From: a virus
Reading direction: 5' to 3' (one strand)
DNA length: 64,000 nucleotides
IMG/VR virus record: IMGVR_UViG_3300023180_000036
Location: 1 to 64,000 of that record
Shown: piece after piece, positions 1-64,000 of the stretch
Layout of the letters: the number at the start of each line of letters is the position of its first letter
How positions within the stretch are numbered: position 1 is the first letter of the stretch
Program-made: the position numbers and the translations under genes
The notes under the pieces: generated by a model
The model's input: only the letters and a program-made list of their open reading frames with translations
Databases searched by the model: none
What the model was told of the DNA's origin: nothing

Positions 1-1
1 A

Positions 2-130
2 AGAATTGGTGGACTTCATAATTATAACGCATACGGAATAAAAATGTATATACAAGATGCAAAAATTACCAGAGGATTGGCAAAATACACTGCAAACTTT
101 ACACCGCCTACAGAATCATTTAAAGCATAA
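2..130 (+). CDS. 3' end of a LamG/concanavalin-A-like virion protein (partial)
   Basis: Frame 2 reads ...YIQDAKITRGLAKYTANFTPPTESFKA*, the typical C-terminus of phage LamG domains. Confidence 0.65.
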   Translation, partial: RIGGLHNYNAYGIKMYIQDAKITRGLAKYTANFTPPTESFKA

Positions 131-134
131 TACT

Positions 135-172
135 TTCCCTATCCTCAACTAAGTACTCTTTTATTATATACT
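135..172. repeat. 38-bp exact repeat, copy 1 (copy 2 at 48896-48933)
   Basis: TTCCCTATCCTCAACTAAGTACTCTTTTATTATATACT is identical at both sites. Confidence 0.95.
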
Positions 173-191
173 GGGTTTAGATAAATGTAAA
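163..191 (-). promoter_or_regulatory. Leftward sigma70-type early promoter
   Basis: Minus strand TTTACA-17 nt-TATAAT. Confidence 0.75.
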
Positions 192-206
192 CCCTAAAAT
201 TAGTTA

Positions 207-235
207 TTTACATTATATAGATAATAGTATATAAT
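207..235 (+). promoter_or_regulatory. Early promoter for the glycan island
   Basis: TTTACA-17 nt-TATAAT, T4 early-type -35 box. Confidence 0.8.
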
Positions 236-261
236 AATTAAAACAATAGGATGATTTCGTT

Positions 262-1041
262 ATGAAACGATTGATATATCAGGTATACGTTGGAAAGCGT
301 TTAAAACTTTATGATCATTGTGTAAATTCAGTAGCAGAATATTGTAAAAAATATGATATTACTCACGAAGTACAAAGAACTCCCATTCTTAGAATAAAAC
401 CCGACGTGTTTGTAACAAACCGTAGTCGTGAATCATATGAAAAATATGGCGGTTTCTTACCTATATACGAAAAAGAAAATGCTTTTTCTTATTTAAAAAC
501 TTATGATCAAGTTGCCATTATAGATGCCGATGTATGGATAAGACCAAACTCTCCAAATATTTTTGATGACCTAGAACCAGAATATGATTTTGGTGGAGTA
601 GTTGAACGTGAAATGCCTCTTACAAATCAATATAAATCTAAGATTATTGATTATTCAAGAATGCAATATTCTACAATTAAAAAAGTAAACTGGAAATGGA
701 ATAATCTTGGTGCAGAATTTATGAATATGGGTATTATGGTTATGAATCAAAAGATTCAGAAATATTTAAGAGGAGAAACTCCTGCACAATTTATTAGACG
801 ACCAGAGTTTAAATCTTTTGTTGATGGAATGGGTGCTTGGAAATGGTCTACAGATCAAACTCTTTTAAATACTTGGATACGTGAAGAGAATATGAAAATT
901 AAAAATATGGATTGGAGATGGAACGGTTTATTTACTGCAAATACTCGAATTAAAGAGTGCTACTTTGTTCATTTTTTTAAAAAACAATCATTGCCTATGA
1001 ATGGAGAAAATATAAAAGAATTGATGGAATTTGTACAATGA
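262..1041 (+). CDS. Putative GT-A glycosyltransferase
   Basis: IIDADVW DxD motif, MNMGIMV, TDQTLLN, W.WN and FVHF motifs resembling GT8/GT34. Confidence 0.7.
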   Translation: MKRLIYQVYVGKRLKLYDHCVNSVAEYCKKYDITHEVQRTPILRIKPDVFVTNRSRESYEKYGGFLPIYEKENAFSYLKTYDQVAIIDADVWIRPNSPNIFDDLEPEYDFGGVVEREMPLTNQYKSKIIDYSRMQYSTIKKVNWKWNNLGAEFMNMGIMVMNQKIQKYLRGETPAQFIRRPEFKSFVDGMGAWKWSTDQTLLNTWIREENMKIKNMDWRWNGLFTANTRIKECYFVHFFKKQSLPMNGENIKELMEFVQ

Positions 1042-1829
1042 AAAAATTAATATATCAAGTTTGCATTGGTCAAAAAAGTAATTTATATGAATATTGTATT
1101 AATTCTGTAAGTGAATACTGTAAAAGAATAGGAGCTAAACATATAGTTCAGAGAGAACCAATTCTTAGAATTAAACCCAATCCATTTATGAATCAAAGAG
1201 AAGGTAAAACCGGAGGCTGGAAAAAATATGGATACATGCCAATCTTTGAAAAAGAAAATGTTTTTAATTACTTTAAAAAATATGATCTATGTTGTGTAGT
1301 AGATGCCGATATTTATATAAGACCAAATTCTCCAGACATATTTGAAAACTTTAATCAGCAATATGCACTCGGTAGTATATACGAATGTGATTTACCCATA
1401 AATGATAATTACGCACAGAAAATAAAAAATTATTCTAGTATGCTTTCTATGTTTAAATTAGATTGGGATATAAAACCAAGAACTGGACACTCTTTTTTTA
1501 ATTCTGGAGTTATAATATATAATAGTAATAAAATGATAGAAGTGTTAAAAGGAATGAGTCCTAAACAATTTTTAGAACAACAAGAGCTACAAGATTTTAT
1601 AAATGGTATAGGTCCGTTTAAATGGCAATCAGATCAAATGACTCTTAACTATTGGTTAAAAAGAAATAAAATTGATGTACAAAGAATGGATTGGAAATGG
1701 AACTGTTTATATTCTACAGTAAATGACGAAGACTTAAAACAATCTTACTTTGTGCATTTTTTCTTAAAGGATCATCTACCTGATAAAGGTGAAAATATAA
1801 CTAAATTGATGGAAAAAATTAATGTATAA
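1038..1829 (+). CDS. Putative GT-A glycosyltransferase, tandem paralog of 262-1041
   Basis: Collinear similarity (KLIYQV, PILRIKP, PIFEKEN, DADIYIRPNSP, FNSGV, DQ..LN). Confidence 0.7.
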   Translation: MKKLIYQVCIGQKSNLYEYCINSVSEYCKRIGAKHIVQREPILRIKPNPFMNQREGKTGGWKKYGYMPIFEKENVFNYFKKYDLCCVVDADIYIRPNSPDIFENFNQQYALGSIYECDLPINDNYAQKIKNYSSMLSMFKLDWDIKPRTGHSFFNSGVIIYNSNKMIEVLKGMSPKQFLEQQELQDFINGIGPFKWQSDQMTLNYWLKRNKIDVQRMDWKWNCLYSTVNDEDLKQSYFVHFFLKDHLPDKGENITKLMEKINV

Positions 1830-1986
1830 TATTTCAACAGTATGTCCAACTCGAGGTCGACCATATTCGTGTGAAAAAATAGTTAAAAGTTGGATTAGGG
1901 CCACAAACAATTCTGAACTTATTATATACTTTCAAAATGATGATAATGAAGAAAATTTAAAAAAATATAGAGAATTAGTCAAATGA
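1822..1986 (+). pseudogene. 54-aa N-terminal fragment of a GT2-like glycosyltransferase
   Basis: MYNISTVCPTRGRPYSCEKIVKSW...IIYFQNDD resembles a GT2 N-terminus; stop overlaps the next ATG. Confidence 0.5.
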
Positions 1987-2549
1987 CAATATTATATGAT
2001 ATAGGAGCATATAAAGGATCATTTACTCGTAATATTATTAAAAAAAATCCTAATGTAATTTCTTATATGTTTGAAGCAAACAATAAATTAACAAAGCCTA
2101 AAGATTTAAAAAAACATTATTGGTTTAATTGTGTACTTTCATCTAAAGATAATAAATTAGTTAATTTTTATTACAGAGGCGGAACGGGAGATTCTTATTA
2201 TAAAGAAACAGATATGACCGGTGCATATACTGATCCTAATTCTTATGATTTACAGATTAAAAAAACTAAACATCTTACAGAATTTAATATACCTTTACCT
2301 GATATTATTAAAATTGATACTCAAGGATCCGAATTAGATATTTTATCAGACTGTGATGAAATTTTAAATTACTGTAATACAATATATACGGAAATGCCGG
2401 CACCAAACATGGTTTACAATCAAGGAGCTCCCTCATATGAAGAATATGTAGATTTTTTTAAAAAGCACGGTTTTATAAATTTTTCTATTGAAAAAGAACA
2501 TGTAAAAAGAAATGAAGTATATCAATACGACATAAGGTTTACCAAATGA
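1983..2549 (+). CDS. FkbM-family SAM methyltransferase
   Basis: YDIGAYKG, FEAN and IKIDTQGSELDIL motifs. Confidence 0.85.
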   Translation: MTILYDIGAYKGSFTRNIIKKNPNVISYMFEANNKLTKPKDLKKHYWFNCVLSSKDNKLVNFYYRGGTGDSYYKETDMTGAYTDPNSYDLQIKKTKHLTEFNIPLPDIIKIDTQGSELDILSDCDEILNYCNTIYTEMPAPNMVYNQGAPSYEEYVDFFKKHGFINFSIEKEHVKRNEVYQYDIRFTK

Positions 2550-3289
2550 AAAAAGATTGGCAAGATTTTTTAAGAAATATACGGACTGAATTGAAATCAC
2601 ACCCTAATGATTTTCTATCTCAAAACACTATATCATACACTGTTCATCCACATTTTACTGGTAATGCTTTGACTTCGCCGCTTTATCGGGATATGATAAA
2701 GCTAGATTTTTTTCAGGATTTGAAAGATCCGTCGTTCGGTAAGCCTTATCTAGGATTTGATGGGCAGTATAGTATATCTACTATTCAATCCGCATATTAT
2801 ATCAATATTTTAAAAAATGCAGGTTACGGACCAGAGATCCTAAACCATGTTACAGATATTGGTGCAGGTTATGGTAATTTATGTAGGTCTTTTTATAAAA
2901 CTGGATTCAAAGGAAAATATAATGTAGTTGACTTCTCCATAATGGGAGAAATGCAAAAGAAGTGGCTAGACAACACTCTTGGAAAAGAATACAATTATAA
3001 AATTTGCGAAATGACTCCACAGAATTTAAATCCATCACAGGAAAAAAGCTTACTGGTTGGAACATTTAGTATTAACGAAATGCCAATGTCGGAACGCATT
3101 AAAATAGAACCTTTTTATCATCTATATGATTTTATTCTTATTGCATTTAAGAATAATGCAAACTTTGGTGTCGATAATCTACCATACTTTAAGGGTCTTA
3201 TAAATAATCTTAATTTATCGCATAATCTGAAAATTACAAAGTGTTCTTATTTTAAAAATAATCTATTTTTAACGGGAATTAAACTATGA
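2546..3289 (+). CDS. Putative sugar O-methyltransferase
   Basis: DIGAGYGNL SAM motif I and TFSINEMP. Confidence 0.65.
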   Translation: MKKDWQDFLRNIRTELKSHPNDFLSQNTISYTVHPHFTGNALTSPLYRDMIKLDFFQDLKDPSFGKPYLGFDGQYSISTIQSAYYINILKNAGYGPEILNHVTDIGAGYGNLCRSFYKTGFKGKYNVVDFSIMGEMQKKWLDNTLGKEYNYKICEMTPQNLNPSQEKSLLVGTFSINEMPMSERIKIEPFYHLYDFILIAFKNNANFGVDNLPYFKGLINNLNLSHNLKITKCSYFKNNLFLTGIKL

Positions 3290-3720
3290 CTAAAATTTTA
3301 TATACTGGCGGAACTTTTGATCTTTTTCATGCAGGACACGTAAACTTTTTAAGGATGTGTAAGCAGCTTGCAGATACTGTTGTTGTATCACTAAATACTG
3401 ATAAATTTATACAGCAATATAAAGGGTTTGTCCCATTTCATAGCTATGAACAGCGTAGACAGATCTTAGAAGCCTGCATTTATGTTGACAAAGTTATTTC
3501 TAATATATCAGGATCTGATAGTACACAAGCAATAGAAAAAATACAACCACATATTATTGCTATTGGCACTGATTGGGCAAAGAAAGATTACTATGCTCAA
3601 ATGGGATTTTCTCAAGAATGGCTTGATGTTCGTAATATAGTTCTTGTTTACTTACCATATACTGAAAAGATTAGTTCAACAATAATTAAGGAAAAAATTT
3701 CAAAGGCTTATAACCCATGA
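3286..3720 (+). CDS. Cytidylyltransferase (TagD/RfaE-II-like)
   Basis: GGTFDLFHAGH, GTDW and YTEKISST motifs. Confidence 0.85.
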   Translation: MTKILYTGGTFDLFHAGHVNFLRMCKQLADTVVVSLNTDKFIQQYKGFVPFHSYEQRRQILEACIYVDKVISNISGSDSTQAIEKIQPHIIAIGTDWAKKDYYAQMGFSQEWLDVRNIVLVYLPYTEKISSTIIKEKISKAYNP

Positions 3721-4415
3721 AAGTAGCATTATGTATTAGTGGTCAACAAAGACAGACCAAGATATTGCAAAAAGAAATTGATAAAAGACGTTTATATGCT
3801 TTTAAAGATGTAGATGTAGACTTTTTCTTACATACTTGGAAAAATCAAATTTTATTTTATTATGATGATTTAATTACAGAAGTTGAACCTAATATTGATT
3901 ATGATCCTGTTTTGGATACTACTGAATGGGCTGGTTCATATTTTCAAAGTAAAAGAAAAGAAAAAAAAGGAAAATCCTTATACAATTCCACCAAACAAAT
4001 ATTAGCACACAATACATTAGTGTCCAAATTAAAAAAAGATTATGATATAATAATTAGATGTAGATGGGATATTTATTTTTCTGAAAATATTAATTATAGC
4101 GAATGGTTAAAAAAATCTTATAATGAAGGACCTATCAGTATGGGCCATCGAAGGTGGAATTTAGTATATCTTGATAATCCAAAACCTATGGGTGGCTTAC
4201 AAAAAAAAGGTAATCTTCGATGGGAATATATGATTAGTCCTGATGCTATGATTATACATAAACCAAAAGACTGGGATTGTAACAAAGTCATATCTCTACA
4301 TAAAAAAAAGGAATTACTCCCTGGTGAGTGGGGGTGGTATCAAATACTTAGTTCAGGAAAAAATAATCATAAAGGATATCATGGTGGTGTTCTTACTTTA
4401 GCACAAAGGTGGTAG
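3717..4415 (+). CDS. Hypothetical protein of a type seen in glycan clusters
   Basis: MKVALCISGQ.R, FLHTW and YDIIIRCRWD motifs; context. Confidence 0.5.
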   Translation: MKVALCISGQQRQTKILQKEIDKRRLYAFKDVDVDFFLHTWKNQILFYYDDLITEVEPNIDYDPVLDTTEWAGSYFQSKRKEKKGKSLYNSTKQILAHNTLVSKLKKDYDIIIRCRWDIYFSENINYSEWLKKSYNEGPISMGHRRWNLVYLDNPKPMGGLQKKGNLRWEYMISPDAMIIHKPKDWDCNKVISLHKKKELLPGEWGWYQILSSGKNNHKGYHGGVLTLAQRW

Positions 4416-4422
4416 AATAAAA

Positions 4423-5565
4423 ATGAAAATTCTAATTTTAGGCGGAGACGGATTTTGCGGATGGCCAACTGCACTTAAACTAAGCGCAGTTGGTCACGAT
4501 GTTCATATTCTTGATAATTTATCTCGTAGAAAGATTGATAAAGATTTAAATAGTTCATCTCTTACAAAAATTGAATCCATTGAAAAAAGACTTGAAACTG
4601 CTAAAAAATTACAAATGGAAATTGGTTTTACTCAAGCTGATGTATGTGATTCTATGGCATTAAAAGATTGTATTGAAAAATTTAGTCCAGATACAATTGT
4701 ACATTTTGCTGAACAAAGAGCTGCACCATATTCTATGATTTCTGATTCAGAAAGAAGATATACAGTAAATAATAATATTACAGCAACACATACATTACTT
4801 AGTACGATTGTGGATGTAAATCCAAATATTCATTTAGTACATTTAGGAACGATGGGTGTGTATGGATATTCAAAGGATTTTGGTGCTATTCCTGAGGGAT
4901 ATTTAGATGTAAAAATAAATTCGACCGAAAAAGATGTTTCGATTTTATATCCAACAAATCCTGGTTCTATATACCACATGACAAAATCTCTTGATCAAAT
5001 TATATTTCAATTTTATAATAAAAACTGGAATCTTAGAATAACAGATTTACATCAAGGAATAGTTTGGGGAACACAAACAGAAGAAACATCTTTGCATCCA
5101 GATTTAGTTAATAGATTTGATTATGATGGTGTTTATGGTACAGTCTTAAATAGATTTATTACTCAAGCTGCTACTAATCATCCTCTTACCGTATACGGTA
5201 TTGGTGGGCAACGTAGAGCATTTATACATATTAATGATACAGTACAATGTATAAAATTATCTATTGAAAATCCTCCCGAGAATACAGATAGAGTTAGAAT
5301 TTTTAATCAGGTTTCTGAAGTAAGGGGCGTTTTAGAACTTGCTAATATATTGAAAGAAAAATATGGAGCTGAAGTTAAACTATATGAAAATCCCAGAAAA
5401 GAACTTCCAGAAAATGAATTAGAAGTTTCTAATGAGGGATTAGTATCTCTTGGATTTGAACCCATTACTCTTTCGGAGAGTTTAATTGATGATTGTAAAT
5501 TTATTGCAGAACAGTTTGGTAATAGAATGAATCCTAATAATATAATGAGTTCTCCAAAATGGTAA
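4423..5565 (+). CDS. sqdB: UDP-sulfoquinovose synthase
   Basis: GGDGFCGWPTAL, HFAEQRAAPYSM, HLGTMGVYG, PGSIYHMTK, TDLHQGIVWG and NRFDYDG are SqdB/SQD1 hallmarks. Confidence 0.92.
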   Translation: MKILILGGDGFCGWPTALKLSAVGHDVHILDNLSRRKIDKDLNSSSLTKIESIEKRLETAKKLQMEIGFTQADVCDSMALKDCIEKFSPDTIVHFAEQRAAPYSMISDSERRYTVNNNITATHTLLSTIVDVNPNIHLVHLGTMGVYGYSKDFGAIPEGYLDVKINSTEKDVSILYPTNPGSIYHMTKSLDQIIFQFYNKNWNLRITDLHQGIVWGTQTEETSLHPDLVNRFDYDGVYGTVLNRFITQAATNHPLTVYGIGGQRRAFIHINDTVQCIKLSIENPPENTDRVRIFNQVSEVRGVLELANILKEKYGAEVKLYENPRKELPENELEVSNEGLVSLGFEPITLSESLIDDCKFIAEQFGNRMNPNNIMSSPKW

Positions 5566-6239
5566 ATATAATTCTTCAACATTATACCGGCAATCTAGGT
5601 GAGCTTGAAATAGCATCTAAATCTGCATTTGAAAAATATGCAGATATGGTAGGGGCAGAATATCATCTTATACGAGGTAATAAATTTAATATTGCATGCA
5701 GACCACCACTTCAAAAGTTGCACATGCTATCCGAAGAGTTTGATGATTATGATACAACTCTTATGGTAGATATTGATATGTTTCCTGTAAAGAATTTAAA
5801 AGAAAATATATTTGAAATAAAAGGGTATGGTAAACATACGCCGCTACAGAAGAAACTAAGATCAGATCAGGTAAGAAGATTTCCTTTATTGGCATCAGAA
5901 AGCGCTCCTTATTGGGGTGGAGCAGTTTATAAATTGCCGAGAGATATTAGACAAAGATTAAGAAAAGAAATTAATCTGGGTGTTGTTATGACTCTAAATG
6001 GTAAAAATATAAACGATAAATCGGGTAAGGGTGATGAAGGTGTTATGCACTATCTTGCAATGAAAGCCGGCATTGGAGAAAAAGATGTTTATCTTCCAGA
6101 CGATAGATGGAGTTATAATAACTTTGATCCTAATCCTGAAAAAGCTGGTTTTATACACATTCGTAAAAAAATTAAACCTGGGGTAAAAAGTCCTAAGATT
6201 GATAATTATCGGAATCTTTTAGAAAAAGGTGTTATATAA
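5559..6239 (+). CDS. Putative glycosyltransferase
   Basis: MVDIDMF DxD motif, DEGVMH, FIH; context. Confidence 0.55.
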   Translation: MVNIILQHYTGNLGELEIASKSAFEKYADMVGAEYHLIRGNKFNIACRPPLQKLHMLSEEFDDYDTTLMVDIDMFPVKNLKENIFEIKGYGKHTPLQKKLRSDQVRRFPLLASESAPYWGGAVYKLPRDIRQRLRKEINLGVVMTLNGKNINDKSGKGDEGVMHYLAMKAGIGEKDVYLPDDRWSYNNFDPNPEKAGFIHIRKKIKPGVKSPKIDNYRNLLEKGVI

Positions 6240-7051
6240 TGAATTTAATTTATCAGTACTGGGATGGTATTGTAAAACCAAGTGCTGTTGCTGGATCAAG
6301 TAATATGAAAAGATATGCTAAAAAAATTGATTCAGCATATCTTTTTGAAAGAAACCCAAAATATTTTAAAAATGCACCATTACCACATTATGGTGCATTT
6401 AAACCGGTATTTGATAAATCGTTTGATAAATATGAAAATATCTTATTTGTTGATACAGATGTATTTGCTAAACATAATTTAAATGAAAATATATTTTATA
6501 ATTTTAAAGGTGATATTGGTATGTGTTCAGAACCATTACAACCTAAAATAAGAAATACTAGATCAGACGGTAATTCAAATATGAAAACCGAAAAAATATT
6601 TTCAGAAATTGTAGAATATTATGGTGGATCTCAAATAAAAGATAATGATGGTTTTAATAAAGTTTTTAATTCGGGTGTGGTTTTATATTCTAAAAAAGGT
6701 AGAGAAAAGGCTAGAAAATATTTTGATAAATTTAATCAATACTATAATCTTGCAAGAAATAAAGGTCTTGGAGGAGTATATCTTACAGATCAGAATTATT
6801 TGCAAGCAATGGCTCTTATGCCACATTTTGATTTTCAAGAGTTAGATCCCGAATGGAATTCCTGTATTACTTGGGCTCCAAAAAGTAGAGATTATATTAT
6901 TGATTCAAGAACGGATAAAACTAAATTTGTCCATATACAAATGAGAGGAGCAGATAATCTTTCTGCTACACAGTTAGAAGTAATTACAAATAGGCCCGTT
7001 GAGGAATGGGGAAATGATCATCAAGGAAGAAGATTTAAAACAATAACATAA
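6239..7051 (+). CDS. Putative GT-A glycosyltransferase
   Basis: FVDTDVF, FNSGVVL, DQNYL, EWN and FVH motifs. Confidence 0.65.
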   Translation: MNLIYQYWDGIVKPSAVAGSSNMKRYAKKIDSAYLFERNPKYFKNAPLPHYGAFKPVFDKSFDKYENILFVDTDVFAKHNLNENIFYNFKGDIGMCSEPLQPKIRNTRSDGNSNMKTEKIFSEIVEYYGGSQIKDNDGFNKVFNSGVVLYSKKGREKARKYFDKFNQYYNLARNKGLGGVYLTDQNYLQAMALMPHFDFQELDPEWNSCITWAPKSRDYIIDSRTDKTKFVHIQMRGADNLSATQLEVITNRPVEEWGNDHQGRRFKTIT

Positions 7052-7063
7052 ACTGGACAAAAC

Positions 7064-7603
7064 ATGAAATATAAAATATTCGGAATAGGTTTATCAAGAA
7101 CTGGCACTACAACTTTAACTAATATATTAAATAAAGTTGGATATAACATTATACACTATCCTTCAAATAAAATTCAATTATTTTCAAATGCAAATGATGG
7201 GTGTACTGATATACCTGTTATTTTACACTATAAAGAATTATATAAAACTTTTCCGAATGCTAAATTTGTATATACAATCAGAAATAAAGAAGAATGGTTG
7301 AATTCAATAGTACCATATCTTGAAAGAAAAAGAACGTGGAAAGAGATGTCTGGTTCTCATCAAGAACAGGTAAGAACTAAAATATATGGCTATGCTTTTC
7401 CAACAAGACAACAGGCTAGTAATGCTTGGGATAAACATCATAATAGTGTTATGAAATTCTTTAATAATAAACAAGATAAATTATTAGTATTAGATATAGT
7501 TGGTGGTGATAACACCAATAAATTATGGAAATTTTTGGATATGAATAATAGTAATTTGCCAAAAGAATTTCCTCATAGTAATAAACTAGGGTTAGGAAAA
7601 TGA
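7064..7603 (+). CDS. Sulfotransferase-family protein
   Basis: GLSRTGTTTL 5'-PSB loop; FPNAKFVYTIR..EEWLNS 3'-PB motif. Confidence 0.8.
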   Translation: MKYKIFGIGLSRTGTTTLTNILNKVGYNIIHYPSNKIQLFSNANDGCTDIPVILHYKELYKTFPNAKFVYTIRNKEEWLNSIVPYLERKRTWKEMSGSHQEQVRTKIYGYAFPTRQQASNAWDKHHNSVMKFFNNKQDKLLVLDIVGGDNTNKLWKFLDMNNSNLPKEFPHSNKLGLGK

Positions 7604-8022
7604 AAATACTTATTTTTGGATTACCTGGTAGTGGAAAAACTACGTTGGCAAAACCATTTGCCGAATTAATTAATGGTGTTCATATTAATGCAGATGAAAT
7701 AAGACATACATATAACGATTGGGATTTTAGTATTGAAGGGAGAATGAGACAAGCTCAACGTATGAGACATCTTGCTGATGGAGTAGTTCTTGCCGGTAAA
7801 GTTGCAGTAGCTGATTTTGTAGCTCCTACACATAAAGCCAGAAAAGAATTTAATGCCGATTTTACAGTATGGATGGATACAATAGACGAAGGCAGATTTG
7901 AAGATACTAATGCAATATTTGAAAAAGATACCGAAGTAGATTATCATGTAAAAGGTTGGTTTAATGATACTCACGAACAATTATTACCAGTAGTTAAAAG
8001 ATGGATGGAAAGAAATGTTTGA
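7600..8022 (+). CDS. cysC: Adenylyl-sulfate kinase (compact)
   Basis: GLPGSGKTT P-loop, NADEIR and DFSIEGR. Confidence 0.75.
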   Translation: MKILIFGLPGSGKTTLAKPFAELINGVHINADEIRHTYNDWDFSIEGRMRQAQRMRHLADGVVLAGKVAVADFVAPTHKARKEFNADFTVWMDTIDEGRFEDTNAIFEKDTEVDYHVKGWFNDTHEQLLPVVKRWMERNV

Positions 8023-8422
8023 TCATAAAAAACCGACAACGCAAATGCTAGGAAGATGGCAACCGTGGCACCAAGGTCATACTGAATTATTTAAAAAAGC
8101 TTTATTAGAAACTGGTCAAGTTTGTATAATGGTGAGAGATGTTTTTAATATTGAAGGAGATGCCGGTGCAGGAAGAACAATAATACAAGATGATAATCCT
8201 TTTGGCTTTGTTGATATATCTAACAATATACAAGCTGCATTATCAAAAGAGGGGTTTACTTATTACGAAGAATATATTATAATGGAAGTACCAAATATAG
8301 TTGATATAAGTTATGGTAGAGGAGTTGGTTATACATTTACTCAACATGATCTTGGTGAAAAAATTCACAATATTTCTGCAACAAAGATTAGAAAAGAAAT
8401 GAGGAAAAAAGGTAAATTATAA
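8015..8422 (+). CDS. HIGH-family nucleotidyltransferase
   Basis: GRWQPWHQGH and ISATKIR motifs. Confidence 0.75.
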   Translation: MFDHKKPTTQMLGRWQPWHQGHTELFKKALLETGQVCIMVRDVFNIEGDAGAGRTIIQDDNPFGFVDISNNIQAALSKEGFTYYEEYIIMEVPNIVDISYGRGVGYTFTQHDLGEKIHNISATKIRKEMRKKGKL

Positions 8423-8423
8423 A

Positions 8424-9122
8424 ATGCAAGCTTATGCCATAGTTATAAAAGATAATGAAATTTCACAAGCAGGTTATAATAATCTGGTTGAAAGCTTTTG
8501 GAACGTTGGTAATGAATTTCCTCTTATAATGTTTGAAGCAATAACACCAGATAATGTAGAAAAAGAAATGAGAGATAATGACTTACAGTGGAATTATCCT
8601 TGGGAAGGTAGTGTTATTGATTTTTCAACAGGTCTTACAAAATCTGCTTATGTGACTGCTAATAGAAAAGCAAGAATGGCTTGTTTTATGAGCCATTTTA
8701 CTTTATGGCAAAAATGTTTTGAAACCAGAGAACCAATGATTATATTAGAACACGATTCTATATTTTTACATAAAATAGATTTTCATCCGGATGATACTGG
8801 ATTTAATATAGTAGGATTAAATAATCCACTTGGTGCTACTCGTAGAGCAAAACAATATTATGATGCAATATTAAAAAATAAACAACCATTTCAACTAACA
8901 CCATATATAGATGAAGATATGAAAGTTCCACAGGGTCTTGCTGGTAATTCAGCTTATCTTATGAAACCTGAAGGTGCAGAAAAAATGATTTCTTTGGTAT
9001 ATAAGTATGGTATGTGGCCAAATGACGCTATTATGTGTAGACAGTTAGTAAACGGTTTAGGCGTAAGTAGAAAATTTTATACAAGAATACAAGGACTAAA
9101 ATCAACAACCACAAAGGAATAA
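8424..9122 (+). CDS. GT25-family glycosyltransferase
   Basis: ACFMSHFTLW, ILEHD and AYLMKPEGAEKM. Confidence 0.8.
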   Translation: MQAYAIVIKDNEISQAGYNNLVESFWNVGNEFPLIMFEAITPDNVEKEMRDNDLQWNYPWEGSVIDFSTGLTKSAYVTANRKARMACFMSHFTLWQKCFETREPMIILEHDSIFLHKIDFHPDDTGFNIVGLNNPLGATRRAKQYYDAILKNKQPFQLTPYIDEDMKVPQGLAGNSAYLMKPEGAEKMISLVYKYGMWPNDAIMCRQLVNGLGVSRKFYTRIQGLKSTTTKE

Positions 9123-9125
9123 TCT

Positions 9126-9263
9126 ATGTGGCTAGTAAGAGAAAAAATTAGTAAAAGTATTGTAGCAATGTGTTCTAGGCTTGTCGACGCTGAAGCTGTA
9201 GCGTGTAAAGGTTTAGAACACGAAAAATTATACATTGTTGAAAAATATAAGGATACAAAGTGA
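9126..9263 (+). CDS. 45-aa hypothetical protein coupled to gap
   Basis: ORF MWLVREKISK...KDTK* with AAGGA upstream; stop overlaps the GTG of gap. Confidence 0.5.
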   Translation: MWLVREKISKSIVAMCSRLVDAEAVACKGLEHEKLYIVEKYKDTK

Positions 9264-10234
9264 TTCGTGTCGGTATAAATGGCTTCGGAAGAATTGGTAG
9301 ATGTCTTGCTAGACATATAATGCAAGACAGAGACGATATGGAACTTGTACAAATAAATGCAAGTGGTGATCCAGAACAAAATATTCATCTTTTAAAATAC
9401 GATAGTGTTCACGGTAGATATACGCCAAAGGATGATCTTACATATAAAATAAACTGGAGCCATTCACGAGACAATAAGTTTTTAAGCTGGGATAGTGTTG
9501 ATTTAGTATTTGAATGTACAGGAGCATATAATGATGGTGATAGTGCAATTCACCATATTAAATATGGTAAAGCAAAGAAAGTTTTAATTAGTGCTCCAGC
9601 TAAAAATGTAGATAGAACGGTTGTATATGGAGTTAATCATAAAGAATTAACAAAGGATGATAATATAGTTAGTAATGCAAGTTGTACAACCAATTGTCTT
9701 GCTCCATTAGTAAAAGTTCTGGATAAATCTTTTGGTATTGTAAGAGGTCAAATGACCACAGTTCATAGTTATACTGGTGATCAAGGAACAATAGATAAAC
9801 GTCATAGAGATTTATACAGAGCAAGAGCAGCCGGATCTAATATGATACCTACTAGTACAGGAGCGGCAAAAGCATTAGAACACGTTTATCCAAAATTAAA
9901 AAATAAAATAAAAGGTAGTGCAATTCGTGTACCTACAATTAATGTAAGTTGTATAGATTTAACTGTCCAGTTAAAAGAAGATGTTAATGAAGATTTAGTG
10001 AATAATACAGTTTTAAATGCTAGTAAACATAATATGAAAGGTATTATAGGATATGAAACACAACCTTTAGTAAGTAGTGACTATAATACAACAAAAGAAA
10101 GTTGTATTTTTGCCCCAGATCAAACAAGAATAGTGGATAATAAATTAGTTAGAGTTCTTGCATGGTATGATAACGAATGGTCATTTAGCTGTAGAATGGC
10201 AGATGTTGCTAGATATATGGGAGATTTAAGATGA
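9260..10234 (+). CDS. gap: Glyceraldehyde-3-phosphate dehydrogenase (type I)
   Basis: GINGFGRIGR, catalytic SNASCTTNCLAP, IPTSTGAAKA and WYDNEW. Confidence 0.95.
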   Translation: MIRVGINGFGRIGRCLARHIMQDRDDMELVQINASGDPEQNIHLLKYDSVHGRYTPKDDLTYKINWSHSRDNKFLSWDSVDLVFECTGAYNDGDSAIHHIKYGKAKKVLISAPAKNVDRTVVYGVNHKELTKDDNIVSNASCTTNCLAPLVKVLDKSFGIVRGQMTTVHSYTGDQGTIDKRHRDLYRARAAGSNMIPTSTGAAKALEHVYPKLKNKIKGSAIRVPTINVSCIDLTVQLKEDVNEDLVNNTVLNASKHNMKGIIGYETQPLVSSDYNTTKESCIFAPDQTRIVDNKLVRVLAWYDNEWSFSCRMADVARYMGDLR

Positions 10235-11043
10235 AATTTATTGCAGCAATGGATCATAGCGGAGGTTCTACTGGTGGTGTTCTTGAAAGATATGGACAAG
10301 AATATACAGAAGAAAATAAAATGGATCTTATTCATGCCATGAGATTAAGAATGTATAATTCTCCCCATTTTAATTCAGATAATATTTGGGCTGCCATTCT
10401 TTATAAAGATACCGTTGAAAGAGGAATGGTTCCACTTTTATCAAAAAAAGGTATTTTTGCATTTCTTAAAATAGATTCGGGTTGTGCCGAAGATGGTATG
10501 ATGGAAGATTTTAATATAGTTGAAATGTTGGATCTTGCTTTATATAATGATTGTATTGGAACTAAAATGAGAAGCATAGTAAAAACCGATACCATCATGA
10601 AACCAATTGTAAGACAACAGATTACTATAGCTAATATTATTATAGAAAGAGGATTATTACCAATTATTGAACCAGAAGTTCCCATTGATCATCCAGATAA
10701 AGACGATATTGAAAAAGACATGCACAATTATCTTTCTGAAAAATTAAATGAATTAAACGGACAATGTATTCTAAAATTAACTATCCCGACAACCAGAAAT
10801 CTTTATTATGATTTTACCTATCATCCAAAAGTTTATAAAGTAGTAGGTTTAAGCGGAGGATATAGTACTCAAGAAGCTTGTGATAAATTAGCACTAAATA
10901 CAAATATGACGGCAAGTTTTAGTAGAGCATTAAGTGAAAAATTGTATGCAGATCAATTAGATAGTCAATTTAATGCACAAATGAAAGATAACATTCGAAT
11001 GATAAAAAGAGCATCACAAAGCAATACTATATTGAAAAACTAA
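10231..11043 (+). CDS. Fructose-bisphosphate aldolase, bacterial class I
   Basis: FIAAMDHSGGST, FLKIDSG, GTKMRS, PIIEPEV, LSGGYS and ASFSRAL. Confidence 0.9.
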   Translation: MKFIAAMDHSGGSTGGVLERYGQEYTEENKMDLIHAMRLRMYNSPHFNSDNIWAAILYKDTVERGMVPLLSKKGIFAFLKIDSGCAEDGMMEDFNIVEMLDLALYNDCIGTKMRSIVKTDTIMKPIVRQQITIANIIIERGLLPIIEPEVPIDHPDKDDIEKDMHNYLSEKLNELNGQCILKLTIPTTRNLYYDFTYHPKVYKVVGLSGGYSTQEACDKLALNTNMTASFSRALSEKLYADQLDSQFNAQMKDNIRMIKRASQSNTILKN

Positions 11044-11059
11044 GTAATTAGGAGATATT

Positions 11060-11269
11060 ATGAAACAAGATGAAGGCTTAAATTTAGATGTAACTGGTAA
11101 TGAACAGTATAGGAGAGAACTTATTGCTATTCAACAAGAAAATGAAATACTTAAAAAAAATATCAATGATTTACAGGGACAGCTACAATCCGCTTATTAC
11201 CGAATAAAAGTGTTAATAAGTGATTTAGAAAATATGAAAAGAATAGTAGACTTTAACGGAGTTGAATAA
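11060..11269 (+). CDS. Coiled-coil hypothetical protein
   Basis: ORF with AGGAG RBS and heptad pattern. Confidence 0.6.
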   Translation: MKQDEGLNLDVTGNEQYRRELIAIQQENEILKKNINDLQGQLQSAYYRIKVLISDLENMKRIVDFNGVE

Positions 11270-11934
11270 TGAAAGCCTTTGTTATTTGTATTGACGAAAT
11301 AGAACAATCTGTGCAAGCAGCAGAAAGATGCATAAAATCTGGTGCTAGAAACGGTGTTCTTGTAGAAAAGTTTAAGGCTATTACTCCAGATAATGATTAT
11401 AAAAAAATACTTGAAGAAGATGGGATACCAGTTGATAAATTTGTTGAAGACAGTAACAAATATTCCAGATATGATAGAGTTATTTGTGCATTTTTATCTC
11501 ATTATTCATTATGGAAAGAATGTGCAAAACAAAGTAATAATTTTCTAATTTTAGAACACGATGCTTATTTTAATAATGTAATTACAGTAAATGCTAAGTA
11601 TCATACTGACGATGTGATTTCAGTTGGTGAACCATCTTATGGAAAATTTAATACTCCCAATTTCCTTGGTATAGGTCCTTTAACATCTAAAAGATATTTC
11701 CCGGGTGCTCACGCATATATTATATCACCAAAAGGTGCCAAGAAAGCAATTGAAAAAGCAAAAACTGATGCAGGACCTACTGATGTATTTTTTGGATATC
11801 ATAATTTTGATAATTTACAGGAAAGTTATCCTTGGCCTATATCAGTCAAAGAAAGTTTTAGCACTATTCAGAGAACACCAGGCTGTTTAGCTAAACACGC
11901 ATATAATGATGGAGTTGGTTATGGCATTATATAA
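11269..11934 (+). CDS. GT25-family glycosyltransferase, paralog of 8424-9122
   Basis: AFLSHYSLW, ILEHDA and GAHAYIISPKGA. Confidence 0.8.
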   Translation: MKAFVICIDEIEQSVQAAERCIKSGARNGVLVEKFKAITPDNDYKKILEEDGIPVDKFVEDSNKYSRYDRVICAFLSHYSLWKECAKQSNNFLILEHDAYFNNVITVNAKYHTDDVISVGEPSYGKFNTPNFLGIGPLTSKRYFPGAHAYIISPKGAKKAIEKAKTDAGPTDVFFGYHNFDNLQESYPWPISVKESFSTIQRTPGCLAKHAYNDGVGYGII

Positions 11935-12589
11935 TAAAGCCTTTGTAACAGGATGTGATGAAAGTCACGAATGGATGGTAGAATGGTTCCTTGATAATTT
12001 TAAAAAGCATAATAAATTACCCATAATCTTTGCAGATTTTGGTGTAAGTAAAAAATTTTTAAAATATGCAAAGAAAAACTTCGATTCAGTTATTGATATG
12101 ACAAAGATTAAAGATAAAGGTTGGTTTAAAAAACCTAAATCTATGATCGAAGCATCTAAACTTTCTTCGAGTATTTGTTGGATTGATACGGATATTGAAA
12201 TTTTAAAATCTATAGATGATGTTTTTATTTATGTTGAACCAAATAGACTTGCAATGGTAGAAGATAAACCCTGGACTAAAAGAAGGCGTGATTCAAGAGG
12301 ATTACAATACTATAATTCTGGAATAGTTGCATTTAAGGATTCTCCTGTTATATTACATCAATGGGCTAAAAAAGTAGAAAATTTTCCCCAACAAGGAGAT
12401 CAAGAAGTTTTGCATAGTATGATGGAATCTCCACTTAGTCAAAGAATATATATTTCAGATATACCAAATGAATATAATTGGTTAAGACTTCAATTAGAAC
12501 ATGACGGTCAAGATAGCAATAAAAAGAAAACTATTCATTGGACTGGCCCAAAAGGAAAAGAAAAAATAAAGAAAATGATGGGAATATAA
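11906..12589 (+). CDS. Putative GT8-like glycosyltransferase
   Basis: WIDTD, YNSGIV, GDQEVL, EYNW and IHWTG. Confidence 0.7.
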   Translation: MMELVMALYNKAFVTGCDESHEWMVEWFLDNFKKHNKLPIIFADFGVSKKFLKYAKKNFDSVIDMTKIKDKGWFKKPKSMIEASKLSSSICWIDTDIEILKSIDDVFIYVEPNRLAMVEDKPWTKRRRDSRGLQYYNSGIVAFKDSPVILHQWAKKVENFPQQGDQEVLHSMMESPLSQRIYISDIPNEYNWLRLQLEHDGQDSNKKKTIHWTGPKGKEKIKKMMGI

Positions 12590-13234
12590 ATGATTATACC
12601 AAGACCACCAAAACACACACTAGATGTGCCTGGATTTAATAATCAGATTCATTTAGAAAGTCTTGAAAAATTTACTAAAATTATTCCAGAAAATTCTAAA
12701 GTTCTTGAGATAGGTTGTGCTTTTGGTTGTAGTACTTGGGCTTTAATGAATGCATTGCCGAAAGGATGTAAATTACACGTATGTGATACTTTTGGAATGG
12801 ATAATCCGATGTTAAAACAACAACATTATAACGGTATTATGACTAAACATTCTCACAATCCGGCGGTAGTATATGCTCTAAGTTTATATATGGAAAAAAA
12901 TCATAGAGAAGTATTTGAATATTGTGTATCTCAACATCCTAGATACTTTGAGTTGCATAAAAAAACTCATGCCAAAAAGAGTCTTGAAGTTTTAGAAAAT
13001 GATAATAAATGGGATATGGTTTATATTGATGGACACCATGCTTATTCTACAGTTAAAAAGGAATTGAGTTATTTAAATGGAACTAAATATTTATGTGGAG
13101 ATGATTATCATCCAGTACACGAAGGTACTATGAAAGCAATAGATGAGTTTTTAGTGGATAATGAATATAATTTTGAACACGATGACTTTGAAACAGGATC
13201 TGGATTTTGGAAAATGGAATTAAAAAATGGGTGA
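12590..13234 (+). CDS. Class I SAM methyltransferase (Methyltransf_24-like)
   Basis: VLEIGCAFGCST, YIDGHHAY and GDDY. Confidence 0.85.
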   Translation: MIIPRPPKHTLDVPGFNNQIHLESLEKFTKIIPENSKVLEIGCAFGCSTWALMNALPKGCKLHVCDTFGMDNPMLKQQHYNGIMTKHSHNPAVVYALSLYMEKNHREVFEYCVSQHPRYFELHKKTHAKKSLEVLENDNKWDMVYIDGHHAYSTVKKELSYLNGTKYLCGDDYHPVHEGTMKAIDEFLVDNEYNFEHDDFETGSGFWKMELKNG

Positions 13235-13901
13235 TGTAGCACATATTATTGGAAACGGAAAAAGTTCTGGATTTTATAAGCACGATAAAGGTTTAAAAAT
13301 AGCTTGTAATCTACCACCTTTTGAGGTTCAAAATCTTTATACTACCGTAATGGTTGATTTTAAAATGATGAATGCAATACATAAAAATCATATTACTGTT
13401 CCAGGTGATTGGGTTTTAGGTGCAAGACCGCATAAATGGATGGAAATGAAAAATGACTTTTATGTGAAATACTCAAAACAAATTAAAGAATTTTATCTTG
13501 TCTTACCTAAATATGCTGCTAATTATACAGACTTTAATTGTGGACATATGGCAACTCATTGGGTAGCAAATAAACTAAAGAGAAAAGAAATTCATATGTA
13601 TGGATTTGATTCAATCTTTGAGTTTGATACAACAAGTATGTCAGATACTTTTATGGAATCAGTAAGAGACAATCTTAATACACAAAGATTAACGTCTAAA
13701 TGGAGACCTATTTGGCATGGTATTTTTAATGAATTTAAAAATACACAGTTTGTTATATATCATGATGTAGGTAATGCACAAATTCCTCTTCCGAAAAATG
13801 TTGAAGTAAGAGACAACAATAAGGGAGTTAGAGCAGTACGAAAAAGAAATAAAGAATATAAGCCCGAACCATTTGATAAAACTAAACTTTCTAGTGCATA
13901 A
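13227..13901 (+). CDS. Hypothetical protein, possibly sialyltransferase/MAF-like fold
   Basis: HIIGNGKS N-terminus and IHMYGFD. Confidence 0.45.
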   Translation: MGDVAHIIGNGKSSGFYKHDKGLKIACNLPPFEVQNLYTTVMVDFKMMNAIHKNHITVPGDWVLGARPHKWMEMKNDFYVKYSKQIKEFYLVLPKYAANYTDFNCGHMATHWVANKLKRKEIHMYGFDSIFEFDTTSMSDTFMESVRDNLNTQRLTSKWRPIWHGIFNEFKNTQFVIYHDVGNAQIPLPKNVEVRDNNKGVRAVRKRNKEYKPEPFDKTKLSSA

Positions 13902-13906
13902 GAGGG

Positions 13907-13935
13907 TTTACATCTTCTAAAAAATAGTATATTAT
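13907..13935 (+). promoter_or_regulatory. Early promoter
   Basis: GGGTTTACA-17 nt-TATTAT. Confidence 0.7.
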
Positions 13936-13953
13936 ACTTTATAGAGGTGGCAA

Positions 13954-14361
13954 ATGTATTACTATATCGACAACCGACCAAAAAATATTTCATTTAAATT
14001 TTTAGATGAGGTATTAGACTTTGCTCAATATTATTTGGGTTTAAATTCAGATTATATAATAAAAATAGTGTTTTTAGGTGATCTTGGAGATACGGTGTGG
14101 GGGTACTGCAACGGTCTTGAAGATGAAGATTATGTGATAGAAGTGAGTTCCAAGTTAAGTAGTGGAGATATAGTAGAAACCATATTTCACGAATTAGTGC
14201 ATGTAAAACAAATTATAGATGGTAGATTAGATGATGATGGAAGAACATGGAAAGGTAAAACTTACGATACAGTAAAAACACCATATAAAGAACTGCCTTG
14301 GGAAATAGAAGCATTTGAACTTCAAAAACTTATGGCAAATGAATTTTTTTCTGCCAAATAA
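13954..14361 (+). CDS. Zincin-like metallopeptidase
   Basis: FHELVH HExxH motif and PWEIEA. Confidence 0.7.
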   Translation: MYYYIDNRPKNISFKFLDEVLDFAQYYLGLNSDYIIKIVFLGDLGDTVWGYCNGLEDEDYVIEVSSKLSSGDIVETIFHELVHVKQIIDGRLDDDGRTWKGKTYDTVKTPYKELPWEIEAFELQKLMANEFFSAK

Positions 14362-14372
14362 CATTTTAGGGG

Positions 14373-14401
14373 TTTACAAACTGGTTAAAATATACTATAT
14401 T
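14373..14401 (+). promoter_or_regulatory. Early promoter
   Basis: ATTTTAGGGGTTTACA-17 nt-TATATT. Confidence 0.7.
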
Positions 14402-14433
14402 AATAGTATAAAGAGAATCGGAAGGAAGAAAAA

Positions 14434-14673
14434 ATGATTGACTTTATCTCAGCAAGCGAAGGTAAAATCCAACTTTGGGAAGATGATATGATTGTAGCAG
14501 AAGCATGCACTGCTAAGTCAATTGCTTACTTTCTTCAAGAACACGGCTTTGATGGAAATGTTTATGCTTCATCTTCAATGGACTTTGCTTCAGAAGAAGG
14601 TTTCGAAACCGACCAATGTGCAAATGATCTTTGGGAAAAATCTGTAAATCTTTACTATGCTGTTCAACACTAA
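14434..14673 (+). CDS. Small acidic early hypothetical protein
   Basis: ORF with strong RBS after an early promoter. Confidence 0.65.
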   Translation: MIDFISASEGKIQLWEDDMIVAEACTAKSIAYFLQEHGFDGNVYASSSMDFASEEGFETDQCANDLWEKSVNLYYAVQH

Positions 14674-14690
14674 AAACGGAAAAAATATAA

Positions 14691-14864
14691 ATGAATAAAC
14701 ATGAAGCAGAATTTATTGCAGAACAGCAACGGCGGATTAATCCTAGTCCAGTAATTAGTAGTCTTGAAGAAATGATTGAAGATGATTATAAAGCTTGGAT
14801 TAAAAGCGGTAGAAGTCCGGTGTTTAACGAATTTCTAAAATCAAAATTTAGAATGGAAAGCTAA
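14691..14864 (+). CDS. 57-aa hypothetical protein
   Basis: ORF MNKHEAEF...RMES* filling the intergenic gap. Confidence 0.5.
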   Translation: MNKHEAEFIAEQQRRINPSPVISSLEEMIEDDYKAWIKSGRSPVFNEFLKSKFRMES

Positions 14865-14869
14865 AATTA

Positions 14870-15091
14870 ATGCTTCAAGACGAGGTATATCACGCTCAAG
14901 TGGCACTTGATATTTTAGAATTTGATTATCACCGACCATTTATAAATGGTAAATGTAATAGGGAAAATATCGAAAATAAAATTGTAGAAGGCATTCTTAA
15001 GAAAGAACTTGAACCCATGAATGATAAAGATGTAAATATCATTTGTGATTTAATTGACATTTTAATTTTTGAACTAGGAGTTAAAGATTAA
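14870..15091 (+). CDS. Hypothetical protein
   Basis: ORF in a co-oriented run. Confidence 0.55.
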   Translation: MLQDEVYHAQVALDILEFDYHRPFINGKCNRENIENKIVEGILKKELEPMNDKDVNIICDLIDILIFELGVKD

Positions 15092-15097
15092 TAAATG

Positions 15098-15174
15098 GGT
15101 TACGTAGCTCAACTGGATAGAGCAACTGACTTCTAATCAGTAGGTTGAGGGTTCGAGTCCTTCCGTGACCGCCA
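15098..15174 (+). tRNA. tRNA-Arg(UCU)
   Basis: Cloverleaf, loop CTTCTAA, GTTCGAG T-loop, encoded CCA. Confidence 0.95.
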
Positions 15175-15178
15175 AAAA

Positions 15179-15255
15179 CGGAGTATAGCACAGCCTGGTA
15201 GTGCGCTTGGTTTGGGACCAAGAGGTCCAAGGTTCGAATCCTTGTACTCCGACCA
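15179..15255 (+). tRNA. tRNA-Pro(UGG)
   Basis: CGGAGTA/TACTCCG acceptor stem, loop TTTGGGA, CCA. Confidence 0.95.
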
Positions 15256-15265
15256 ATACACACTA

Positions 15266-15361
15266 ATAAATTTTGATATACACATGAGAGTAGATGCACC
15301 TGCTTTCCAGTGCATAGGACAAGGACCGAAAGTCACAAGTCATGTGTATATCAAAATTTAT
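15266..15361. ncRNA. Putative structured ncRNA between tRNAs
   Basis: Perfect 22-bp inverted repeat enclosing a GC-richer 52-nt core with two small hairpins. Confidence 0.55.
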
Positions 15362-15369
15362 ATAACAAT

Positions 15370-15444
15370 TCCGGCGTAGCTCAGCGGTAGAGCAGTTGAC
15401 TGTTAATCAATTGGTCGTAGGTTCGATCCCTACCGCCGGAGCCA
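15370..15444 (+). tRNA. tRNA-Asn(GUU)
   Basis: TCCGGCG/CGCCGGA acceptor stem, loop CTGTTAA, CCA. Confidence 0.95.
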
Positions 15445-15458
15445 TAATAGAGGATAAA

Positions 15459-15620
15459 ATGTGGGTTTTATTAGTAATAAGTTATATTTCTGAATATAAT
15501 GATTATAAAGTAACTGAATTTAACAGATATGCAAATCAGAATCAATGTATAATTAATCAAACAGTATTAGAATCAACCTTTAAAGATAATGAAAAAGCAG
15601 TTTGTATAAAGGGTCTGTAG
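15459..15620 (+). CDS. 53-aa hypothetical protein between tRNAs
   Basis: GAGGA RBS, MWVLLV...; the stop lies inside the 5' end of the next tRNA. Confidence 0.5.
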   Translation: MWVLLVISYISEYNDYKVTEFNRYANQNQCIINQTVLESTFKDNEKAVCIKGL

Positions 15621-15686
15621 CATAGCGGTTAATGCTCCCCGCTCATAACGGGTAGATCGTAGGTTCGAATCCTACCAGACCCACCA
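15611..15686 (+). tRNA. tRNA-CAU, probably Ile2 (lysidine) rather than Met
   Basis: GGGTCTG/CAGACCC acceptor stem; CCGCTCATAACGG anticodon arm resembles proteobacterial Ile2; CCA. Confidence 0.9.
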
Positions 15687-15712
15687 ATTAAAAGGTATAA
15701 ATAGTTTAAGAG

Positions 15713-16051
15713 ATGAAAAAAATATCGGTTACGGAAAAAATGGCTACAATACCAAATACAGGAATGCCTTTTGATGTGCATCAAGTTATGCAAGCTTCTA
15801 TGTACAGACCACCTATTGATCAATATCCAAATTCAGAAAATATAAAACCCCCGATAAAAAAAGAACCTATTCGTGTCATAGAACAAATGGATCGTTCTTC
15901 AGTTAAATATGATAGTACAGAAGATTTCTATGCAAAACTAGAAGTAATTAAACAACAAATGAAAAATGCAGAATTTATTAAATATAAAAGAGATGCATCT
16001 GTAGTTAATACAAAGATGGATCAAGGAAAAATAGTAAATATTGTAGCTTAA
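15713..16051 (+). CDS. Hypothetical protein, late promoter TATAAATA at 15696
   Basis: ORF preceded by a T4 late promoter. Confidence 0.6.
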   Translation: MKKISVTEKMATIPNTGMPFDVHQVMQASMYRPPIDQYPNSENIKPPIKKEPIRVIEQMDRSSVKYDSTEDFYAKLEVIKQQMKNAEFIKYKRDASVVNTKMDQGKIVNIVA

Positions 16052-16819
16052 TTACTTATGATACCAATCCAAATCTGGGGCTATAATATCTACAGATTTA
16101 CCTTTAATTGGAGCAAGATTCATTGGAGATTTTTTTACACTCTTTATTGACATCTCAAAGGTAAACTGATAATTACCACCACCTTTAGCTTGTACTCTTG
16201 CTCTATATCCTAGAGTTGCAGCTTGACTAAATCTAGGGACACCTTTAAACTTTAGGGGGTTGGATGGACCGAGTAAATAAAATCCTGTAGTTCCTACATT
16301 TATATAATATGTTTTTTTCTTATTATAATATAACTCAATATTAGATGCAGGTATTTCAGCTTTAACTTCTTCAAATCTTTTTAATTCTTTTGCATAGATA
16401 GCACGTTTATCAAGACCTTCAATTTCAGCTTTTAATTCTGGAGAAGTGGAAAATTTATAAGGTTTGTTTTTCCACTTATCATTTATTGCATCCAATACAC
16501 CATATGTCATAGCTAAATTACGAATAAATATCTTTTCTTCTTCTGTAGGTTTTGGTTCATCAAAATACCATTTTCCATTGGCATATTTAATAACTAAAGA
16601 TCCTCCGGAAGCACCTGGAGAAATTTTTAATTCACAGCCAGACTGTTTACCTGCTCTTTGAATCATAAGATCTGGAATATCGGAACCTGCTCCGGCAGGA
16701 GTAAAATCTTTTGGAACTATACCCATAGGTTTTAAAACTTTTACTGCGTTTACTTCATATTGAAAACCTTGTTGTGCAGTACTAACCATTTCTGTAATGT
16801 ATCCTCTAAAAGTTTGCAT
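16052..16819 (-). CDS. Putative PD-(D/E)xK nuclease with a T4 capsid-targeting-like N-terminus
   Basis: GFQYE...PDLM...CELK motif; N-terminus MQTFRGYITE; minus-strand TATAAATA at 16852-16859. Confidence 0.6.
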   Translation of the reverse strand: MQTFRGYITEMVSTAQQGFQYEVNAVKVLKPMGIVPKDFTPAGAGSDIPDLMIQRAGKQSGCELKISPGASGGSLVIKYANGKWYFDEPKPTEEEKIFIRNLAMTYGVLDAINDKWKNKPYKFSTSPELKAEIEGLDKRAIYAKELKRFEEVKAEIPASNIELYYNKKKTYYINVGTTGFYLLGPSNPLKFKGVPRFSQAATLGYRARVQAKGGGNYQFTFEMSIKSVKKSPMNLAPIKGKSVDIIAPDLDWYHK

Positions 16820-16851
16820 AAATATATTCCTATAGAATTAATCCTTTATTC

Positions 16852-16878
16852 TATTTATATTTTTTATTTTTATAAATA
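16852..16878. promoter_or_regulatory. Divergent pair of T4 late promoters
   Basis: TATAAATA on minus (16852-16859) and plus (16871-16878). Confidence 0.75.
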
Positions 16879-16905
16879 TAATATGAAGGAATATAGGAGC
16901 TAAAA

Positions 16906-17664
16906 ATGTTATCCAGTTTATCGTTTGAAAAAAAGAGTTTACTTTTTGGTCAATTAGCAAGTATAGCATATATGCCGCTTAAAGAAGCAAAGATTGAAGC
17001 AAAAAAATTGGGATTTAATAATACTACTTTTTATGATAAAGATGGTGCTCAAGCATATAGATTTATGAATAAAAATGATATTGTTATTGCATGTAGAGGT
17101 ACTGAACCAACTCAATGGAATGATATTAAAGCAGACTTAAAAGCCATACCAGTTATGGCGGAAACAGTAAGTAGAGTACATAAAGGATTTAAACAAGAAG
17201 TAGATGATTTGTGGCCAATGGTAAAACCAGAGTTAGAAACAAAAACAAATTTAACAAAAAATCTTTGGTTTTGTGGACATAGTTTAGGTGCAGCAATGAC
17301 TACTATTATGGCAAGTAGAGCATTTCATGATGATAATCTTACAGATCCGACTGAAGTATATACATATGGTTCTCCAAGAGTAGGTTGGAAAAAATATGTT
17401 AAAAGTTTAGGAATGACTCATCATAGATTTGTAAATAATAATGATATTGTCACTAGAGTTCCTTTGTGGATTATGGGATATAGACATCACGGTACTATGC
17501 ACTATTTTAATAGACATGGAGATTATAGTAAAGCCACCGGTTGGAATAAAGTAAAAGATAGATTAATGGGTATGTGGATAGGTTTAAAAAAAGGTAAAAT
17601 AGATAACATTGGTGATCATCCAATGGGATCTTATATTCCATGTTTAGAAAAAATGCAACAATAG
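16906..17664 (+). CDS. Lipase class 3
   Basis: IACRGT, VHKGF, CGHSLG nucleophile, YGSPRVG, NDIVTRVP and C-terminal H. Confidence 0.9.
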   Translation: MLSSLSFEKKSLLFGQLASIAYMPLKEAKIEAKKLGFNNTTFYDKDGAQAYRFMNKNDIVIACRGTEPTQWNDIKADLKAIPVMAETVSRVHKGFKQEVDDLWPMVKPELETKTNLTKNLWFCGHSLGAAMTTIMASRAFHDDNLTDPTEVYTYGSPRVGWKKYVKSLGMTHHRFVNNNDIVTRVPLWIMGYRHHGTMHYFNRHGDYSKATGWNKVKDRLMGMWIGLKKGKIDNIGDHPMGSYIPCLEKMQQ

Positions 17665-18137
17665 TTTTCTGTTTAGGACTTCTTATAGCGTGTGAACCTA
17701 TAGAATATTCCTCTAAAGATATTACTAAACCTGCTGAACAGTATTTGGGTTTAGATGAAAATAGAAATAGAAAACAATTAAAAGAATTAGTAGGTATAGA
17801 TCCGGCTCGTATTGAATGGTGTGCAGCATTTGTAAATGCAATTCTTGATATGCAAGATATACCTGGATCTGAATCAGTGAGTGATTATCCTTTAATGGCT
17901 CGTAGTTTTTTAACTTGGGGTGAAAAAGTTCACCAAGATGATATACAGAAGGGTGATATAGTAATATTTCCTAGGGGGGATAAAAATTGGGAAGGTCATG
18001 TCGGTTTTTTTATAAGAAAAACGTTTGATAATAATAAGGAAAAATGGATAATACTAGGTGGAAATCAAGATAACACTGTAAGCTATGCTGAATATATTCC
18101 TAAAAAAGCAATAGCTATAAGAAGAAAAATAAATTAA
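17640..18137 (+). CDS. NlpC/P60-CHAP-like cell-wall peptidase (TIGR02594-like), possible lipoprotein
   Basis: WCAAFVN, GHVGF and LGGNQ; LLIAC lipobox-like signal. Confidence 0.8.
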   Translation: MFRKNATIVFCLGLLIACEPIEYSSKDITKPAEQYLGLDENRNRKQLKELVGIDPARIEWCAAFVNAILDMQDIPGSESVSDYPLMARSFLTWGEKVHQDDIQKGDIVIFPRGDKNWEGHVGFFIRKTFDNNKEKWIILGGNQDNTVSYAEYIPKKAIAIRRKIN

Positions 18138-18140
18138 GTG

Positions 18141-18169
18141 TTTACTTTTCCTAAAAAATATATTAGAAT
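18141..18169 (+). promoter_or_regulatory. Early promoter
   Basis: GTTTACT-17 nt-TAGAAT. Confidence 0.65.
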
Positions 18170-18192
18170 AAAAGAATCTAATGGAGAAGAAA

Positions 18193-18690
18193 ATGAAAAA
18201 AACTTTAACTGCAATAATCTTAGCTATGATTTCATCGGCGGCTATAGCCGATATTAGAGCTGCAGAAGTTTGGTATGTTGAAAATGTAAATGTTCAACAA
18301 CAAACTCAAGAACCAAGTCAACAATGTTCTTTACAGCAAGTTCCAGTATATGGTACGATACATAATCAACATGCATCAGGAATTAATAATAACGTTCTTG
18401 CTGGAGCTATTATCGGTGGATTAATTGGCGGAACCTCTAAAGGTAGTGATTCTGGGATACTTCCTGGTATGATCGTAGGCGGGCTTCTTGGTAGCACAAC
18501 ACCAGGAGCACAAAGACAAAAGATTATAGGTTATAAAACCCAAGAAGTTTGTAATACTGTATATCATCCTATAAATCAGCAAGTCAAGTCTCAAATAGTT
18601 CATTGGAAATATGGAAGTAAACGTGGTTACTTTTATAGTAATCAGAAACACTTTGTAGGTCAGACCGTAATGGTTGATGTGGATATGTAA
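18193..18690 (+). CDS. Secreted glycine-zipper (YcfJ-like) protein
   Basis: Signal peptide MKKTLTAIIL...AIA; GAIIGGLIGG and GMIVGGLLG zipper. Confidence 0.75.
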   Translation: MKKTLTAIILAMISSAAIADIRAAEVWYVENVNVQQQTQEPSQQCSLQQVPVYGTIHNQHASGINNNVLAGAIIGGLIGGTSKGSDSGILPGMIVGGLLGSTTPGAQRQKIIGYKTQEVCNTVYHPINQQVKSQIVHWKYGSKRGYFYSNQKHFVGQTVMVDVDM

Positions 18691-18704
18691 TAAAGGTTTA
18701 TATC

Positions 18705-18878
18705 ATGAGAAACGTGAATACACAGAATACTTTTTCTGTTGATAATGATGGTCACATTCGTCTTAAAACAAGCTCGACACCCAAAGATATGGGCATCCAA
18801 AACGGAGATACATTTGCAGTTTTAATAATTGAAGGCGAAGCCGTTTTAGTGAGAATGGAATTAGAATTGAAAGAGTAA
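18705..18878 (+). CDS. 57-aa AbrB/MazE-like hypothetical protein
   Basis: VDNDGHIRL...MGIQNGDTF pattern. Confidence 0.45.
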   Translation: MRNVNTQNTFSVDNDGHIRLKTSSTPKDMGIQNGDTFAVLIIEGEAVLVRMELELKE

Positions 18879-19123
18879 TGAAAGAATCTAATTTAAAATC
18901 TCGTAAATTAATTTTTCTAAAAGATATAATTGAAACCAAAGTTCGTAAAGAACAAGAGTTGGCTTATTATCAGAAAAAACTTGAAGAATTAAAAGAAAAA
19001 ATGAACTATCTTCGTCATGATATTGACTTGACTAATACTATCATTAATATTATTGAAGAAGAAAAAATTATTGATTTTAAAGAGCAAATGGAAGAAAGAT
19101 TGCTTCTAAAGGATGATAAATAA
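18878..19123 (+). CDS. Coiled-coil hypothetical protein
   Basis: Translationally coupled ORF. Confidence 0.6.
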   Translation: MKESNLKSRKLIFLKDIIETKVRKEQELAYYQKKLEELKEKMNYLRHDIDLTNTIINIIEEEKIIDFKEQMEERLLLKDDK

Positions 19124-19316
19124 AGTGACGTGTAATAATCACCATTTATTTTTTGAACCATTAAAAAATGGTCACTTTAAAGCAGTTGATACATGGTGTG
19201 GGTATAAGATAAATCAAAAAATTTGGTATTGTTCAGATAAATGTAAAGATAAAGGCATTGAAGGATCACCTAAAGGATATATATCATCTGATGACGAACC
19301 TATAATGAACGATTAA
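19113..19316 (+). CDS. Small Cys/His-rich hypothetical protein
   Basis: YCSDKC motif; overlapping gene run. Confidence 0.5.
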   Translation: MINKVTCNNHHLFFEPLKNGHFKAVDTWCGYKINQKIWYCSDKCKDKGIEGSPKGYISSDDEPIMND

Positions 19317-19326
19317 AGGAAATTAT

Positions 19327-19629
19327 ATGAGTAAACTTCCATATGCATTTAAAAGAGATTTACAAAATTTAATTCAAGCTCACAGATTGGATAATATCTG
19401 TGGAAAACCAACTTACTTATTAGCGGATTATATAATGAAACAAATCGAAGCTTTTCAAAGTCAACATATTGAACCTAGAAATTGGTGGAATGATATAAAT
19501 AGTAATGTACCATCCCCTGTTTTTGAAAAAGGTTATCCTTCATATGAAGCGGTAAATAAAGATCAGCCGGTTCAAGAAAGATATCATGAATATATGGGAA
19601 GAATGTTAAAGGAAAATGCAGATGAGTGA
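19327..19629 (+). CDS. Hypothetical protein
   Basis: AAGGA RBS and ORF. Confidence 0.6.
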   Translation: MSKLPYAFKRDLQNLIQAHRLDNICGKPTYLLADYIMKQIEAFQSQHIEPRNWWNDINSNVPSPVFEKGYPSYEAVNKDQPVQERYHEYMGRMLKENADE

Positions 19630-19882
19630 TATTTTTGATTTTGGTTTTACAGCAGTAGATGAATCTGAACTAGAAGCTGTACAAGCTCTTGGTGCAACTG
19701 CTAAAGATGTAGAGGAAAAAGCTTCTACTACGCAAGACAAACTTGATAAGTTGTATAACGCTATTATCCCGCTTTTAAATAATCTTAAAGCAAATCCAGA
19801 AAAAGAATATATTCTCTGGCCGAATCGGTTATCAAAAGTAGAAGCCTTTGAAACACATTTAACAGATATATACAATTCATAA
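19616..19882 (+). CDS. Hypothetical protein
   Basis: ORF overlapping the previous gene. Confidence 0.65.
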   Translation: MQMSDIFDFGFTAVDESELEAVQALGATAKDVEEKASTTQDKLDKLYNAIIPLLNNLKANPEKEYILWPNRLSKVEAFETHLTDIYNS

Positions 19883-19918
19883 AATTATAAGTTATTTATT
19901 TTATTAGATTCTTTTTTG

Positions 19919-19947
19919 TTTACATTTCATACAAAATGTAGTATGTT
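19919..19947 (+). promoter_or_regulatory. Early promoter
   Basis: GTTTACA-17 nt-TATGTT. Confidence 0.65.
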
Positions 19948-19960
19948 ATAAGTGTAGGCA

Positions 19961-20617
19961 ATGAAAGGATCTATAATGCAGATTATTAACTCACATCAGA
20001 AAGCGCTTTACAATCATCTAAAACAAAAAGGATGGAATCATGAAGTTATAAGCGCTTATCTTAAATATGAGAGAAATAAAAAATCCATTATTCATACTAA
20101 AAGAATTACTCTTGGTACAGATTCTCAAAAAACAAAAACATATAAAGCCGAATGGGCTTTTGAAGCAAAGTGTAAGAACGATATTATAGACTTTGATGAT
20201 TTAAAAGAAGCCGAAAAATTTATGAAACGAGTCATAAATTCAAAAACTTGGCTTCAACTTTGCGGCGGATTGGGACGTAGAATACCAATATTAGAAACAA
20301 ACGGGTTTCGTGGTAAAACAGCAGGACGTGCCTTTGTAAATAAGATACAGCTTTGTCCTAAAAATGGAATGAATTCATATACCTTATTACACGAACTTGC
20401 ACATGTGGCTGGGTATATGCATCACGATGTAGGATTTCGCATTTGCCTTCTTAAATTAGTGTCTCGTTTTATAGGTAGAAAGCCTGCTGATGAATTAAAG
20501 AAACAATTCAAAGCTCTGAAACTAAAAGTTACTATTAGTAATCATATTAAATCTCCTGAACAGTGGCTCAAAACATATGAAAGATTAGAAAATGCAAGGG
20601 CTGCTCGAGCAGCCTAA
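19961..20617 (+). CDS. Basic protein with a zincin-like HExxH motif
   Basis: LLHELAH...HDVGF. Confidence 0.6.
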   Translation: MKGSIMQIINSHQKALYNHLKQKGWNHEVISAYLKYERNKKSIIHTKRITLGTDSQKTKTYKAEWAFEAKCKNDIIDFDDLKEAEKFMKRVINSKTWLQLCGGLGRRIPILETNGFRGKTAGRAFVNKIQLCPKNGMNSYTLLHELAHVAGYMHHDVGFRICLLKLVSRFIGRKPADELKKQFKALKLKVTISNHIKSPEQWLKTYERLENARAARAA

Positions 20618-20665
20618 TACTTTTGTATATGGAAAGATAATGAGTATAGGTATACATTTTAGGGG

Positions 20666-20694
20666 TTTACAAACCATTAAAAATGTGATATGTT
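20666..20694 (+). promoter_or_regulatory. Early promoter
   Basis: ATTTTAGGGGTTTACA-17 nt-TATGTT. Confidence 0.7.
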
Positions 20695-20719
20695 CAAAAT
20701 ATAAAGAAAGGAATAAAGT

Positions 20720-21307
20720 ATGATTAACAATATGAATAAGATAATCTTAACAGATTGCGATGGAGTTCTCATGAACTGGGAATTTGCTTTTAATCTTTGG
20801 ATGAAACATAAAGGTTATTCAGTCGCTCCAGGTAAAGAAAATGCTTATGATATGGGCGAGCGTTATGATTTAGATAATCAAACTAAAAAATTAGTTGTTC
20901 AAACTTTTAATGAATCCGCAGCTATTGGTTTTCTACCTCCCCTACGTGATGCAATGTATTATGTAGATTTACTTCATCGTAAACATGGATTTACTTTTCA
21001 TATGATTACATCATTATCTCTTGATCCATCAGCTCAAGCTCTTCGGATTGAAAATACTAAAAAACTATTTGGTGAAACAGCATTTAGTAGTTTTTCTTTT
21101 GCAGATACTGGTGCTGATAAAGATGATGTTTTGGAACCATATAGAGATACTGGATATATTTGGCTTGAAGATAAAACAGAAAATGCCGAACTTGGAGATC
21201 GGCTCGGATTAGAAAGCATTCTTATTGAACATGGTCATAATATGAATAATAAACAATTCCCTTTAATGAAAAACTGGAGAGATTTATATGAATATGTCAC
21301 TGTCTGA
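20720..21307 (+). CDS. HAD-family hydrolase (T4 gp30.2/nucleotidase-like)
   Basis: ILTDCDGVL motif I and WLEDK motif IV. Confidence 0.8.
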   Translation: MINNMNKIILTDCDGVLMNWEFAFNLWMKHKGYSVAPGKENAYDMGERYDLDNQTKKLVVQTFNESAAIGFLPPLRDAMYYVDLLHRKHGFTFHMITSLSLDPSAQALRIENTKKLFGETAFSSFSFADTGADKDDVLEPYRDTGYIWLEDKTENAELGDRLGLESILIEHGHNMNNKQFPLMKNWRDLYEYVTV

Positions 21308-21500
21308 ACTATTAGTTTTAAGATCCGAGTATGAAGACTTGGCAAGAAATTTTGATGTTGCTGAGGATAAGCGTCATGGAGTTATAAATAGCTTAGAGTG
21401 GTTTAAACGATATGGTAATCGCAAAAACAGATTTAGAAATGGCTATGATAGAGCAATAGAAATATGTAATGTCATGCTGAAAGAAATTAAAAGGGAATAG
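21288..21500 (+). CDS. Hypothetical protein
   Basis: ORF in a co-oriented run. Confidence 0.55.
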   Translation: MNMSLSELLVLRSEYEDLARNFDVAEDKRHGVINSLEWFKRYGNRKNRFRNGYDRAIEICNVMLKEIKRE

Positions 21501-21502
21501 GA

Positions 21503-22183
21503 ATGCCATCAAAGTCAGTCCTTATAGCACGAGCTTTTAGTAAAACAGGGGTCTTATCTACAGTTATAGATTCGGCTCCTTCCTTGTCATATGGAGATAA
21601 TAATGTTTTATCTTTAATAGATTCTTCATATGTTTCAAGTAGGGCCCCGGCGGGTTATACTGATGGTGACGTCTTGTTGTTAATAGATTCGGCTTATGTT
21701 ACGGCTCGAGCTCCAGCCGGTGGTGGAAGTTCTATAACTACGTACGCTAATCTTGCTGCCTTTCCTTCAACTGGAAATACACTTTCAGATCAAGGATATG
21801 ATGAAGAAACGGATACTTTATACATATGGAACGGGACTCAGTGGCTGGATATAAATAGACAAACAGTGTTTTCTTATTACTTAGTAAATGCTGGAAATTT
21901 CACTGGACCAAAAGAAGGCACTCAAACGATAACACCTAACAACAATATTACGCTCGTTAATCTTGCGGCTTCAATAGATGCCGAGGTTGGATCCGCTGTG
22001 ATATTTGATGTTGAAAAAAATGATTCTGCGGTTCAAACATTTACAATACCTTCAGGTCAAACTGAAATAAACGCAAACTTTAATTCAAACATAACCTTTA
22101 CAAACACCGATAATATATCAGTTGATATAACTTCCGGAAGCGCAAAGGATCTGGTCGTAAAAATAAACTATAAGGAAACATAA
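21503..22183 (+). CDS. Putative virion structural protein
   Basis: Repeated LIDS(S/A)YV..RAPAG; LYIWNGTQW fibre motif. Confidence 0.6.
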   Translation: MPSKSVLIARAFSKTGVLSTVIDSAPSLSYGDNNVLSLIDSSYVSSRAPAGYTDGDVLLLIDSAYVTARAPAGGGSSITTYANLAAFPSTGNTLSDQGYDEETDTLYIWNGTQWLDINRQTVFSYYLVNAGNFTGPKEGTQTITPNNNITLVNLAASIDAEVGSAVIFDVEKNDSAVQTFTIPSGQTEINANFNSNITFTNTDNISVDITSGSAKDLVVKINYKET

Positions 22184-22185
22184 AA

Positions 22186-23556
22186 ATGGCAGTTACAGTT
22201 ACAGATAACTCACTTAGTACAAACGCTAGGTATGTAGTTTATTCTGGAAGTACGGTAGCAGACGATGCTCAGACAATTCTACTTGGTATCAAAGATGCAC
22301 TTGTTAATCTAGGATGGACTAAATGGGATAATGCTGGAGCAAATGCAGTGCTGGGTACAGCTGCTGATGCAAAAATCATTATGAGAAAAGAAACTTACGA
22401 TAACGCGAGTTCTGGCCACTATAAGTACATGATACTTAGGTTGAGTTCAACGGGATCGGCTCATACTCTTAAGATAGCATATGCTGCTGATCACTCAAAT
22501 AATGCGTCTTATAACAGTTGGGTAAACATAGCATATAACAGAACATCGTTTAATGACAATGAAGGCAAAGCTATTACTTTATCATTTTTATCAGGAGGAT
22601 CCATTTGGATATTTGTCGAAGATCATTCTATTGTTTTTAAGTTTACGGGAACTGGATTCACTGAAGCCACTCAGGGTTCATGTTTATATTTTGGAGAGTA
22701 TGAGAAAATATTTGGAGAAGCCTGTGATGCTTCTACTGGTTACATACACAATGGCGTTGCTATAGACGGAAATGATTTTGTGACTCGTACTGGAACATTT
22801 GGCTATTATAATGGTATATGGGCAAATGGGTCTTACGGTGGATCAGCCTCTGGCTATGTTGGATATGTAAATCCAAAACTAGCCGGTACCGGTGGAGGTT
22901 TTGGGTCTCAGTTTGCTTTAACAGAATATCCACAAGCAGCTGGTTCTACATATACTATTTTGCGCGCCGGTCAGGCGAATTGGAATGCTCCATTAGCTTC
23001 GACTTCAGCCACTGATGCTGATGGTATACTTGATTATACCCGAGCACATCTGGGATGGTTAGGATGGATAGGACATGTGGCCCCGGCGCACATATCTAAC
23101 TTAGCAACGGTAATTGATGGTTCCCAATCCCAAAGCGTTCCTCAAACGGATATGTTTACTTCTGGATATTGGAGATACACTACTACTCCAGTGGAAGAGA
23201 TAGCACAATTTTTGCCCAATCCTTCTAGCCCGTCATCAATAGCTCTATATGAACCTGTGATTTCTTCTGGAACTGTTAATTATAATCATCTTACCTCTTC
23301 CAGCGCTCATTCATATGATAGCTACAGTTCTAGTTCACAAAGAAGAGGATTTGCTATACATGGAAAGCTTTTAGGTTTTAGAATGTCTGCAGGTCAACCG
23401 CCTACTGAATCAGGGGGCTATCAGTTTTTAGATACCGGAACTATACCTTTAGACGCCGATGGTTACTATAGTGCTTCTGGTACACCTACTTCATGTTGGG
23501 CAATTCCAATATTTAACGGTACTAGAGCAAGCGCGTGCATATGGGTTAAGAAATGA
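22186..23556 (+). CDS. Putative virion/tail-associated protein
   Basis: G/S/T/Y-rich composition; position before neck genes. Confidence 0.5.
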   Translation: MAVTVTDNSLSTNARYVVYSGSTVADDAQTILLGIKDALVNLGWTKWDNAGANAVLGTAADAKIIMRKETYDNASSGHYKYMILRLSSTGSAHTLKIAYAADHSNNASYNSWVNIAYNRTSFNDNEGKAITLSFLSGGSIWIFVEDHSIVFKFTGTGFTEATQGSCLYFGEYEKIFGEACDASTGYIHNGVAIDGNDFVTRTGTFGYYNGIWANGSYGGSASGYVGYVNPKLAGTGGGFGSQFALTEYPQAAGSTYTILRAGQANWNAPLASTSATDADGILDYTRAHLGWLGWIGHVAPAHISNLATVIDGSQSQSVPQTDMFTSGYWRYTTTPVEEIAQFLPNPSSPSSIALYEPVISSGTVNYNHLTSSSAHSYDSYSSSSQRRGFAIHGKLLGFRMSAGQPPTESGGYQFLDTGTIPLDADGYYSASGTPTSCWAIPIFNGTRASACIWVKK

Positions 23557-23996
23557 CTTTAGCAAATAATCCAACACCTGATTCAATAGGTACTGGGGAT
23601 TTTTATTTTGATTCAGCTGGAGATATTGTTGAAGCTAATACCGATTTAGTTTCGGCTATATCTCTTTCTTCTACATCATCCACAGGATCTTTAGAATTTT
23701 CAAACATATCTTCATCCAATCCAAAAACTGGATTTAACAATACGGAAATATTAGAAGCACAATCTATAACATCAACCTCGTCTACAGGAGTTTTAGAATA
23801 CGCAAACATATCTTCATCCAATCCAAAAACTGGATTTAACAACACAGATATATTTGAAATTCAATCTGTATCATCTCATACGCCTACTGCTATTATTACA
23901 CAAGCAGAAATAAAAGCAAATAATCCAATTACTGGATTCGGCACTTCTGGTGTGGATCCAAAAATAATTAAATACGAAATGACAATAAGGATATAA
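23553..23996 (+). CDS. Repeat-containing putative structural protein
   Basis: 34-aa repeat with NISSSNPKTGFNNT. Confidence 0.55.
   Translation: MTLANNPTPDSIGTGDFYFDSAGDIVEANTDLVSAISLSSTSSTGSLEFSNISSSNPKTGFNNTEILEAQSITSTSSTGVLEYANISSSNPKTGFNNTDIFEIQSVSSHTPTAIITQAEIKANNPITGFGTSGVDPKIIKYEMTIRI
23701..23842 (+). repeat. Direct repeat with 102-bp period
   Basis: CAAACATATCTTCATCCAATCCAAAAACTGGATTTAACAA at 23701 and 23803. Confidence 0.9.
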
Positions 23997-24001
23997 AACA
24001 A

Positions 24002-24298
24002 ATGTCTGAAGAATTACTTGCTACTTTAAAAGTACAAATGAAACACCTCATAGATGAAGCTTGTGATATCTATATGTTTAACATTTCAACAGATACACAC
24101 AGCAGAATTAGAATGAAAGCCGCTCAAGATTTTAATAGTAGAATTTGGCTTTTACATTTCGATGAATCAAATGCTTGGATTGCTTCAACAGGAGCTCCCG
24201 CAAATAATGCTGATCATTATACGCAGGTCGCTTTGTGGGAGAATCTTCCAGTTGAAAAAATGGTTCCTCCTGTTGAAATAAGCGAAGACTCTGCATAA
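24002..24298 (+). CDS. Hypothetical protein
   Basis: ORF with RBS. Confidence 0.55.
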   Translation: MSEELLATLKVQMKHLIDEACDIYMFNISTDTHSRIRMKAAQDFNSRIWLLHFDESNAWIASTGAPANNADHYTQVALWENLPVEKMVPPVEISEDSA

Positions 24299-24324
24299 AT
24301 AACCAAAGCTTAATTATTTTTTTA

Positions 24325-24332
24325 TATAAATA
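24325..24332 (+). promoter_or_regulatory. T4 late promoter
   Basis: TATAAATA upstream of gp13. Confidence 0.8.
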
Positions 24333-24363
24333 GTAGCAAATACTATTTAATAGGAAAGTTATA

Positions 24364-25119
24364 ATGGCTGCAGTTACATCAAGAGATGAATTATCCGAAT
24401 ATTGTTTAAGAAGGCTTGGCGCTCCAGTTATAGAGATAAACGTTGATCCAGATCAAGTTGAAGATAGAATAGATGAAGCCCTTGAATTTTTTCAAGAGTT
24501 TCATTCTGATGCTACACTGCGTACTTATTTCAAACATCTTATAACAGAAACAGATGTAGAAAACGAGTACATTACAATGCCTAATAATATAGACATTGTT
24601 TCTAAACTTTTTCCCGTTTCAAGTTCTAGTAATAACAGCATTGATATGTTCAGTGTTAAGTATCAAATGATGCTTAATGATATTACTGATCTTCAAAACT
24701 TTGCTGGTGATCTTGCGTATTATACTCAACTACAGCAATATTTAACTTTGATTGATATGAAGTTAAATGGTTTGCCTCAAGTACAATTTTCCAGACATCA
24801 GAACAGACTTTATATTTTTGGAGATTTTAATGATAAAGATATAAAAGCTGGAGACTATATTGTGGCTGAAGTATATCAGATAATTGATCCAGATACACAT
24901 ACCAATGTTTACAATGATAAGTTTATCAAAGCGTATAGTACCGCACTTATCAAGAGACAATGGGGTGCTAATCTTTTAAAGTTTGAAGGAATGCAACTAC
25001 CCGGTGGTGTGATGTTAAACGGGCGGCAGATTTATGAAGATGCAATGCAAGACATTGAAAAACTTGAAGAGAATATACGCCTAGAGCATGAAATGCCAGC
25101 AGACTTTTTTGTAGGATAA
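24364..25119 (+). CDS. gp13: Neck protein gp13
   Basis: CLRRLGAPVIEINV and QLPGGVMLNG. Confidence 0.92.
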   Translation: MAAVTSRDELSEYCLRRLGAPVIEINVDPDQVEDRIDEALEFFQEFHSDATLRTYFKHLITETDVENEYITMPNNIDIVSKLFPVSSSSNNSIDMFSVKYQMMLNDITDLQNFAGDLAYYTQLQQYLTLIDMKLNGLPQVQFSRHQNRLYIFGDFNDKDIKAGDYIVAEVYQIIDPDTHTNVYNDKFIKAYSTALIKRQWGANLLKFEGMQLPGGVMLNGRQIYEDAMQDIEKLEENIRLEHEMPADFFVG

Positions 25120-25122
25120 TAG

Positions 25123-26085
25123 ATGGCTCTTAATCATTATTTTAATCAGAAAGCCAAAAATGAACAAAATCTCTATGAAGATATAATCATAGAGAGTCTA
25201 AAAATATACGGTCAAGATGTATATTATTTGCCTCGTGAGATAGTAAACGAAAATGATATATTTGGTGAAGATGTCCCATCTAAATTTTCTTCAGCTTATA
25301 AAATAGAAATGTATATAGAAAATACAGAAGGATTTGACGGAGAAGGTGATCTATTTACCAAATTTGGTGTTGAAATAAGAGATGCTGCTACATTTATAGT
25401 TTCCAGAAAGAGATGGACTAATGTAGTTGGCCAAATGAACAATAAAATAGAAAGTATTAGACCTAGAGAAGGTGATCTAATTTATCTTACTCTTACAAAT
25501 AAACTATTTGAAATTATGCATGTTGAACACGAACAGCCTTTTTACCAACTAAGCAATCTTCCTACATTTAAATTAAGATGCGAGCTATTTACATACAGTG
25601 ATGAAAGACTTGATACAAACGTTGATGTAATTGATAATATAGAAAAATTAGGCTATAATCTTAAACTGCTTATGAATCAAGGTGTTGATAGTATTAATTC
25701 TCGTTACTCATATGACTTTATGGAAGGTGAATTTGTTCAACAAACTCTATCAAATGGTAAAGTTCTCACAGCTGAAGTTCTTGAATATAATCAACAATTA
25801 AATTATGTTGTAGTTTCTCATATAAGCACAAGTGATGGTAGCTACGGAATGTTTGTTCCTGGAACTATAACTAATACAAGAGAAAGAAATATATCAGGTG
25901 CTCTTGCATTTGTTGGTGATTCTTCAATACAAGTTGAAAGAACACTTATTAGTATAAATGAAAATATTTACGGTGATAGTAGTTTTGCACAAAATGATGT
26001 ATTTGATACAACCGAAAATTCATTTGCATTAGATTTCCTAGACTTTTCTGAAACTAACCCATTTGGTGATCCAGAGGATTTATAA
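25123..26085 (+). CDS. gp14: Neck protein gp14
   Basis: GQDVYYLPR, RPREGDLIY and DFSETNPFG. Confidence 0.92.
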   Translation: MALNHYFNQKAKNEQNLYEDIIIESLKIYGQDVYYLPREIVNENDIFGEDVPSKFSSAYKIEMYIENTEGFDGEGDLFTKFGVEIRDAATFIVSRKRWTNVVGQMNNKIESIRPREGDLIYLTLTNKLFEIMHVEHEQPFYQLSNLPTFKLRCELFTYSDERLDTNVDVIDNIEKLGYNLKLLMNQGVDSINSRYSYDFMEGEFVQQTLSNGKVLTAEVLEYNQQLNYVVVSHISTSDGSYGMFVPGTITNTRERNISGALAFVGDSSIQVERTLISINENIYGDSSFAQNDVFDTTENSFALDFLDFSETNPFGDPEDL

Positions 26086-26936
26086 TGTTTACATATTTTT
26101 ACCATCAGAGAATAAGAAAGTCAGTAGCTTTATTTGGAACCCTTTTTAATAACATTTATGTTATTCGTAAAGATAAAACTGGAAAATCAATTAGTCAAAT
26201 TAAAGTGCCTTTAGCATATGCACCAAGAGAAAAATATTTAGAAAGAATTAGAACAAATCCAGATTTAAGAAATAATTCTCAGATTGCTCTTAAACTTCCT
26301 AGAATGTCATTTGAAATTACAAGTATTGGATATGACCCAGAAAGAAAACTTCCTAAATTAAATAATTATCATAGAGGTATTACTAATACAACAAGGGATA
26401 AGTTTTTTTCTCCAAGTCCATATCAGATTACTTTTCAATTAAATATTTTTTCTAAAAATCAAGACGATGCCTTACAAATAGTTGAGCAGATTCTTCCTTA
26501 CTTTAATCCTCAATATACTATTAGTATTAAACCTTTTAATGATGCTCATTCTGATATAGTTGAAGATGTTCCTGTTACAATACAGGGTGTAAATTTTAGT
26601 GATGATTTTGAAGGAACGCTTGAAAATAGAAGAACAATTATTTATACATTAGATTTTGGAATGTCTGTTAACTTTTACGGTCCAATTGATCCTCAATCAA
26701 TTGTTCGTCGTGTGGATACTACCATACATCAAGCTGTAGATTTCAGTGTTACCGATGATCCAAAATTAGAAAGAATTATTACCACACCGAATCCTATTGA
26801 AGTTAATCCAGATAGTGATTATGGATTTGACACAACATTAGACGTATATGATAATGAACCAGAAGTTATATTATCATCACTATATGTCGAAGATGATTAT
26901 GTATTATCAGGTTATGTAGACTCTTCGGGTGCATAA
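26085..26936 (+). CDS. gp15: Tail sheath stabilizer gp15
   Basis: FGTLFNNI, KVPLAYAP, LPRMSFE and EQILPYF. Confidence 0.92.
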   Translation: MFTYFYHQRIRKSVALFGTLFNNIYVIRKDKTGKSISQIKVPLAYAPREKYLERIRTNPDLRNNSQIALKLPRMSFEITSIGYDPERKLPKLNNYHRGITNTTRDKFFSPSPYQITFQLNIFSKNQDDALQIVEQILPYFNPQYTISIKPFNDAHSDIVEDVPVTIQGVNFSDDFEGTLENRRTIIYTLDFGMSVNFYGPIDPQSIVRRVDTTIHQAVDFSVTDDPKLERIITTPNPIEVNPDSDYGFDTTLDVYDNEPEVILSSLYVEDDYVLSGYVDSSGA

Positions 26937-26951
26937 AAACAGGAGATAGAA

Positions 26952-28031
26952 ATGCCAATTGTTCTTAGAAACAGTAAAAACTCTGCTCTAACACACTCGG
27001 AGCTTGACGGAAACTTTACGGATCTTGATACTCGAGTTAATTCAAAAGCAGATTCATCTACTATTACAGGAATAGTAGATCAAGATTATATTAGAAATAG
27101 ACAGATTACATATTTGGATTCTGTTGATATTACATCAAGGATTACATCACTTATTGATTCTAATTATATACAAACAAGACAAAATACTTATGATAATGCA
27201 GATGTTAATACTCACTTAAATCTTGGTAATGCTGCTCCTAATCAAATTCTTAGTTGGACAGGTGCAGACTTTGATTGGATTAATCAGACATCAGGAACTG
27301 GTGGAGGAATTGATTCTGCTGTAGTTATTAATATTGTAGATTCAGCATATATTCAAGCTAGACAACAGACAGCAGTAACTTATACAAATTCAGATGTTGA
27401 CACTCATCTAAACACAAGCACCGCAAGCGCAAATGAAATTTTAAGTTGGACTGGTACTGATTATGATTGGGTAGCACAGTCGGGTGGTGGTAGCGGATTG
27501 GATTCTGCGGGTGTTGCTTCTTATTTGAATGGAGGTTGGAACTTTCATCTTATTCCTGATACAAATTCTACTTATGATATCGGCAGCGCAGAATATAAGG
27601 TAAGACACTTATATTTAAGTGATAATAGTTTATATTTCGACTCTGGTCAGACTAGTATAGGATTTGAAACTATAGGAACTAGTAAAAATCTTAAATTTAA
27701 TAATAATGTAGTAAAAGAAGCATCTCATACCGAAGAAGCAGGCGGACCAGTTGATATAAGTAAAACAAACCATTTTGTTACTACAGGAGCTACATATGAC
27801 CTTCCAAATGGAGAGTATGTAGGACAAGAATTAAAATTCTGGCATAAAACACAAGGCGGAACAAACATAGTTAGAGTGAATGTGCTTAATGCAAAATGGA
27901 GAAATGGTGGTGGAGTACTAAGTACTATTCCTAATATGTTATGGGATCAAGATAAAACAAATACTGCATGCTATGGCTGCATCTGGGATGGTGAAGCTTG
28001 GATTATTGGAGAAGGTTCATTAGGAGCATAA
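26952..28031 (+). CDS. Fibre-like virion protein inserted between gp15 and gp16
   Basis: LTHSELDGNF N-terminus, duplicated DVNTHLN..ILSWTG unit, PDTNSTYDIGS. Confidence 0.65.
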   Translation: MPIVLRNSKNSALTHSELDGNFTDLDTRVNSKADSSTITGIVDQDYIRNRQITYLDSVDITSRITSLIDSNYIQTRQNTYDNADVNTHLNLGNAAPNQILSWTGADFDWINQTSGTGGGIDSAVVINIVDSAYIQARQQTAVTYTNSDVDTHLNTSTASANEILSWTGTDYDWVAQSGGGSGLDSAGVASYLNGGWNFHLIPDTNSTYDIGSAEYKVRHLYLSDNSLYFDSGQTSIGFETIGTSKNLKFNNNVVKEASHTEEAGGPVDISKTNHFVTTGATYDLPNGEYVGQELKFWHKTQGGTNIVRVNVLNAKWRNGGGVLSTIPNMLWDQDKTNTACYGCIWDGEAWIIGEGSLGA

Positions 28032-28032
28032 C

Positions 28033-28401
28033 GTGAGTGAAGATAGAGTAGATGATGACTTCGAATATTCAAGAAGAACTTATTATGATCTAATAGAAAA
28101 AGGTCAGGGTGCTCTTGAAGAGATGATGGAAGTCGCTAAGCAACTGGAACATCCCAGAGCATTTGAAGTTGTATCTGGGATGATTAAAAATATATCAGAC
28201 GTAAATGATAGACTTATGGATCTTCATAAGAAAAAGAAAGATTATTTAAAAAAAGACGAACCTAAACAGGTTGAAGGAACAACCAATAATAATCTTTTTG
28301 TTGGTTCTACCGTAGAACTGCAACGTATGCTTCAAGATATGAATAAAAAACAAGATAATGTAATTGATATTACGGACAGATTAAGAGATGAATCAGAGTG
28401 A
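28033..28401 (+). CDS. gp16: Terminase small subunit
   Basis: EHPRAFEV and NNLFVGST; synteny. Confidence 0.9.
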   Translation: MSEDRVDDDFEYSRRTYYDLIEKGQGALEEMMEVAKQLEHPRAFEVVSGMIKNISDVNDRLMDLHKKKKDYLKKDEPKQVEGTTNNNLFVGSTVELQRMLQDMNKKQDNVIDITDRLRDESE

Positions 28402-29980
28402 AAGTTACCTCGGTAACCCAAACGTAAAACGTGATGGTATTGTTCAGCAGTGGACTCAAGAACAGATAAATGAGTATGTAAAGTGTTCTCAAGATTCTTC
28501 ATACTTTGCAAAAAATTACTGTAAAATTATATCGCTTGATAAAGGATTAGTGCCTTTTATTTTATATCCATATCAAGAGAAAATGTTTAAACATTTTAAT
28601 GATAATAGATTTTCAATAGTTCTTGCTTGTCGGCAATCGGGTAAATCTATTTCTTCTGTTGCTTATTTGCTTTGGTTTGCATTATTTCATCCCGAAAAAA
28701 CTATTGCAATTATGGCAAATAAAGGTGCTACTGCAAGAGAAATGCTTAGTAGAATTACTCTTATGCTTGAAAACTTACCGTTCTTTTTACAACCTGGATG
28801 TAAAGCACTTAATAAAGGATCTATAGAATTTAGTAATAATTCAAGAATAGTTGCAGCTGCTACATCTGGTTCTTCTATTCGTGGTATGTCTGTTAATCTT
28901 TTATATCTTGATGAATTTGCTTTTGTGGAACGAGCAAATGAATTTTATACTTCAACATATCCTGTTGTTTCATCTGGTAAAGATACAAAAGTAATTATTA
29001 CCTCCACTGCTAATGGTATTGGTAATGTATTTCATAAGATATGGGAAGGTGCTACTCAAGGAGTTAATGAATATAAATCATTTAGAGTAGATTGGTGGGA
29101 TGTTCCTGGAAGAGATAAAGAATGGGCAAAGCAAACTATTGCTAATACCTCTCAGTTACAGTTTGATCAAGAATTTGGAAATACATTCTTCGGCACAGGA
29201 GATACTCTTATTGGTGCTGAAACTTTATTATCTTTAAGAAGAAAAGATCCTATCCAAATAACAAAGGAAGGTGTTAAAATATATGAAAAACCTGTAAAAG
29301 GTCATCAATACATTATGACTGTAGATGTTGCAAAGGGTAGAGGTCAAGATTATTCGACTTTTAATTTACTCGATGTGACGGCTAATCCATTTAAACAGGT
29401 TGCAGTCTATCGCAACAATACTATTTCTCCATTACTCTACCCAAATATTATTTATAAATTTGCAACCTCTTATAATGAAGCTATGGTGGTAATTGAATCA
29501 AATGATGCAGGACAAGTTGTCTGTAATGGTCTATACCACGAATTAGAATATGAAAATATGTTTGTTGAGTCAACCGTAAAAGCTAATTCTCTTGGATTAC
29601 TTATGACTAGAAAAGTTAAACGTATTGGTTGTTCTTCTTTTAAAGATTTGTTGGAAAACCAAAAAATAGAAATAGTCGATGAAAATACTATACTTGAAAT
29701 ATCTACATTTGTTGCAAAAGGTCAGTCATATGAAGCATCTCAAGGTAATCACGATGATTTAGTAATGAATTTTATTATGTTTAGTTATTTTAGCGGAACA
29801 ATATTTTTTAATGAAATAACAGATATTAACATTAAAAAAATGATGTTTGAAGAAAGAATGAAAGAAATTGAAGATGATATATTACCATTTGGATTTATAG
29901 ATGATGGATTAGATCAGCAACCACAATATGATCCAGAAAGAGAAGGATGGGCTGTTGAGTATAGTCATGAAAACTTCTAA
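28388..29980 (+). CDS. gp17: Terminase large subunit
   Basis: CRQSGKS Walker A, YLDEFAF Walker B, HDDLVM. Confidence 0.96.
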   Translation: MNQSESYLGNPNVKRDGIVQQWTQEQINEYVKCSQDSSYFAKNYCKIISLDKGLVPFILYPYQEKMFKHFNDNRFSIVLACRQSGKSISSVAYLLWFALFHPEKTIAIMANKGATAREMLSRITLMLENLPFFLQPGCKALNKGSIEFSNNSRIVAAATSGSSIRGMSVNLLYLDEFAFVERANEFYTSTYPVVSSGKDTKVIITSTANGIGNVFHKIWEGATQGVNEYKSFRVDWWDVPGRDKEWAKQTIANTSQLQFDQEFGNTFFGTGDTLIGAETLLSLRRKDPIQITKEGVKIYEKPVKGHQYIMTVDVAKGRGQDYSTFNLLDVTANPFKQVAVYRNNTISPLLYPNIIYKFATSYNEAMVVIESNDAGQVVCNGLYHELEYENMFVESTVKANSLGLLMTRKVKRIGCSSFKDLLENQKIEIVDENTILEISTFVAKGQSYEASQGNHDDLVMNFIMFSYFSGTIFFNEITDINIKKMMFEERMKEIEDDILPFGFIDDGLDQQPQYDPEREGWAVEYSHENF

Positions 29981-29991
29981 ACTCATTTTTA

Positions 29992-29999
29992 TATAAATA
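29992..29999 (+). promoter_or_regulatory. T4 late promoter
   Basis: TATAAATA upstream of gp18. Confidence 0.8.
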
Positions 30000-30067
30000 C
30001 TATTAATTGAAAAAAAACGTATTATGGAATAGCTTATAATTTACCAAAATGGAAAAAGGAAAGAGAC

Positions 30068-32122
30068 ATGGCTTTATATACAGCATCAGAGTCTCCGGCA
30101 ATTATTACTCGTGAAGTTGACCTAACTAACGGAGTCCCAAACGTACCTACATCAACCGGGGTATTAGTAGGAGATTTTCGCTGGGGTCCTGTAAATCAGC
30201 CGGTACTCGTTAACAACGAAGCAACTCTTGCAAGTAAATTTGGAAATCCTGATCAAGACGAAGATAGAGCAGTAGATTTCCTTAGTGCATCGAGTTACTT
30301 ACAATATTCAGATGATCTTTATGTCATTAGAGCAATCACAAAATCTACAGCTACTGGCGGAGCACAAATTCCAGCAGTACTTACTGCAACAACCGCAAAT
30401 GGTATTATTACTGCAGTTTCTGTAGCACCAAATGGCGGTTATACTTCTGAACCAACAGTTACAATTTCAGCACCAGATTCTGGCGAAACTCCAGTATTTA
30501 CTGTAGTTTATGACGCAGTAAATGATGAAATTGATTCAATTACTGTACTTAATGATTCAGACGGTCAAGGTAATATTACCTATAGATACGATACTCCACC
30601 AGTATTTACAATTACTGGAGGCGGAAGAGAAACGGTTGCAATTAATGCATATGATGCCACAAACACACCAGAAACATTACCTGTTGTAGAAAATCGTGAT
30701 GGTTGGGATGCAGACAAATCAGGTCATGCAAACAACAATCATCTTACCATTGCTAAATGGCCTGGTGAACTAGGAAACTCATTAAAAGTTTGCTATTGTG
30801 GTGCTAATGATTCAGATTTCACTAACTGGACTTATACTGCAAGCGCTGGTCAAACAATTAATTTAAGTTCATATTTTACTGGAGCTCCAGGAACATCACA
30901 ATTTGCAGCCGATAGAGGTGCTTCAAATGATGAAGTTCATGTTGTTGTAATTGATGAAGATGGTGAATTTACTGGCGTTCCCAATAGAGTACTTGAAGTT
31001 TTCCCATTCTTATCTCTTGCATCAAATGCAAAAACAGAACAGGGTACGGTAAATTATGCACCTGATGTTGTTGCTAAAAGTTCAAGTTATATTTGGATTG
31101 CTAAAATGCCAGCAGCATTTGGTTCAAATGCAGGTACTGCAACAACTAATGGTAAAAATTATGCAGGGCCCGGAGTTTTAACACATTCTACAAGTCTTGT
31201 AAATGGTTCAAATTCGGGAAGTATAAGTTCTGCTGAATATGCAACAGCATTTGCAACAGTAAATGATCCAAATAATATATCTGTAGATTTCTTAATTGCT
31301 CCAGGTATGGGTAGTGCATCAGAACAACAAACTGTAGTAAACAATATGGTATCTATTGCAGAAAACGATAGAAAAGACTGTGTAGTTGTTACGTCTCCAA
31401 ACAGAGCTGCAATAATAGGAAGTGCTAATCCTAGAACAGATATTATTGCTGCACAATCTAGTAATGTATTTACTCGTAGTTCATATCTATTTGCAGATTC
31501 AAATTATCTTAAGGTATATGATAAATTTAATGATAGATATATCTTCATACCTGCTGCAGCTTCAACTGCTGGTATTATGGCAGCTTCAGATAATGATACA
31601 GCACCTTGGTTTTCACCCGCTGGAACAAGAAGAGGAAGATACTTTGGTGTAACATCTCTGGCATATAACCCAGATAAATCTGATAGAGATGAACTATATA
31701 AAGCTGGATTTAATCCAATTGCAAATATTCCAGGGCAAGGAATTACTTTATATGGTGATAAAACTCATCTATCAAGACCTTCTGCATTTGATAGAATTAA
31801 TGTTCGTAGATTGTTCCTTACTCTCGAAAGAGCAATATCTTCGGCCGCTCAAAATATTCTCTTTGAATTCAATGATGAATTTACAAGAGCTGAGTTTGTA
31901 AATATTGTAGAACCAGTTCTTAGAAATATTCAGGGCAGAAGAGGTATTACTGATTTTAAACTTGTGTGTGATGAAACTAATAATACACCAGAAATAGTTG
32001 ACACAAATCAGTTCATAGCAAATATCTTCATTAAACCCGCAAGATCGATCAACTTCATTACTCTTAATTTTGTAGCGGTAAGATCTGGCGTTTCTTTTGA
32101 AGAAGTCGTCGGCGCAGTATAA
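30068..32122 (+). CDS. gp18: Tail sheath protein
   Basis: WFSPAG, FDRINVRRLF and KPARSINFI. Confidence 0.96.
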   Translation: MALYTASESPAIITREVDLTNGVPNVPTSTGVLVGDFRWGPVNQPVLVNNEATLASKFGNPDQDEDRAVDFLSASSYLQYSDDLYVIRAITKSTATGGAQIPAVLTATTANGIITAVSVAPNGGYTSEPTVTISAPDSGETPVFTVVYDAVNDEIDSITVLNDSDGQGNITYRYDTPPVFTITGGGRETVAINAYDATNTPETLPVVENRDGWDADKSGHANNNHLTIAKWPGELGNSLKVCYCGANDSDFTNWTYTASAGQTINLSSYFTGAPGTSQFAADRGASNDEVHVVVIDEDGEFTGVPNRVLEVFPFLSLASNAKTEQGTVNYAPDVVAKSSSYIWIAKMPAAFGSNAGTATTNGKNYAGPGVLTHSTSLVNGSNSGSISSAEYATAFATVNDPNNISVDFLIAPGMGSASEQQTVVNNMVSIAENDRKDCVVVTSPNRAAIIGSANPRTDIIAAQSSNVFTRSSYLFADSNYLKVYDKFNDRYIFIPAAASTAGIMAASDNDTAPWFSPAGTRRGRYFGVTSLAYNPDKSDRDELYKAGFNPIANIPGQGITLYGDKTHLSRPSAFDRINVRRLFLTLERAISSAAQNILFEFNDEFTRAEFVNIVEPVLRNIQGRRGITDFKLVCDETNNTPEIVDTNQFIANIFIKPARSINFITLNFVAVRSGVSFEEVVGAV

Positions 32123-32137
32123 TAGGGGTATATAAAA

Positions 32138-32683
32138 ATGGCAATTTTAGGCGTAAATGATTTTAAATCAAAACTTAGAGGTGGAGGCGCACGCCCAAAT
32201 CTCTTTCAAGTAATATTAACTTTCCCGGCTTATGTTACCGGGGACGTTGAACTTGCATCATTCTTAATTAAAGCTGCTCAGATGCCGGCTTCAACTATGG
32301 GAACAATTCCAGTACCATATAGAGGGCGTCAATTGCAGATAGCTGGAGATAGAGTATTTGAGCCATGGACAGTTACTGTTATTAACGACACTGATTTTAA
32401 AATTAGACAGTCAATGGAACAGTGGATGAATGGTATAAATGCACATCAAGCAAATACTGGTCTTACTAATCCAGCAGATTATCAAGTTGATGCTGCAGTA
32501 CAGCAGTTGGATAAAGATGCTTCTGTTCTATATGAATACAGATTTAGAGGTATTTTCCCAACGGCAATTTCTTCAATTGATCTATCTTATGAAAATGTAG
32601 ATACTATTGAAGAATTTGGTGTGGAGTTCCAACTTCAATATTGGGAGAGTATTACTCCTGATGGGTCTACAGTAACTACTTAA
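32138..32683 (+). CDS. gp19: Tail tube protein
   Basis: GARPNLF, AGDRVFEPWTVT and IEEFGVEF. Confidence 0.95.
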   Translation: MAILGVNDFKSKLRGGGARPNLFQVILTFPAYVTGDVELASFLIKAAQMPASTMGTIPVPYRGRQLQIAGDRVFEPWTVTVINDTDFKIRQSMEQWMNGINAHQANTGLTNPADYQVDAAVQQLDKDASVLYEYRFRGIFPTAISSIDLSYENVDTIEEFGVEFQLQYWESITPDGSTVTT

Positions 32684-32703
32684 AAGTTGAATAAATATAA
32701 TTT

Positions 32704-32731
32704 GGTTAGGGGAAAAATTCCCCTAACCTTT
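32704..32731 (+). terminator. Hairpin between gp19 and gp20
   Basis: GGTTAGGGGAA-AAA-TTCCCCTAACC followed by TTT. Confidence 0.6.
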
Positions 32732-32750
32732 ATATAGTTAAAGGATAGTT

Positions 32751-34268
32751 ATGGCAGATAATTCAATTAAGCTTTTTGGATTTGAAATCAAAAGGGCTAA
32801 CTCATCTGAAAAAGCACAGCAGAAAATTAAATCGGTTGTTCCTCAAACCGATGATGATGGTGCTGGTTATATTACTGCTTCCGGTAGTCATTTTGGTCAA
32901 TATTTAGATATAGACGGAAGTTCTGCAAAAGATAATTATCAGATGATAAGAAAATATCGTGGTGTTGCAGTACATCCAGAAGTAGATAATGCTATTGAAG
33001 ATATTGTTAATGAAGCGATTGTTGGTGATGAAGATATAGAACCTATTAGTCTTACACTTGAAGATGTTGAATTTCCAGAAAATGTTAAAAAACAAATACA
33101 AGAAGAATTTGAAAATATTCTTGGTATGTTAAATTTTTCAGAAAACGGACACGATATATTTAGAAGATGGTATATTGATGGTAGATTATATCATCATTTA
33201 GTAGTTGATGAAAAAAATGAAAAAGCTGGAATACAGGACATTAGATTTATAGACGCTTTAAAAATTCGTAAAATGAAAGAGGTAAAAAAGAAAAAAGACC
33301 CTCTTACAAATGCGGATATTATAGAAAGTGTAAAAGAGTATTATGTTTATCAAGAAAGACCAGGTCAAGAAAGACAAGCAGTAAAGTTTACTCTTGATTC
33401 TATCAGTTATGTAACATCAGGACTATTAGATGAAACTCGTAAAAAAGTAGTATCTCATTTACATAAATGTATTAAACCAATTAATCAGTTAAGAATGATG
33501 GAAGACTCGCTTGTCATTTATAGACTTGCTAGAGCACCAGAACGTAGAATTTTTTATATTGATGTAGGTAACTTACCAAAAGGTAAAGCTGAAGAATACA
33601 TGAAAAATATTATGACCAAATATCGTAATAAATTAGTATATGACGCTCAAAATGGAGAACTAAGAGATGACCGTAAACATATGTCTATGTTGGAAGATTT
33701 TTGGTTACCTCGTAGAGAAGGTGGTAGAGGTACTGAAATCTCTACTTTACCAGGAGGAGAAAATCTTGGTCAGATAGATGACATAGTTTATTTCCAAAAA
33801 CGTGTTTATCGTGCATTAAACGTTCCTATTAATAGATTAGAACAGGAAGCACAATTTTCTCTCGGACGTTCAACAGAAATATCAAGAGACGAAGTTAAAT
33901 TTCAAAAATTTATTGATAGACTTCGTAAAAAATTTAGTCACTTATTCTTAGGAATCTTAAAAAAACAGCTTATTTTAAAAAAGATCATTACCGACTCTGA
34001 TTGGGATAATCACAAAATACATTTTAAAATTGATTATGCAAGAGATAATTATTTTGCAGAATCTAAAGAAAGTGAAATATTAAAAGATCGAATTCAAACT
34101 CTTGATATGATGCAACAGTATGTTGGAGAATATTATACTAAAGATTGGGTTATGAGAAATGTTCTAAAGTTTACCGAAGAAGAAATGAAAGAAATGGAAC
34201 AAGACGTAGATGATGAAAATCAAGAAAAAGCAGATGAGATAGATAATATTGAATCTGATAACACATAG
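32751..34268 (+). CDS. gp20: Portal protein
   Basis: RAPERRIFYIDVGNLPK and EDFWLPRREGGRGTEI. Confidence 0.97.
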   Translation: MADNSIKLFGFEIKRANSSEKAQQKIKSVVPQTDDDGAGYITASGSHFGQYLDIDGSSAKDNYQMIRKYRGVAVHPEVDNAIEDIVNEAIVGDEDIEPISLTLEDVEFPENVKKQIQEEFENILGMLNFSENGHDIFRRWYIDGRLYHHLVVDEKNEKAGIQDIRFIDALKIRKMKEVKKKKDPLTNADIIESVKEYYVYQERPGQERQAVKFTLDSISYVTSGLLDETRKKVVSHLHKCIKPINQLRMMEDSLVIYRLARAPERRIFYIDVGNLPKGKAEEYMKNIMTKYRNKLVYDAQNGELRDDRKHMSMLEDFWLPRREGGRGTEISTLPGGENLGQIDDIVYFQKRVYRALNVPINRLEQEAQFSLGRSTEISRDEVKFQKFIDRLRKKFSHLFLGILKKQLILKKIITDSDWDNHKIHFKIDYARDNYFAESKESEILKDRIQTLDMMQQYVGEYYTKDWVMRNVLKFTEEEMKEMEQDVDDENQEKADEIDNIESDNT

Positions 34269-34285
34269 CTCAAAGTTTTTAGATA

Positions 34286-37200
34286 ATGTATGATTTAATA
34301 ACCTATACAACAAATAAAGGGCAAAGTGGAACACTAGATCCGTCTAGTTCGCCAAGTATTATAACAAGAACGATTGATTTTGATACAGTCTGGATTGATC
34401 TTTCTGTAGATTTAGAACAATCACCAAATCCAGAATATATTCGTGGTTGGTTTTTTGAACTTAATGAATTACCTGGATATAGTTTTTATCCAAATTCATC
34501 TGCAATTCAAACTGGATTAAATCCTCCAGAAAAAAGAATATTTACATCAAATCAGAAAATTAGATTATACATAGATTTAAATACTATGTTACAACTTGAT
34601 GGTTTAAGACCTCATGACTTTGTTTTATCTACAGTTGTTGCAACATCAGAAGAAAATTTAAAAAGAGGAAATTGGATAGAAACTAATCGTTCCGATTTAT
34701 TTTTTACCATATATGCAAATGGTAATCCTCCTGTGGAATTTTTGGATGTATTACCAGAAACTTTATTTGAATCAGATTTCGGAGAACCAACAAGAAGTCT
34801 TACTATAGACTCTGCCTATATTAATGGGATGAGGGTTGACTCTGCACATATTAGACACTTAGCATATGTAAATCTCTTAGAAGGCGATTCTGCTTATTTT
34901 ACTAATGTTACAACTAATAAAATATTAACAGATTTGTTATCTGCAAATATTAATAGTGATATATCTATTTTATCTAATCTTAATATAGATTCTAATAAAA
35001 TAATAGGTATAGGATCAGAAAATAGTGGTAATGTATTAGATTTAGACTATGATGAACCAACAGATAGAAATAATAGTATAGCTCTAACTTCAGTTCAATC
35101 TATTCATAATTTTTTAGATGTGAATAATAGTGAAGATAGTAATTATTGGGCTTTATATAATAATTTAAATGCATATAGTGATTCAATTAATAGAAATAAT
35201 GCAATATTTTTAATTGATGAAGATGGTACTGTTACAGCAAAAGCTATAAATGTAAATCAGTATATTTTAGACAGTGATGGATTAAAATGGTCTAATGATA
35301 GTAATGCAAGAATATATTATGATAGTAATTTAAAATTATGGAAAATAGAACCTGGTTTATTTGAGATAGTAGATTCAGAACAAATTATTGAAAATAATCC
35401 TCTTTTATCTATTATATCAACTGGGAGAGACGGTCAGTTTTTATCTTTTGCAGAATCAGCAGAATCTTATTATTTAGATTATGCATTAAAAACCGGAAGA
35501 TTTATAATAGATGAACAAACTTTGGCAGAGGAAAAAGATTATATTCCTGATACAGAATTAGAGTCTATGGATTCTAATGCTAAGTACATATATTATGATC
35601 GGTTTAGTAGATTTTCGCATCTTTATGATCAAGGAGTTACATTTCCACTTACTGATTCTGATGCTCAACTTTTAGATTCTGATGCTCAAGTTTTAAGATA
35701 TGATGAAACAACAAATTCAATATATGGCGATTTTGCTACAACGGCTTTTTCTGGAATTATATCTCCTAAAAGATATGATACTTATAGAGTAAAAGCAACG
35801 TTTAATTCAACCACACCTACTGATTTTCCTATATTTTTAGTAGTTGCTCAATTAAAAATACGGGGAAAAGAATATACAATTAGTGCGTTCAGAAGACCTA
35901 AAGGAACTTTACAAACTTATGGAGATTATTTAGAAACTGGACAAATAATTACAGAACCTCCTTCATGGGGTTTAGTTTATAATTTTGGTCAAAAAGATGC
36001 ATACTATTTTGATTTTGATTGGGTATCAAGAGGATCTGCACCGGCACCTGTTACACCAAATTTTGAAGGTGAAAGTACAAGCGATTGGGTTTCTTCTGGT
36101 CAGACAACTGTTTTTGCAGAAAAGGTTGGAAATGTAATAAGTGTTGTAACAAATCAGTTTGGTGATACTAATATTGAAAATTTTGAATTTAGAACTGGAA
36201 TTGAATTAGATATTGAAAAAGCAATTGCTAACGGCAAAACTTTTCTTGCACCATTTTTAAATGCAGAAACTTCTTATGGTTTTGGTGTTAAAGGGCAGAG
36301 TGGTGTTATTATATCAGATATAGCATTTGAAACAGAAGATCCTGAAAAGTATATATTTGATTTAAAAAATGATATAGTTTATACTTATATTTCCGAAAGA
36401 AATTTAACAGAAGGAAATTATCCTACAGTACCAGTTTTAGTTGAAAATGCGGGCTATTATGCTTTGGATAGTAGTGTTGGTGTTAGCGATATTATGAAAA
36501 CAGGAAGATTCTTTTATAATGAAAGAACTAAGACACTATTTTGGAAAGATCCAGATAATACATATAAACTTATACAGGAAGTAGATTTAAATAGAGACTT
36601 TTTAGGTAAATATATTGAACTAAGAGGCACAGGTTTAAATAATAATTCACCAGCATATCTTTATATTAATAATGAACCTGATTATTTTGAATTTGATGAA
36701 AATCCAATTTTTTTAAATGGTTACCATGGCCATGGTAGAGGTTTGAATCTCACTATATTTGGAAATGATGGTACTAAAATTTCTTCTAATACTTATGATA
36801 CTCATGGCGATTCTGCTAATTCCACATTACTAGCAGATGCTATAAACAATATGTCTAATGGTCAAATTGGAGCAATAACTTCTTATGACGCTTGGATTTC
36901 TAATGTAAATGATAAATTAAAAACTGCAGCATTAAGTCAAGGTTTAATGAAATTTTATAATGCACCAAAATTTCCAATTAGAAATCCCTATGCAGCAGTA
37001 TTTCAAAAAACTGGAAGCGAAACTCCTAGATCACATGAAACAACTTCTGGAGATTCATCACTATCACCACATGCAGATTTAAGTTTTCATATTACAAGAG
37101 GAACTTTCCATACTTATGGTCCAGAACAGCCAAATTCTTTATCGGCTTGGAATGGAAAAAAAGAAGCATGGATAGATGAAAACCATAATACAAAAATTAA

Positions 37201-40200
37201 TCAAACTCTTATGCTTACAGAAGGTAGACGTAAGGGCATGGCTTTTGAGGAAACTTCTTTTACTTCTACCGGTATTAATGAAGATAGTGCTAGAATATAT
37301 CTTACTTCAGAAGAAGATTCTCAAAGAACATTAGTTATCAGAGTTGGAGATGATTTAAATGATAAGATAGCATTTGAAGTTCCGGATATAGATGGTGTTT
37401 TACAGAACGGATTTATTAATTTTCATAGAGGAAATTTACATATAGTATATGATCAAACACCGCAATTAGGAGGTGATCTTGATGTACAAGACTTTAGAAT
37501 TTATAAAGATTCATTAGCATTTGAATTATTCGATCTAGGCTATTCTTTAGGTAAAGGCGATAATAGTATAGCTACAGCTTCACGTCAAAGCATCTTTAAT
37601 TTTATAGATAAAAATGATAATGAAACGGATAATTTTTTTGGTATCTTTTCAAATAAAGAACCACTAATAGAAGCAACTACTGTTAATGATGCAATATTTG
37701 CTGTTATGGAAGACGGTTCCGTTATATTTAATTTTGCTAATGCTGGAACAGGACCAACAGAAATAGGCGGATCAACAGGTAGACAGACTGGGCTAACAAC
37801 AGATGATGTACCAGAAGGACCTTCAGGATTAAATCTTTATTTTGATTCGGCAAGAGTTTTTCTTGCATTAAAATATGAAAATAATAATGCTAATACTTCA
37901 TATGATGCTAACGGCGGTGGTATAGGTAATATCACAGTAGATCAAGCAAATAAAACCCTTAAATTTGACGGCATTACTAATACTGACGGTTTGCCCGAAG
38001 GTTCTACTAATCTTTATTTTACTGATGAAAGAGCACAAGATGCAGTTGGTAGTATTATGTCTGGAGATGACGATATATCGGTTGTCTACGACGACGGAGC
38101 TAATACTATTGCAATAACATCAACACTTACTCAAGAAACAGTATTTGGATTACAGAGTAAGTATTCTTTAACTTCTGCAGGCGGTGGTGCATTAGGTCAA
38201 GTTAAATTAAACATTGACTCAAACGGAATTCAAAGAAGTGAAATAGTAAATATTAGAGGCACAAACGGAATTAATGTAAGTGGAGACTCAAATTATATTA
38301 CAGTCGATGCTTCAGATTTAGTAAAAAATTATAATATTTTAAGTGATAACTTATCTAATGGTGCAGAATTAATTTTAAGAGAAACGGATATTAATAATAA
38401 TGCAACAGATGATCAAGTAGCATTTATAGGAACTGAAGGTATTTCAATATCACAAACTAATGGTAATAGTATTACAATATCTGGAATTGATCTTCAAGCA
38501 GTAAGCAGAATAACAGCCACAGAAAACGGGAATCAAAAATTTATAACTTTAATTGATTCAAGTCCTGTTGCCGGAGTTACTACAACTAATTTATTAGTTA
38601 CTGGAGCAAATGGTTTAGAAGTTGATGTAGATAGTAATGGAGCCGGTACAACTACTCTTGATTTTAGTGCAGCTGCTTTACAAATTACTTCTACACTTCA
38701 AGCTGATAGTTATGAAAAAATTATTTTTACAGAAACTGATGCCGATGGAAACACTTCATCACAATTTATAAGATTTGTAGGTGATGGTGGTATGAGTATT
38801 ACCTCTAGAGGTCCACAAGGGACTGATGATGGACAAATAACTATAAGTGCAGCTAGTATGCACCACCCCAATACTACCTACGTAACTAATTTTGCAACAC
38901 CGATTTTAAATCCTACTAATATAGTCGATTTTAACTTAATACACGAAGGACCCGATAGTGGAGAAAATACAACACTAAAAATTAAATCTAAGGACGGAAT
39001 TTTAGTAGAAGAATCGAATGGTGAACTGGTTATTGGTGCAATAGTCCAGATTGAACAAATTAATAATGAAACAATATCTTTTGAAACTAATGGAGATAGT
39101 GGTATTTCTTTTGGTTCTACAACTTCATTTACTACAAATAGTTCAACATCAGAAACCATACAAGTTAATCATGGTGCTACAGGTTCTGGCACTACGGTTG
39201 CAACAAATAATAGTGGTCAAACAGTTATACAAAATATTACAGTTGATAAATTTGGTCATATACAATCTACAAGTAATGCTACAGTAGCAGGTCAATATTT
39301 AATGAGTGCAACTGATGCTAATAATGATCCGGTTATTAGATTAGATACTCAAGCTAATGGACAAAGTGGTTCTGCAGAAGATGTTATAATTGAAGGGCAG
39401 GGTGCGGTAAAAATTTCAGTTGGTACTGGTGGAACAGATAAAATTATAATAAGAGTTGATAGTAGTGATTTTGCAAATATAGCATTTAATGACTTAACTG
39501 ATGGTAATTCGACTAACACATCAAATAGTAATACTGGCCATGATGTAACTCTTGGAAATCTTAATCACGTAGGACATGTTCCTGCATGGGACGGGACAAA
39601 CTTTACAACGCGTAAACTAGCTTTCAACGGTCACGATATTACAGATCTGGATGTAGGTGGTGTGGCTTTTGAAGAAGTTTTAGCTTGGGTTGGACCAAAT
39701 TATCCTGTTGGTGGAGGTCAAAATGCTTGGAGAAATGCAGCTCTAAGCGATTTACTTGATATACCATCCAGTATTGATGATTTAAGTGATGTAGATACAA
39801 CTACAACAGCACCAACAAATGGTCAAGCACTAGTTTGGGATGGATCGAACTTTGTACCAGGTGATGTTGCAGCTTCGTTAGCTATGAATGATCTTACAGA
39901 TGTTAGCACATCAAGCATAACTGATGGTCAAGTTTTGATTTATCAAAGTTCATCTTCTAGCTTCATTCCGGGTGATGCAGGAAATACTTACACCGCAGGT
40001 GATGGATTGGATCTATCTGTAAGCAACGAATTTAGTTTAGATATTAAAGCAAACATGGGTTTGGTTATTGATAATACAGAGTTATCAATTGACACTACTG
40101 TTAAAACCGATAATATACAAGCTCAAACAGCAAGTTCTTCAGTTACATTATCAAACTCTGGTGGAAATACTAAGTTAGAAATTACAAATGATGGTGGCTT

Positions 40201-40552
40201 AAATTTAAACGGAACCCTTGCTAATACATTTACGGTAAGTGCAGCAGGTGCTGTTGTTGCAGCTGATGATATATCAGCATTTTCAGATGAAAGATTGAAG
40301 ACCGATGTTAAAACCATAGATAATGCATTATATCTTGTTAATAAATTAAGAGGTGTTTCATTTACTAAAAATAAAAAGAGTGGAATAGGCGTTATTGCTC
40401 AAGAGATAGAAAAAATAATACCTGAAGTTGTAAATACGGCAGAAGACGAAATGGGTACTAAATCTGTTGCTTATGGTAATTTAGTAGGTGTTCTTATTGA
40501 AGCTATAAAAGAACTTTCTGAAAAAGTTGAAAAACTTGAAAGGAAAATATAA
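34286..40552 (+). CDS. 2088-aa fibre protein with an ILEI-like domain and a C-terminal S74 chaperone
   Basis: GRGLNL..TYDTHG (ILEI-like), DDLSDV/GQALVWDG repeats, SDERLK...GVIAQE S74 domain. Confidence 0.8.
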   Translation: MYDLITYTTNKGQSGTLDPSSSPSIITRTIDFDTVWIDLSVDLEQSPNPEYIRGWFFELNELPGYSFYPNSSAIQTGLNPPEKRIFTSNQKIRLYIDLNTMLQLDGLRPHDFVLSTVVATSEENLKRGNWIETNRSDLFFTIYANGNPPVEFLDVLPETLFESDFGEPTRSLTIDSAYINGMRVDSAHIRHLAYVNLLEGDSAYFTNVTTNKILTDLLSANINSDISILSNLNIDSNKIIGIGSENSGNVLDLDYDEPTDRNNSIALTSVQSIHNFLDVNNSEDSNYWALYNNLNAYSDSINRNNAIFLIDEDGTVTAKAINVNQYILDSDGLKWSNDSNARIYYDSNLKLWKIEPGLFEIVDSEQIIENNPLLSIISTGRDGQFLSFAESAESYYLDYALKTGRFIIDEQTLAEEKDYIPDTELESMDSNAKYIYYDRFSRFSHLYDQGVTFPLTDSDAQLLDSDAQVLRYDETTNSIYGDFATTAFSGIISPKRYDTYRVKATFNSTTPTDFPIFLVVAQLKIRGKEYTISAFRRPKGTLQTYGDYLETGQIITEPPSWGLVYNFGQKDAYYFDFDWVSRGSAPAPVTPNFEGESTSDWVSSGQTTVFAEKVGNVISVVTNQFGDTNIENFEFRTGIELDIEKAIANGKTFLAPFLNAETSYGFGVKGQSGVIISDIAFETEDPEKYIFDLKNDIVYTYISERNLTEGNYPTVPVLVENAGYYALDSSVGVSDIMKTGRFFYNERTKTLFWKDPDNTYKLIQEVDLNRDFLGKYIELRGTGLNNNSPAYLYINNEPDYFEFDENPIFLNGYHGHGRGLNLTIFGNDGTKISSNTYDTHGDSANSTLLADAINNMSNGQIGAITSYDAWISNVNDKLKTAALSQGLMKFYNAPKFPIRNPYAAVFQKTGSETPRSHETTSGDSSLSPHADLSFHITRGTFHTYGPEQPNSLSAWNGKKEAWIDENHNTKINQTLMLTEGRRKGMAFEETSFTSTGINEDSARIYLTSEEDSQRTLVIRVGDDLNDKIAFEVPDIDGVLQNGFINFHRGNLHIVYDQTPQLGGDLDVQDFRIYKDSLAFELFDLGYSLGKGDNSIATASRQSIFNFIDKNDNETDNFFGIFSNKEPLIEATTVNDAIFAVMEDGSVIFNFANAGTGPTEIGGSTGRQTGLTTDDVPEGPSGLNLYFDSARVFLALKYENNNANTSYDANGGGIGNITVDQANKTLKFDGITNTDGLPEGSTNLYFTDERAQDAVGSIMSGDDDISVVYDDGANTIAITSTLTQETVFGLQSKYSLTSAGGGALGQVKLNIDSNGIQRSEIVNIRGTNGINVSGDSNYITVDASDLVKNYNILSDNLSNGAELILRETDINNNATDDQVAFIGTEGISISQTNGNSITISGIDLQAVSRITATENGNQKFITLIDSSPVAGVTTTNLLVTGANGLEVDVDSNGAGTTTLDFSAAALQITSTLQADSYEKIIFTETDADGNTSSQFIRFVGDGGMSITSRGPQGTDDGQITISAASMHHPNTTYVTNFATPILNPTNIVDFNLIHEGPDSGENTTLKIKSKDGILVEESNGELVIGAIVQIEQINNETISFETNGDSGISFGSTTSFTTNSSTSETIQVNHGATGSGTTVATNNSGQTVIQNITVDKFGHIQSTSNATVAGQYLMSATDANNDPVIRLDTQANGQSGSAEDVIIEGQGAVKISVGTGGTDKIIIRVDSSDFANIAFNDLTDGNSTNTSNSNTGHDVTLGNLNHVGHVPAWDGTNFTTRKLAFNGHDITDLDVGGVAFEEVLAWVGPNYPVGGGQNAWRNAALSDLLDIPSSIDDLSDVDTTTTAPTNGQALVWDGSNFVPGDVAASLAMNDLTDVSTSSITDGQVLIYQSSSSSFIPGDAGNTYTAGDGLDLSVSNEFSLDIKANMGLVIDNTELSIDTTVKTDNIQAQTASSSVTLSNSGGNTKLEITNDGGLNLNGTLANTFTVSAAGAVVAADDISAFSDERLKTDVKTIDNALYLVNKLRGVSFTKNKKSGIGVIAQEIEKIIPEVVNTAEDEMGTKSVAYGNLVGVLIEAIKELSEKVEKLERKI

Positions 40553-41781
40553 TGCCATTTGTGCCAAGTACAGGAACACTATCATTTAATAATGACATAG
40601 AAGCTGTTTTTGAAGATCAGTCTCCGCCTACAATGAGTTTATCTGAATACTATAGAAATGGAACAAATGTTCAAACTGCTGTCACAGCAGGAAACGTTGA
40701 TACTAATACTGTAGTTACATCCGGTATTCCTACATCTGGTACAATTAGTTTTAGTGATTTTAGAAATCAAGGTTATGATCTACTAGTACAATCTGCTATT
40801 TATGATAGAAATAATACAAATATCACTCTGGGAACAGAGTTTACTTTTACCGTTCCTTCAGGAGTAACAGAAATATCTGCATTTTGTGTAGGAGCAGGTG
40901 GCGGCGGTGGAGGTAATGATGGTGTTTCTGGTCCAACATCTTCTGGAGGCGGCGGTGGAGGTGCTGTATGGGGACATTGGACAGTCTCGCCTGGTTCAGT
41001 TTTTTATTGTAATGTAGGCGTAGGCGGCTATGGAGGTTCTACTTCGCCAGGTATATCTAATGGAGGTAATGGAGGAGATACTTATATAAGACAAGGCACA
41101 ACATACTTTTTAAGAGCATATGGTGGTGATGGCGGAATAACAAATTATGGATCAAATAATGTTATTAGTTATACCGGAGGTTCTGGAGGTTCATATACCG
41201 GAACACAACAAGGTGGTGGTGGTGTTGGGGGTGACGGAGGTGATGGTGTTTCTAACTCTGGCGGCGGCGGAGGTGGTGGTGCTGGTGGTTATGGTGGAGC
41301 AGGTTCGGGCACGGGAGGTGACGGACAAGCAGGTTTTGCAACTAGTACTACTCAAACAGATGGTGTAGGTGGCGCTGGTGCTGGAGGAGAACAGAGTAAT
41401 AGTGGTTATGTAAGGGTTGTTTCAAGTGGTGGTGCTGTTGGTATATTTGGACAAGGTAATAGTGGATCAACAACCGGAAGTACTGATCCAAGAGTTTCAT
41501 CTAGTAGACATGGATCTACATATTCAGCTGGATTTCCAGGTAATGTTTTAGTACCAGCTTCTGGTCTCGGATCTATTACCGTTGCAACAGGTCGTTCAAT
41601 TACTAACAATTCAGGAAAAGCAGCATCACCTGGTGCAGGCGGCGGTGGTCTTGAAGATGATACGTTAGGACTTGGCCAAGAGGGTGGAGATGGTGCTATA
41701 AGAATTGTTTGGGGTTATCAATCAGATGGTACTACACAAAGAAGATATCCTTCAGCTTTTGCTGTAGCAGGTGATTACTAA
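40552..41781 (+). CDS. Glycine-rich fibre-tip/adhesin-like protein
   Basis: FTVPSGVTEI..VGAGGGG, polyglycine runs, GGDGAIRIVW. Confidence 0.75.
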   Translation: MPFVPSTGTLSFNNDIEAVFEDQSPPTMSLSEYYRNGTNVQTAVTAGNVDTNTVVTSGIPTSGTISFSDFRNQGYDLLVQSAIYDRNNTNITLGTEFTFTVPSGVTEISAFCVGAGGGGGGNDGVSGPTSSGGGGGGAVWGHWTVSPGSVFYCNVGVGGYGGSTSPGISNGGNGGDTYIRQGTTYFLRAYGGDGGITNYGSNNVISYTGGSGGSYTGTQQGGGGVGGDGGDGVSNSGGGGGGGAGGYGGAGSGTGGDGQAGFATSTTQTDGVGGAGAGGEQSNSGYVRVVSSGGAVGIFGQGNSGSTTGSTDPRVSSSRHGSTYSAGFPGNVLVPASGLGSITVATGRSITNNSGKAASPGAGGGGLEDDTLGLGQEGGDGAIRIVWGYQSDGTTQRRYPSAFAVAGDY

Positions 41782-41804
41782 ATAAAAGTCAAAAACCTAA
41801 TTTA

Positions 41805-41812
41805 TATAAATA
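41805..41812 (+). promoter_or_regulatory. T4 late promoter
   Basis: TATAAATA upstream of the prohead core genes. Confidence 0.8.
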
Positions 41813-41835
41813 ATCTAAAATATGGAGAAATAATT

Positions 41836-42144
41836 ATGAATGATGAATTAAATACAGAAGATGATGAAATTGAAACCATTGATACAACAGCAGAAGAAGA
41901 TATTAATACAGAAGAAGAATCTGAAATAGATCCTATAGAAGCAATGATATCAGCTATTGAAGATAAGGATTTTATTAGTTCTTCAAATATTTTTAATGAT
42001 CTAGTTTCTAGTAAAATGACAGATGCAATTGATAATAAAAGAATAGAAATAGCAGATAGAATTTATAATAATGCACCTGAAGAAATTGATACAGAAGTAG
42101 ATATGGAAATAGATAACGAAGTAGAAGAAGATGAAGTCGTTTAA
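41836..42144 (+). CDS. Acidic prohead core protein (gp67-like)
   Basis: Very acidic; syntenic position. Confidence 0.6.
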   Translation: MNDELNTEDDEIETIDTTAEEDINTEEESEIDPIEAMISAIEDKDFISSSNIFNDLVSSKMTDAIDNKRIEIADRIYNNAPEEIDTEVDMEIDNEVEEDEVV

Positions 42145-42325
42145 ACAATTAAAAGCCAATTTAGAAGAATCTAAAAAAATGAAAGTTAAAGGAATCTCTA
42201 TAGAGATTGTTAAGGCTGGAAATAAATTTAAGGCTATGGTAGACGGAGATCATCTCGATACTTATGCTTCGGAAAAAGAAGCTGAAAAAATGGCGAAGGA
42301 ATTCGTCAAGCAATATAAAGGATAG
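42131..42325 (+). CDS. Small prohead core protein (gp68 position)
   Basis: MKSFKQL N-terminus; synteny before gp21. Confidence 0.55.
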   Translation: MKSFKQLKANLEESKKMKVKGISIEIVKAGNKFKAMVDGDHLDTYASEKEAEKMAKEFVKQYKG

Positions 42326-42329
42326 AACT

Positions 42330-43025
42330 ATGAAGCTTATTGCGGAATATAACGATCATCAATTATCTTATATTACTGAGGATACAGAATCAGGAAAGAA
42401 AAACTATGTGATTGAAGGTATCTTCGCACAAGCTGAAAGTAAGAATAGAAACGGCAGAATATATCCAAGAGAAATTTTGGAGTCTGCTGTACATAAATTT
42501 GCAACTGAACAGGTTGCAACTAAGAGAGCAGTTGGAGAACTGAATCATCCAGATGGTCCAACTGTTAACTTAGATAAGGTTTCACATCGCATCACCGAAC
42601 TTAATTGGGACGGTAATAATGTGATGGGAAAGGCGCTTATATTAGATACTCCAATGGGAAACATTGTAAAAGGTCTCCTCGATGGTGGTGTTCAACTAGG
42701 CGTTTCAACTCGTGGTATGGGAAGTCTTGAGAATCGTAATGGGACAATGTATGTTAAAGAAGATTTTCATTTAGCAACTGTCGACATTGTACAAGATCCA
42801 TCTGCTCCGCAAGCATTCGTTAATGGGATAATGGAAGGCGTAGAGTGGGTTTGGAACAATGGTGTGATTCAACCTCAGCACCTTATTGAAGAGGATGTTG
42901 AAGAAATTGAAGAAGAAACTCAGGATATTGAAGAAATTGAGACTGAAATTAGAAAAGCTCCGCGTGCTGACTTGCATTTAGTACAGGAACGTGAGTTTAA
43001 GAATTTCCTCTCGTTGCTCAAATAA
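42330..43025 (+). CDS. gp21: Prohead protease
   Basis: NRNGRIYP, GELNHP, GVSTRGMGS and DPSAP; likely start MKLIAE. Confidence 0.95.
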   Translation: MKLIAEYNDHQLSYITEDTESGKKNYVIEGIFAQAESKNRNGRIYPREILESAVHKFATEQVATKRAVGELNHPDGPTVNLDKVSHRITELNWDGNNVMGKALILDTPMGNIVKGLLDGGVQLGVSTRGMGSLENRNGTMYVKEDFHLATVDIVQDPSAPQAFVNGIMEGVEWVWNNGVIQPQHLIEEDVEEIEEETQDIEEIETEIRKAPRADLHLVQEREFKNFLSLLK

Positions 43026-43039
43026 AAGAGGAGTCAAAC

Positions 43040-44122
43040 ATGACTGATCAAGTAAAAGACCAGGATATTGAACTCGATGAAGCAGCGGAAGTTGTGGATG
43101 AGGCTCATGATCCTAAGAATGCAGAAGCTCAATCTGTTGCATCAGTAGATGCTGCAGGTGATGCGACTAAAGCTGCTCCAAAACGGAAAGGCGACAAGTC
43201 AAACTCAGAGCCAATGCCAAAAACAAAAGCCGGCATGGTTAACGCCATGTATAATAAAATGAATAAGATGAAGAAAGAAGATCTGCAAGCATCTTATAAA
43301 AGCATGATGGGTGAAGAAATTGAACTCGAAGATGAGATCATTACTTCAGACCATTCACAGGATCTGGAAGCGTTGATTGCAAACGAAGAAGGATTGGCTG
43401 AAGGCTTTAAACATAAAGCTGCTACTATTTTTGAAGCTGCTGTTAATTCTAAAGTACAAGAGTATGTTTCTGTTAAACAAGCAGAGATGGATGCTCAAAT
43501 GGCGGAAAGAGTTGCTGCACTTGAAGAACAAATGGCAGTTGAAATCGAAGAAGGTCTCAACGAAACACGTGGAGAGCTTGTTGAAAAAATCGACAGCTAT
43601 CTAAACTACGTTGTTGAAACTTGGATGGAAGAAAACAAGCTGGCTGTAGAAAAAGGCTTGAGAACTGAAATTGCAGAAACATTCATGAACAATCTGAAAG
43701 AACTGTTTACTGAATCTTATATTGAAGTTCCAGAATCCAAAATCGATCTAGTGGACGATCTTGTAGAACAAGTTGAAGAACTTGAAAAGCAATTGAATTC
43801 ACAGACCGAGAAAAACATTTCAATGTCAGAATCTGTAAAATCAATGAAGAAAGAAATTTGCATCCGCGAAGCTTCAAAAGATTTAGCAGAAACACAAGTT
43901 GAAAAGCTTAGAAATCTAGCTGAAAGCGTTGACTTTGATAACGAAGAAGATTTTATTTCAAAAATTGCAACACTTAAAGAATCATACTTTGGTCAAAAAT
44001 CTACAAAGCCTGTAGATACACCAGTAGAAATGGTTAATGAAACTGTTGAAGAAGAAGAAATAGATGAAACTGAAATTTCAAGTAACATGAGTAGATACTT
44101 ATCAGCTTTGAGAACACAATAA
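43040..44122 (+). CDS. gp22: Prohead scaffold protein
   Basis: KAATIFEAAV and YLNYVVETWM. Confidence 0.93.
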   Translation: MTDQVKDQDIELDEAAEVVDEAHDPKNAEAQSVASVDAAGDATKAAPKRKGDKSNSEPMPKTKAGMVNAMYNKMNKMKKEDLQASYKSMMGEEIELEDEIITSDHSQDLEALIANEEGLAEGFKHKAATIFEAAVNSKVQEYVSVKQAEMDAQMAERVAALEEQMAVEIEEGLNETRGELVEKIDSYLNYVVETWMEENKLAVEKGLRTEIAETFMNNLKELFTESYIEVPESKIDLVDDLVEQVEELEKQLNSQTEKNISMSESVKSMKKEICIREASKDLAETQVEKLRNLAESVDFDNEEDFISKIATLKESYFGQKSTKPVDTPVEMVNETVEEEEIDETEISSNMSRYLSALRTQ

Positions 44123-44141
44123 TTTAAGGGGACAAAAGAAA

Positions 44142-45470
44142 ATGTCTAATACATATAAAAATCTCACGGAGAAATGGGCACCAGTGCTCAATGAAGAATC
44201 AGCAGGTAGAATTGATGATTCTTACAGAAGATCAGTAACAGCTGTTGTTCTTGAAAACCAAGAAAAAGCTCTTGCTGAGCAACGTCAAGCTGAAGCTGGT
44301 TTCTTGGCAGAATCACCAGGAAACAATACTGGTTCAGTAGGTAACTGGGATCCAATCCTTATTTCTCTTGTACGTCGTGCAATGCCAAATATGATGGCAT
44401 ATGATGTATGTGGTGTTCAGCCAATGACGGGCCCAACTGGTCTGATCTTCGCAATGAAGTCACGCTATGGTGCTGGTTCAACAAGTTCAACTGAAGCACT
44501 CTTTAATGAAGCAGATACTACTTTCAGTGGTGATTCTTCAGCAACTCAAGGTTCAGCTGGACCATCAGGTCTTTCTGGTGTAACAGATGCTGGTGCAGAT
44601 AGTACACTAGATAACGACCGTGTAACCAATGGCTTTGGCGGTGGTATGCCAACAGCAGACGGCGAAGGACTTGGAACAACTAATCCTAACTTCAACGAAA
44701 TGGGTTTCACCATTGAAAAAGCAACTGTTTCAGCGAAAACACGTGCGTTGAAAGCAGAGTACAGCCTTGAGCTTGCACAAGACTTGAAAGCGATTCATGG
44801 TCTTGATGCAGAATCAGAGCTGGCAAATATTCTGTCAACTGAAATTCTTGCGGAAATTAACCGTGAAGTAATTCGCACAATCAACTCACAAGCTAAAACT
44901 GGTGCTTCTACATCACAAACTGCACTTAACGGCGTATTCGATCTTGCAAATGATGCAGACGGTCGTTGGTCAGTAGAGAAGTTCAAAGGTCTTATGGTAC
45001 AAATCGAGCGTGAAGCAAATACTATTGCTAAAGAAACTCGGAGAGGCCGTGGTAACTTCATCATTACATCTTCAGACGTAGCTTCTTGCTTGTCAGCAAC
45101 AGGTATGCTTGACTATGCTCCGGCAATGTCAACAAACCTGAACGTAGATGACACAGGAAACACATTTGCAGGTGTTCTTAACGGACGTACTCGTGTATAT
45201 ATCGACCCATATGCAACAACCGACTATGTAACCGTAGGTTATAAAGGTACTAATGCTTATGATGCCGGTGTATTCTATTGCCCATATGTACCGCTTACAA
45301 TGGTACGTGCAGTGGGTGAAAATGACTTCCAGCCAAAAATCGGGTTTAAAACTCGTTACGGCATGGTATCAAACCCATTTGTTGGTTTAACACCTTCAAA
45401 TGGTCTTGCTGCAGCGAAGTCTAACCAGTACTACCGCATCTTCCGCGTGGATAACATCCTTAACGCATAA
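44142..45470 (+). CDS. gp23: Major capsid protein
   Basis: GVQPMTGPTGLIFAM, ELAQDLKAIHGLDA and FQPKIGFKTRYG. Confidence 0.98.
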   Translation: MSNTYKNLTEKWAPVLNEESAGRIDDSYRRSVTAVVLENQEKALAEQRQAEAGFLAESPGNNTGSVGNWDPILISLVRRAMPNMMAYDVCGVQPMTGPTGLIFAMKSRYGAGSTSSTEALFNEADTTFSGDSSATQGSAGPSGLSGVTDAGADSTLDNDRVTNGFGGGMPTADGEGLGTTNPNFNEMGFTIEKATVSAKTRALKAEYSLELAQDLKAIHGLDAESELANILSTEILAEINREVIRTINSQAKTGASTSQTALNGVFDLANDADGRWSVEKFKGLMVQIEREANTIAKETRRGRGNFIITSSDVASCLSATGMLDYAPAMSTNLNVDDTGNTFAGVLNGRTRVYIDPYATTDYVTVGYKGTNAYDAGVFYCPYVPLTMVRAVGENDFQPKIGFKTRYGMVSNPFVGLTPSNGLAAAKSNQYYRIFRVDNILNA

Positions 45471-45486
45471 GATTATTAATAAAAAA

Positions 45487-45535
45487 GGGAGGGGTTTAAC
45501 CCTCCCAACTAAGCTCCATTCGTGGGGCTTTTTTT
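45487..45535 (+). terminator. Tandem hairpins and rho-independent terminator after gp23
   Basis: GGGAGGG/CCCTCCC hairpin, then AAGCTCCA-TTCG-TGGGGCTT followed by a T-run. Confidence 0.8.
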
Positions 45536-45872
45536 ATGATATCTTCTTTAACCAGTCTGACATAATCTTTTCTGCCCACTTAGGATTTTTATTTTCTAAA
45601 ATTTTAAGAGGTGAGCCATTGATACCGTCTTGTTTACGTGCTTCAACATATTCTTCAACAGTAAATGATTTACAAAGTTCTTTTACAAATTTTGCTTTTG
45701 TAATTGGCCCTTTATATTTGAACCGAGCAATAAATAGTTCTTTTGGCATACCTACACGTGATGGGTGGCAGTTAGGAACAACTTGATCCCAGGTAGGTTG
45801 ACCTTCATATGTACCTGTGTATTCAAGATACCCACCGTAATATGTAAACTTTGATTTATCAAACTGTGTCAT
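45534..45872 (-). CDS. Hypothetical early protein on the opposite strand
   Basis: GGAG RBS; own promoter at 45901-45929. Confidence 0.7.
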   Translation of the reverse strand: MTQFDKSKFTYYGGYLEYTGTYEGQPTWDQVVPNCHPSRVGMPKELFIARFKYKGPITKAKFVKELCKSFTVEEYVEARKQDGINGSPLKILENKNPKWAEKIMSDWLKKIS

Positions 45873-45900
45873 TAGTTTCTCCGATTCTATTTACTCTTAC

Positions 45901-45929
45901 AAGATATACTAAAAATTGGTATTTGTAAA
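45901..45929 (-). promoter_or_regulatory. Early promoter
   Basis: Minus strand ATTTTAGGGGTTTACA-17 nt-TATCTT. Confidence 0.65.
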
Positions 45930-45985
45930 CCCCTAAAATACACTTTTTATTAATATAAATAGATATAACTTCAACGGAGATTGAT

Positions 45986-46483
45986 ATGGCTGATCTTACT
46001 GAAAATTTTAATTTTCTACAACCTAGCAACTTTAAAGTTGTTATTGACAGAAAAAATTATGGTAATTTGGAATTTTTTGCACAAAGAGTTGTACATCCTG
46101 GGGTAAATGTTACGGCTCCTATAGTACCTTATAGCCGTTTGCAAAGTATTTCTATACCCGGAGATACTCTTGGTGTTGATGATTTAGCATTTGATGTTCT
46201 TGTAGATGAAAATATGACAAGTTATACAGAAGTTTATAATTGGTTAGAAAGTCTTGTTGTGACTCCTACAAGAAGTCGAGATAAAATTTTAGCTGAAGAT
46301 CAAAATGTGGTAGATATAACACTTTCTATATTAAGCAGTCATAATAATGTAATTAAAAAAATTAGATATATAGATTGTGTAGTAACAAATATAGGAACTC
46401 TTTTATTGGAAGCAGCCGCTACTGAAACACCAGTGGTTACATTTCCAGTAAACTTCAAAGTATCATATTTTGAATTAGTATAG
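45986..46483 (+). CDS. gp3: Tail tube terminator/completion protein
   Basis: NFLQPSNF and LVDENMTSYTEVYNWL; late promoter at 45954. Confidence 0.85.
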   Translation: MADLTENFNFLQPSNFKVVIDRKNYGNLEFFAQRVVHPGVNVTAPIVPYSRLQSISIPGDTLGVDDLAFDVLVDENMTSYTEVYNWLESLVVTPTRSRDKILAEDQNVVDITLSILSSHNNVIKKIRYIDCVVTNIGTLLLEAAATETPVVTFPVNFKVSYFELV

Positions 46484-46504
46484 ATACTATTAATAAAATT
46501 TATT

Positions 46505-46966
46505 ATGGAGACATATGTGTTGAATCTTGAAAACATACTTAATGAATGGTCAAAAGATAGTGAAATAGATGAACACCACTTAGATAGATCATCTATACAA
46601 ATAGCAAAACTTCATTCAAAATATTTACAGTATCTTTCAATAGCAAAATTACAATTGAAAAAAACTGAACTAAATCAAAAAATTCTACTTAAAGATAAAT
46701 GGCTTTATTATACAAATAAAATGTCACAAGAAGAAATGGATGAAAGAGGTTGGGATTATGATCCATATAATGGTGTTAAAGTTATGAAAGGTGATATGAA
46801 TCACATTTATGATTCAGATATAGATATACAAGCAAGTGAAGAAAAGATTACTTATTATAAAACTTTAGTTGAAACTTTAACAGAAATTGTTTCTAATATT
46901 AATTGGAAACACCAGACAATAAGTAATATTATAAAATGGAAACAATTTGAAGCTGGTGGTTTTTAG
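46505..46966 (+). CDS. uvsY: Recombination mediator UvsY
   Basis: KLHSKYL and I.NII.WKQFEAG; synteny. Confidence 0.88.
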   Translation: METYVLNLENILNEWSKDSEIDEHHLDRSSIQIAKLHSKYLQYLSIAKLQLKKTELNQKILLKDKWLYYTNKMSQEEMDERGWDYDPYNGVKVMKGDMNHIYDSDIDIQASEEKITYYKTLVETLTEIVSNINWKHQTISNIIKWKQFEAGGF

Positions 46967-48474
46967 TGGATATAGTTAAAATACAAAAGAAAGATCATGC
47001 AAATATGATTATTGGATGTGATTGGGGTATTGCTCAAGAATTATCTGATTATTTTTCTTTCTTTGTTCCTGGTTATAAATTTATGCCTTTATATAAAAAT
47101 AAGGTATGGGACGGCAAAATAAGATTATTTAATGTAAATAATTGTGAACTTTCTTGTGGTCTTATATCTTATGTAAAAGATTTTTGTGAAAAAAGAAATT
47201 ATCAATTAGAATATGAAGAAAGCCAATTTGGATTACCTGAATCATATAATGAAATAAATCCAAATGATATAATGAATTTTATAAAAAATCTTAATCTAAA
47301 AAGTAAAGGTGAATCTATTTCTATTAGAGATTACCAATTTAATGCAATATGCGAAGGATTAAAAAGAAAAAGATCAATACTTTTATCTCCTACAGGATCT
47401 GGAAAATCTTTAATTTTATATTGTTTATCTAAATATTGGTTACAAATGCTAACAGATGGTTGGAAATATCCAAGAGCGGGAAGAGTATTAATCATTGTTC
47501 CGACAACATCTTTAGTAGAACAAATGTATGGTGATTTTATAGATTATGGACAAAAACCAGAAGGTATGCATAAAATATACTCTGGTAAAGATAAAGATTT
47601 TGAAAGTGCTATTTGTATAAGTACATGGCAATCAATATATAAAATGCCAGCTGCCTGGTTTGATCAGTTTGGTATGGTTTTAGGAGATGAATGTCATGGA
47701 TTTAAATCAAAATCTCTTACAAATATAATGAATAAATGTAGACTTGCTGAATATAGATTTGGTACTACAGGCACATTAGATGGAACACAAACTCATCAAC
47801 TTGTATTAGAAGGTCTTTTTGGCAAGGTAATGAAAGTTACTACAACCAAGACTCTACAAGATAATCAGACACTTGCAGATTTAGAAATTTTTATGATACA
47901 ACTTCAGTATAGCGAAGAAATTAAAAAACAAATAGTAGGATTACAATATCAAGATGAAATAGACTATATTGTTAAATATGAACAAAGAAATAAGTTTATA
48001 AGGAATCTTGCTTTAGATCAAAAAGGTAATACATTAGTTTTATTTCAGTTTGTTGAAAAACATGGAAAACCTCTTTTTGATTTAATAAATACTAAAGCTA
48101 AAGAAGGTAGAAAAGTATTTTTTGTAAGTGGTGCTACTGAAACTTCTGATAGAGAAGCTATTAGAAAAATAACAGAAGGACAAAAAGATGCTATCATTGT
48201 TGCTAGTCTTGGTACTTTTAGTACTGGCATTAACATACGGAATTTGCACAATATTATTTTTGCAAGTCCTTCAAAGTCACAAATCAAGGTCCTACAGTCT
48301 ATTGGTAGGGGACTTCGGAAATCGGAAGATGGATCAAATACTAGACTCTATGATATAGCTGACGATTTTAAATATAAATCGAGAAAAAATTATGCACTTT
48401 TGCATAGCGAAGAAAGATTAAAAATTTATAAAAAAGAAAAATTTAATTTTAAATTCTATAAGGTTCCAATATGA
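46966..48474 (+). CDS. uvsW: UvsW helicase
   Basis: SPTGSGKS, DECH and LQSIGRGLR. Confidence 0.95.
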   Translation: MDIVKIQKKDHANMIIGCDWGIAQELSDYFSFFVPGYKFMPLYKNKVWDGKIRLFNVNNCELSCGLISYVKDFCEKRNYQLEYEESQFGLPESYNEINPNDIMNFIKNLNLKSKGESISIRDYQFNAICEGLKRKRSILLSPTGSGKSLILYCLSKYWLQMLTDGWKYPRAGRVLIIVPTTSLVEQMYGDFIDYGQKPEGMHKIYSGKDKDFESAICISTWQSIYKMPAAWFDQFGMVLGDECHGFKSKSLTNIMNKCRLAEYRFGTTGTLDGTQTHQLVLEGLFGKVMKVTTTKTLQDNQTLADLEIFMIQLQYSEEIKKQIVGLQYQDEIDYIVKYEQRNKFIRNLALDQKGNTLVLFQFVEKHGKPLFDLINTKAKEGRKVFFVSGATETSDREAIRKITEGQKDAIIVASLGTFSTGINIRNLHNIIFASPSKSQIKVLQSIGRGLRKSEDGSNTRLYDIADDFKYKSRKNYALLHSEERLKIYKKEKFNFKFYKVPI

Positions 48475-48893
48475 TTGACATAAACAACGTTAAACAAATA
48501 AAACTTTCAGATGGTTCGGAAATTATTTGCGAAATAATGGAAGAACTCGAAGAAGATATTGTTGTTCGCTGTGCTTTTAGAATAGCAAGAATTGATTTAG
48601 ATGTAGAAAGAAGTTATTATATGTTTAAACCTTGGATGACATATGTAGAAGAACCTGATCATTTCGTAACAATTAATTTATATCATTTACTTGCCGCTAC
48701 AATTCCATCCAAAGAAATTTTAGAACAATATGAAAATGCTATAGAAAAAATTAATGAAGCACGAAATGAAAAACAAGATAATATAATCCAAGCTTCAACT
48801 AAAGAAGTAAAAGATCAGATTACAGTAAAACACGATTCAGAATCTGATAATGTATTAAAATTCAATTTTGTGGATAAAACTAAATTACATTAG
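48471..48893 (+). CDS. Conserved T4-like hypothetical protein downstream of uvsW
   Basis: QIKLSDGSEIIC and FKPWM. Confidence 0.65.
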   Translation: MIDINNVKQIKLSDGSEIICEIMEELEEDIVVRCAFRIARIDLDVERSYYMFKPWMTYVEEPDHFVTINLYHLLAATIPSKEILEQYENAIEKINEARNEKQDNIIQASTKEVKDQITVKHDSESDNVLKFNFVDKTKLH

Positions 48894-48895
48894 TA

Positions 48896-48933
48896 TTCCC
48901 TATCCTCAACTAAGTACTCTTTTATTATATACT
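48896..48933. repeat. 38-bp exact repeat, copy 2
   Basis: Identical to 135-172. Confidence 0.95.
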
Positions 48934-48952
48934 AGATTCGGGTAGCTGTAAA
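48924..48952 (-). promoter_or_regulatory. Leftward early promoter
   Basis: Minus strand GTTTACA-17 nt-TATAAT. Confidence 0.75.
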
Positions 48953-48986
48953 CAAAAAAATATTGCAATTTTAAATAAATTAGTTG

Positions 48987-49015
48987 TTTACAGCCATCTT
49001 GTATTAGTTTATAAT
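48987..49015 (+). promoter_or_regulatory. Early promoter for gp55
   Basis: GTTTACA-17 nt-TATAAT. Confidence 0.8.
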
Positions 49016-49038
49016 ATATAGGTAAAAGGTTTATATTT

Positions 49039-49635
49039 ATGGTAAAGAAAACAAAAAACGTACACTATATTAATAATTCAGAATTTTCTCTGGCTATTGT
49101 TGATTATGTTAAAAAAGTTACTGTGGCAAAGGAAAGCAATGAAACTTTGCCTGTTGTCCCAGATTATATAGCTAAAAGCTTTTTACAAATTGCTGAAAAT
49201 TTATCCCATAAATCCAATTTTATTAGATATACATATCGTGAAGAAATGGTAATGGATGCAGTTGAAAACTGTTTAAAAGCAATAGAAAATTATGATATAA
49301 ATGCAACAACAAGATCAGGTAAACCAAATGCTTTTGCTTATTTCACTCAAATTATATGGTATGCTTTTTTACGAAGAATTACAAAAGAAAAGAAACAACA
49401 AGATATTAAAGAAAAATATTTAGCACAATCAGGAATTGATGCTTTCCTAGTAACAGAACTTGGTACAACAGACCCATCATCTCAAGTGGCTAATCACTTT
49501 ATAGATACATTAAAAGATAGAATTGATAAAGTAAAAGCTTATGATACAGAAATTAAAACCTTTTCAAAGAAAATAAAAAATAAAAAGAAAAGAGCAATTA
49601 ATGTAGACTCTGATTTATCGGATTTTTTGGAATAA
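49039..49635 (+). CDS. gp55: Late sigma factor
   Basis: HYINN, YTYREEMVMD and NAFAYFTQI..AFLRRI.KEK. Confidence 0.95.
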   Translation: MVKKTKNVHYINNSEFSLAIVDYVKKVTVAKESNETLPVVPDYIAKSFLQIAENLSHKSNFIRYTYREEMVMDAVENCLKAIENYDINATTRSGKPNAFAYFTQIIWYAFLRRITKEKKQQDIKEKYLAQSGIDAFLVTELGTTDPSSQVANHFIDTLKDRIDKVKAYDTEIKTFSKKIKNKKKRAINVDSDLSDFLE

Positions 49636-49642
49636 TATATAA

Positions 49643-50704
49643 ATGAAAATAGCAGTATTAAATGATACTCATTGCGGTATCAGGAATAGTTCTGATGTGT
49701 TTTTAAATAATGCAGCAGATTTTTATGAAAACATCTTTTTCCCATATTGTAAAGAAAATGATATTAAGCAAATTATTCATCTTGGTGATTATTATGATCA
49801 TCGTAAATTTGTTAATTTTAGGGCGTTAAATCATAATAGGAAACATTTTTTATCACATCTACGTGATTATGGTATGACTATGGATATTATACCTGGTAAT
49901 CATGATACCTATTATAAAAATACAAACGATTTAAATAGCCTAAAAGAACTACTCGGCCATTTTATGAACGAAATTAATATTATTATGGACCCACGTGTTC
50001 TTGAATACGGCTCACTTAAAATTGCAATGTTACCCTGGATTACCCAAGAGAATTATGATAAATCTATGGAATTTATTAAAAACTGTAAAGCTGATTGGCT
50101 GGGCGGGCATCTTGAATTAACAGGATTTGATCTTATGAGAGGAGTTGTAAATAAACATGGTATGGATCACTCTGTTTTTTCAAGATTTGAAAAAGTTTTA
50201 TCTGGTCATTTCCATACTAAATCACATAAAGATAATGTAATTTATTTAGGAACACAAATGGAATTTTTCTGGTCAGATGCTCATGATCCTAAATATTTTC
50301 ATGTAATAGATACCGAAACAAGAGAAATGGAAGCTATTAGAAATCCATATACTTTATTTGAAAAAATAATATATGATGATTCAAAAAGGAATTATTCAGA
50401 ATATAATGTAGATCATTTAGATTATAAATTTGTAAAAATAGTTGTAATTAATAAATCTGACCTCTTTACATTTGACCGTTTTATTGATAGAATACAAAAT
50501 AGAAAGATTCATGAATTAAAAATTGCAGAAAACTTTAATGAGTTTATCGGAGAAAATGTTGAAGATGAAAATATCTCTTTAGAGGACACCGAAATGCTAT
50601 TAGATAGTTATGTTGATGCAGTTGAAACTGATCTTGATAAAGATAAAATAAAAGTAAATATGAGAAAACTTTTAACAGAAGCACAGTCTATGGAAATAGT
50701 TTAA
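49643..50704 (+). CDS. gp47: Mre11/SbcD-like nuclease
   Basis: DTHCG, LGDYYD, GNHD and SGHFH. Confidence 0.95.
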   Translation: MKIAVLNDTHCGIRNSSDVFLNNAADFYENIFFPYCKENDIKQIIHLGDYYDHRKFVNFRALNHNRKHFLSHLRDYGMTMDIIPGNHDTYYKNTNDLNSLKELLGHFMNEINIIMDPRVLEYGSLKIAMLPWITQENYDKSMEFIKNCKADWLGGHLELTGFDLMRGVVNKHGMDHSVFSRFEKVLSGHFHTKSHKDNVIYLGTQMEFFWSDAHDPKYFHVIDTETREMEAIRNPYTLFEKIIYDDSKRNYSEYNVDHLDYKFVKIVVINKSDLFTFDRFIDRIQNRKIHELKIAENFNEFIGENVEDENISLEDTEMLLDSYVDAVETDLDKDKIKVNMRKLLTEAQSMEIV

Positions 50705-50817
50705 TGCCAAAACGTGAAAAGATAAGCTGTTTATCAAAGAAATGGGAAAAAGCTTTTAAGAAAGCTGCCAAGAAAAAAGATAGACAAAAATCTAAAAAAG
50801 AAATAAGGCAGAGATAA
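50704..50817 (+). CDS. 37-aa highly basic peptide
   Basis: TAATG overlaps at both ends; 17 of 37 residues are K or R. Confidence 0.55.
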   Translation: MPKREKISCLSKKWEKAFKKAAKKKDRQKSKKEIRQR

Positions 50818-52535
50818 TGATTATTTTTAAATCTATTCGATATAAAAACTTTTTATCGACAGGTAATAATTGGACAAATATTAGTCTTAATAAATCAAAA
50901 TCCACTCTTATAGTAGGGCAGAATGGTGCCGGAAAGTCAACAATTCTTGATGCTCTTTCTTTTGCTTTGTTTGGCAAGCCTCATCGTAATATTAATAAAC
51001 CACAATTGGTTAATACAATTAATAATAAAGATAGTATTGTAGAAGTAGAATTTATTATAGGAAAGTCTATTTTTAAAGTTGTTCGTGGTATTAAACCGCA
51101 AATATTTGAAATATGGAAAAATGGTGAGATGATTAATCAATCTTCTCATGCCAAGGAGTACCAGAAGATCCTTGAACAAAACATTATTAAGCTTAATCAT
51201 AAAAGCTTTCATCAAATTGTTGTGCTTGGTTCCTCTTCCTTTATTCCTTTCATGCAACTCCCTGCACAACATAGGAGAGATGTAATTGAGGATCTTCTGG
51301 ACATTAATGTTTTTTCAAAGATGAACATTCTCATAAAAGAAAAAAATAGTATTTTAAAAGAAAAGTTAAAAGATAATTCATATCAATTAGATATATTAAA
51401 TAACAAACTAGAATCTCAGAGAAAATATATCAGAGATATAACTCAAATAAATGAGGATGAGATTAATGATAAAAAAGAAAAAATATCCGAAGTACAAAAG
51501 AACATCGAAGGATTACACCATTCAAATGCCGAATTTTCGAGTTTTATTCAAGACTCTGCCGAAAACACAAGAGATGCACTTAAAGAAGCCAATGATGAGA
51601 AACAGTCCATTCTGCACGATAAGGCTACTGCGACATCAACCATTAAGTCAATTGTTAAAGAATCGAAATTTTATGAAAAGAATGATAACTGCCCGACGTG
51701 TTCGCAAGTCATAGATCCAGAACTTAAATCAAAAAAGATTGAAGAGTGTAAACATAATGCACTTGATATCAAAAAACAGATGGATTTACTTGAAGAAAAA
51801 AATAAAGAATTAACAGAAAGATTGGAATATTGGAATATACAAACAGAAAAAATTCGTGATTTTCAATCTAAGATAAATGGTAATAATCAAACCATAGAAT
51901 CTTTACTTTCTCAAATACAAAGTTTAAATAAGGATATTGAAAGATTAAGTTCCAGAGAAGGCGATATAGGTGAAGCCAACGAAGAACTTAATAATATGAT
52001 TGAAGAAAGAAATAATTTAATGGAATTTAAATTAGAACTTAATGAAGAATATTCTTATAATAATGTTATGGCAGAAATGCTTAAAGATACGGGTATTAAA
52101 ACTAAAGTCATTAAACAATACATACCTGTTATCAATAAACTCGTGAATCAATATCTTCAAGTTCTTGATTTCTTTGTTCATTTTAATTTAGATGAAAGTT
52201 TCCAAGAAACTATTAGATCCCGTCATAGAGATGCTTTTTCATATGATTCTTTTTCTGAAGGAGAAAAACAAAGAATAGATCTTGCATTATTATTTACTTG
52301 GCGCATGATAGCCAAAATGAAAAATTCTGTAGCCACTAATTTACTTATATTAGATGAAACTTTTGATTCATCTTTAGATCATGATGGTGTAGATAATCTT
52401 ATGAAAATCCTACATACTCTTGATGATGATACAAATGTTTTTGTTATATCTCATAAAGGAGAAATACTTGATGGAAAATTTGAAGAAAAGCTGGAGTTTA
52501 GAAAAGAGAAAAACTTCAGTAAGATGGTGGCATAA
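50817..52535 (+). CDS. gp46: Rad50/SbcC-like ATPase
   Basis: GQNGAGKS, CPTC hook, FSEGE and LDETFD. Confidence 0.96.
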   Translation: MIIFKSIRYKNFLSTGNNWTNISLNKSKSTLIVGQNGAGKSTILDALSFALFGKPHRNINKPQLVNTINNKDSIVEVEFIIGKSIFKVVRGIKPQIFEIWKNGEMINQSSHAKEYQKILEQNIIKLNHKSFHQIVVLGSSSFIPFMQLPAQHRRDVIEDLLDINVFSKMNILIKEKNSILKEKLKDNSYQLDILNNKLESQRKYIRDITQINEDEINDKKEKISEVQKNIEGLHHSNAEFSSFIQDSAENTRDALKEANDEKQSILHDKATATSTIKSIVKESKFYEKNDNCPTCSQVIDPELKSKKIEECKHNALDIKKQMDLLEEKNKELTERLEYWNIQTEKIRDFQSKINGNNQTIESLLSQIQSLNKDIERLSSREGDIGEANEELNNMIEERNNLMEFKLELNEEYSYNNVMAEMLKDTGIKTKVIKQYIPVINKLVNQYLQVLDFFVHFNLDESFQETIRSRHRDAFSYDSFSEGEKQRIDLALLFTWRMIAKMKNSVATNLLILDETFDSSLDHDGVDNLMKILHTLDDDTNVFVISHKGEILDGKFEEKLEFRKEKNFSKMVA

Positions 52536-53734
52536 TGCCAAATATTGAAATAACAACCAAACCTACAGGTAGAAGCCCAGAAAATAAATATTTTTTAGGA
52601 GAAAAAACAAAACATCTTGATTTAACTAGACCCAAATATAATAAAATTGGAAATTTAGAAGATTATGAAGTAATGCGTATGAGAATGGATCTTATGGACT
52701 ATTCTCACAATCTTGTATTTTATACTGCCGGTTTATGTTTTCGTGTAGAAACTAATGATGATAGACACGCACAGTTTGTTCGTAATATGTTTCCAGTAGT
52801 AGATAATCCTTTACAATACACTGCCGATTGGACAATTATTCATAATACGGAAATGGTAGTTGATAAACCATATATCTATGTTAATTTAGATGAACATGTT
52901 ATGTTAATTTGTGGTACTACATTTTTAGGAGAAATTAAAAAAGGTATCTTTGGTATTATTAGTTTTGAATTACCAGAAAAAGATATTCTACCTATGCATT
53001 GTAGTGCATTTACATATAATGATACAACTAATCTTATGTTTGGATTAAGTGGTACTGGTAAAACCACATTAAGTAGTGATCCAGAATATAAACTAATTAG
53101 TGATGATGAAGTTTACTGGGATGATACTGGCATTCATATGGTAGAAACGGGCTGCTATGCTAAAAGTGAAGGTCTGACTCCAGAAACTCATCATACTATT
53201 TTTTATGCTGTTGAAGATGCTAGAAAAAAAGAATGTTTAGTAATAGAAAATCCTGGTGTATCAAATGCTAGATTAAGTTATCCTATAACTTCTGTTGAAA
53301 ATGCATATTATAGTAATGAAGATTTTGGTCACCCAGATAATATATTTTTCTTAACTATGGATGCAACTGGTACCTTTCCACCAGTATCTAAGATTGATGA
53401 TAAGGCAGTAAAGCGTTTCTTTGAAACGGGTTATACCAGTCAAATGCCAGGTACTGAAGCAGGATCTGAAGAAATAAAACCATTATTTAGCCCATGCTAT
53501 GGATCACCATTTATGCCGAGAGCAGTAAAAGAGTATAGTGATTTATTAATGAAAAAGGTTCGGAAACACGAATGTAATGTTTATTTAATCAACACTGGTA
53601 TGGATACTAATGGTAATAGATATGCTTTAGATTTTACTCGTAAAACAGTAAAGACTGCAATAGATATAGGTTATAGTATTAATAATGATATACCTAATAT
53701 GTTAGAAAAATTAATTGATAGATATGGAAAATAA
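52535..53734 (+). CDS. pckA: Phosphoenolpyruvate carboxykinase (ATP), shortened
   Basis: TGRSP, GEIKKGIF, MHCSA, FGLSGTGKTTLS, SDDE, GCYAK and FSPCYG.PF. Confidence 0.9.
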   Translation: MPNIEITTKPTGRSPENKYFLGEKTKHLDLTRPKYNKIGNLEDYEVMRMRMDLMDYSHNLVFYTAGLCFRVETNDDRHAQFVRNMFPVVDNPLQYTADWTIIHNTEMVVDKPYIYVNLDEHVMLICGTTFLGEIKKGIFGIISFELPEKDILPMHCSAFTYNDTTNLMFGLSGTGKTTLSSDPEYKLISDDEVYWDDTGIHMVETGCYAKSEGLTPETHHTIFYAVEDARKKECLVIENPGVSNARLSYPITSVENAYYSNEDFGHPDNIFFLTMDATGTFPPVSKIDDKAVKRFFETGYTSQMPGTEAGSEEIKPLFSPCYGSPFMPRAVKEYSDLLMKKVRKHECNVYLINTGMDTNGNRYALDFTRKTVKTAIDIGYSINNDIPNMLEKLIDRYGK

Positions 53735-53737
53735 TTG

Positions 53738-53766
53738 TTTACTATATTAGAAAAATATGATATAAT
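53738..53766 (+). promoter_or_regulatory. Early promoter
   Basis: GTTTACT-17 nt-TATAAT. Confidence 0.75.
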
Positions 53767-53799
53767 TAGCTATGTTTTATGAAATGGAGAAAAATTATA

Positions 53800-54474
53800 A
53801 TGGAACTTAGTGAATCAACACTTTCGGTGTTAAAGAATTATGCTTCAATAAATTCAAATTTAGTTATTAATGAAGGCAATACACTTCAAACTATCTCTGA
53901 AGCAAAAAATATTCTTTCTAAGGCTGAAATTAAGGAAACCTTTCCAAGAACATTTGGTATTTATGATCTAAATGAATTTTTGGGTGTCCTTGGTTTGGTA
54001 GATTCGCCACGGCTTAATTTTGAACAAGATTATGTTATTATTGGAGATTCTACTGGAAGATCAAAGATAAAATATTTTTATTCTGATACTGAAATATTAA
54101 CTTCTCCTTCAAAAGAAGTAAAAATGCCAGATACAGATATAAGGTTTACTCTTGACGGAGATACTTTAAATAAAGTAAAAAGAGCAGCATCTGCTCTTGG
54201 TCATGGTGAATTACATGTGAGACCTAGTGGATCAAGTGTAAGTTTAGTTGTTACATCAGGTGAAAATGCTACTGCAAATAGTTTTTCTATTGATGTGGAA
54301 GGTAGTTCTAACACTGATAAATACAATTTTATTTTTAATATTTCTAATTTAAAAATTGATCAAGGAGATTATGAAGTAGAAATTTCTTCAAAACTAATTT
54401 CTAAATTTACTAAAAGTACTGGTGATCTTATGTACTGGATTGCCCTTGAAAAGACATCAACATACGGAGAATAA
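53800..54474 (+). CDS. gp45: Sliding clamp
   Basis: LKNYASIN, FGIYDLNEFL and YWIALE. Confidence 0.95.
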   Translation: MELSESTLSVLKNYASINSNLVINEGNTLQTISEAKNILSKAEIKETFPRTFGIYDLNEFLGVLGLVDSPRLNFEQDYVIIGDSTGRSKIKYFYSDTEILTSPSKEVKMPDTDIRFTLDGDTLNKVKRAASALGHGELHVRPSGSSVSLVVTSGENATANSFSIDVEGSSNTDKYNFIFNISNLKIDQGDYEVEISSKLISKFTKSTGDLMYWIALEKTSTYGE

Positions 54475-54477
54475 TAA

Positions 54478-54678
54478 ATGTCTGATAAAGAAGATCAAAA
54501 ACGAGCAATGGAACTTTTGAATCAAATTGCCCGTAGTTCAATTGCTATTATTGATACTATTACACAACGTGGCGGTTTTCGTGGAGAAGAATTGTCTACT
54601 ATTGGTAACCTACGTGACCAGTGTACACAAGGTGTGCAAGTTGTAGAAAATTGGAAACAAGAACAAGCCGAAGATTAA
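54478..54678 (+). CDS. Hypothetical protein
   Basis: RGGFRGEEL..IG motif. Confidence 0.6.
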   Translation: MSDKEDQKRAMELLNQIARSSIAIIDTITQRGGFRGEELSTIGNLRDQCTQGVQVVENWKQEQAED

Positions 54679-54700
54679 TATTTAAGGATATTATTATATT

Positions 54701-55639
54701 ATGAACAGTGATTTTTTGTGGGTAGAAAAATATCGCCCAGCAACTATTGAAGATACTATCCTAACACCTAATCTAAAAACTATTTTTCAAAATATTATCA
54801 AGTCCGGTGAATTGCCTAATATGCTTTTTTCTGGGACTGCCGGTCTTGGTAAAACAACTGTAGCTAAAGCATTATGTAATGAATTAGAACTTGATTACAT
54901 TTTAGTTAACGGTTCAGAAGAAGGCAATATTGATACTCTTAGAACTAAGATAAAACAATTTGCTTCTTCTGTTTCCCTGCAAGGCGGGTATAAAGTAGTC
55001 ATTCTCGATGAGGCTGATTATTTGAACCCCCAGAGCACCCAACCTGCTTTGCGGGGATTCATAGAAGAATTTTCAAATAATTGTAGATTTATTCTTACTT
55101 GTAATTTTAAGAATAGAATTATTGAACCACTTCATTCGAGATGTTCTGTTTATGAGTTTAATACATCTAAAAAAGATATGGCCCCTTTGGCTGCTCAAAT
55201 GCTATCTCGACTTCAAACCATTTTAAAGAAAGAAAATGTAGAATTTGAAAATAAAATTTTAGCTGAGCTCATTATGAAATATGGTCCAGATTGGAGACGT
55301 ATTCTAAATGAAGTCCAAAGATATTCCATTGGTGGAAAAATTGATTCTGGTATTCTTATCAATATTGGCGATCAATCTTATAAGAGTCTTATGGATTTTC
55401 TTAAGAATAAAGACTTTAAGAAAATGCGATCATGGGTTGTAAATAATATTGATACAGATGCATCATCAATCTTCCGTGGTATATATGATAGAATGACAGA
55501 TCATATAAAGCCACAATCTATACCAGCACTTGTTCTTATCTTAGCTGATTATCAATATAAAAATGCTTTTGTTGCAGATCACGAATTAAACGTAGTAGCC
55601 TGTATGACTGAAATAATGGCTAACGTGGAGTTTACATAG
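54701..55639 (+). CDS. gp44: Clamp loader ATPase subunit
   Basis: [19 protein letters not shown] and SRC. Confidence 0.96.
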
Positions 55640-55640
55640 A

Positions 55641-56789
55641 ATGATTTTGGATAATGAATTAAAACTTGATTATAGTGATGTTTTAATTAGACCTAAAAGA
55701 AGCACACTCGGATCACGTAAAGAAGTAGATTTAAATAGAAAGTTTACTTTTGCTAATTTGGGTGGGGCTAGAGAAAGTTCATATGATTATGATGGTGTTC
55801 CTATCATGGCAGCTAATATGGACGGTGTTGGTACTATGGAAATGGCTGATGAATTAAGTGAGCATTATAATATGTTTACTTGTCTTGTTAAGACATATAG
55901 CGCCGAAGAACTTATAGATTTTTTTAATCCAAGAGTTGACTTACGAACAGAATTTGTTGCCATGAGTATTGGCATTACAAAAGCTGACAAAGAAAAGCTT
56001 GCTCAAGTTTATAACAAAACTCAAAGAAATCTGAAATATCTTTGTGTGGATGTGGCAAACGGATATAGTGAGCGTTTTGTGCAGTTTATTAAGTTTCTTA
56101 GAGAACATTATCCTTTTCTTGTAATTATTGCAGGTAATGTAGTTACTGCAGATCAAACACAGGAGTTAATCTTAAATGGCGCTGATATTGTTAAAGTTGG
56201 TATTGGTCCTGGTAGCGTATGCACTACTAGGATACAGACTGGAGTGGGATATCCGCAACTTAGTGCGGTTATCGAATGTGCAGACGCAGCACATGGATTG
56301 GGTGGCCATATCATTGCTGATGGTGGTTGTACTTGTCCTGGTGATGTTGCTAAAGCCTTTGCTGCTGGTGCCGACTTTGTAATGCTAGGCGGTATGCTTG
56401 CAGGACACGATGAAGGCGGCGGTGAAATAATTACTAAGTACTATCAAAGCAACGAACTAAGACCAGAACGTGATGATGGAATGAATGGAGAAATTCCTGA
56501 AAAAAATTGGTTTGAAGAAGTTATTAAAGAAAAGAAATTTGTTCAATTTTATGGTATGAGTAGTAAAGCTGCAAATGATAAACATTTTGGTGGTTTAAAG
56601 GAATATCGATCATCTGAAGGAAGAGAAGTTTTAATTCCATATCGTGGATCAGTTAAAAACACCACTCAAGATATATTGGGTGGTATTCGATCTACATGTA
56701 CATATGTAGGAGCAAGAAAATTAAAACAGCTAAGTAAGTGTACTACCTTTGTAAGATGTACAAATCAATTTAATAAAGTGTATGCTTAG
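55641..56789 (+). CDS. guaC: GMP reductase
   Basis: [37 protein letters not shown] and YRSSEG. Confidence 0.93.
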
Positions 56790-56791
56790 TA

Positions 56792-56820
56792 TTTACTTTT
56801 CTTTAAATATAGGTTATAAT
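56792..56820 (+). promoter_or_regulatory. Early promoter abutting the next start codon (possibly leaderless mRNA)
   Basis: TTTACT-17 nt-TATAAT. Confidence 0.6.
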
Positions 56821-56821
56821 A

Positions 56822-57037
56822 ATGAGTGAGTTTACATCATCATATCAATCTCTTAAAGGCAGTTTACTCAGAACTTTAGTTTATACTATTGGGCATTTTT
56901 TTATTGCAATAACCTGTCTTATGCTTATATCAGATGTACCTCTTTGGATAGCAGCTACAGACGCTGTAGTAGAACCTCTTGCAAATGCAGTATGGTTTTA
57001 TTTTTTAGATAGATTGTGGATAGCAAAGAATGACTGA
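56822..57037 (+). CDS. DUF2061-like small membrane protein
   Basis: RTLVYT.GHF..A and VEPLAN.VWFYFLDRLW. Confidence 0.65.
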   Translation: MSEFTSSYQSLKGSLLRTLVYTIGHFFIAITCLMLISDVPLWIAATDAVVEPLANAVWFYFLDRLWIAKND

Positions 57038-57140
57038 AATTATTTTATATAACATATTATTCTGGGTACCATATTATTGGATTTGTGCCCTACCTCAACG
57101 TATATTTCAAAAACAAATAGATGAGACTATAAATGACTAA
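57030..57140 (+). CDS. 36-aa hydrophobic peptide
   Basis: ORF overlapping both neighbours. Confidence 0.4.
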   Translation: MTEIILYNILFWVPYYWICALPQRIFQKQIDETIND

Positions 57141-57720
57141 TTCTTTAATATTTGACTTTGAAACATTATCTACAGATAGATATAATGGTGTAGTTGTTTC
57201 TTTAGCAATTCTTAAATTTTCAGAAGATAATTTTACAATTAATACTGGTTATACTTTTTCTGAATTAGTTAATTCTGCAAAACTTTTAAAGTTTGATGTT
57301 CAAGACCAAGTTAAAAACTATAATAGGGTAATAGATAAAAAAACTTTGGAATGGTGGAATGAACAAGGAACTGAAGCAAAGAAACAGATAATTCCATCAG
57401 ACAGAGATAAATCAATTAATGAACTTTATGACTTTTTTATATCAGTATCCGACAATAATACTGATAAAGTATATACAAGAGGTAATAATTTTGATCCTAT
57501 TATATTTGAAAATATTATGGACCAATTACATAAACCACAACCATATAGATTTTGGCAATTAAGAGATACCAGATCAATTATAGAAGGTCTATCTTGGGGC
57601 AGCGGATTAAGAAATAATTTTATACCTGAGGGATGTGAAGATTTTATTCATCATAATCCTATTCATGATATTGCTATAGATGTTATGAGAATACAAGCTT
57701 TAGTGAGGGCTATTTCGTGA
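57133..57720 (+). CDS. dexA: DexA-like 3'-5' exonuclease
   Basis: FDFETL, RGNNFD, RDTRS and HNPIHD. Confidence 0.85.
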   Translation: MTNSLIFDFETLSTDRYNGVVVSLAILKFSEDNFTINTGYTFSELVNSAKLLKFDVQDQVKNYNRVIDKKTLEWWNEQGTEAKKQIIPSDRDKSINELYDFFISVSDNNTDKVYTRGNNFDPIIFENIMDQLHKPQPYRFWQLRDTRSIIEGLSWGSGLRNNFIPEGCEDFIHHNPIHDIAIDVMRIQALVRAIS

Positions 57721-58097
57721 ATCACTTTGATTATTTAAATAGTATTAATTATTCTAAAGAAAATATAATGAAAGATAATTTGGATGAAAAAGCATATAAT
57801 TCATTCATGGTTAATCGTGGATTATCTTATTTTAATGATACTGTTATATATGCCAATGAAATGAATATGAATGCTCATATAGATTCAAAAATGCAATATG
57901 ACTTCCTTAGAACTCTCATTAGAAAACGTAAAAGATTTTCTAAATGGACCAAAGAGGATAAAAACTTAGATGTTGACTTAATAAAAGAATATTACGGATA
58001 TTCTAAAGAAAAAGCATATCAAGTGCTTCCTTTACTTACAAAAGAACAAATGGATTATATTAGTAAGAAGATGAGTAAAGGTGGCAAAAAACCGTAA
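57717..58097 (+). CDS. gp62: Clamp loader small subunit
   Basis: YNSFMVNRGLS, RKRKRFSKW and EYYGYS. Confidence 0.93.
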   Translation: MNHFDYLNSINYSKENIMKDNLDEKAYNSFMVNRGLSYFNDTVIYANEMNMNAHIDSKMQYDFLRTLIRKRKRFSKWTKEDKNLDVDLIKEYYGYSKEKAYQVLPLLTKEQMDYISKKMSKGGKKP

Positions 58098-58163
58098 ATA
58101 TAAGTTATTATAAATAGAAATATCATGATATAACTATAATAATAATTTACGTGAGTTGAAGAT

Positions 58164-58580
58164 ATGAATGAAGTCAATAATGAATTAGTGAAATGGACTC
58201 CAGAAACTATGCTGGAAGTTTCTCTAAATGAACCTGATGATTTTTTAAAGGTCAGAGAAACACTCACCCGTATAGGGGTTGCATCTCGAAAAGAAAAAAA
58301 ACTATTTCAGTCTTGTCATATATTACATAAACAAGGCAGATACTTTATAGTTCATTTTAAAGAACTATTTTTATTAGATGGTAAAAAATCTAATTTAGAA
58401 GAAGGCGATATTGCTAGAAGAAATACGATCGCTACTCTTATGTCAGACTGGGGCTTAGTAACAATTCAAGAAGAAAGTAAAGCGCAGCCTTTATCCCCAT
58501 TAAGACAAATTAAAATTATCCCATTTAAAGATAAACAAGAATGGGAGCTATGTCCAAAATATAATATTGGAAGAAAATAG
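58164..58580 (+). CDS. regA: Translational repressor RegA
   Basis: DDFLKVRETLTRIG and CHILHKQGRYFIVHFKELF. Confidence 0.96.
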   Translation: MNEVNNELVKWTPETMLEVSLNEPDDFLKVRETLTRIGVASRKEKKLFQSCHILHKQGRYFIVHFKELFLLDGKKSNLEEGDIARRNTIATLMSDWGLVTIQEESKAQPLSPLRQIKIIPFKDKQEWELCPKYNIGRK

Positions 58581-58622
58581 AATATCAGCTATTCATTAAA
58601 GTAATAGCTTATTTTTATAAAT

Positions 58623-58685
58623 AATAGTGGATGCCAGAAATGGGTCCACTATTAATTCTTGCTTGACAAAAAGGAGAAAACAATG
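58623..58685 (+). promoter_or_regulatory. ROSE-like RNA thermometer leader of hsp20 (late promoter at 58616)
   Basis: Hairpin AATAGTGGA/TCCACTATT, then TCTTGCTT pairing with the SD AAGGAGA. Confidence 0.6.
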
Positions 58686-59156
58686 ACAGGCATACAAACA
58701 CTTTTTCCACGTTCATCTTTTGTTGGTTTTGATCATCTATTTAATGAGTTAGAATACACAGCTAAACATTCAAAAGATCATTACCCCCCACATAATATTA
58801 TTAAAACAGATGAAAACGATTATTTAATCGAGCTTGCTGTTGCAGGGTTTTCCAAAGATGAACTAACAGTTGAAGTTAAAGATAGAACTTTAACAGTAAC
58901 AGGAGAACACGAATCAAGAGGTCGTGAGTTTATACATCGTGGTATTAGCACGAAAAAGTTTAAGCGCACGTTCCGGCTGTCAGAGCACGTACACGTACAC
59001 GGAGCAGATATTCAGGACGGTATTCTTGCAATAGAATTGAAGTACGTCGTTCCTGAAGAAATGCGTCCTCGTAAAATTACAATTGGAAAATTTAACGAGG
59101 TCGAACATGACACAAGCAGTACTGGTAGCGCACAGCTACTTAACGAAAACAGCTGA
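58683..59156 (+). CDS. Small heat-shock protein (IbpA/Hsp20)
   Basis: YPPHNI, IELAVAGF, HRGIS..F.R.F.L and DGILAI. Confidence 0.95.
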   Translation: MTGIQTLFPRSSFVGFDHLFNELEYTAKHSKDHYPPHNIIKTDENDYLIELAVAGFSKDELTVEVKDRTLTVTGEHESRGREFIHRGISTKKFKRTFRLSEHVHVHGADIQDGILAIELKYVVPEEMRPRKITIGKFNEVEHDTSSTGSAQLLNENS

Positions 59157-59334
59157 ACTGTTAATTGAGTTCTTTAAATCATTAAAACAAGCACGTAAAC
59201 TAAACAAACTACAGCGCCAAACATACAACGAATTGATGGCTTTGTCTGATAAGGATTTAAACGATATCGGAATCCATAGAGGTGATATTAGATATATCGC
59301 TTATCAGAATCAAAACCTGAAAGGGTGGGTATAA
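59107..59334 (+). CDS. DUF1127 (YjiS-like) small protein
   Basis: TYNELMALSDKDLNDIGIHRGDI. Confidence 0.85.
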   Translation: MTQAVLVAHSYLTKTAELLIEFFKSLKQARKLNKLQRQTYNELMALSDKDLNDIGIHRGDIRYIAYQNQNLKGWV

Positions 59335-59534
59335 TGGTGGCACAAGTAACCCACATTTGGTGGTCACTTAGACAAGAACTGGTTTCAATGCTTTCTTCAG
59401 CGTGGAAATCATTTAACCACTTTGCATTAGTAGTTGGTCACTCACGTGCCGCAACACATTTGGCTAGAATGGGATACCATGAACAAGCCAAGAATGTTAT
59501 GATGGAATTAAAGAAGCTGCAAAATAATCGCTAA
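59334..59534 (+). CDS. Small hypothetical protein
   Basis: TAATG-coupled ORF. Confidence 0.6.
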   Translation: MVAQVTHIWWSLRQELVSMLSSAWKSFNHFALVVGHSRAATHLARMGYHEQAKNVMMELKKLQNNR

Positions 59535-59631
59535 TGTATTATAAATAAAACTTTATAATCAGAAGGCTTTAGTTAGCTCAGGGGGCGGGAAACCGCCCCT
59601 CAGATCACACACAATCACAAGGAAAATAAAA

Positions 59632-59856
59632 ATGACAAATAAAAACCCATTTGAAATCAGAGCAGATATGCTCAAACTTGCAAAAGACTATATGGATCAA
59701 CAGTATCATATGAATGTAGACTTTTGGAGACAACAGTTTGATACAAACAAAGCAACAGCTGAAGAATTTCAAAAAGCAATCCAAGAATATTATACAATGG
59801 ATGATCTAATGGATAAAGCAAAAGAAATGTATTCTTTTGTTTCAAAGAAAGATTAA
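59632..59856 (+). CDS. Hypothetical protein, late promoter at 59540
   Basis: AAGGA RBS; NPFEIR...AKEMYSFV. Confidence 0.7.
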   Translation: MTNKNPFEIRADMLKLAKDYMDQQYHMNVDFWRQQFDTNKATAEEFQKAIQEYYTMDDLMDKAKEMYSFVSKKD

Positions 59857-59857
59857 T

Positions 59858-60010
59858 ATGAAAGGCTGGCTTAACTGGTGGCTATATTTAAGGAAAATGG
59901 GCTATCCTTTTTTCTACAGTATAGAATGGGCTTATTATAATAATAAGTACTGGCATCCAGAAGGTATTTGGCCATATGATATGAAAAAAAGACGTTTACA
60001 ATCTTTCTAA
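59858..60010 (+). CDS. 50-aa Trp/Tyr-rich hypothetical peptide
   Basis: ORF MKGWLNWWLY...LQSF* filling the gap. Confidence 0.4.
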   Translation: MKGWLNWWLYLRKMGYPFFYSIEWAYYNNKYWHPEGIWPYDMKKRRLQSF

Positions 60011-60023
60011 TTTATGATATAAT
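59995..60023 (+). promoter_or_regulatory. Early promoter for gp43
   Basis: GTTTACA-17 nt-TATAAT. Confidence 0.8.
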
Positions 60024-60047
60024 AATTCCAAACTGGAGGTTATTATT

Positions 60048-62630
60048 TTGAATTCATTCTACACTTCAGTGAACCGTTATGGCAATTCCATTCTTTATCG
60101 TGGATATTCACCTAACGGTTCACCTATTAATCAACGCTATAAATTTAAACCAAAATTTTGGTTACCATCTAAAAATCCAACAGAGATAAAATCCTTTGAT
60201 GGTACGAATATTGCACCAGTCGAATTTGAAAAAATGAGCGATGCTAAAGAATTTCTTGAGCAATATTCGGAAATGGAAGGTGCAAAAATATATGGCACCC
60301 GTAATTATATTCATCAGTTTATTACAGAAAAATTTCCTGATGATATTAAATTTAATCCAAAAAATACAAATGTAGTTAATTTTGATATAGAAGTTGCTTC
60401 TGATGATGGTTTCCCTACACCAGAAGCTGCAGCTTATCCTATTATATCAATTGCGCTTAAATCTAGTAAATCTTCCATATATCAAGTATGGGGTTTAGAT
60501 AATTATGATCCGTCTAAAACTGAAATTAATTTAGATGGTGGACAAATCCAATATCATCAATTTAATTCAGAAGAAGCCATGATGGTTTCGTTTCTAACAT
60601 ACTGGACTAAAAATTATCCAGATATTATAACTGGCTGGAATACCAGATTTTTTGACATACCGTATCTCGTTAATCGGATCAAGATTATTGGAACACAGGA
60701 AGCTGCTAATAAATTATCACCGTGGAAACTTGTTAATGAAAGAAATACCACAATCATGGGTCGACCACAGGTTAACCATGAAATTGTTGGTATTCAACAA
60801 GCCGACTATCTTGAATTATTTAAAAAGTTTGGATACTCATATGGTACTCAAGAATCGTATAGATTAGATCATGTTGCAAATACGGTACTTGGAGAAAAGA
60901 AATTATCTTATGAAGAACATGGTAATCTTTATACTTTATATAAACAAGATCATCAAAAATTTATTGACTATAATATTAGAGATGTACAACTAATTGATAA
61001 AATGGATGCCAAGATGGGTCTTATTAATCTGGCTATGACTATGGCATATAGGGCTGGAACTAATTTATCTGATACTTTTGGCACGACTTCAATTTGGGAA
61101 TCTATCCTTTATCGCAGATTACTTTCTAAAAATATTGTTTCTCCTATTGAACAAATAAAAAGAGTTGCTTATGAAAATAATTCTAATCCCAATGTTATTG
61201 AAGGTGGTTATGTAAAAGATCCTCAAGTAGGAGCACACGATTGGGTAGTATCTTTTGATTTAAATTCTCTGTATCCAAATATTATTGTTCAATCTAACAT
61301 ATCACCGGAAACTATTATTCGCAATAAAACTTGGAGATTTTTCCCTCAAGGTGTTGATCATTATCTAAACGGAGAAGATAAAATTGATGAAGAATTTTCT
61401 GTTTGTGCTAGTGGTGTTCCTTTTTCAAGAGAAAAACAGGGTATTATTCCAGAACTTATTGTGGATTATTATTCAGAAAGAACACAAATAAAGAAGAAAA
61501 TGTTAGATGCAAAATCTCAGTATGAAAAAACAAAATCTTCATATCTCGAGTCTGAGATTAATCAGCTAGAAAATAATCAGATGGCAATTAAAATTTTGCT
61601 TAATTCTCTTTATGGTGCTCTTGCTAATAAACACTTTAAATATTTTGATAATGCTCTTGCTGAAAGCGTAACTTTAACTGGTCAGCTTTCGATCAAGTGG
61701 GCGGAAAGAGCAATAAATGAAGAAATGAATAAAATCTTAAAAACAGAAAATACCGATTATGTTATAGCAATTGATACTGATTCTGTTTATATTAATTTTG
61801 GTCCTCTTATTGAAAAATTAAATCCTAAAGATCCCGTAAAAGCCATTGATAAATTATGTAAAGACCACTTTGAAAAAATTATTGCTATGGCATATGATAA
61901 ACTATTTTACAGACTTAATGGTTATACTCCAAGAATGGAAATGGGTAGAGAAGTTATTGCAGATCGTGGAATATGGACTGCTAAAAAACGCTATATACTT
62001 AACGTACATAATAACGAAGGAGTACAATACGCAGAACCTAAACTAAAAATGATGGGTATAGAAGCAATTAAATCTTCAACACCTCAAGTTGTAAGAGATA
62101 AATTCAGAGAAATATTTAAGATTATTATTAGTAGCACAGAAACGGAAACACGTAATTATATTAATAATTTTAAATCTGAATTTAAATCTTTACCTCCAGA
62201 AGCGGTCGCTTTTCCTAGAGGTGTTTCAGATATTAATAAATTTTCACATAATAAAAATATTTATTGTAATTCTGCCCATTCTAAAAAATGGACAGAAGGT
62301 TCTAAACAAATAGATGTAAAAACAACACCTATTCATGTTCGTGGTGCTCTTTTATATAACTATCATGTAAAAGATAAAGCTTTAGATAAAAAGTATATTA
62401 TGATACAAAACGGAGAAAAAATTAAATTTACTTATATGAAACTTCCTAATCCTATTCGTGAAAATGTTATTTCTTTTCCAGATTATTTACCTGAAGAATT
62501 AAATTTACATAAATATGTGGACTATGATATGCAATTTGAAAAAACATTTATCGAACCTCTTAACCCTATACTTGAAGCTGTAGGGTGGTCGGTAAAAGAT
62601 GTTCAAACTTTGGAGGACTTTTTTGGATGA
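60048..62630 (+). CDS. gp43: Family B DNA polymerase
   Basis: DIEV exonuclease, FDLNSLYP, KILLNSLYG and DTDS; TTG start with GGAGG. Confidence 0.98.
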   Translation: MNSFYTSVNRYGNSILYRGYSPNGSPINQRYKFKPKFWLPSKNPTEIKSFDGTNIAPVEFEKMSDAKEFLEQYSEMEGAKIYGTRNYIHQFITEKFPDDIKFNPKNTNVVNFDIEVASDDGFPTPEAAAYPIISIALKSSKSSIYQVWGLDNYDPSKTEINLDGGQIQYHQFNSEEAMMVSFLTYWTKNYPDIITGWNTRFFDIPYLVNRIKIIGTQEAANKLSPWKLVNERNTTIMGRPQVNHEIVGIQQADYLELFKKFGYSYGTQESYRLDHVANTVLGEKKLSYEEHGNLYTLYKQDHQKFIDYNIRDVQLIDKMDAKMGLINLAMTMAYRAGTNLSDTFGTTSIWESILYRRLLSKNIVSPIEQIKRVAYENNSNPNVIEGGYVKDPQVGAHDWVVSFDLNSLYPNIIVQSNISPETIIRNKTWRFFPQGVDHYLNGEDKIDEEFSVCASGVPFSREKQGIIPELIVDYYSERTQIKKKMLDAKSQYEKTKSSYLESEINQLENNQMAIKILLNSLYGALANKHFKYFDNALAESVTLTGQLSIKWAERAINEEMNKILKTENTDYVIAIDTDSVYINFGPLIEKLNPKDPVKAIDKLCKDHFEKIIAMAYDKLFYRLNGYTPRMEMGREVIADRGIWTAKKRYILNVHNNEGVQYAEPKLKMMGIEAIKSSTPQVVRDKFREIFKIIISSTETETRNYINNFKSEFKSLPPEAVAFPRGVSDINKFSHNKNIYCNSAHSKKWTEGSKQIDVKTTPIHVRGALLYNYHVKDKALDKKYIMIQNGEKIKFTYMKLPNPIRENVISFPDYLPEELNLHKYVDYDMQFEKTFIEPLNPILEAVGWSVKDVQTLEDFFG

Positions 62631-63358
62631 TTAATTATGTTTTTGATGTGGATGGAACTCTTACACCCAGTAGAATGAAAATGGATAAAGAGTTTCAAAA
62701 ATTCTTTTTAGAATTTATAGAAAAAAACAACGTCTATCTTGTTACGGGTTCAGATTATATAAAAACGGTCGAACAGGTTGGTAAAGAGATATGTGAAAAA
62801 GTTATTAAATGCTATAACTGTTGCGGCAATAGTATTTGGCAGAATGGAGAAGAAATTTATAAGTCTGATTGGAAACTTTCAGAAGAAATTGTGGATTGGC
62901 TAAAAAAAGAATTAAAGAATAGTAAATTTAGTATAAGGACTGGAAATCATATAGAACAGAGACCAGGCTTGGTAAATTTTAGTATTCTTGGTAGAAATGC
63001 TTCTTTTGAAGAAAGATTCATATATACACAATGGGACGATCAAATAGATGAAAGAATAACAATTGCCAAAAAATTCAATCAGAGGTTTTCCTACTATAAA
63101 GCACAAGTTGCAGGAGAAACCGGAATTGATATTACTCAAATAGGAAATGATAAAAGTCAAGTTGCAAATCATATAGATGGTCCTATTGTATTTTTTGGTG
63201 ATAAAATGAAAGCCGGTGGCAATGATTATCCTTTAGCATTAGAAGTTAAAATGAGACCAGACTCTTGGAATCATGAAGTAAAAGACTGGAAAGAAACATA
63301 TAAAATATTAACTAATTTATCATATAAAGGTTTACAAAAAGTCGAATATAATGTATAA
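62627..63358 (+). CDS. HAD-IIB phosphomannomutase-like protein (eukaryotic PMM type)
   Basis: FDVDGTLT, VTGSD, IEQRPGLVNFS..GR and FFGD....GGNDY. Confidence 0.8.
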   Translation: MINYVFDVDGTLTPSRMKMDKEFQKFFLEFIEKNNVYLVTGSDYIKTVEQVGKEICEKVIKCYNCCGNSIWQNGEEIYKSDWKLSEEIVDWLKKELKNSKFSIRTGNHIEQRPGLVNFSILGRNASFEERFIYTQWDDQIDERITIAKKFNQRFSYYKAQVAGETGIDITQIGNDKSQVANHIDGPIVFFGDKMKAGGNDYPLALEVKMRPDSWNHEVKDWKETYKILTNLSYKGLQKVEYNV

Positions 63359-63359
63359 T
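63331..63359 (+). promoter_or_regulatory. Early promoter
   Basis: GGTTTACA-17 nt-TATAAT. Confidence 0.75.
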
Positions 63360-63387
63360 ACTATTAATATTATGAAAGATAAAAACA

Positions 63388-63747
63388 ATGAGTAAAGCAG
63401 GAAAAGTGTGGGGTGTAACAGAACTTATTGAAGCGAATGGTTCTTTAGAGTTTCATCGTATTCAAATGAATAAAGGAGGTGTTTGTTCTAAACATCTTCA
63501 TGAGTTTAAATGGAATGGGTTCTATGTCGAAAAAGGTGTAATGTTGGTTCGTGTCTGGCAGAAGGATTATGATCTTGTGGACGAAACTATTTTATATGAA
63601 GGAGATTATACAAAAGTCAAACCAGGTCTTTATCATCAGTTTGAATGCCTAGAGTCCGGTGTTGCTTACGAACTCTATTGGGCTGAGTTTAATCATAACG
63701 ATATTGTAAGAGAAACTGTAGGGTATAATGAAAAAAATAAAAAGTAA
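63388..63747 (+). CDS. Cupin-fold protein (possible sugar isomerase)
   Basis: K.WG, CSKHLH and PGLYHQF. Confidence 0.75.
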   Translation: MSKAGKVWGVTELIEANGSLEFHRIQMNKGGVCSKHLHEFKWNGFYVEKGVMLVRVWQKDYDLVDETILYEGDYTKVKPGLYHQFECLESGVAYELYWAEFNHNDIVRETVGYNEKNKK

Positions 63748-63907
63748 TAGTTGGACTTTAGAAGTACAAGAAAATGGAAAAACTAAGGAACTATTTATTG
63801 AATTTCCTCCTGAAGCTCTTAGTCAAGTAGGCTGGGATGAAGGAGATACTTTACTTTGGGAAGAATTAACTGATGGTGTTTGGAGTATAACAAAGAAAGA
63901 TGACTAA
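63728..63907 (+). CDS. 59-aa AbrB/MazE-like protein
   Basis: ELFIEFPPEALSQVGWDEGDTLLW. Confidence 0.6.
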   Translation: MKKIKSNSWTLEVQENGKTKELFIEFPPEALSQVGWDEGDTLLWEELTDGVWSITKKDD

Positions 63908-63908
63908 A

Positions 63909-64000
63909 ATGAAAATCGGTTTAACGGCTAGTACATTTGATTTACTACACGCTGGTCATATAATGATGTTAAGAGAAGCCAAATCAAAATGTGACTGGCT
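63909..64000 (+). CDS. Cytidylyltransferase, N-terminus (partial)
   Basis: TASTFDLLHAGH. Confidence 0.8.
   Translation, partial: MKIGLTASTFDLLHAGHIMMLREAKSKCDW

Follow-up and report, generated by a model that had tools for sequence, protein, structure and literature searches.

The stretch of DNA considered here (the window, 64,000 nucleotides, positions 1 to 64,000 of IMG/VR record IMGVR_UViG_3300023180_000036) comes from a marine T4-like phage. The runs containing this DNA are salt-marsh metagenomes, the nearest deposited phage as judged by the gp55 protein is C48C1 (58%), and a megablast search of window positions 1-3000 against the phage collection gave no match. Two gene boundaries of the window carry the same short cassette, consisting of a minus-strand promoter and the leader of its predicted transcript, which faces the end of the preceding plus-strand gene and lies back-to-back with the promoter of the next operon. 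That operon is the glycan island at site 1 and gp55-gp47-gp46 at site 2, and in relatives a third copy is found at nrdB-nrdA. The features are as follows.

128-130, plus strand: stop codon TAA of the upstream gene (C-terminal fragment 2-130, with weak PHROG matches to phrog_24074 and phrog_38322); the cassette starts right after it
131-162, minus strand: site 1, discriminator and leader of the predicted leftward transcript; exact repeat, with a leader consensus from 62 relatives
complement of 137-146, minus strand: site 1, G-rich tract GAGGATAGGG
163-191, minus strand: site 1, leftward promoter with -35 TTTACA (191-186), a 17-nt spacer and -10 TATAAT (168-163)
207-235, plus strand: site 1, rightward promoter TTTACA-17-TATAAT, serving the GT8-like gene 262-1041, first of the glycan island (the GT8 identity is a weak match, seen on the G003 orthologue)
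48891-48893, plus strand: stop codon TAG of the 140-aa gene 48471-48893 (phrog_527, next after uvsW)
48894-48923, minus strand: site 2, discriminator and leader of the predicted leftward transcript, within the 43/43 positions identical to orthologue L185
complement of 48898-48907, minus strand: site 2, G-rich tract
48924-48952, minus strand: site 2, leftward promoter with -35 TTTACA (48952-48947), a 17-nt spacer and -10 TATAAT (48929-48924)
48953-48986, no strand: A+T-rich DNA separating the two back-to-back -35 boxes of site 2
48987-49015, plus strand: site 2, rightward promoter TTTACA-17-TATAAT, serving gp55 (49039-49635), then gp47 and gp46
120-128, minus strand: ATG-CTT-TAA, an incidental minigene whose ATG spans the GCA/TAA junction of the plus-strand gene
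48885-48890, minus strand: ATG-TAA, an incidental start-stop, complement of the Leu(TTA)-His(CAT) that ends the plus-strand gene

The sequence-only reading of this DNA had described an exact 38-bp repeat directly 3′ of a plus-strand stop codon at both sites, and the coordinates confirm it, with positions 135-172 equal to 48896-48933 and the repeat beginning 4 nt (site 1) and 2 nt (site 2) past the stops at 128-130 and 48891-48893. With as many as 3 mismatches tolerated, no further match appears, and none of 100 shuffles produced one; the search for extra copies that the same reading had proposed, run on the whole 82,462-bp contig, found no third copy and thus two in total. Beyond the 38-bp core the copies stay alike (85% over 66 nt), and the transcribed part is indeed identical at both sites while the spacers are unlike (8 differences in 17 positions). 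The transcribed portion of the repeat would be some 28 nt, with starts placed by promoter geometry near 156-157 and 48917-48918. An E-value-mode Rfam search of L001, L002, and L006 (8,734 bases) returned 0 matches.

The promoters described in that reading are likewise present, namely a perfect leftward TTTACA-17-TATAAT at both sites and a rightward AAATTAGTT(A/G)TTTACA-17-TATAAT at both loci, the latter starting at 207 and 48987 and leading into the glycan island and gp55, respectively. The contig contains nine perfect TTTACA-17-TATAAT sites, as compared with a chance level of 0.16 (mean of 200 dinucleotide-preserving shuffles, sd 0.38, max 2), and the spacer is 17 nt at all nine of them in a search that allowed 16-18. 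Seven of these are on the plus strand, at gene boundaries, and the sole two on the minus strand are those of the repeat element. Upstream of gp55 in the non-redundant relatives, the best leftward match has 0 mismatches in 46/71 and 0-1 in 63/71, versus 1/71 and 5/71 for the reversed controls and 2/355 and 19/355 for the shuffled ones. The -35 box of this promoter takes the form TTTACA, TGTACA, or TTGACA, at a distance of 16-18 nt, and Prochlorococcus phage P-SSM2 (AY939844.2) has a one-mismatch leftward promoter, TTGACA-17-TACAAT, just upstream of gp55. Whether the -35 variant of a phage's left promoter co-varies with that of its right promoter was considered, and the agreement proved inconsistent, e.g. 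in L190 and L191. At the third locus (L006) the -35 box, the 17-nt distance, and the -10 box are all kept and the spacer is unrelated. Over 62 relatives, A+T content reaches 79% in the 40 nt lying upstream of the -35 box of the leftward promoter, versus a locus mean of 66%. By these sequence counts the cassette promoter is a genuine promoter of the host sigma-70 type, directed against almost all genes and having no gene of its own, and each repeat copy amounts to its -10 box plus a non-coding leader of some 25-30 nt.

The copies found in relatives show how the cassette is placed. Genome G003 has three, at the junctions between an FG-GAP protein and nrdB nrdA, between a 450-aa protein and the GT8-like gene, and between uvsY uvsW phrog_527 and gp55 gp47 gp46. 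G003 and G008, which are complete or near-complete, each have three copies tens of kb apart, as compared with two in the contig, and in P-SSM2 and in C48C1 the phage's own leader, searched with as many as 3 mismatches allowed over 31 nt, occurs once. The same nrd junction holds the class I nrdBA in G003 and a 745-aa RNR in G008, and the third copy lies at the glycan island in G000 and G003 and at gp25 in G008. All G000 and G003 copies run against the genes. One copy in G008 points with the genes and so is not antisense there, the same leader standing immediately 5′ of the start codon (ATG) of a gp25-like baseplate gene; in G006, four minus-strand ORFs packed tightly together follow a sister copy. 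Placed ahead of genes in this way, the leader is able to act as a 5′UTR with a ribosome binding site. A cassette before gp25 was found in G008 only, G003 and G007 having TATAAATA late promoters at that place. At gp55 three kinds of gene occur upstream, and the cassette persists next to no fewer than three upstream gene ends unrelated to one another, an independence that speaks against gene-specific silencing. As for the transcriptional setting, the TATAAATA late motifs of the window extend over 12-48 kb and the sigma-70-type sites occur from 48.9 kb on. No intrinsic terminator is predicted at the 48000-49300 boundary, and a hairpin followed by a T-run within the first 400 nt was present in 6/62 loci versus 2/62 on the sense strand, so that no terminator is conserved. 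Judged from its occurrences, the cassette is a portable promoter-plus-leader module, orphan at these junctions and heading real genes in two relatives.

Conservation is evident in the leader of the cassette. Between the window and orthologue L185, the stop codon, leader, and -10 box are identical at 43/43 positions and the -35 box at 6/6, as compared with 78-81% in the flanking coding DNA, 10/13 in the spacer, and 24/34 in the inter-promoter DNA. Together with the retention of the promoter in 63/71 relatives, this supports the part of the earlier proposal that sees the leftward promoter and leader under selection, be it through RNA or through DNA, and the conservation pattern indicates that the cassette is under strong selection. 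A G-rich tract occupies +16 to +27 in 62/62 aligned leaders. The best 12-nt window of the leader holds on average 7.1 G versus 4.0 in the gp55 5′UTR, with 56/56 paired differences in the same direction, and purines make up 74-97% of +16 to +26 in the 62 leaders, the tract being there with or without a downstream RUG. The SD-like stretch that had been pointed out in the leader is thereby borne out as a polypurine tract constant across leaders. Its G content exceeds that of a usual SD, its agreement with GGAGG is often poor (e.g. GGGUGGG in G008), and its composition fits R-loop nucleation as well as ribosome binding. Within a lineage, the copies at the gp55 and nrd junctions have a common, lineage-specific leader; between lineages the median distance of the leaders is 13 edits over 30 nt, yet the G tract is kept. 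The predicted fold of the leader RNA is not unusual (z = -1.44, not significant). In a search for a trans target, the 9- and 10-mers of the C-rich stretch were confined to the copies themselves in G000 and G003, with the exception of one 11-nt overlap in G003; the other word matches elsewhere in these genomes were all A+T-rich and of low complexity.

It was also proposed from the window alone that the leader ends in a start-stop minigene, which would load ribosomes and serve as a ribosome or tRNA decoy similar to the lambda bar minigenes. Lambda bar has an SD, an AUG, one sense codon, and a stop, i.e. a two-codon ORF giving peptidyl-tRNA. ATG-CTT-TAA (128-120) and ATG-TAA (48890-48885) are indeed there on the minus strand, with the SD-like tract 7 nt before the ATG at both sites, and site 1 (AUG-CUU-UAA) resembles bar in having an SD followed by a very short ORF. 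Moreover, an ATG or GTG lies 4-14 nt past the G tract in 48/62 gp55 loci, nine of which are start-stops. The minigene is, however, not conserved in homologues: some continue the AUG as AUG-AAG-UUU..., and others lack an AUG. The former reading (ATG-AAG-TTT... in the DNA) is that of the six close gp55 orthologues and is due to their upstream Leu codon being CTT and not TTA; in L185 and L187 it opens an 11-codon ORF. There is no ATG in the site-1 orthologue of G003 or at the third locus (L006, L141, L139, L106). An RUG is absent from 14/62 gp55 loci, from the G003 site-1 orthologue, from the third-locus copies, and from C48C1 and P-SSM2, and the ORFs that begin at the RUG in the 48 loci vary in length between 1 and 97 codons and encode no conserved peptide. 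The presence of the RUG is explained by the plus-strand gene, being in 45/48 loci the complement of the C-terminal His codon before its stop (CAT in 24, CAC in 21). The start-stops, found in 9/45 of these His-complement loci, follow from Leu codon usage, since TTA and CTA make up 9/16 of the Leu codons there versus 54% genome-wide, and there is therefore no enrichment. At site 2 the AUG-UAA has no sense codon, and without an elongator codon bar-like tRNA trapping would not occur. A decoy function is thus very improbable, and the AUG-stop and AUG-CUU-stop result, on this codon evidence, by coincidence from the C-terminal codons with which the upstream genes end. The case is also a caution for annotation, as start-stops and mini-ORFs beside SD-like tracts can be a pure side effect of the C-terminal codons that an opposite-strand gene uses.

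The RNA comparison covered unstranded contigs from four metatranscriptome runs (X15-X18), set against positions 47400-50400, with sparse cover that revealed neither a transcript start or end nor a strand. One contig, 261 nt long (48839-49099), crosses the entire intergenic region, a pattern not expected from two divergent transcripts by themselves. Two others agree with the window over just 20 nt on each flank of a 364-nt replacement.

In the model favoured here, which is put forward tentatively and at somewhat less than an even chance, the cassette makes a boundary antisense or interference RNA. Ahead of the switch to late transcription, host RNA polymerase would initiate leftward transcripts near 157 and 48918, a timing assumed from the promoter type, and the product would be an untranslated or barely translated RNA, the 5′ polypurine SD-like tract of which (GAGGAUAGGG) may, by analogy with STAB-SD, bind 30S subunits and stabilize it. 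The transcript and its polymerase would meet head-on the 3′ end of the preceding, late-promoter gene block, following which collision and pairing would dampen read-through at the boundary between the late block and the sigma-70-driven operon. In such a model the function would be tied to the cassette and the boundary and not to any particular upstream gene. The real promoters, the selection on the leader, the leader's capacity to act as a 5′UTR with a ribosome binding site, the boundary position, the lack of a predicted terminator there, and the independence from the upstream gene all speak for it, as far as sequence features can, and bring it close to, though short of, being an even bet. Several observations hold it there: a conserved terminator that would delimit the RNA is lacking (6/62 vs 2/62) and the leader fold is unremarkable (z = -1.44); the G tract, often a poor GGAGG match, suits R-loop nucleation equally well; the sharing of leaders within a lineage at different junctions is not required by simple collision or antisense action; and the G008 copy that points with the genes is not antisense.

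A different model, judged to be less likely and on balance doubtful, is that the gene-less promoter RNA, with its G clusters within about 25 nt of the start on a C-rich template, nucleates a persistent RNA-DNA hybrid and so marks a replication origin; divergent firing of the back-to-back promoters would, on this rather unlikely account, under-wind the A+T-rich DNA between them. It would take in the orphan promoter, conserved whatever the gene upstream, the three copies each of G003 and G008 tens of kb apart, the non-template-strand G tract denser than an SD, and the universal copy just downstream of uvsY-uvsW. A T4 origin transcript can double as mRNA, a dual role that would accommodate both the gp25 copy of G008 and the copy in G006. 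There are T4 precedents for promoter-based origins (PMC3016281), a T4 origin being a promoter plus downstream DNA, with oriE using an early-mode promoter and the origins lying near transcriptional divergence and in late-gene regions (PMC3016281). The concerted, lineage-specific leaders fit T4 origins as recombination hot spots (Kreuzer and Alberts, cited in PMC3016281), and untranslated antisense RNAs are R-loop-prone in E. coli (PMC5909445). It has to be noted, however, that a downstream A+T-rich unwinding element is not seen, the leader being 59.5% and the interval +33 to +82 66.4% A+T versus a locus mean of 66.0% (62 loci), that R-loop formation in T4 is described as not sequence-specific (PMC3016281), which leaves the 43/43 conservation unexplained, and that P-SSM2 and C48C1 have a single copy. 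A GC-skew step at the gp55 copy is absent in 5/5 genomes. The first skew profile had hinted at steps at 2/3 G003 sites, and the five-genome test gave nothing consistent; of the other five testable copies, just two rank within the uppermost 5-6% of steps, and a change of gene strand accounts for one more step. A Pfam search for MotA gave no match in G003 or G008, with the control genomes silent too, and Kyanoviridae and their uncultured relatives may lack MotA. If the cassette were nonetheless the replication origin of marine T4-like phages (Kyanoviridae and uncultured relatives), with the G clusters seeding the R-loop primer, which is possible but rather improbable, the uvsW-gp55 copy would be the universal one, and the extra copies at nrd and elsewhere would, with the same doubt, be kept identical per lineage by recombination at origins.

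A third explanation, considered improbable, takes the repeated promoter module as a homology patch for gene-block swaps between co-infecting phages, the leftward transcription being incidental, in the manner of the PeSL (promoter-stem-loop) cassettes of T4-type phages (Arbiol 2010, PMC2839356), which are repeated sigma-70 promoter cassettes tied to indels (PMC4122927). The copies do lie at junctions with differing neighbours (three kinds upstream of gp55, nrdBA vs the 745-aa RNR, glycan island vs gp25), and the paralogues within a lineage share their leader. Homology alone, however, leaves unexplained why the -35 box, the 17-nt distance, and the -10 box survive beside a diverging spacer and why the G tract is kept despite a median of 13 edits in 30 nt; moreover, there is no stem-loop terminator, and the two or three copies are opposite to the genes.

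The T4-like phages that infect marine bacteria and cyanobacteria rank among the ocean's most abundant viruses. To our knowledge, their replication origins have been mapped by nobody, and we know of little on how late transcription is kept apart from early and middle transcription in these phages, in which all genes run in one direction. The literature search found no paper that maps replication origins of marine T4-like phages and none that describes a leftward promoter or RNA upstream of gp55; in its part on cyanophages, a 2025 review of phage small RNAs names only Rfam-type motifs and CfrI (PMC12197685). The cassette, which is short, recognizable by sequence, and present in 63/71 gp55 loci, that of the cultured P-SSM2 included, offers a handle on both the origin and the transcription-boundary questions.

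Among known systems, lambda OOP and the phage cis-antisense RNAs are similar in that a promoter just past the stop of a gene fires back across its 3′ end, as is found here. The OOP RNA is discrete and 77 nt long, ends at a terminator of its own, and has cII as its single fixed target, whereas the cassette is without a conserved terminator, its upstream gene varies, and the conserved part is a 5′ leader that lies outside the target. STAB-SD and the polypurine 5′ stabilizer of phage SP82 act on mRNAs in Gram-positive (Bacillus) hosts. They share with the cassette an SD-like polypurine tract near the RNA 5′ end that needs no ORF, as seen in the 62 leaders; the cassette RNA, in contrast, would be antisense, and its ribosome binding and stabilization are putative. 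Unlike the bar minigene, the minigene of the cassette is not conserved and is a bare start-stop at site 2. PeSLs number in the tens and lie in hyperplastic regions; they have a stem-loop terminator and point with the genes, whereas the cassette has no terminator, occurs in one to three copies against the genes, and carries a G-rich leader. In common with PeSLs, it is a short, repeated cassette with a near-consensus sigma-70 promoter (TTTACW-N17-TAYWAT in the T4/PST pair; Comeau 2014, PMC4122927) and sits where gene content differs between relatives (PMC4122927). OOP and CfrI, for their part, are both tabulated among phage RNAs (PMC12197685). The T4 origins oriF (uvsY), oriG (34), and oriE resemble the cassette in that the transcript need not encode a protein, in their several sites, in the uvsY/uvsW neighbours, and in their position beside late-gene regions and at transcriptional divergence, oriE having an early-mode (host-type) promoter (PMC3016281). 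In contrast, oriF and oriG combine a MotA middle-mode promoter with a downstream A+T-rich unwinding element, whereas the cassette has a sigma-70 -35 box and no such element; and while the T4 origins are described as having no shared sequence motif (PMC3016281), the cassette leader is conserved and G-rich.

The source IMG/VR contig (82,462 bp, G+C 32%, CheckV completeness 42%), whose first 64 kb make up the window, belongs to a T4-like phage, whose nearest deposited genome by gp55 protein is phage C48C1 (Kyanoviridae, 58% identity), with cyanophages next at about 45%. Nearly all long ORFs of the window lie on the + strand. Among the few exceptions on the minus strand, a 255-aa ORF (16052-16819) is preceded on its own strand not by the cassette but by ATAAATA, the TATAAATA late motif short by one base; within a + strand ORF, a 102-nt unit is tandemly duplicated at 76% identity (23637-23840, family D3).

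The 38-bp repeat at 135-172 (site 1) and 48896-48933 (site 2) is exact, as the sequence-only reading had it, is not expected by chance, and begins 4 and 2 nt, respectively, past the stop codon of a + strand gene. Both copies carry on the minus strand a perfect TTTACA-17-TATAAT promoter, with spacers unlike at 8 of 17 positions, and next to each lies a second perfect promoter on the plus strand, with starts at 207 and 48987. Nine perfect promoter sites occur in the contig, each spaced by 17 nt, where 200 dinucleotide-preserving shuffles gave 0.16 ± 0.38; the seven + strand sites lie at gene boundaries, and the only two minus-strand sites are the copies of the leftward promoter-leader cassette. 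A search for further copies, as the sequence-only reading had suggested, found them in relatives; the whole contig is without a third one. Site 1 alone has a 7-bp inverted repeat, GGGTTTA...TAAACCC (173-194), overlapping the leftward -35, its place being occupied by GGGTTTGTAAACCC in many relatives. Another repeated promoter-like family (54 nt at 80% identity) carries TTTACA-17-TATATT and a leader of its own, common to its copies.

45.9-52.5 kb: tail tube, uvsY, uvsW-type helicase, 140-aa phrog_527 protein, gp55, gp47 and gp46
14361-14414, 20654-20707 and, beyond the window, near 76893 of the contig: ACATTTTAGGGGTTTACAAAC...TATATT...ATAAAGAGAATCGG family, same direction as the genes

The cassette is strongly constrained and is conserved clade-wide at the uvsW/gp55 junction. 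Between the window and L185, a close gp55 locus, identity is complete over the stop codon, leader and -10 (43/43) and in the -35 (6/6), next to coding DNA at 78% and 81%, a spacer at 10/13 and inter-promoter DNA at 24/34. Fetching of 80 gp55 loci (protein identity 61-91%) gave, with the window, 81 regions, 71 of them non-redundant, in which the best match per region to {TTTACA, TGTACA, TTGACA}-16..18-TATAAT was taken as the leftward promoter. Upstream of gp55 it was present without mismatch in 46/71 and with at most one in 63/71, the corresponding counts being 1 and 5 among 71 reversed controls and 2 and 19 among 355 shuffles; the same scoring found gp55's own rightward promoter in 32 and 61 of the 71. 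C48C1 and the Prochlorococcus phage P-SSM2 share this layout, each with a single copy; their leftward promoters are TTGACG-17-TATAAT and TTGACA-17-TACAAT, respectively, and the P-SSM2 leader reads ...GGGUUGAUGGGAUGG....

Past the -10, a common order is seen in the 62 aligned leaders: A-rich discriminator, U-rich stretch, purine tract (+16..+27, 50-71% G), AUAUAC and then the complement of the upstream gene's stop codon. The best 12-nt window of the tract has a mean of 7.1 G, versus 4.0 for the gp55 5'UTRs at these loci, the paired differences having the same direction in 56/56. In many lineages among relatives L188-L264, an inverted repeat begins directly after the leftward -10, within the first 15 nt, with arms that vary by phage (AAGAG/CTCTT, AAAGA/TCTTT, AAGGA/TCCTT, AAACT/AGTTT, AAATC/GATTT); stems of at least 5 bp occur in 15/62 loci versus 2% of shuffles, the window lineage having a stem of just 3 bp. 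The 5' arm lies in the discriminator and so may be outside the RNA.

The start-stop minigene proposed at the end of the leader (ATG-CTT-TAA at 128-120, ATG-TAA at 48890-48885) is not conserved in homologous elements, which were collected from seven other viral contigs with an exact 34-nt repeat core and, by looser patterns, from more. The upstream gene, which in the window terminates in ...TTA CAT TAG, has ...CTT CAT TAG as its end in all six close gp55 orthologues. Their minus strand therefore reads ATG-AAG-TTT-..., an ORF that is 11 codons long in L185 and L187 (the ORF count covered these two of the six). The ATG is absent from a third genomic context (L006, L141, L139, L106) and from the site-1 orthologue in G003, a 177.5-kb relative. 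An ATG or GTG does follow the G tract by 4-14 nt in 48/62 non-redundant gp55-junction leaders, opening ORFs of 1 to 97 codons; in 45 of these 48 it is complementary to a His codon (CAT 24, CAC 21) before the + gene's stop. A start-stop results in 9 of the 45, exactly those with Leu TTA or CTA before the His, and these two codons make up 9/16 of the Leu codons at that position versus 54% genome-wide. Homologous elements that lack the arrangement are the outcome which the sequence-only reading had itself named as its refutation, and the minigene is a coincidence.

The cassette is a portable host-type promoter-plus-leader module, gene-less at operon-head junctions. G003 (86% complete) has three copies, all opposed to gene direction; the 47-nt gap at its nrd copy makes placement right after a stop codon common, not universal. 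G008, a distant relative with a complete 146.6-kb genome and terminal repeats, has three copies of its own leader, of which those at the gp55 and RNR junctions are identical to each other. The third, different at a few positions, ends right at the start codon (ATG) of a gp25-like baseplate wedge gene and gives this late structural gene a host-type promoter, where G003 and G007 have TATAAATA instead. Another relative, G006, has a sister copy at the head of four closely spaced minus-strand ORFs (206, 209, 243 and 210 aa), for which a PHROG search gave no match.

G003, FG-GAP protein / nrdB nrdA junction: copy; upstream long ORF ends 47 nt before it
G003, 450-aa protein / GT8-like gene junction: orthologue of site 1, -10 TATACT
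G003, uvsY uvsW phrog_527 / gp55 junction: copy
G008 (L268) 12120-12620: gp25-like copy, pointing with the genes
G006 (L283) 17198-19924, minus strand: sister copy and its ORFs, back-to-back with + strand TATAAATA late promoters and a 4,427-aa ORF

The leftward promoter is perfect at 17 of 46 non-redundant nrdB junctions, and the cassette with a G-rich leader is present at about 20. These nrd leaders are 0-5 edits (of 30 nt) from the window-type or the G006-type gp55-junction leader, the latter compared between different contigs, with one outlier at 8 edits; distinct gp55 leaders are a median of 13 edits from one another. The leader is thus lineage-specific and locus-independent, meaning either that the copies evolve in concert or that they co-evolve with a shared partner.

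Metatranscriptome contigs cover the element sparsely and are unstranded. Those from runs X15 and X17 have matches of about 20 nt, too short for trust, either side of 48455-48965 with 364 other letters between, and may represent a co-occurring relative with another insert replacing the 140-aa gene and the leftward promoter. An Rfam search gave no match to the element, and no phage-encoded trans target of the leader was found. In the published literature, outside Doron et al. (2016), which may contain relevant start sites, no description of the cassette was found. The analysis adds that the minigene is refuted, measurements of the G tract and of the unwinding element, a count of nrd junctions, the matching of leaders within lineages and the two gene-heading cases.

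We infer that the leftward promoter fires before late transcription takes over and that the G-rich leader is the functional part. The reading that we favour, tentatively and at a little under an even chance, is a boundary role, in which a stabilised, ribosome-binding, untranslated leftward RNA and its polymerase would counter transcription that runs on from the block of late promoters before the boundary into the operon driven by sigma-70. It is favoured because the copies always lie at such boundaries, because terminator prediction finds none there, and because the same leader is a working 5'UTR elsewhere (G008, G006).

A T4-type R-loop replication origin would better account for the cassette's independence from the upstream gene, for G clusters denser than an SD and for multi-copy, lineage-matched leaders; we nevertheless regard it as the less likely of the two, since its defining downstream A+T-rich unwinding element is absent (A+T 59.5% in the leader and 66.4% in the next 50 nt, mean 66.0%), the A+T-rich DNA (79%) being located between the two promoters instead. 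A GC-skew step is also absent at the gp55 copy in 5/5 genomes, the other copies being inconsistent, and the promoter of the cassette is of the host type instead of the MotA type. With OOP, the cis-antisense RNA of lambda, the geometry fits, but no terminator is conserved (6/62 loci versus 2/62 in the control) and the gene upstream of the cassette is variable. From the promoter-stem-loop (PeSL) cassettes of T4-type phages, the cassette differs in that it lacks a stem-loop, is present in few copies and is oriented the other way.

Follow-up and report, generated by a model that had tools for sequence, protein, structure and literature searches.

The window, i.e., the whole 64,000-nucleotide stretch of viral DNA that was analysed, carries a cluster of tRNA genes on its plus strand, and 96 of the 114 nt between tRNA-Pro and tRNA-Asn in this cluster are taken up by a structured element at 15266-15361. 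The element begins with a 22-nt arm, ATAAATTTTGATATACACATGA (15266-15287), and ends with the exact reverse complement of that arm (15340-15361). A preliminary description of the locus had noted that a perfect 22-bp stem encloses a 52-nt core (15288-15339) and fills most of the spacer, together with a GAC-CGAAA-GUC hairpin and two ACAAG sequences, and all of these were confirmed. The genes and the parts of the element are listed here, with the core divided according to its predicted fold and the evidence for each entry in brackets.

15098-15174, +: tRNA-Arg(tct), which opens the cluster (ARAGORN; Rfam tRNA, 69.4 bits)
15179-15255, +: tRNA-Pro(tgg) with encoded CCA, the upstream neighbour (ARAGORN, Rfam)
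15256-15265, +: single-stranded linker of 10 nt, AUACACACUA (sequence)
15266-15287, +: 5' strand of the closing stem P1, 22 nt (arm match, family covariation)
15288-15293, +: GAGUAG, 5' strand of helix alpha, previously termed junction 1 (predicted fold, covariation)
15294-15299, +: AUGCAC, loop of helix alpha (exact complement of 15310-15315, with which it could form the alternative hairpin A)
15300-15305, +: CUGCUU, 3' strand of helix alpha (predicted fold, covariation, energies)
15306-15319, +: helix beta with its loop, UCC(A) / GUGCAU / AGGA (invariant in 43 of 44 sequences)
15320-15323, +: CAAG junction strand, C-N-A-G in the family (alignment)
15324-15334, +: hairpin B, GAC-CGAAA-GUC, a variable stem with GNRA-type loops (29 distinct versions)
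15335-15339, +: (A)CAAG junction strand preceding P1 (CAAG in 43 of 44 sequences, CAUG in one)
15340-15361, +: 3' strand of P1 (arm match)
15362-15369, +: linker of 8 nt upstream of tRNA-Asn (of equal length in the relative L180)
15370-15444, +: tRNA-Asn(gtt), the downstream neighbour (ARAGORN, Rfam)
15611-15686, +: tRNA-Met(cat) (ARAGORN)

The same window encodes a T4-type terminase, sheath, portal, major head protein, gp46-like nuclease and DNA polymerase, and the head proteins of phage C48C1, the OM43 phage Melnitz and the Pelagibacter phage HTVC008M share 62-67% identity with the one encoded here. A chance origin of the palindrome was ruled out by shuffles of both the arm match and the fold, and by covariation in the family of homologues described below. 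At up to three mismatches, ATAAATTTTGATATACACATGA matches the window only at its two known positions, with none expected from 100 shuffles, and the predicted fold of the 114-nt spacer has an energy of -35.1 kcal/mol versus -15.5 +/- 2.9 in 200 shuffles, none of which equalled it (z -6.8). The minus strand of the spacer folds with similar strength (z -5.2), because the stem of the window copy is a perfect palindrome without any G-U pair.

That the element is neither a tRNA nor a terminator, as had been proposed, was borne out: ARAGORN found four tRNAs, none of them at 15256-15369, the Rfam tRNA matches were the same four genes, and no terminator-like sites were found in 14300-16300 of the window. 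The statement that it resembles no known ribozyme or other family was likewise upheld by Rfam, at gathering scores, where the four tRNAs appeared and nothing over the element, and at E up to 10, where cmscan with Rfam 15 gave 13 matches in 15000-15800. None of the 13 was to a known ribozyme (hammerhead, twister, twister-sister, pistol, hatchet, hairpin or HDV-like) or to a riboswitch, the glutamine riboswitch (RF01739) included, and those that overlapped the element, to TEG147 and three miRNA-precursor models, scored 16-20 bits where the cut-offs are 56-101. The manA model (RF01745) had no match over the element, and its best score in the window's own 82-kb record, 8.1 bits, lay elsewhere. The glutamine riboswitch of Melnitz, which served as a positive control, was recovered at 46398-46446 with 52.8 bits.

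Homologues were found with sub-patterns of the core. The 23-nt 3' half of the core matches 6 IMG/VR contigs, and in these the entire 52-nt core is present, with two loop differences, inside a shorter closing stem that has a U-G pair. The six copies lie between ...GCUCCACCA and GGGGC..., inside a permuted tmRNA gene of the alphaproteobacterial type (RF01849 and RF04321 in 6/6 by Rfam; a tmRNA call by ARAGORN in 2/6). Five sub-patterns of the core matched 6, 70, 66, 73 and 71 IMG/VR contigs; in each of the last four a different part of the core was left free, and these returned nearly the same contigs. The sub-pattern that gave 73 also matches 67 metagenome contigs, and from the two collections together came 141 instances, which are not independent, since the collections overlap, and which represent 55 distinct local sequences. 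By a hand count of contig-name prefixes, the 36-nt segment at the heart of the core recurs in about 60 IMG datasets.

An exact 22-nt piece of the first hairpin that had been drawn for the element has no match in IMG/VR, because it includes a U-to-A change at 15309 that is private to the window; this position is A in the window alone and U in the other 43 of 44 sequences. Among 50,697 cultured-phage records, a 104-nt query with the element had no similarity, and a 1401-nt query matched through its tRNAs only (best 40 of 1851 records). Two matches in 185,579 bacterial species genomes were read as chance, because they are G+C-rich, lack the rest of the motif and have no tRNA nearby. Three RNA runs, searched as contigs with ends not resolved, share only 8-10% of words with the stretch and cover its tRNA parts only, so that they are uninformative on transcription of the element either way. 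No description of the motif was found in the literature, of which supplementary motif lists or tmRNA tables might contain one. The element is a member of a new phage structured-RNA family of about 80-100 nt, carried by uncultured marine T4-like myophages, that has no counterpart in Rfam and is not tRNA, manA, a known ribozyme or a MITE.

The members of this family share a closing stem (P1) of 9 to about 27 bp whose sequence varies between members, a nearly invariant 36-nt segment, GAGUAG-AUGCAC-CURCUU-UCCU-GUGCAU-AGGA, a C-N-A-G strand, a covarying GNRA-type hairpin and a second CAAG strand. A covariation check on collected homologues had been suggested in the preliminary description, and in the sequences gathered P1, hairpin B and helix alpha covary. 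Structure counts were obtained by aligning 44 distinct sequences, building a model, R1, and realigning. In this realignment, which was fitted to the nested helices supplied and is biased towards them, pairing is possible in 94.5% of cells versus 86% in shuffles, and 14 of the 28 pairs vary on both sides. None of 500 shuffles matched any of five measures, a control whose significance is overstated by the relatedness of the sequences; this relatedness affects neither the number of distinct pair types nor the result of sliding the register by 1-3 columns, upon which the paired cells fall to 20-54%.

In P1, 11 of the 13 innermost pairs have changed on both sides, and the pairs next to the junction occur as AUGA/UCAU, AUGA/UCGU, ACCA/UGAGU (bulged), UUGG/CCAA, UCGG/CCGA, GCG/CGC and ACGA/UCGU. 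A small ORF starting at the AUG of P1 was considered and rejected: this AUG is missing from stems of the ACCA, UUGG, UCGG, GCGG and ACGA types, differences of 1-5 nt in hairpin B plus the 3' junction break the frame, and the stem variation is compensatory. Hairpin B, at one position, has GC in 25 sequences, AU in 10, CG in 4, GU in 3 and UG in 2, and its loops are mostly GAAA, GAGA, GGAA or GCAA, or one base longer. Two GGA motifs had also been singled out in the window; both are present, the second of them within a variable stem and not conserved in the family.

The 36-nt segment can pair in two ways. In the first hairpin of the preliminary description, AUGCAC and GUGCAU (hairpin A) are pairable in 44/44 sequences, with three changes, all of them wobble-preserving, whereas the CUG/CAG extension drawn for it depends on the U-to-A change and is found in the window alone. 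The other way is helix alpha, in which GAGUAG and CURCUU are paired in 99.6% of cells. Helix alpha is outside the R1 model and its region is free of gaps, so that its counts are not fitted. Its middle pair is U-G in 25 sequences, U-A in 17 and C-G in 2, its inner pair G-C in 42 and A-U in 2, and the C-G and A-U versions occur together, in divergent copies situated in leaders (GAGCAA with UUGCUU). Once alpha has formed, UCCU(G) and (U)AGGA can pair as helix beta, which is invariant apart from this window. Alpha and hairpin A are mutually exclusive as nested helices, and a pseudoknot joining the two is, by reasoning, sterically unlikely. An H-type pseudoknot of this kind and a full 6-bp kissing of the loops were both set aside on steric reasoning alone, from linkers of 0 and 1 nt. 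A pseudoknot between the loop and J2 (CUU:AAG plus CC:GG) was rejected as well, as the sixth position of J2 is A, G or U without any change in its partner and the 0-nt linker makes it geometrically impossible.

The energies point the same way as the covariation. The fold with alpha and beta lies below the hairpin-A fold in 43 of 44 sequences, by a mean of 3.3 kcal/mol, and the unconstrained minimum contains helix alpha in 36/44 and hairpin A in 0/44. It is the predicted fold of the window sequence too, where 15288-15293 pairs with 15300-15305 in the spacer. The three-way junction put forward earlier therefore gives way to a four-way junction, favoured in the window fold and in 43/44 homologues, with a covarying alternative helix, alpha, in place of the hairpin. 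This junction, at which P1, alpha, beta and hairpin B meet and hairpin B is flanked on either side by a C-N-A-G strand, is the best-supported of the modelled folds and would be cloverleaf-like, although with a 0-nt linker between P1 and alpha, loops of 6 and 4 nt and no T-loop it is unlike a tRNA.

The existence of two exclusive pairings, AUGCAC/GUGCAU, or GAGUAG/CURCUU plus UCCU/AGGA, in every one of the 44 sequences raises the question of a switch. In such a reading, a small molecule or protein at the CAAG strands would toggle the core between these states and alter the fate of the transcript. The energy gap of only about 1-6 kcal/mol is compatible with this, and in the copies situated in leaders the element precedes a ribosome-binding site, whose purines, to judge from the sequence, could pair with CUUUCCU. 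A likeness of the pyrimidine-rich loop to an anti-Shine-Dalgarno sequence was given no weight. Related phages also carry a glutamine riboswitch, which starts about 50 nt past the tRNA-like part of their tmRNA; for Melnitz-like phages, PMC9004378 reports a two-piece tmRNA with this riboswitch on its 3' side. However, there is nothing obvious to regulate between two tRNAs or in a discarded spacer, the expression platform is not conserved, and the hairpin-A state has no covariation behind it, only the three wobble-preserving changes, and we consider a switch or aptamer quite unlikely.

The pattern of conservation, with invariant junctions and loops and variable peripheral stems, would also suit a ribozyme, and a new self-cleaving class that cuts polycistronic RNA might be expected in varied contexts, as seen here, and on phages beside tRNAs, as are the theta ribozymes (PMC10879173). 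Against it, no Rfam ribozyme model matched, even at the permissive threshold, and the helices P1, alpha, beta and hairpin B are, by inspection, nested, a topology different from the HDV-like nested double pseudoknot. The stem starts 0-10 nt past the neighbouring RNA, with the core a further 9 to about 27 bp beyond the stem start, so that a cut in the core could not set the end of the neighbour, and a long stem would keep the cleavage products together. Self-cleavage appears to us very unlikely. In a broader form of these two ideas, the 36-nt core would form the active centre of an RNA of a new functional class, either a ribozyme that cleaves or processes itself or a switch triggered by a ligand or a protein, and marine T4-like phages may move this RNA, cassette-like, among the cut-out spacers of tRNA, tmRNA and manA-like genes; we regard this as rather improbable.

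To define the genomic settings of the family, flanks were recognised by motifs, and samples were confirmed with Rfam or ARAGORN, such that most contexts are assigned by motif, with no model. The largest group, 29 of the 55 distinct contexts, consists of copies in permuted phage tmRNAs, in the spacer that separates the ...CCA end from the GGGG... start, with both sides recognised in 24 and the upstream side alone in 5. Another 20 are directly 3' of a manA-like RNA, a call that is below threshold (34.7-51 bits in 5/6 loci and 41-44 in 2 long records, for an Rfam cut-off of 55.2); 16 of these are followed by other sequence and 4 by tRNA-Pro, within a cluster of the order Arg-Gly-[manA]-[element]-Pro-(Cys)-Asn. 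The manA-like match stops where P1 starts, and in L026, for example, it covers 4701-4873, with the core pattern at 4894. Only two contexts are between tRNAs, the window, whose copy is flanked by tRNA-Pro and tRNA-Asn and not placed in the intervening segment of a permuted tmRNA, and L180, in which the stem begins immediately after the CCA of tRNA-Arg and tRNA-Asn follows 8 nt downstream of the element. The remaining four are elsewhere, without a recognisable tRNA-like neighbour.

Some copies are organised differently. In the leader type (L126, L127, L144 and L171), the element comes after a promoter-like site and precedes AAGGAAAG and a short ORF by about 15 nt, which puts it about 15 nt upstream of the ribosome-binding site; this setting looks cis-regulatory, and processing of a tRNA could not free the element there. 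L140 appears as a stand-alone unit of a promoter-like site, about 90 nt, the element and a U-run, and L021 as a unit of promoter-like sequence, manA-like RNA, element and terminator-like sequence.

For the family as a whole, the upstream neighbour is the acceptor piece of tmRNA, a manA-like RNA or a tRNA in 51/55 distinct contexts, and the downstream neighbour is a tRNA or the 5' end of tmRNA in 35/55. These figures fit the earlier suggestion that the element is released by tRNA processing, which is plausible, and the first of them, with the stem starting 0-10 nt past the upstream RNA, also fits a role in cis, as a stem-capped module that would insulate the folding of the adjacent tRNA-like RNAs or give an endonuclease an entry site, with RNase III on the long stem or RNase E beside it leading to correct 3' or 5' ends of the neighbours. 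RNase III acts on a continuous duplex of about two helical turns, and by that criterion the perfect 22-bp stem of the window would be long enough. The duplex is only 9 bp in L140, though, 12-14 bp in the tmRNA type and L126, and about 27 bp at its longest; as the stem is 9-14 bp in several members, a long duplex is no family feature, and of the roles proposed in the preliminary description that of an obligatory RNase III substrate is not supported, while those of decoy or antitoxin mimic would be speculative. An insulating hairpin would have no need of an invariant 36-nt core. Related tmRNA genes function with a plain spacer or unrelated inserts, and within one phage group the element changes its host RNA, at one copy per record, and we consider a helper in cis unlikely.

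This combination of a single copy and a changing address is seen best in long records. The element is single-copy in the window's own record, and each of five long records (68-172 kb) has exactly one R1 match and one permuted tmRNA. Among these six, the element is in the tmRNA spacer in two and elsewhere in four, never both. Three of the long records have it outside the tmRNA, beside a manA-like match in two of them, and their tmRNA domains of 215, 263 and 252 nt, versus 213 model positions, therefore have a plain spacer or a different insert. In the window's own record, whose copy sits within the tRNA cluster, the tmRNA occupies C1:78794-79033 and its spacer holds an AUAAACACUUGA/UCAAGUGUUUAU stem around an unrelated insert of about 64 nt; the tmRNA spacers without the element (L041, L011 and the own record) are plain or carry other inserts. 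The window copy itself resembles copies from other sites. Its P1 is like a tmRNA-type stem with about 10 added pairs (AUAAA...ACACAUGA), the inner part ACACAUGA/UCAUGUGU and the outer AUAAA/UUUAU matching the tmRNA spacer stem, and the linker before it has CACACUA in common with the linker after the manA-like RNA in related contigs. From these likenesses of sequence we infer possible traces of transfer between sites.

A mobile palindrome calls to mind a selfish, MITE-like DNA insertion without any function as RNA, and the perfect inverted repeats of the window copy, free of G-U pairs, and the several kinds of site occupied are what such an insertion might produce. Against it, there is one copy per record, the arms are free to vary and the core is invariant, and the internal hairpin covaries. 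Read on the plus strand, P1 has 52 G-U cells versus 4 A-C cells and helix alpha 69 versus 1, and the orientation is that of the neighbouring tRNA, tmRNA or manA-like RNA in 136 of the 141 instances (those with recognised flanks). A MITE-like origin is extremely unlikely in our estimation. The preliminary description would have been undone by a lack of conserved homologues or by a match to a known family or MITE, and neither was seen: the homologues are numerous and covary, Rfam gave no family, and the features of a MITE are missing.

Our tentative preference is for a single-copy stable small RNA that is matured by tRNA processing and acts in trans. In most phages it would be a small-RNA gene without its own promoter or terminator, sited in stretches that tRNA-processing enzymes excise. 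The window copy would be co-transcribed with the tRNA cluster, 3' maturation of tRNA-Pro would liberate its 5' side and the RNase P cut at the 5' end of tRNA-Asn would free its 3' side, after which the 22-bp stem would shield the remaining RNA from exonucleases. The freed RNA would then work in trans via its invariant core, with binding to a protein or RNA partner as the likeliest mode. That each record has one copy, at an address that changes, speaks for a gene product and against an accessory of any one RNA, and the fact that tmRNA spacers work without the element points the same way. Since leader-type and stand-alone copies exist, tRNA processing would be a common route to the mature RNA, not the sole one. 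A counterpoint to such a passenger RNA is that two exclusive core pairings are more typical of switches and catalytic RNAs than of a passive binding platform. The four distinct contexts without a recognisable tRNA-like neighbour also count against it.

There are precedents for much of this arrangement. The tRNA gene cluster of T4 encodes the stable RNAs C and D (species 1 and 2), and the element is like them in being a non-tRNA RNA gene within a T4-like tRNA cluster, presumably co-transcribed and freed by tRNA processing. Unlike them, the element family also occupies leaders, tmRNA spacers and sites that follow manA-like RNAs, and is known from sequence alone; the comparison is one of analogy, the cultured-phage records having shown no similarity to the element. 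The theta ribozymes, HDV-like and reported within 5 nt of phage tRNAs (PMC10879173), are likewise small, conserved and structured RNAs adjoining phage tRNA genes, although the element has neither an HDV-type topology nor an Rfam ribozyme match, its distance from the tRNA is variable and its phages are marine, not of the gut. The manA motif (RF01745; PMC2864571; bioRxiv 10.64898/2026.07.01.735769) is an orphan structured RNA of marine T4-like phages, as the element is, and adjoins the element in 20 of the 55 contexts; it is a separate module all the same, and the element also exists without manA, as in the window's own record.

Annotation usually treats the tRNA clusters and tmRNA genes of phages as aids to translation, and their spacers as disposable. 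The RNA in this spacer is under tighter conservation than its neighbours, occurs once per record and changes its address, and what is notable in it is the conservation, the mobility among cut-out spacers and the two-state core. These properties point to a dedicated role among the abundant ocean phages that make up the pelagimyophage/Melnitz neighbourhood, and to a general trick of expression in which RNA genes are placed in stretches excised by RNase P and 3'-end maturation. The family offers RNA biology a compact, covariation-rich motif of about 80 nt, and it supplies a defined non-coding cargo for the view of phage tmRNA spacers as exchangeable slots. An intervening segment is established for circularly permuted, two-piece tmRNA genes (RF01849/RF04321; PMC11915505, PMC9004378), and this segment houses 29 of the 55 distinct copies of the family, with the difference that the spacer of the Rfam consensus measures about 28 nt, to which the core adds an insertion of about 50 nt. 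The tmRNA domain of Melnitz, at 46013-46345, is 333 nt long versus 213 model positions, and its spacer is therefore enlarged too.

The record from which the window derives carries a tmRNA of its own, located beyond the window, and its spacer holds an insert of about 64 nt, different from the element and without a match in Rfam, within a closing stem formed by AUAAACACUUGA and UCAAGUGUUUAU.

Position in that record: G000:C1:78794-79033 (in the locus taken from it, L129:1501-1740); permuted alphaproteobacterial-type tmRNA, 77.5 bits.

At L011:12990-13140, what occupies the spacer of a permuted phage tmRNA is not the element but a roughly 37-codon open frame; the element is also present on that contig, 3' of a manA-like RNA. 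L140, a contig with a stand-alone element, has a permuted tmRNA with an enlarged spacer lacking the element, and a manA RNA that exceeds the Rfam cut-off and does not adjoin the element.

L140, 815-1078: permuted tmRNA, 264 nt.
L140, 3481-3652: manA RNA, 63.4 bits.

In the Melnitz region MZ577097.1:46013-46446 (loci L201/L202), the spacer of the tmRNA is enlarged too, since the tRNA-like domain of this tmRNA measures 333 nt versus 213 model positions, and a glutamine riboswitch (52.8 bits) lies approximately 50 nt 3' of that domain.

In four contigs (L011, L033, L041 and L065), the element is followed by a conserved sequence, CCGAACUGUAACAAGAAAGGA ... GGGUUGCGCCGUAAUACGCACGUUAGGGAC, which had no match in Rfam at E-values up to 1, and may be a further structured RNA or a leader. 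At L138:30-107, near a contig end, a single core is bordered by manA-type sequence on its 5' side and by tmRNA-type sequence on its 3' side; this is a recombinant or else a chimera produced in assembly via the shared core.

The leader-type element is directly preceded by a sequence that weakly matches R1, the covariance model of the element. This sequence has a separate closing stem as well as a GAG...CUU helix, and it may be a diverged, A+T-rich tandem copy of the element.

L127:5484-5576 and L126:1307-1399: weak R1 match, 22.5 bits.

Within the window itself, the spacer between tRNA-Asn and tRNA-Met is filled by an open frame, the final 10 bases of which overlap the 5' end of tRNA-Met.

Window 15459-15620, + strand: open frame, 53 codons; ribosome-binding site, GAGGA.
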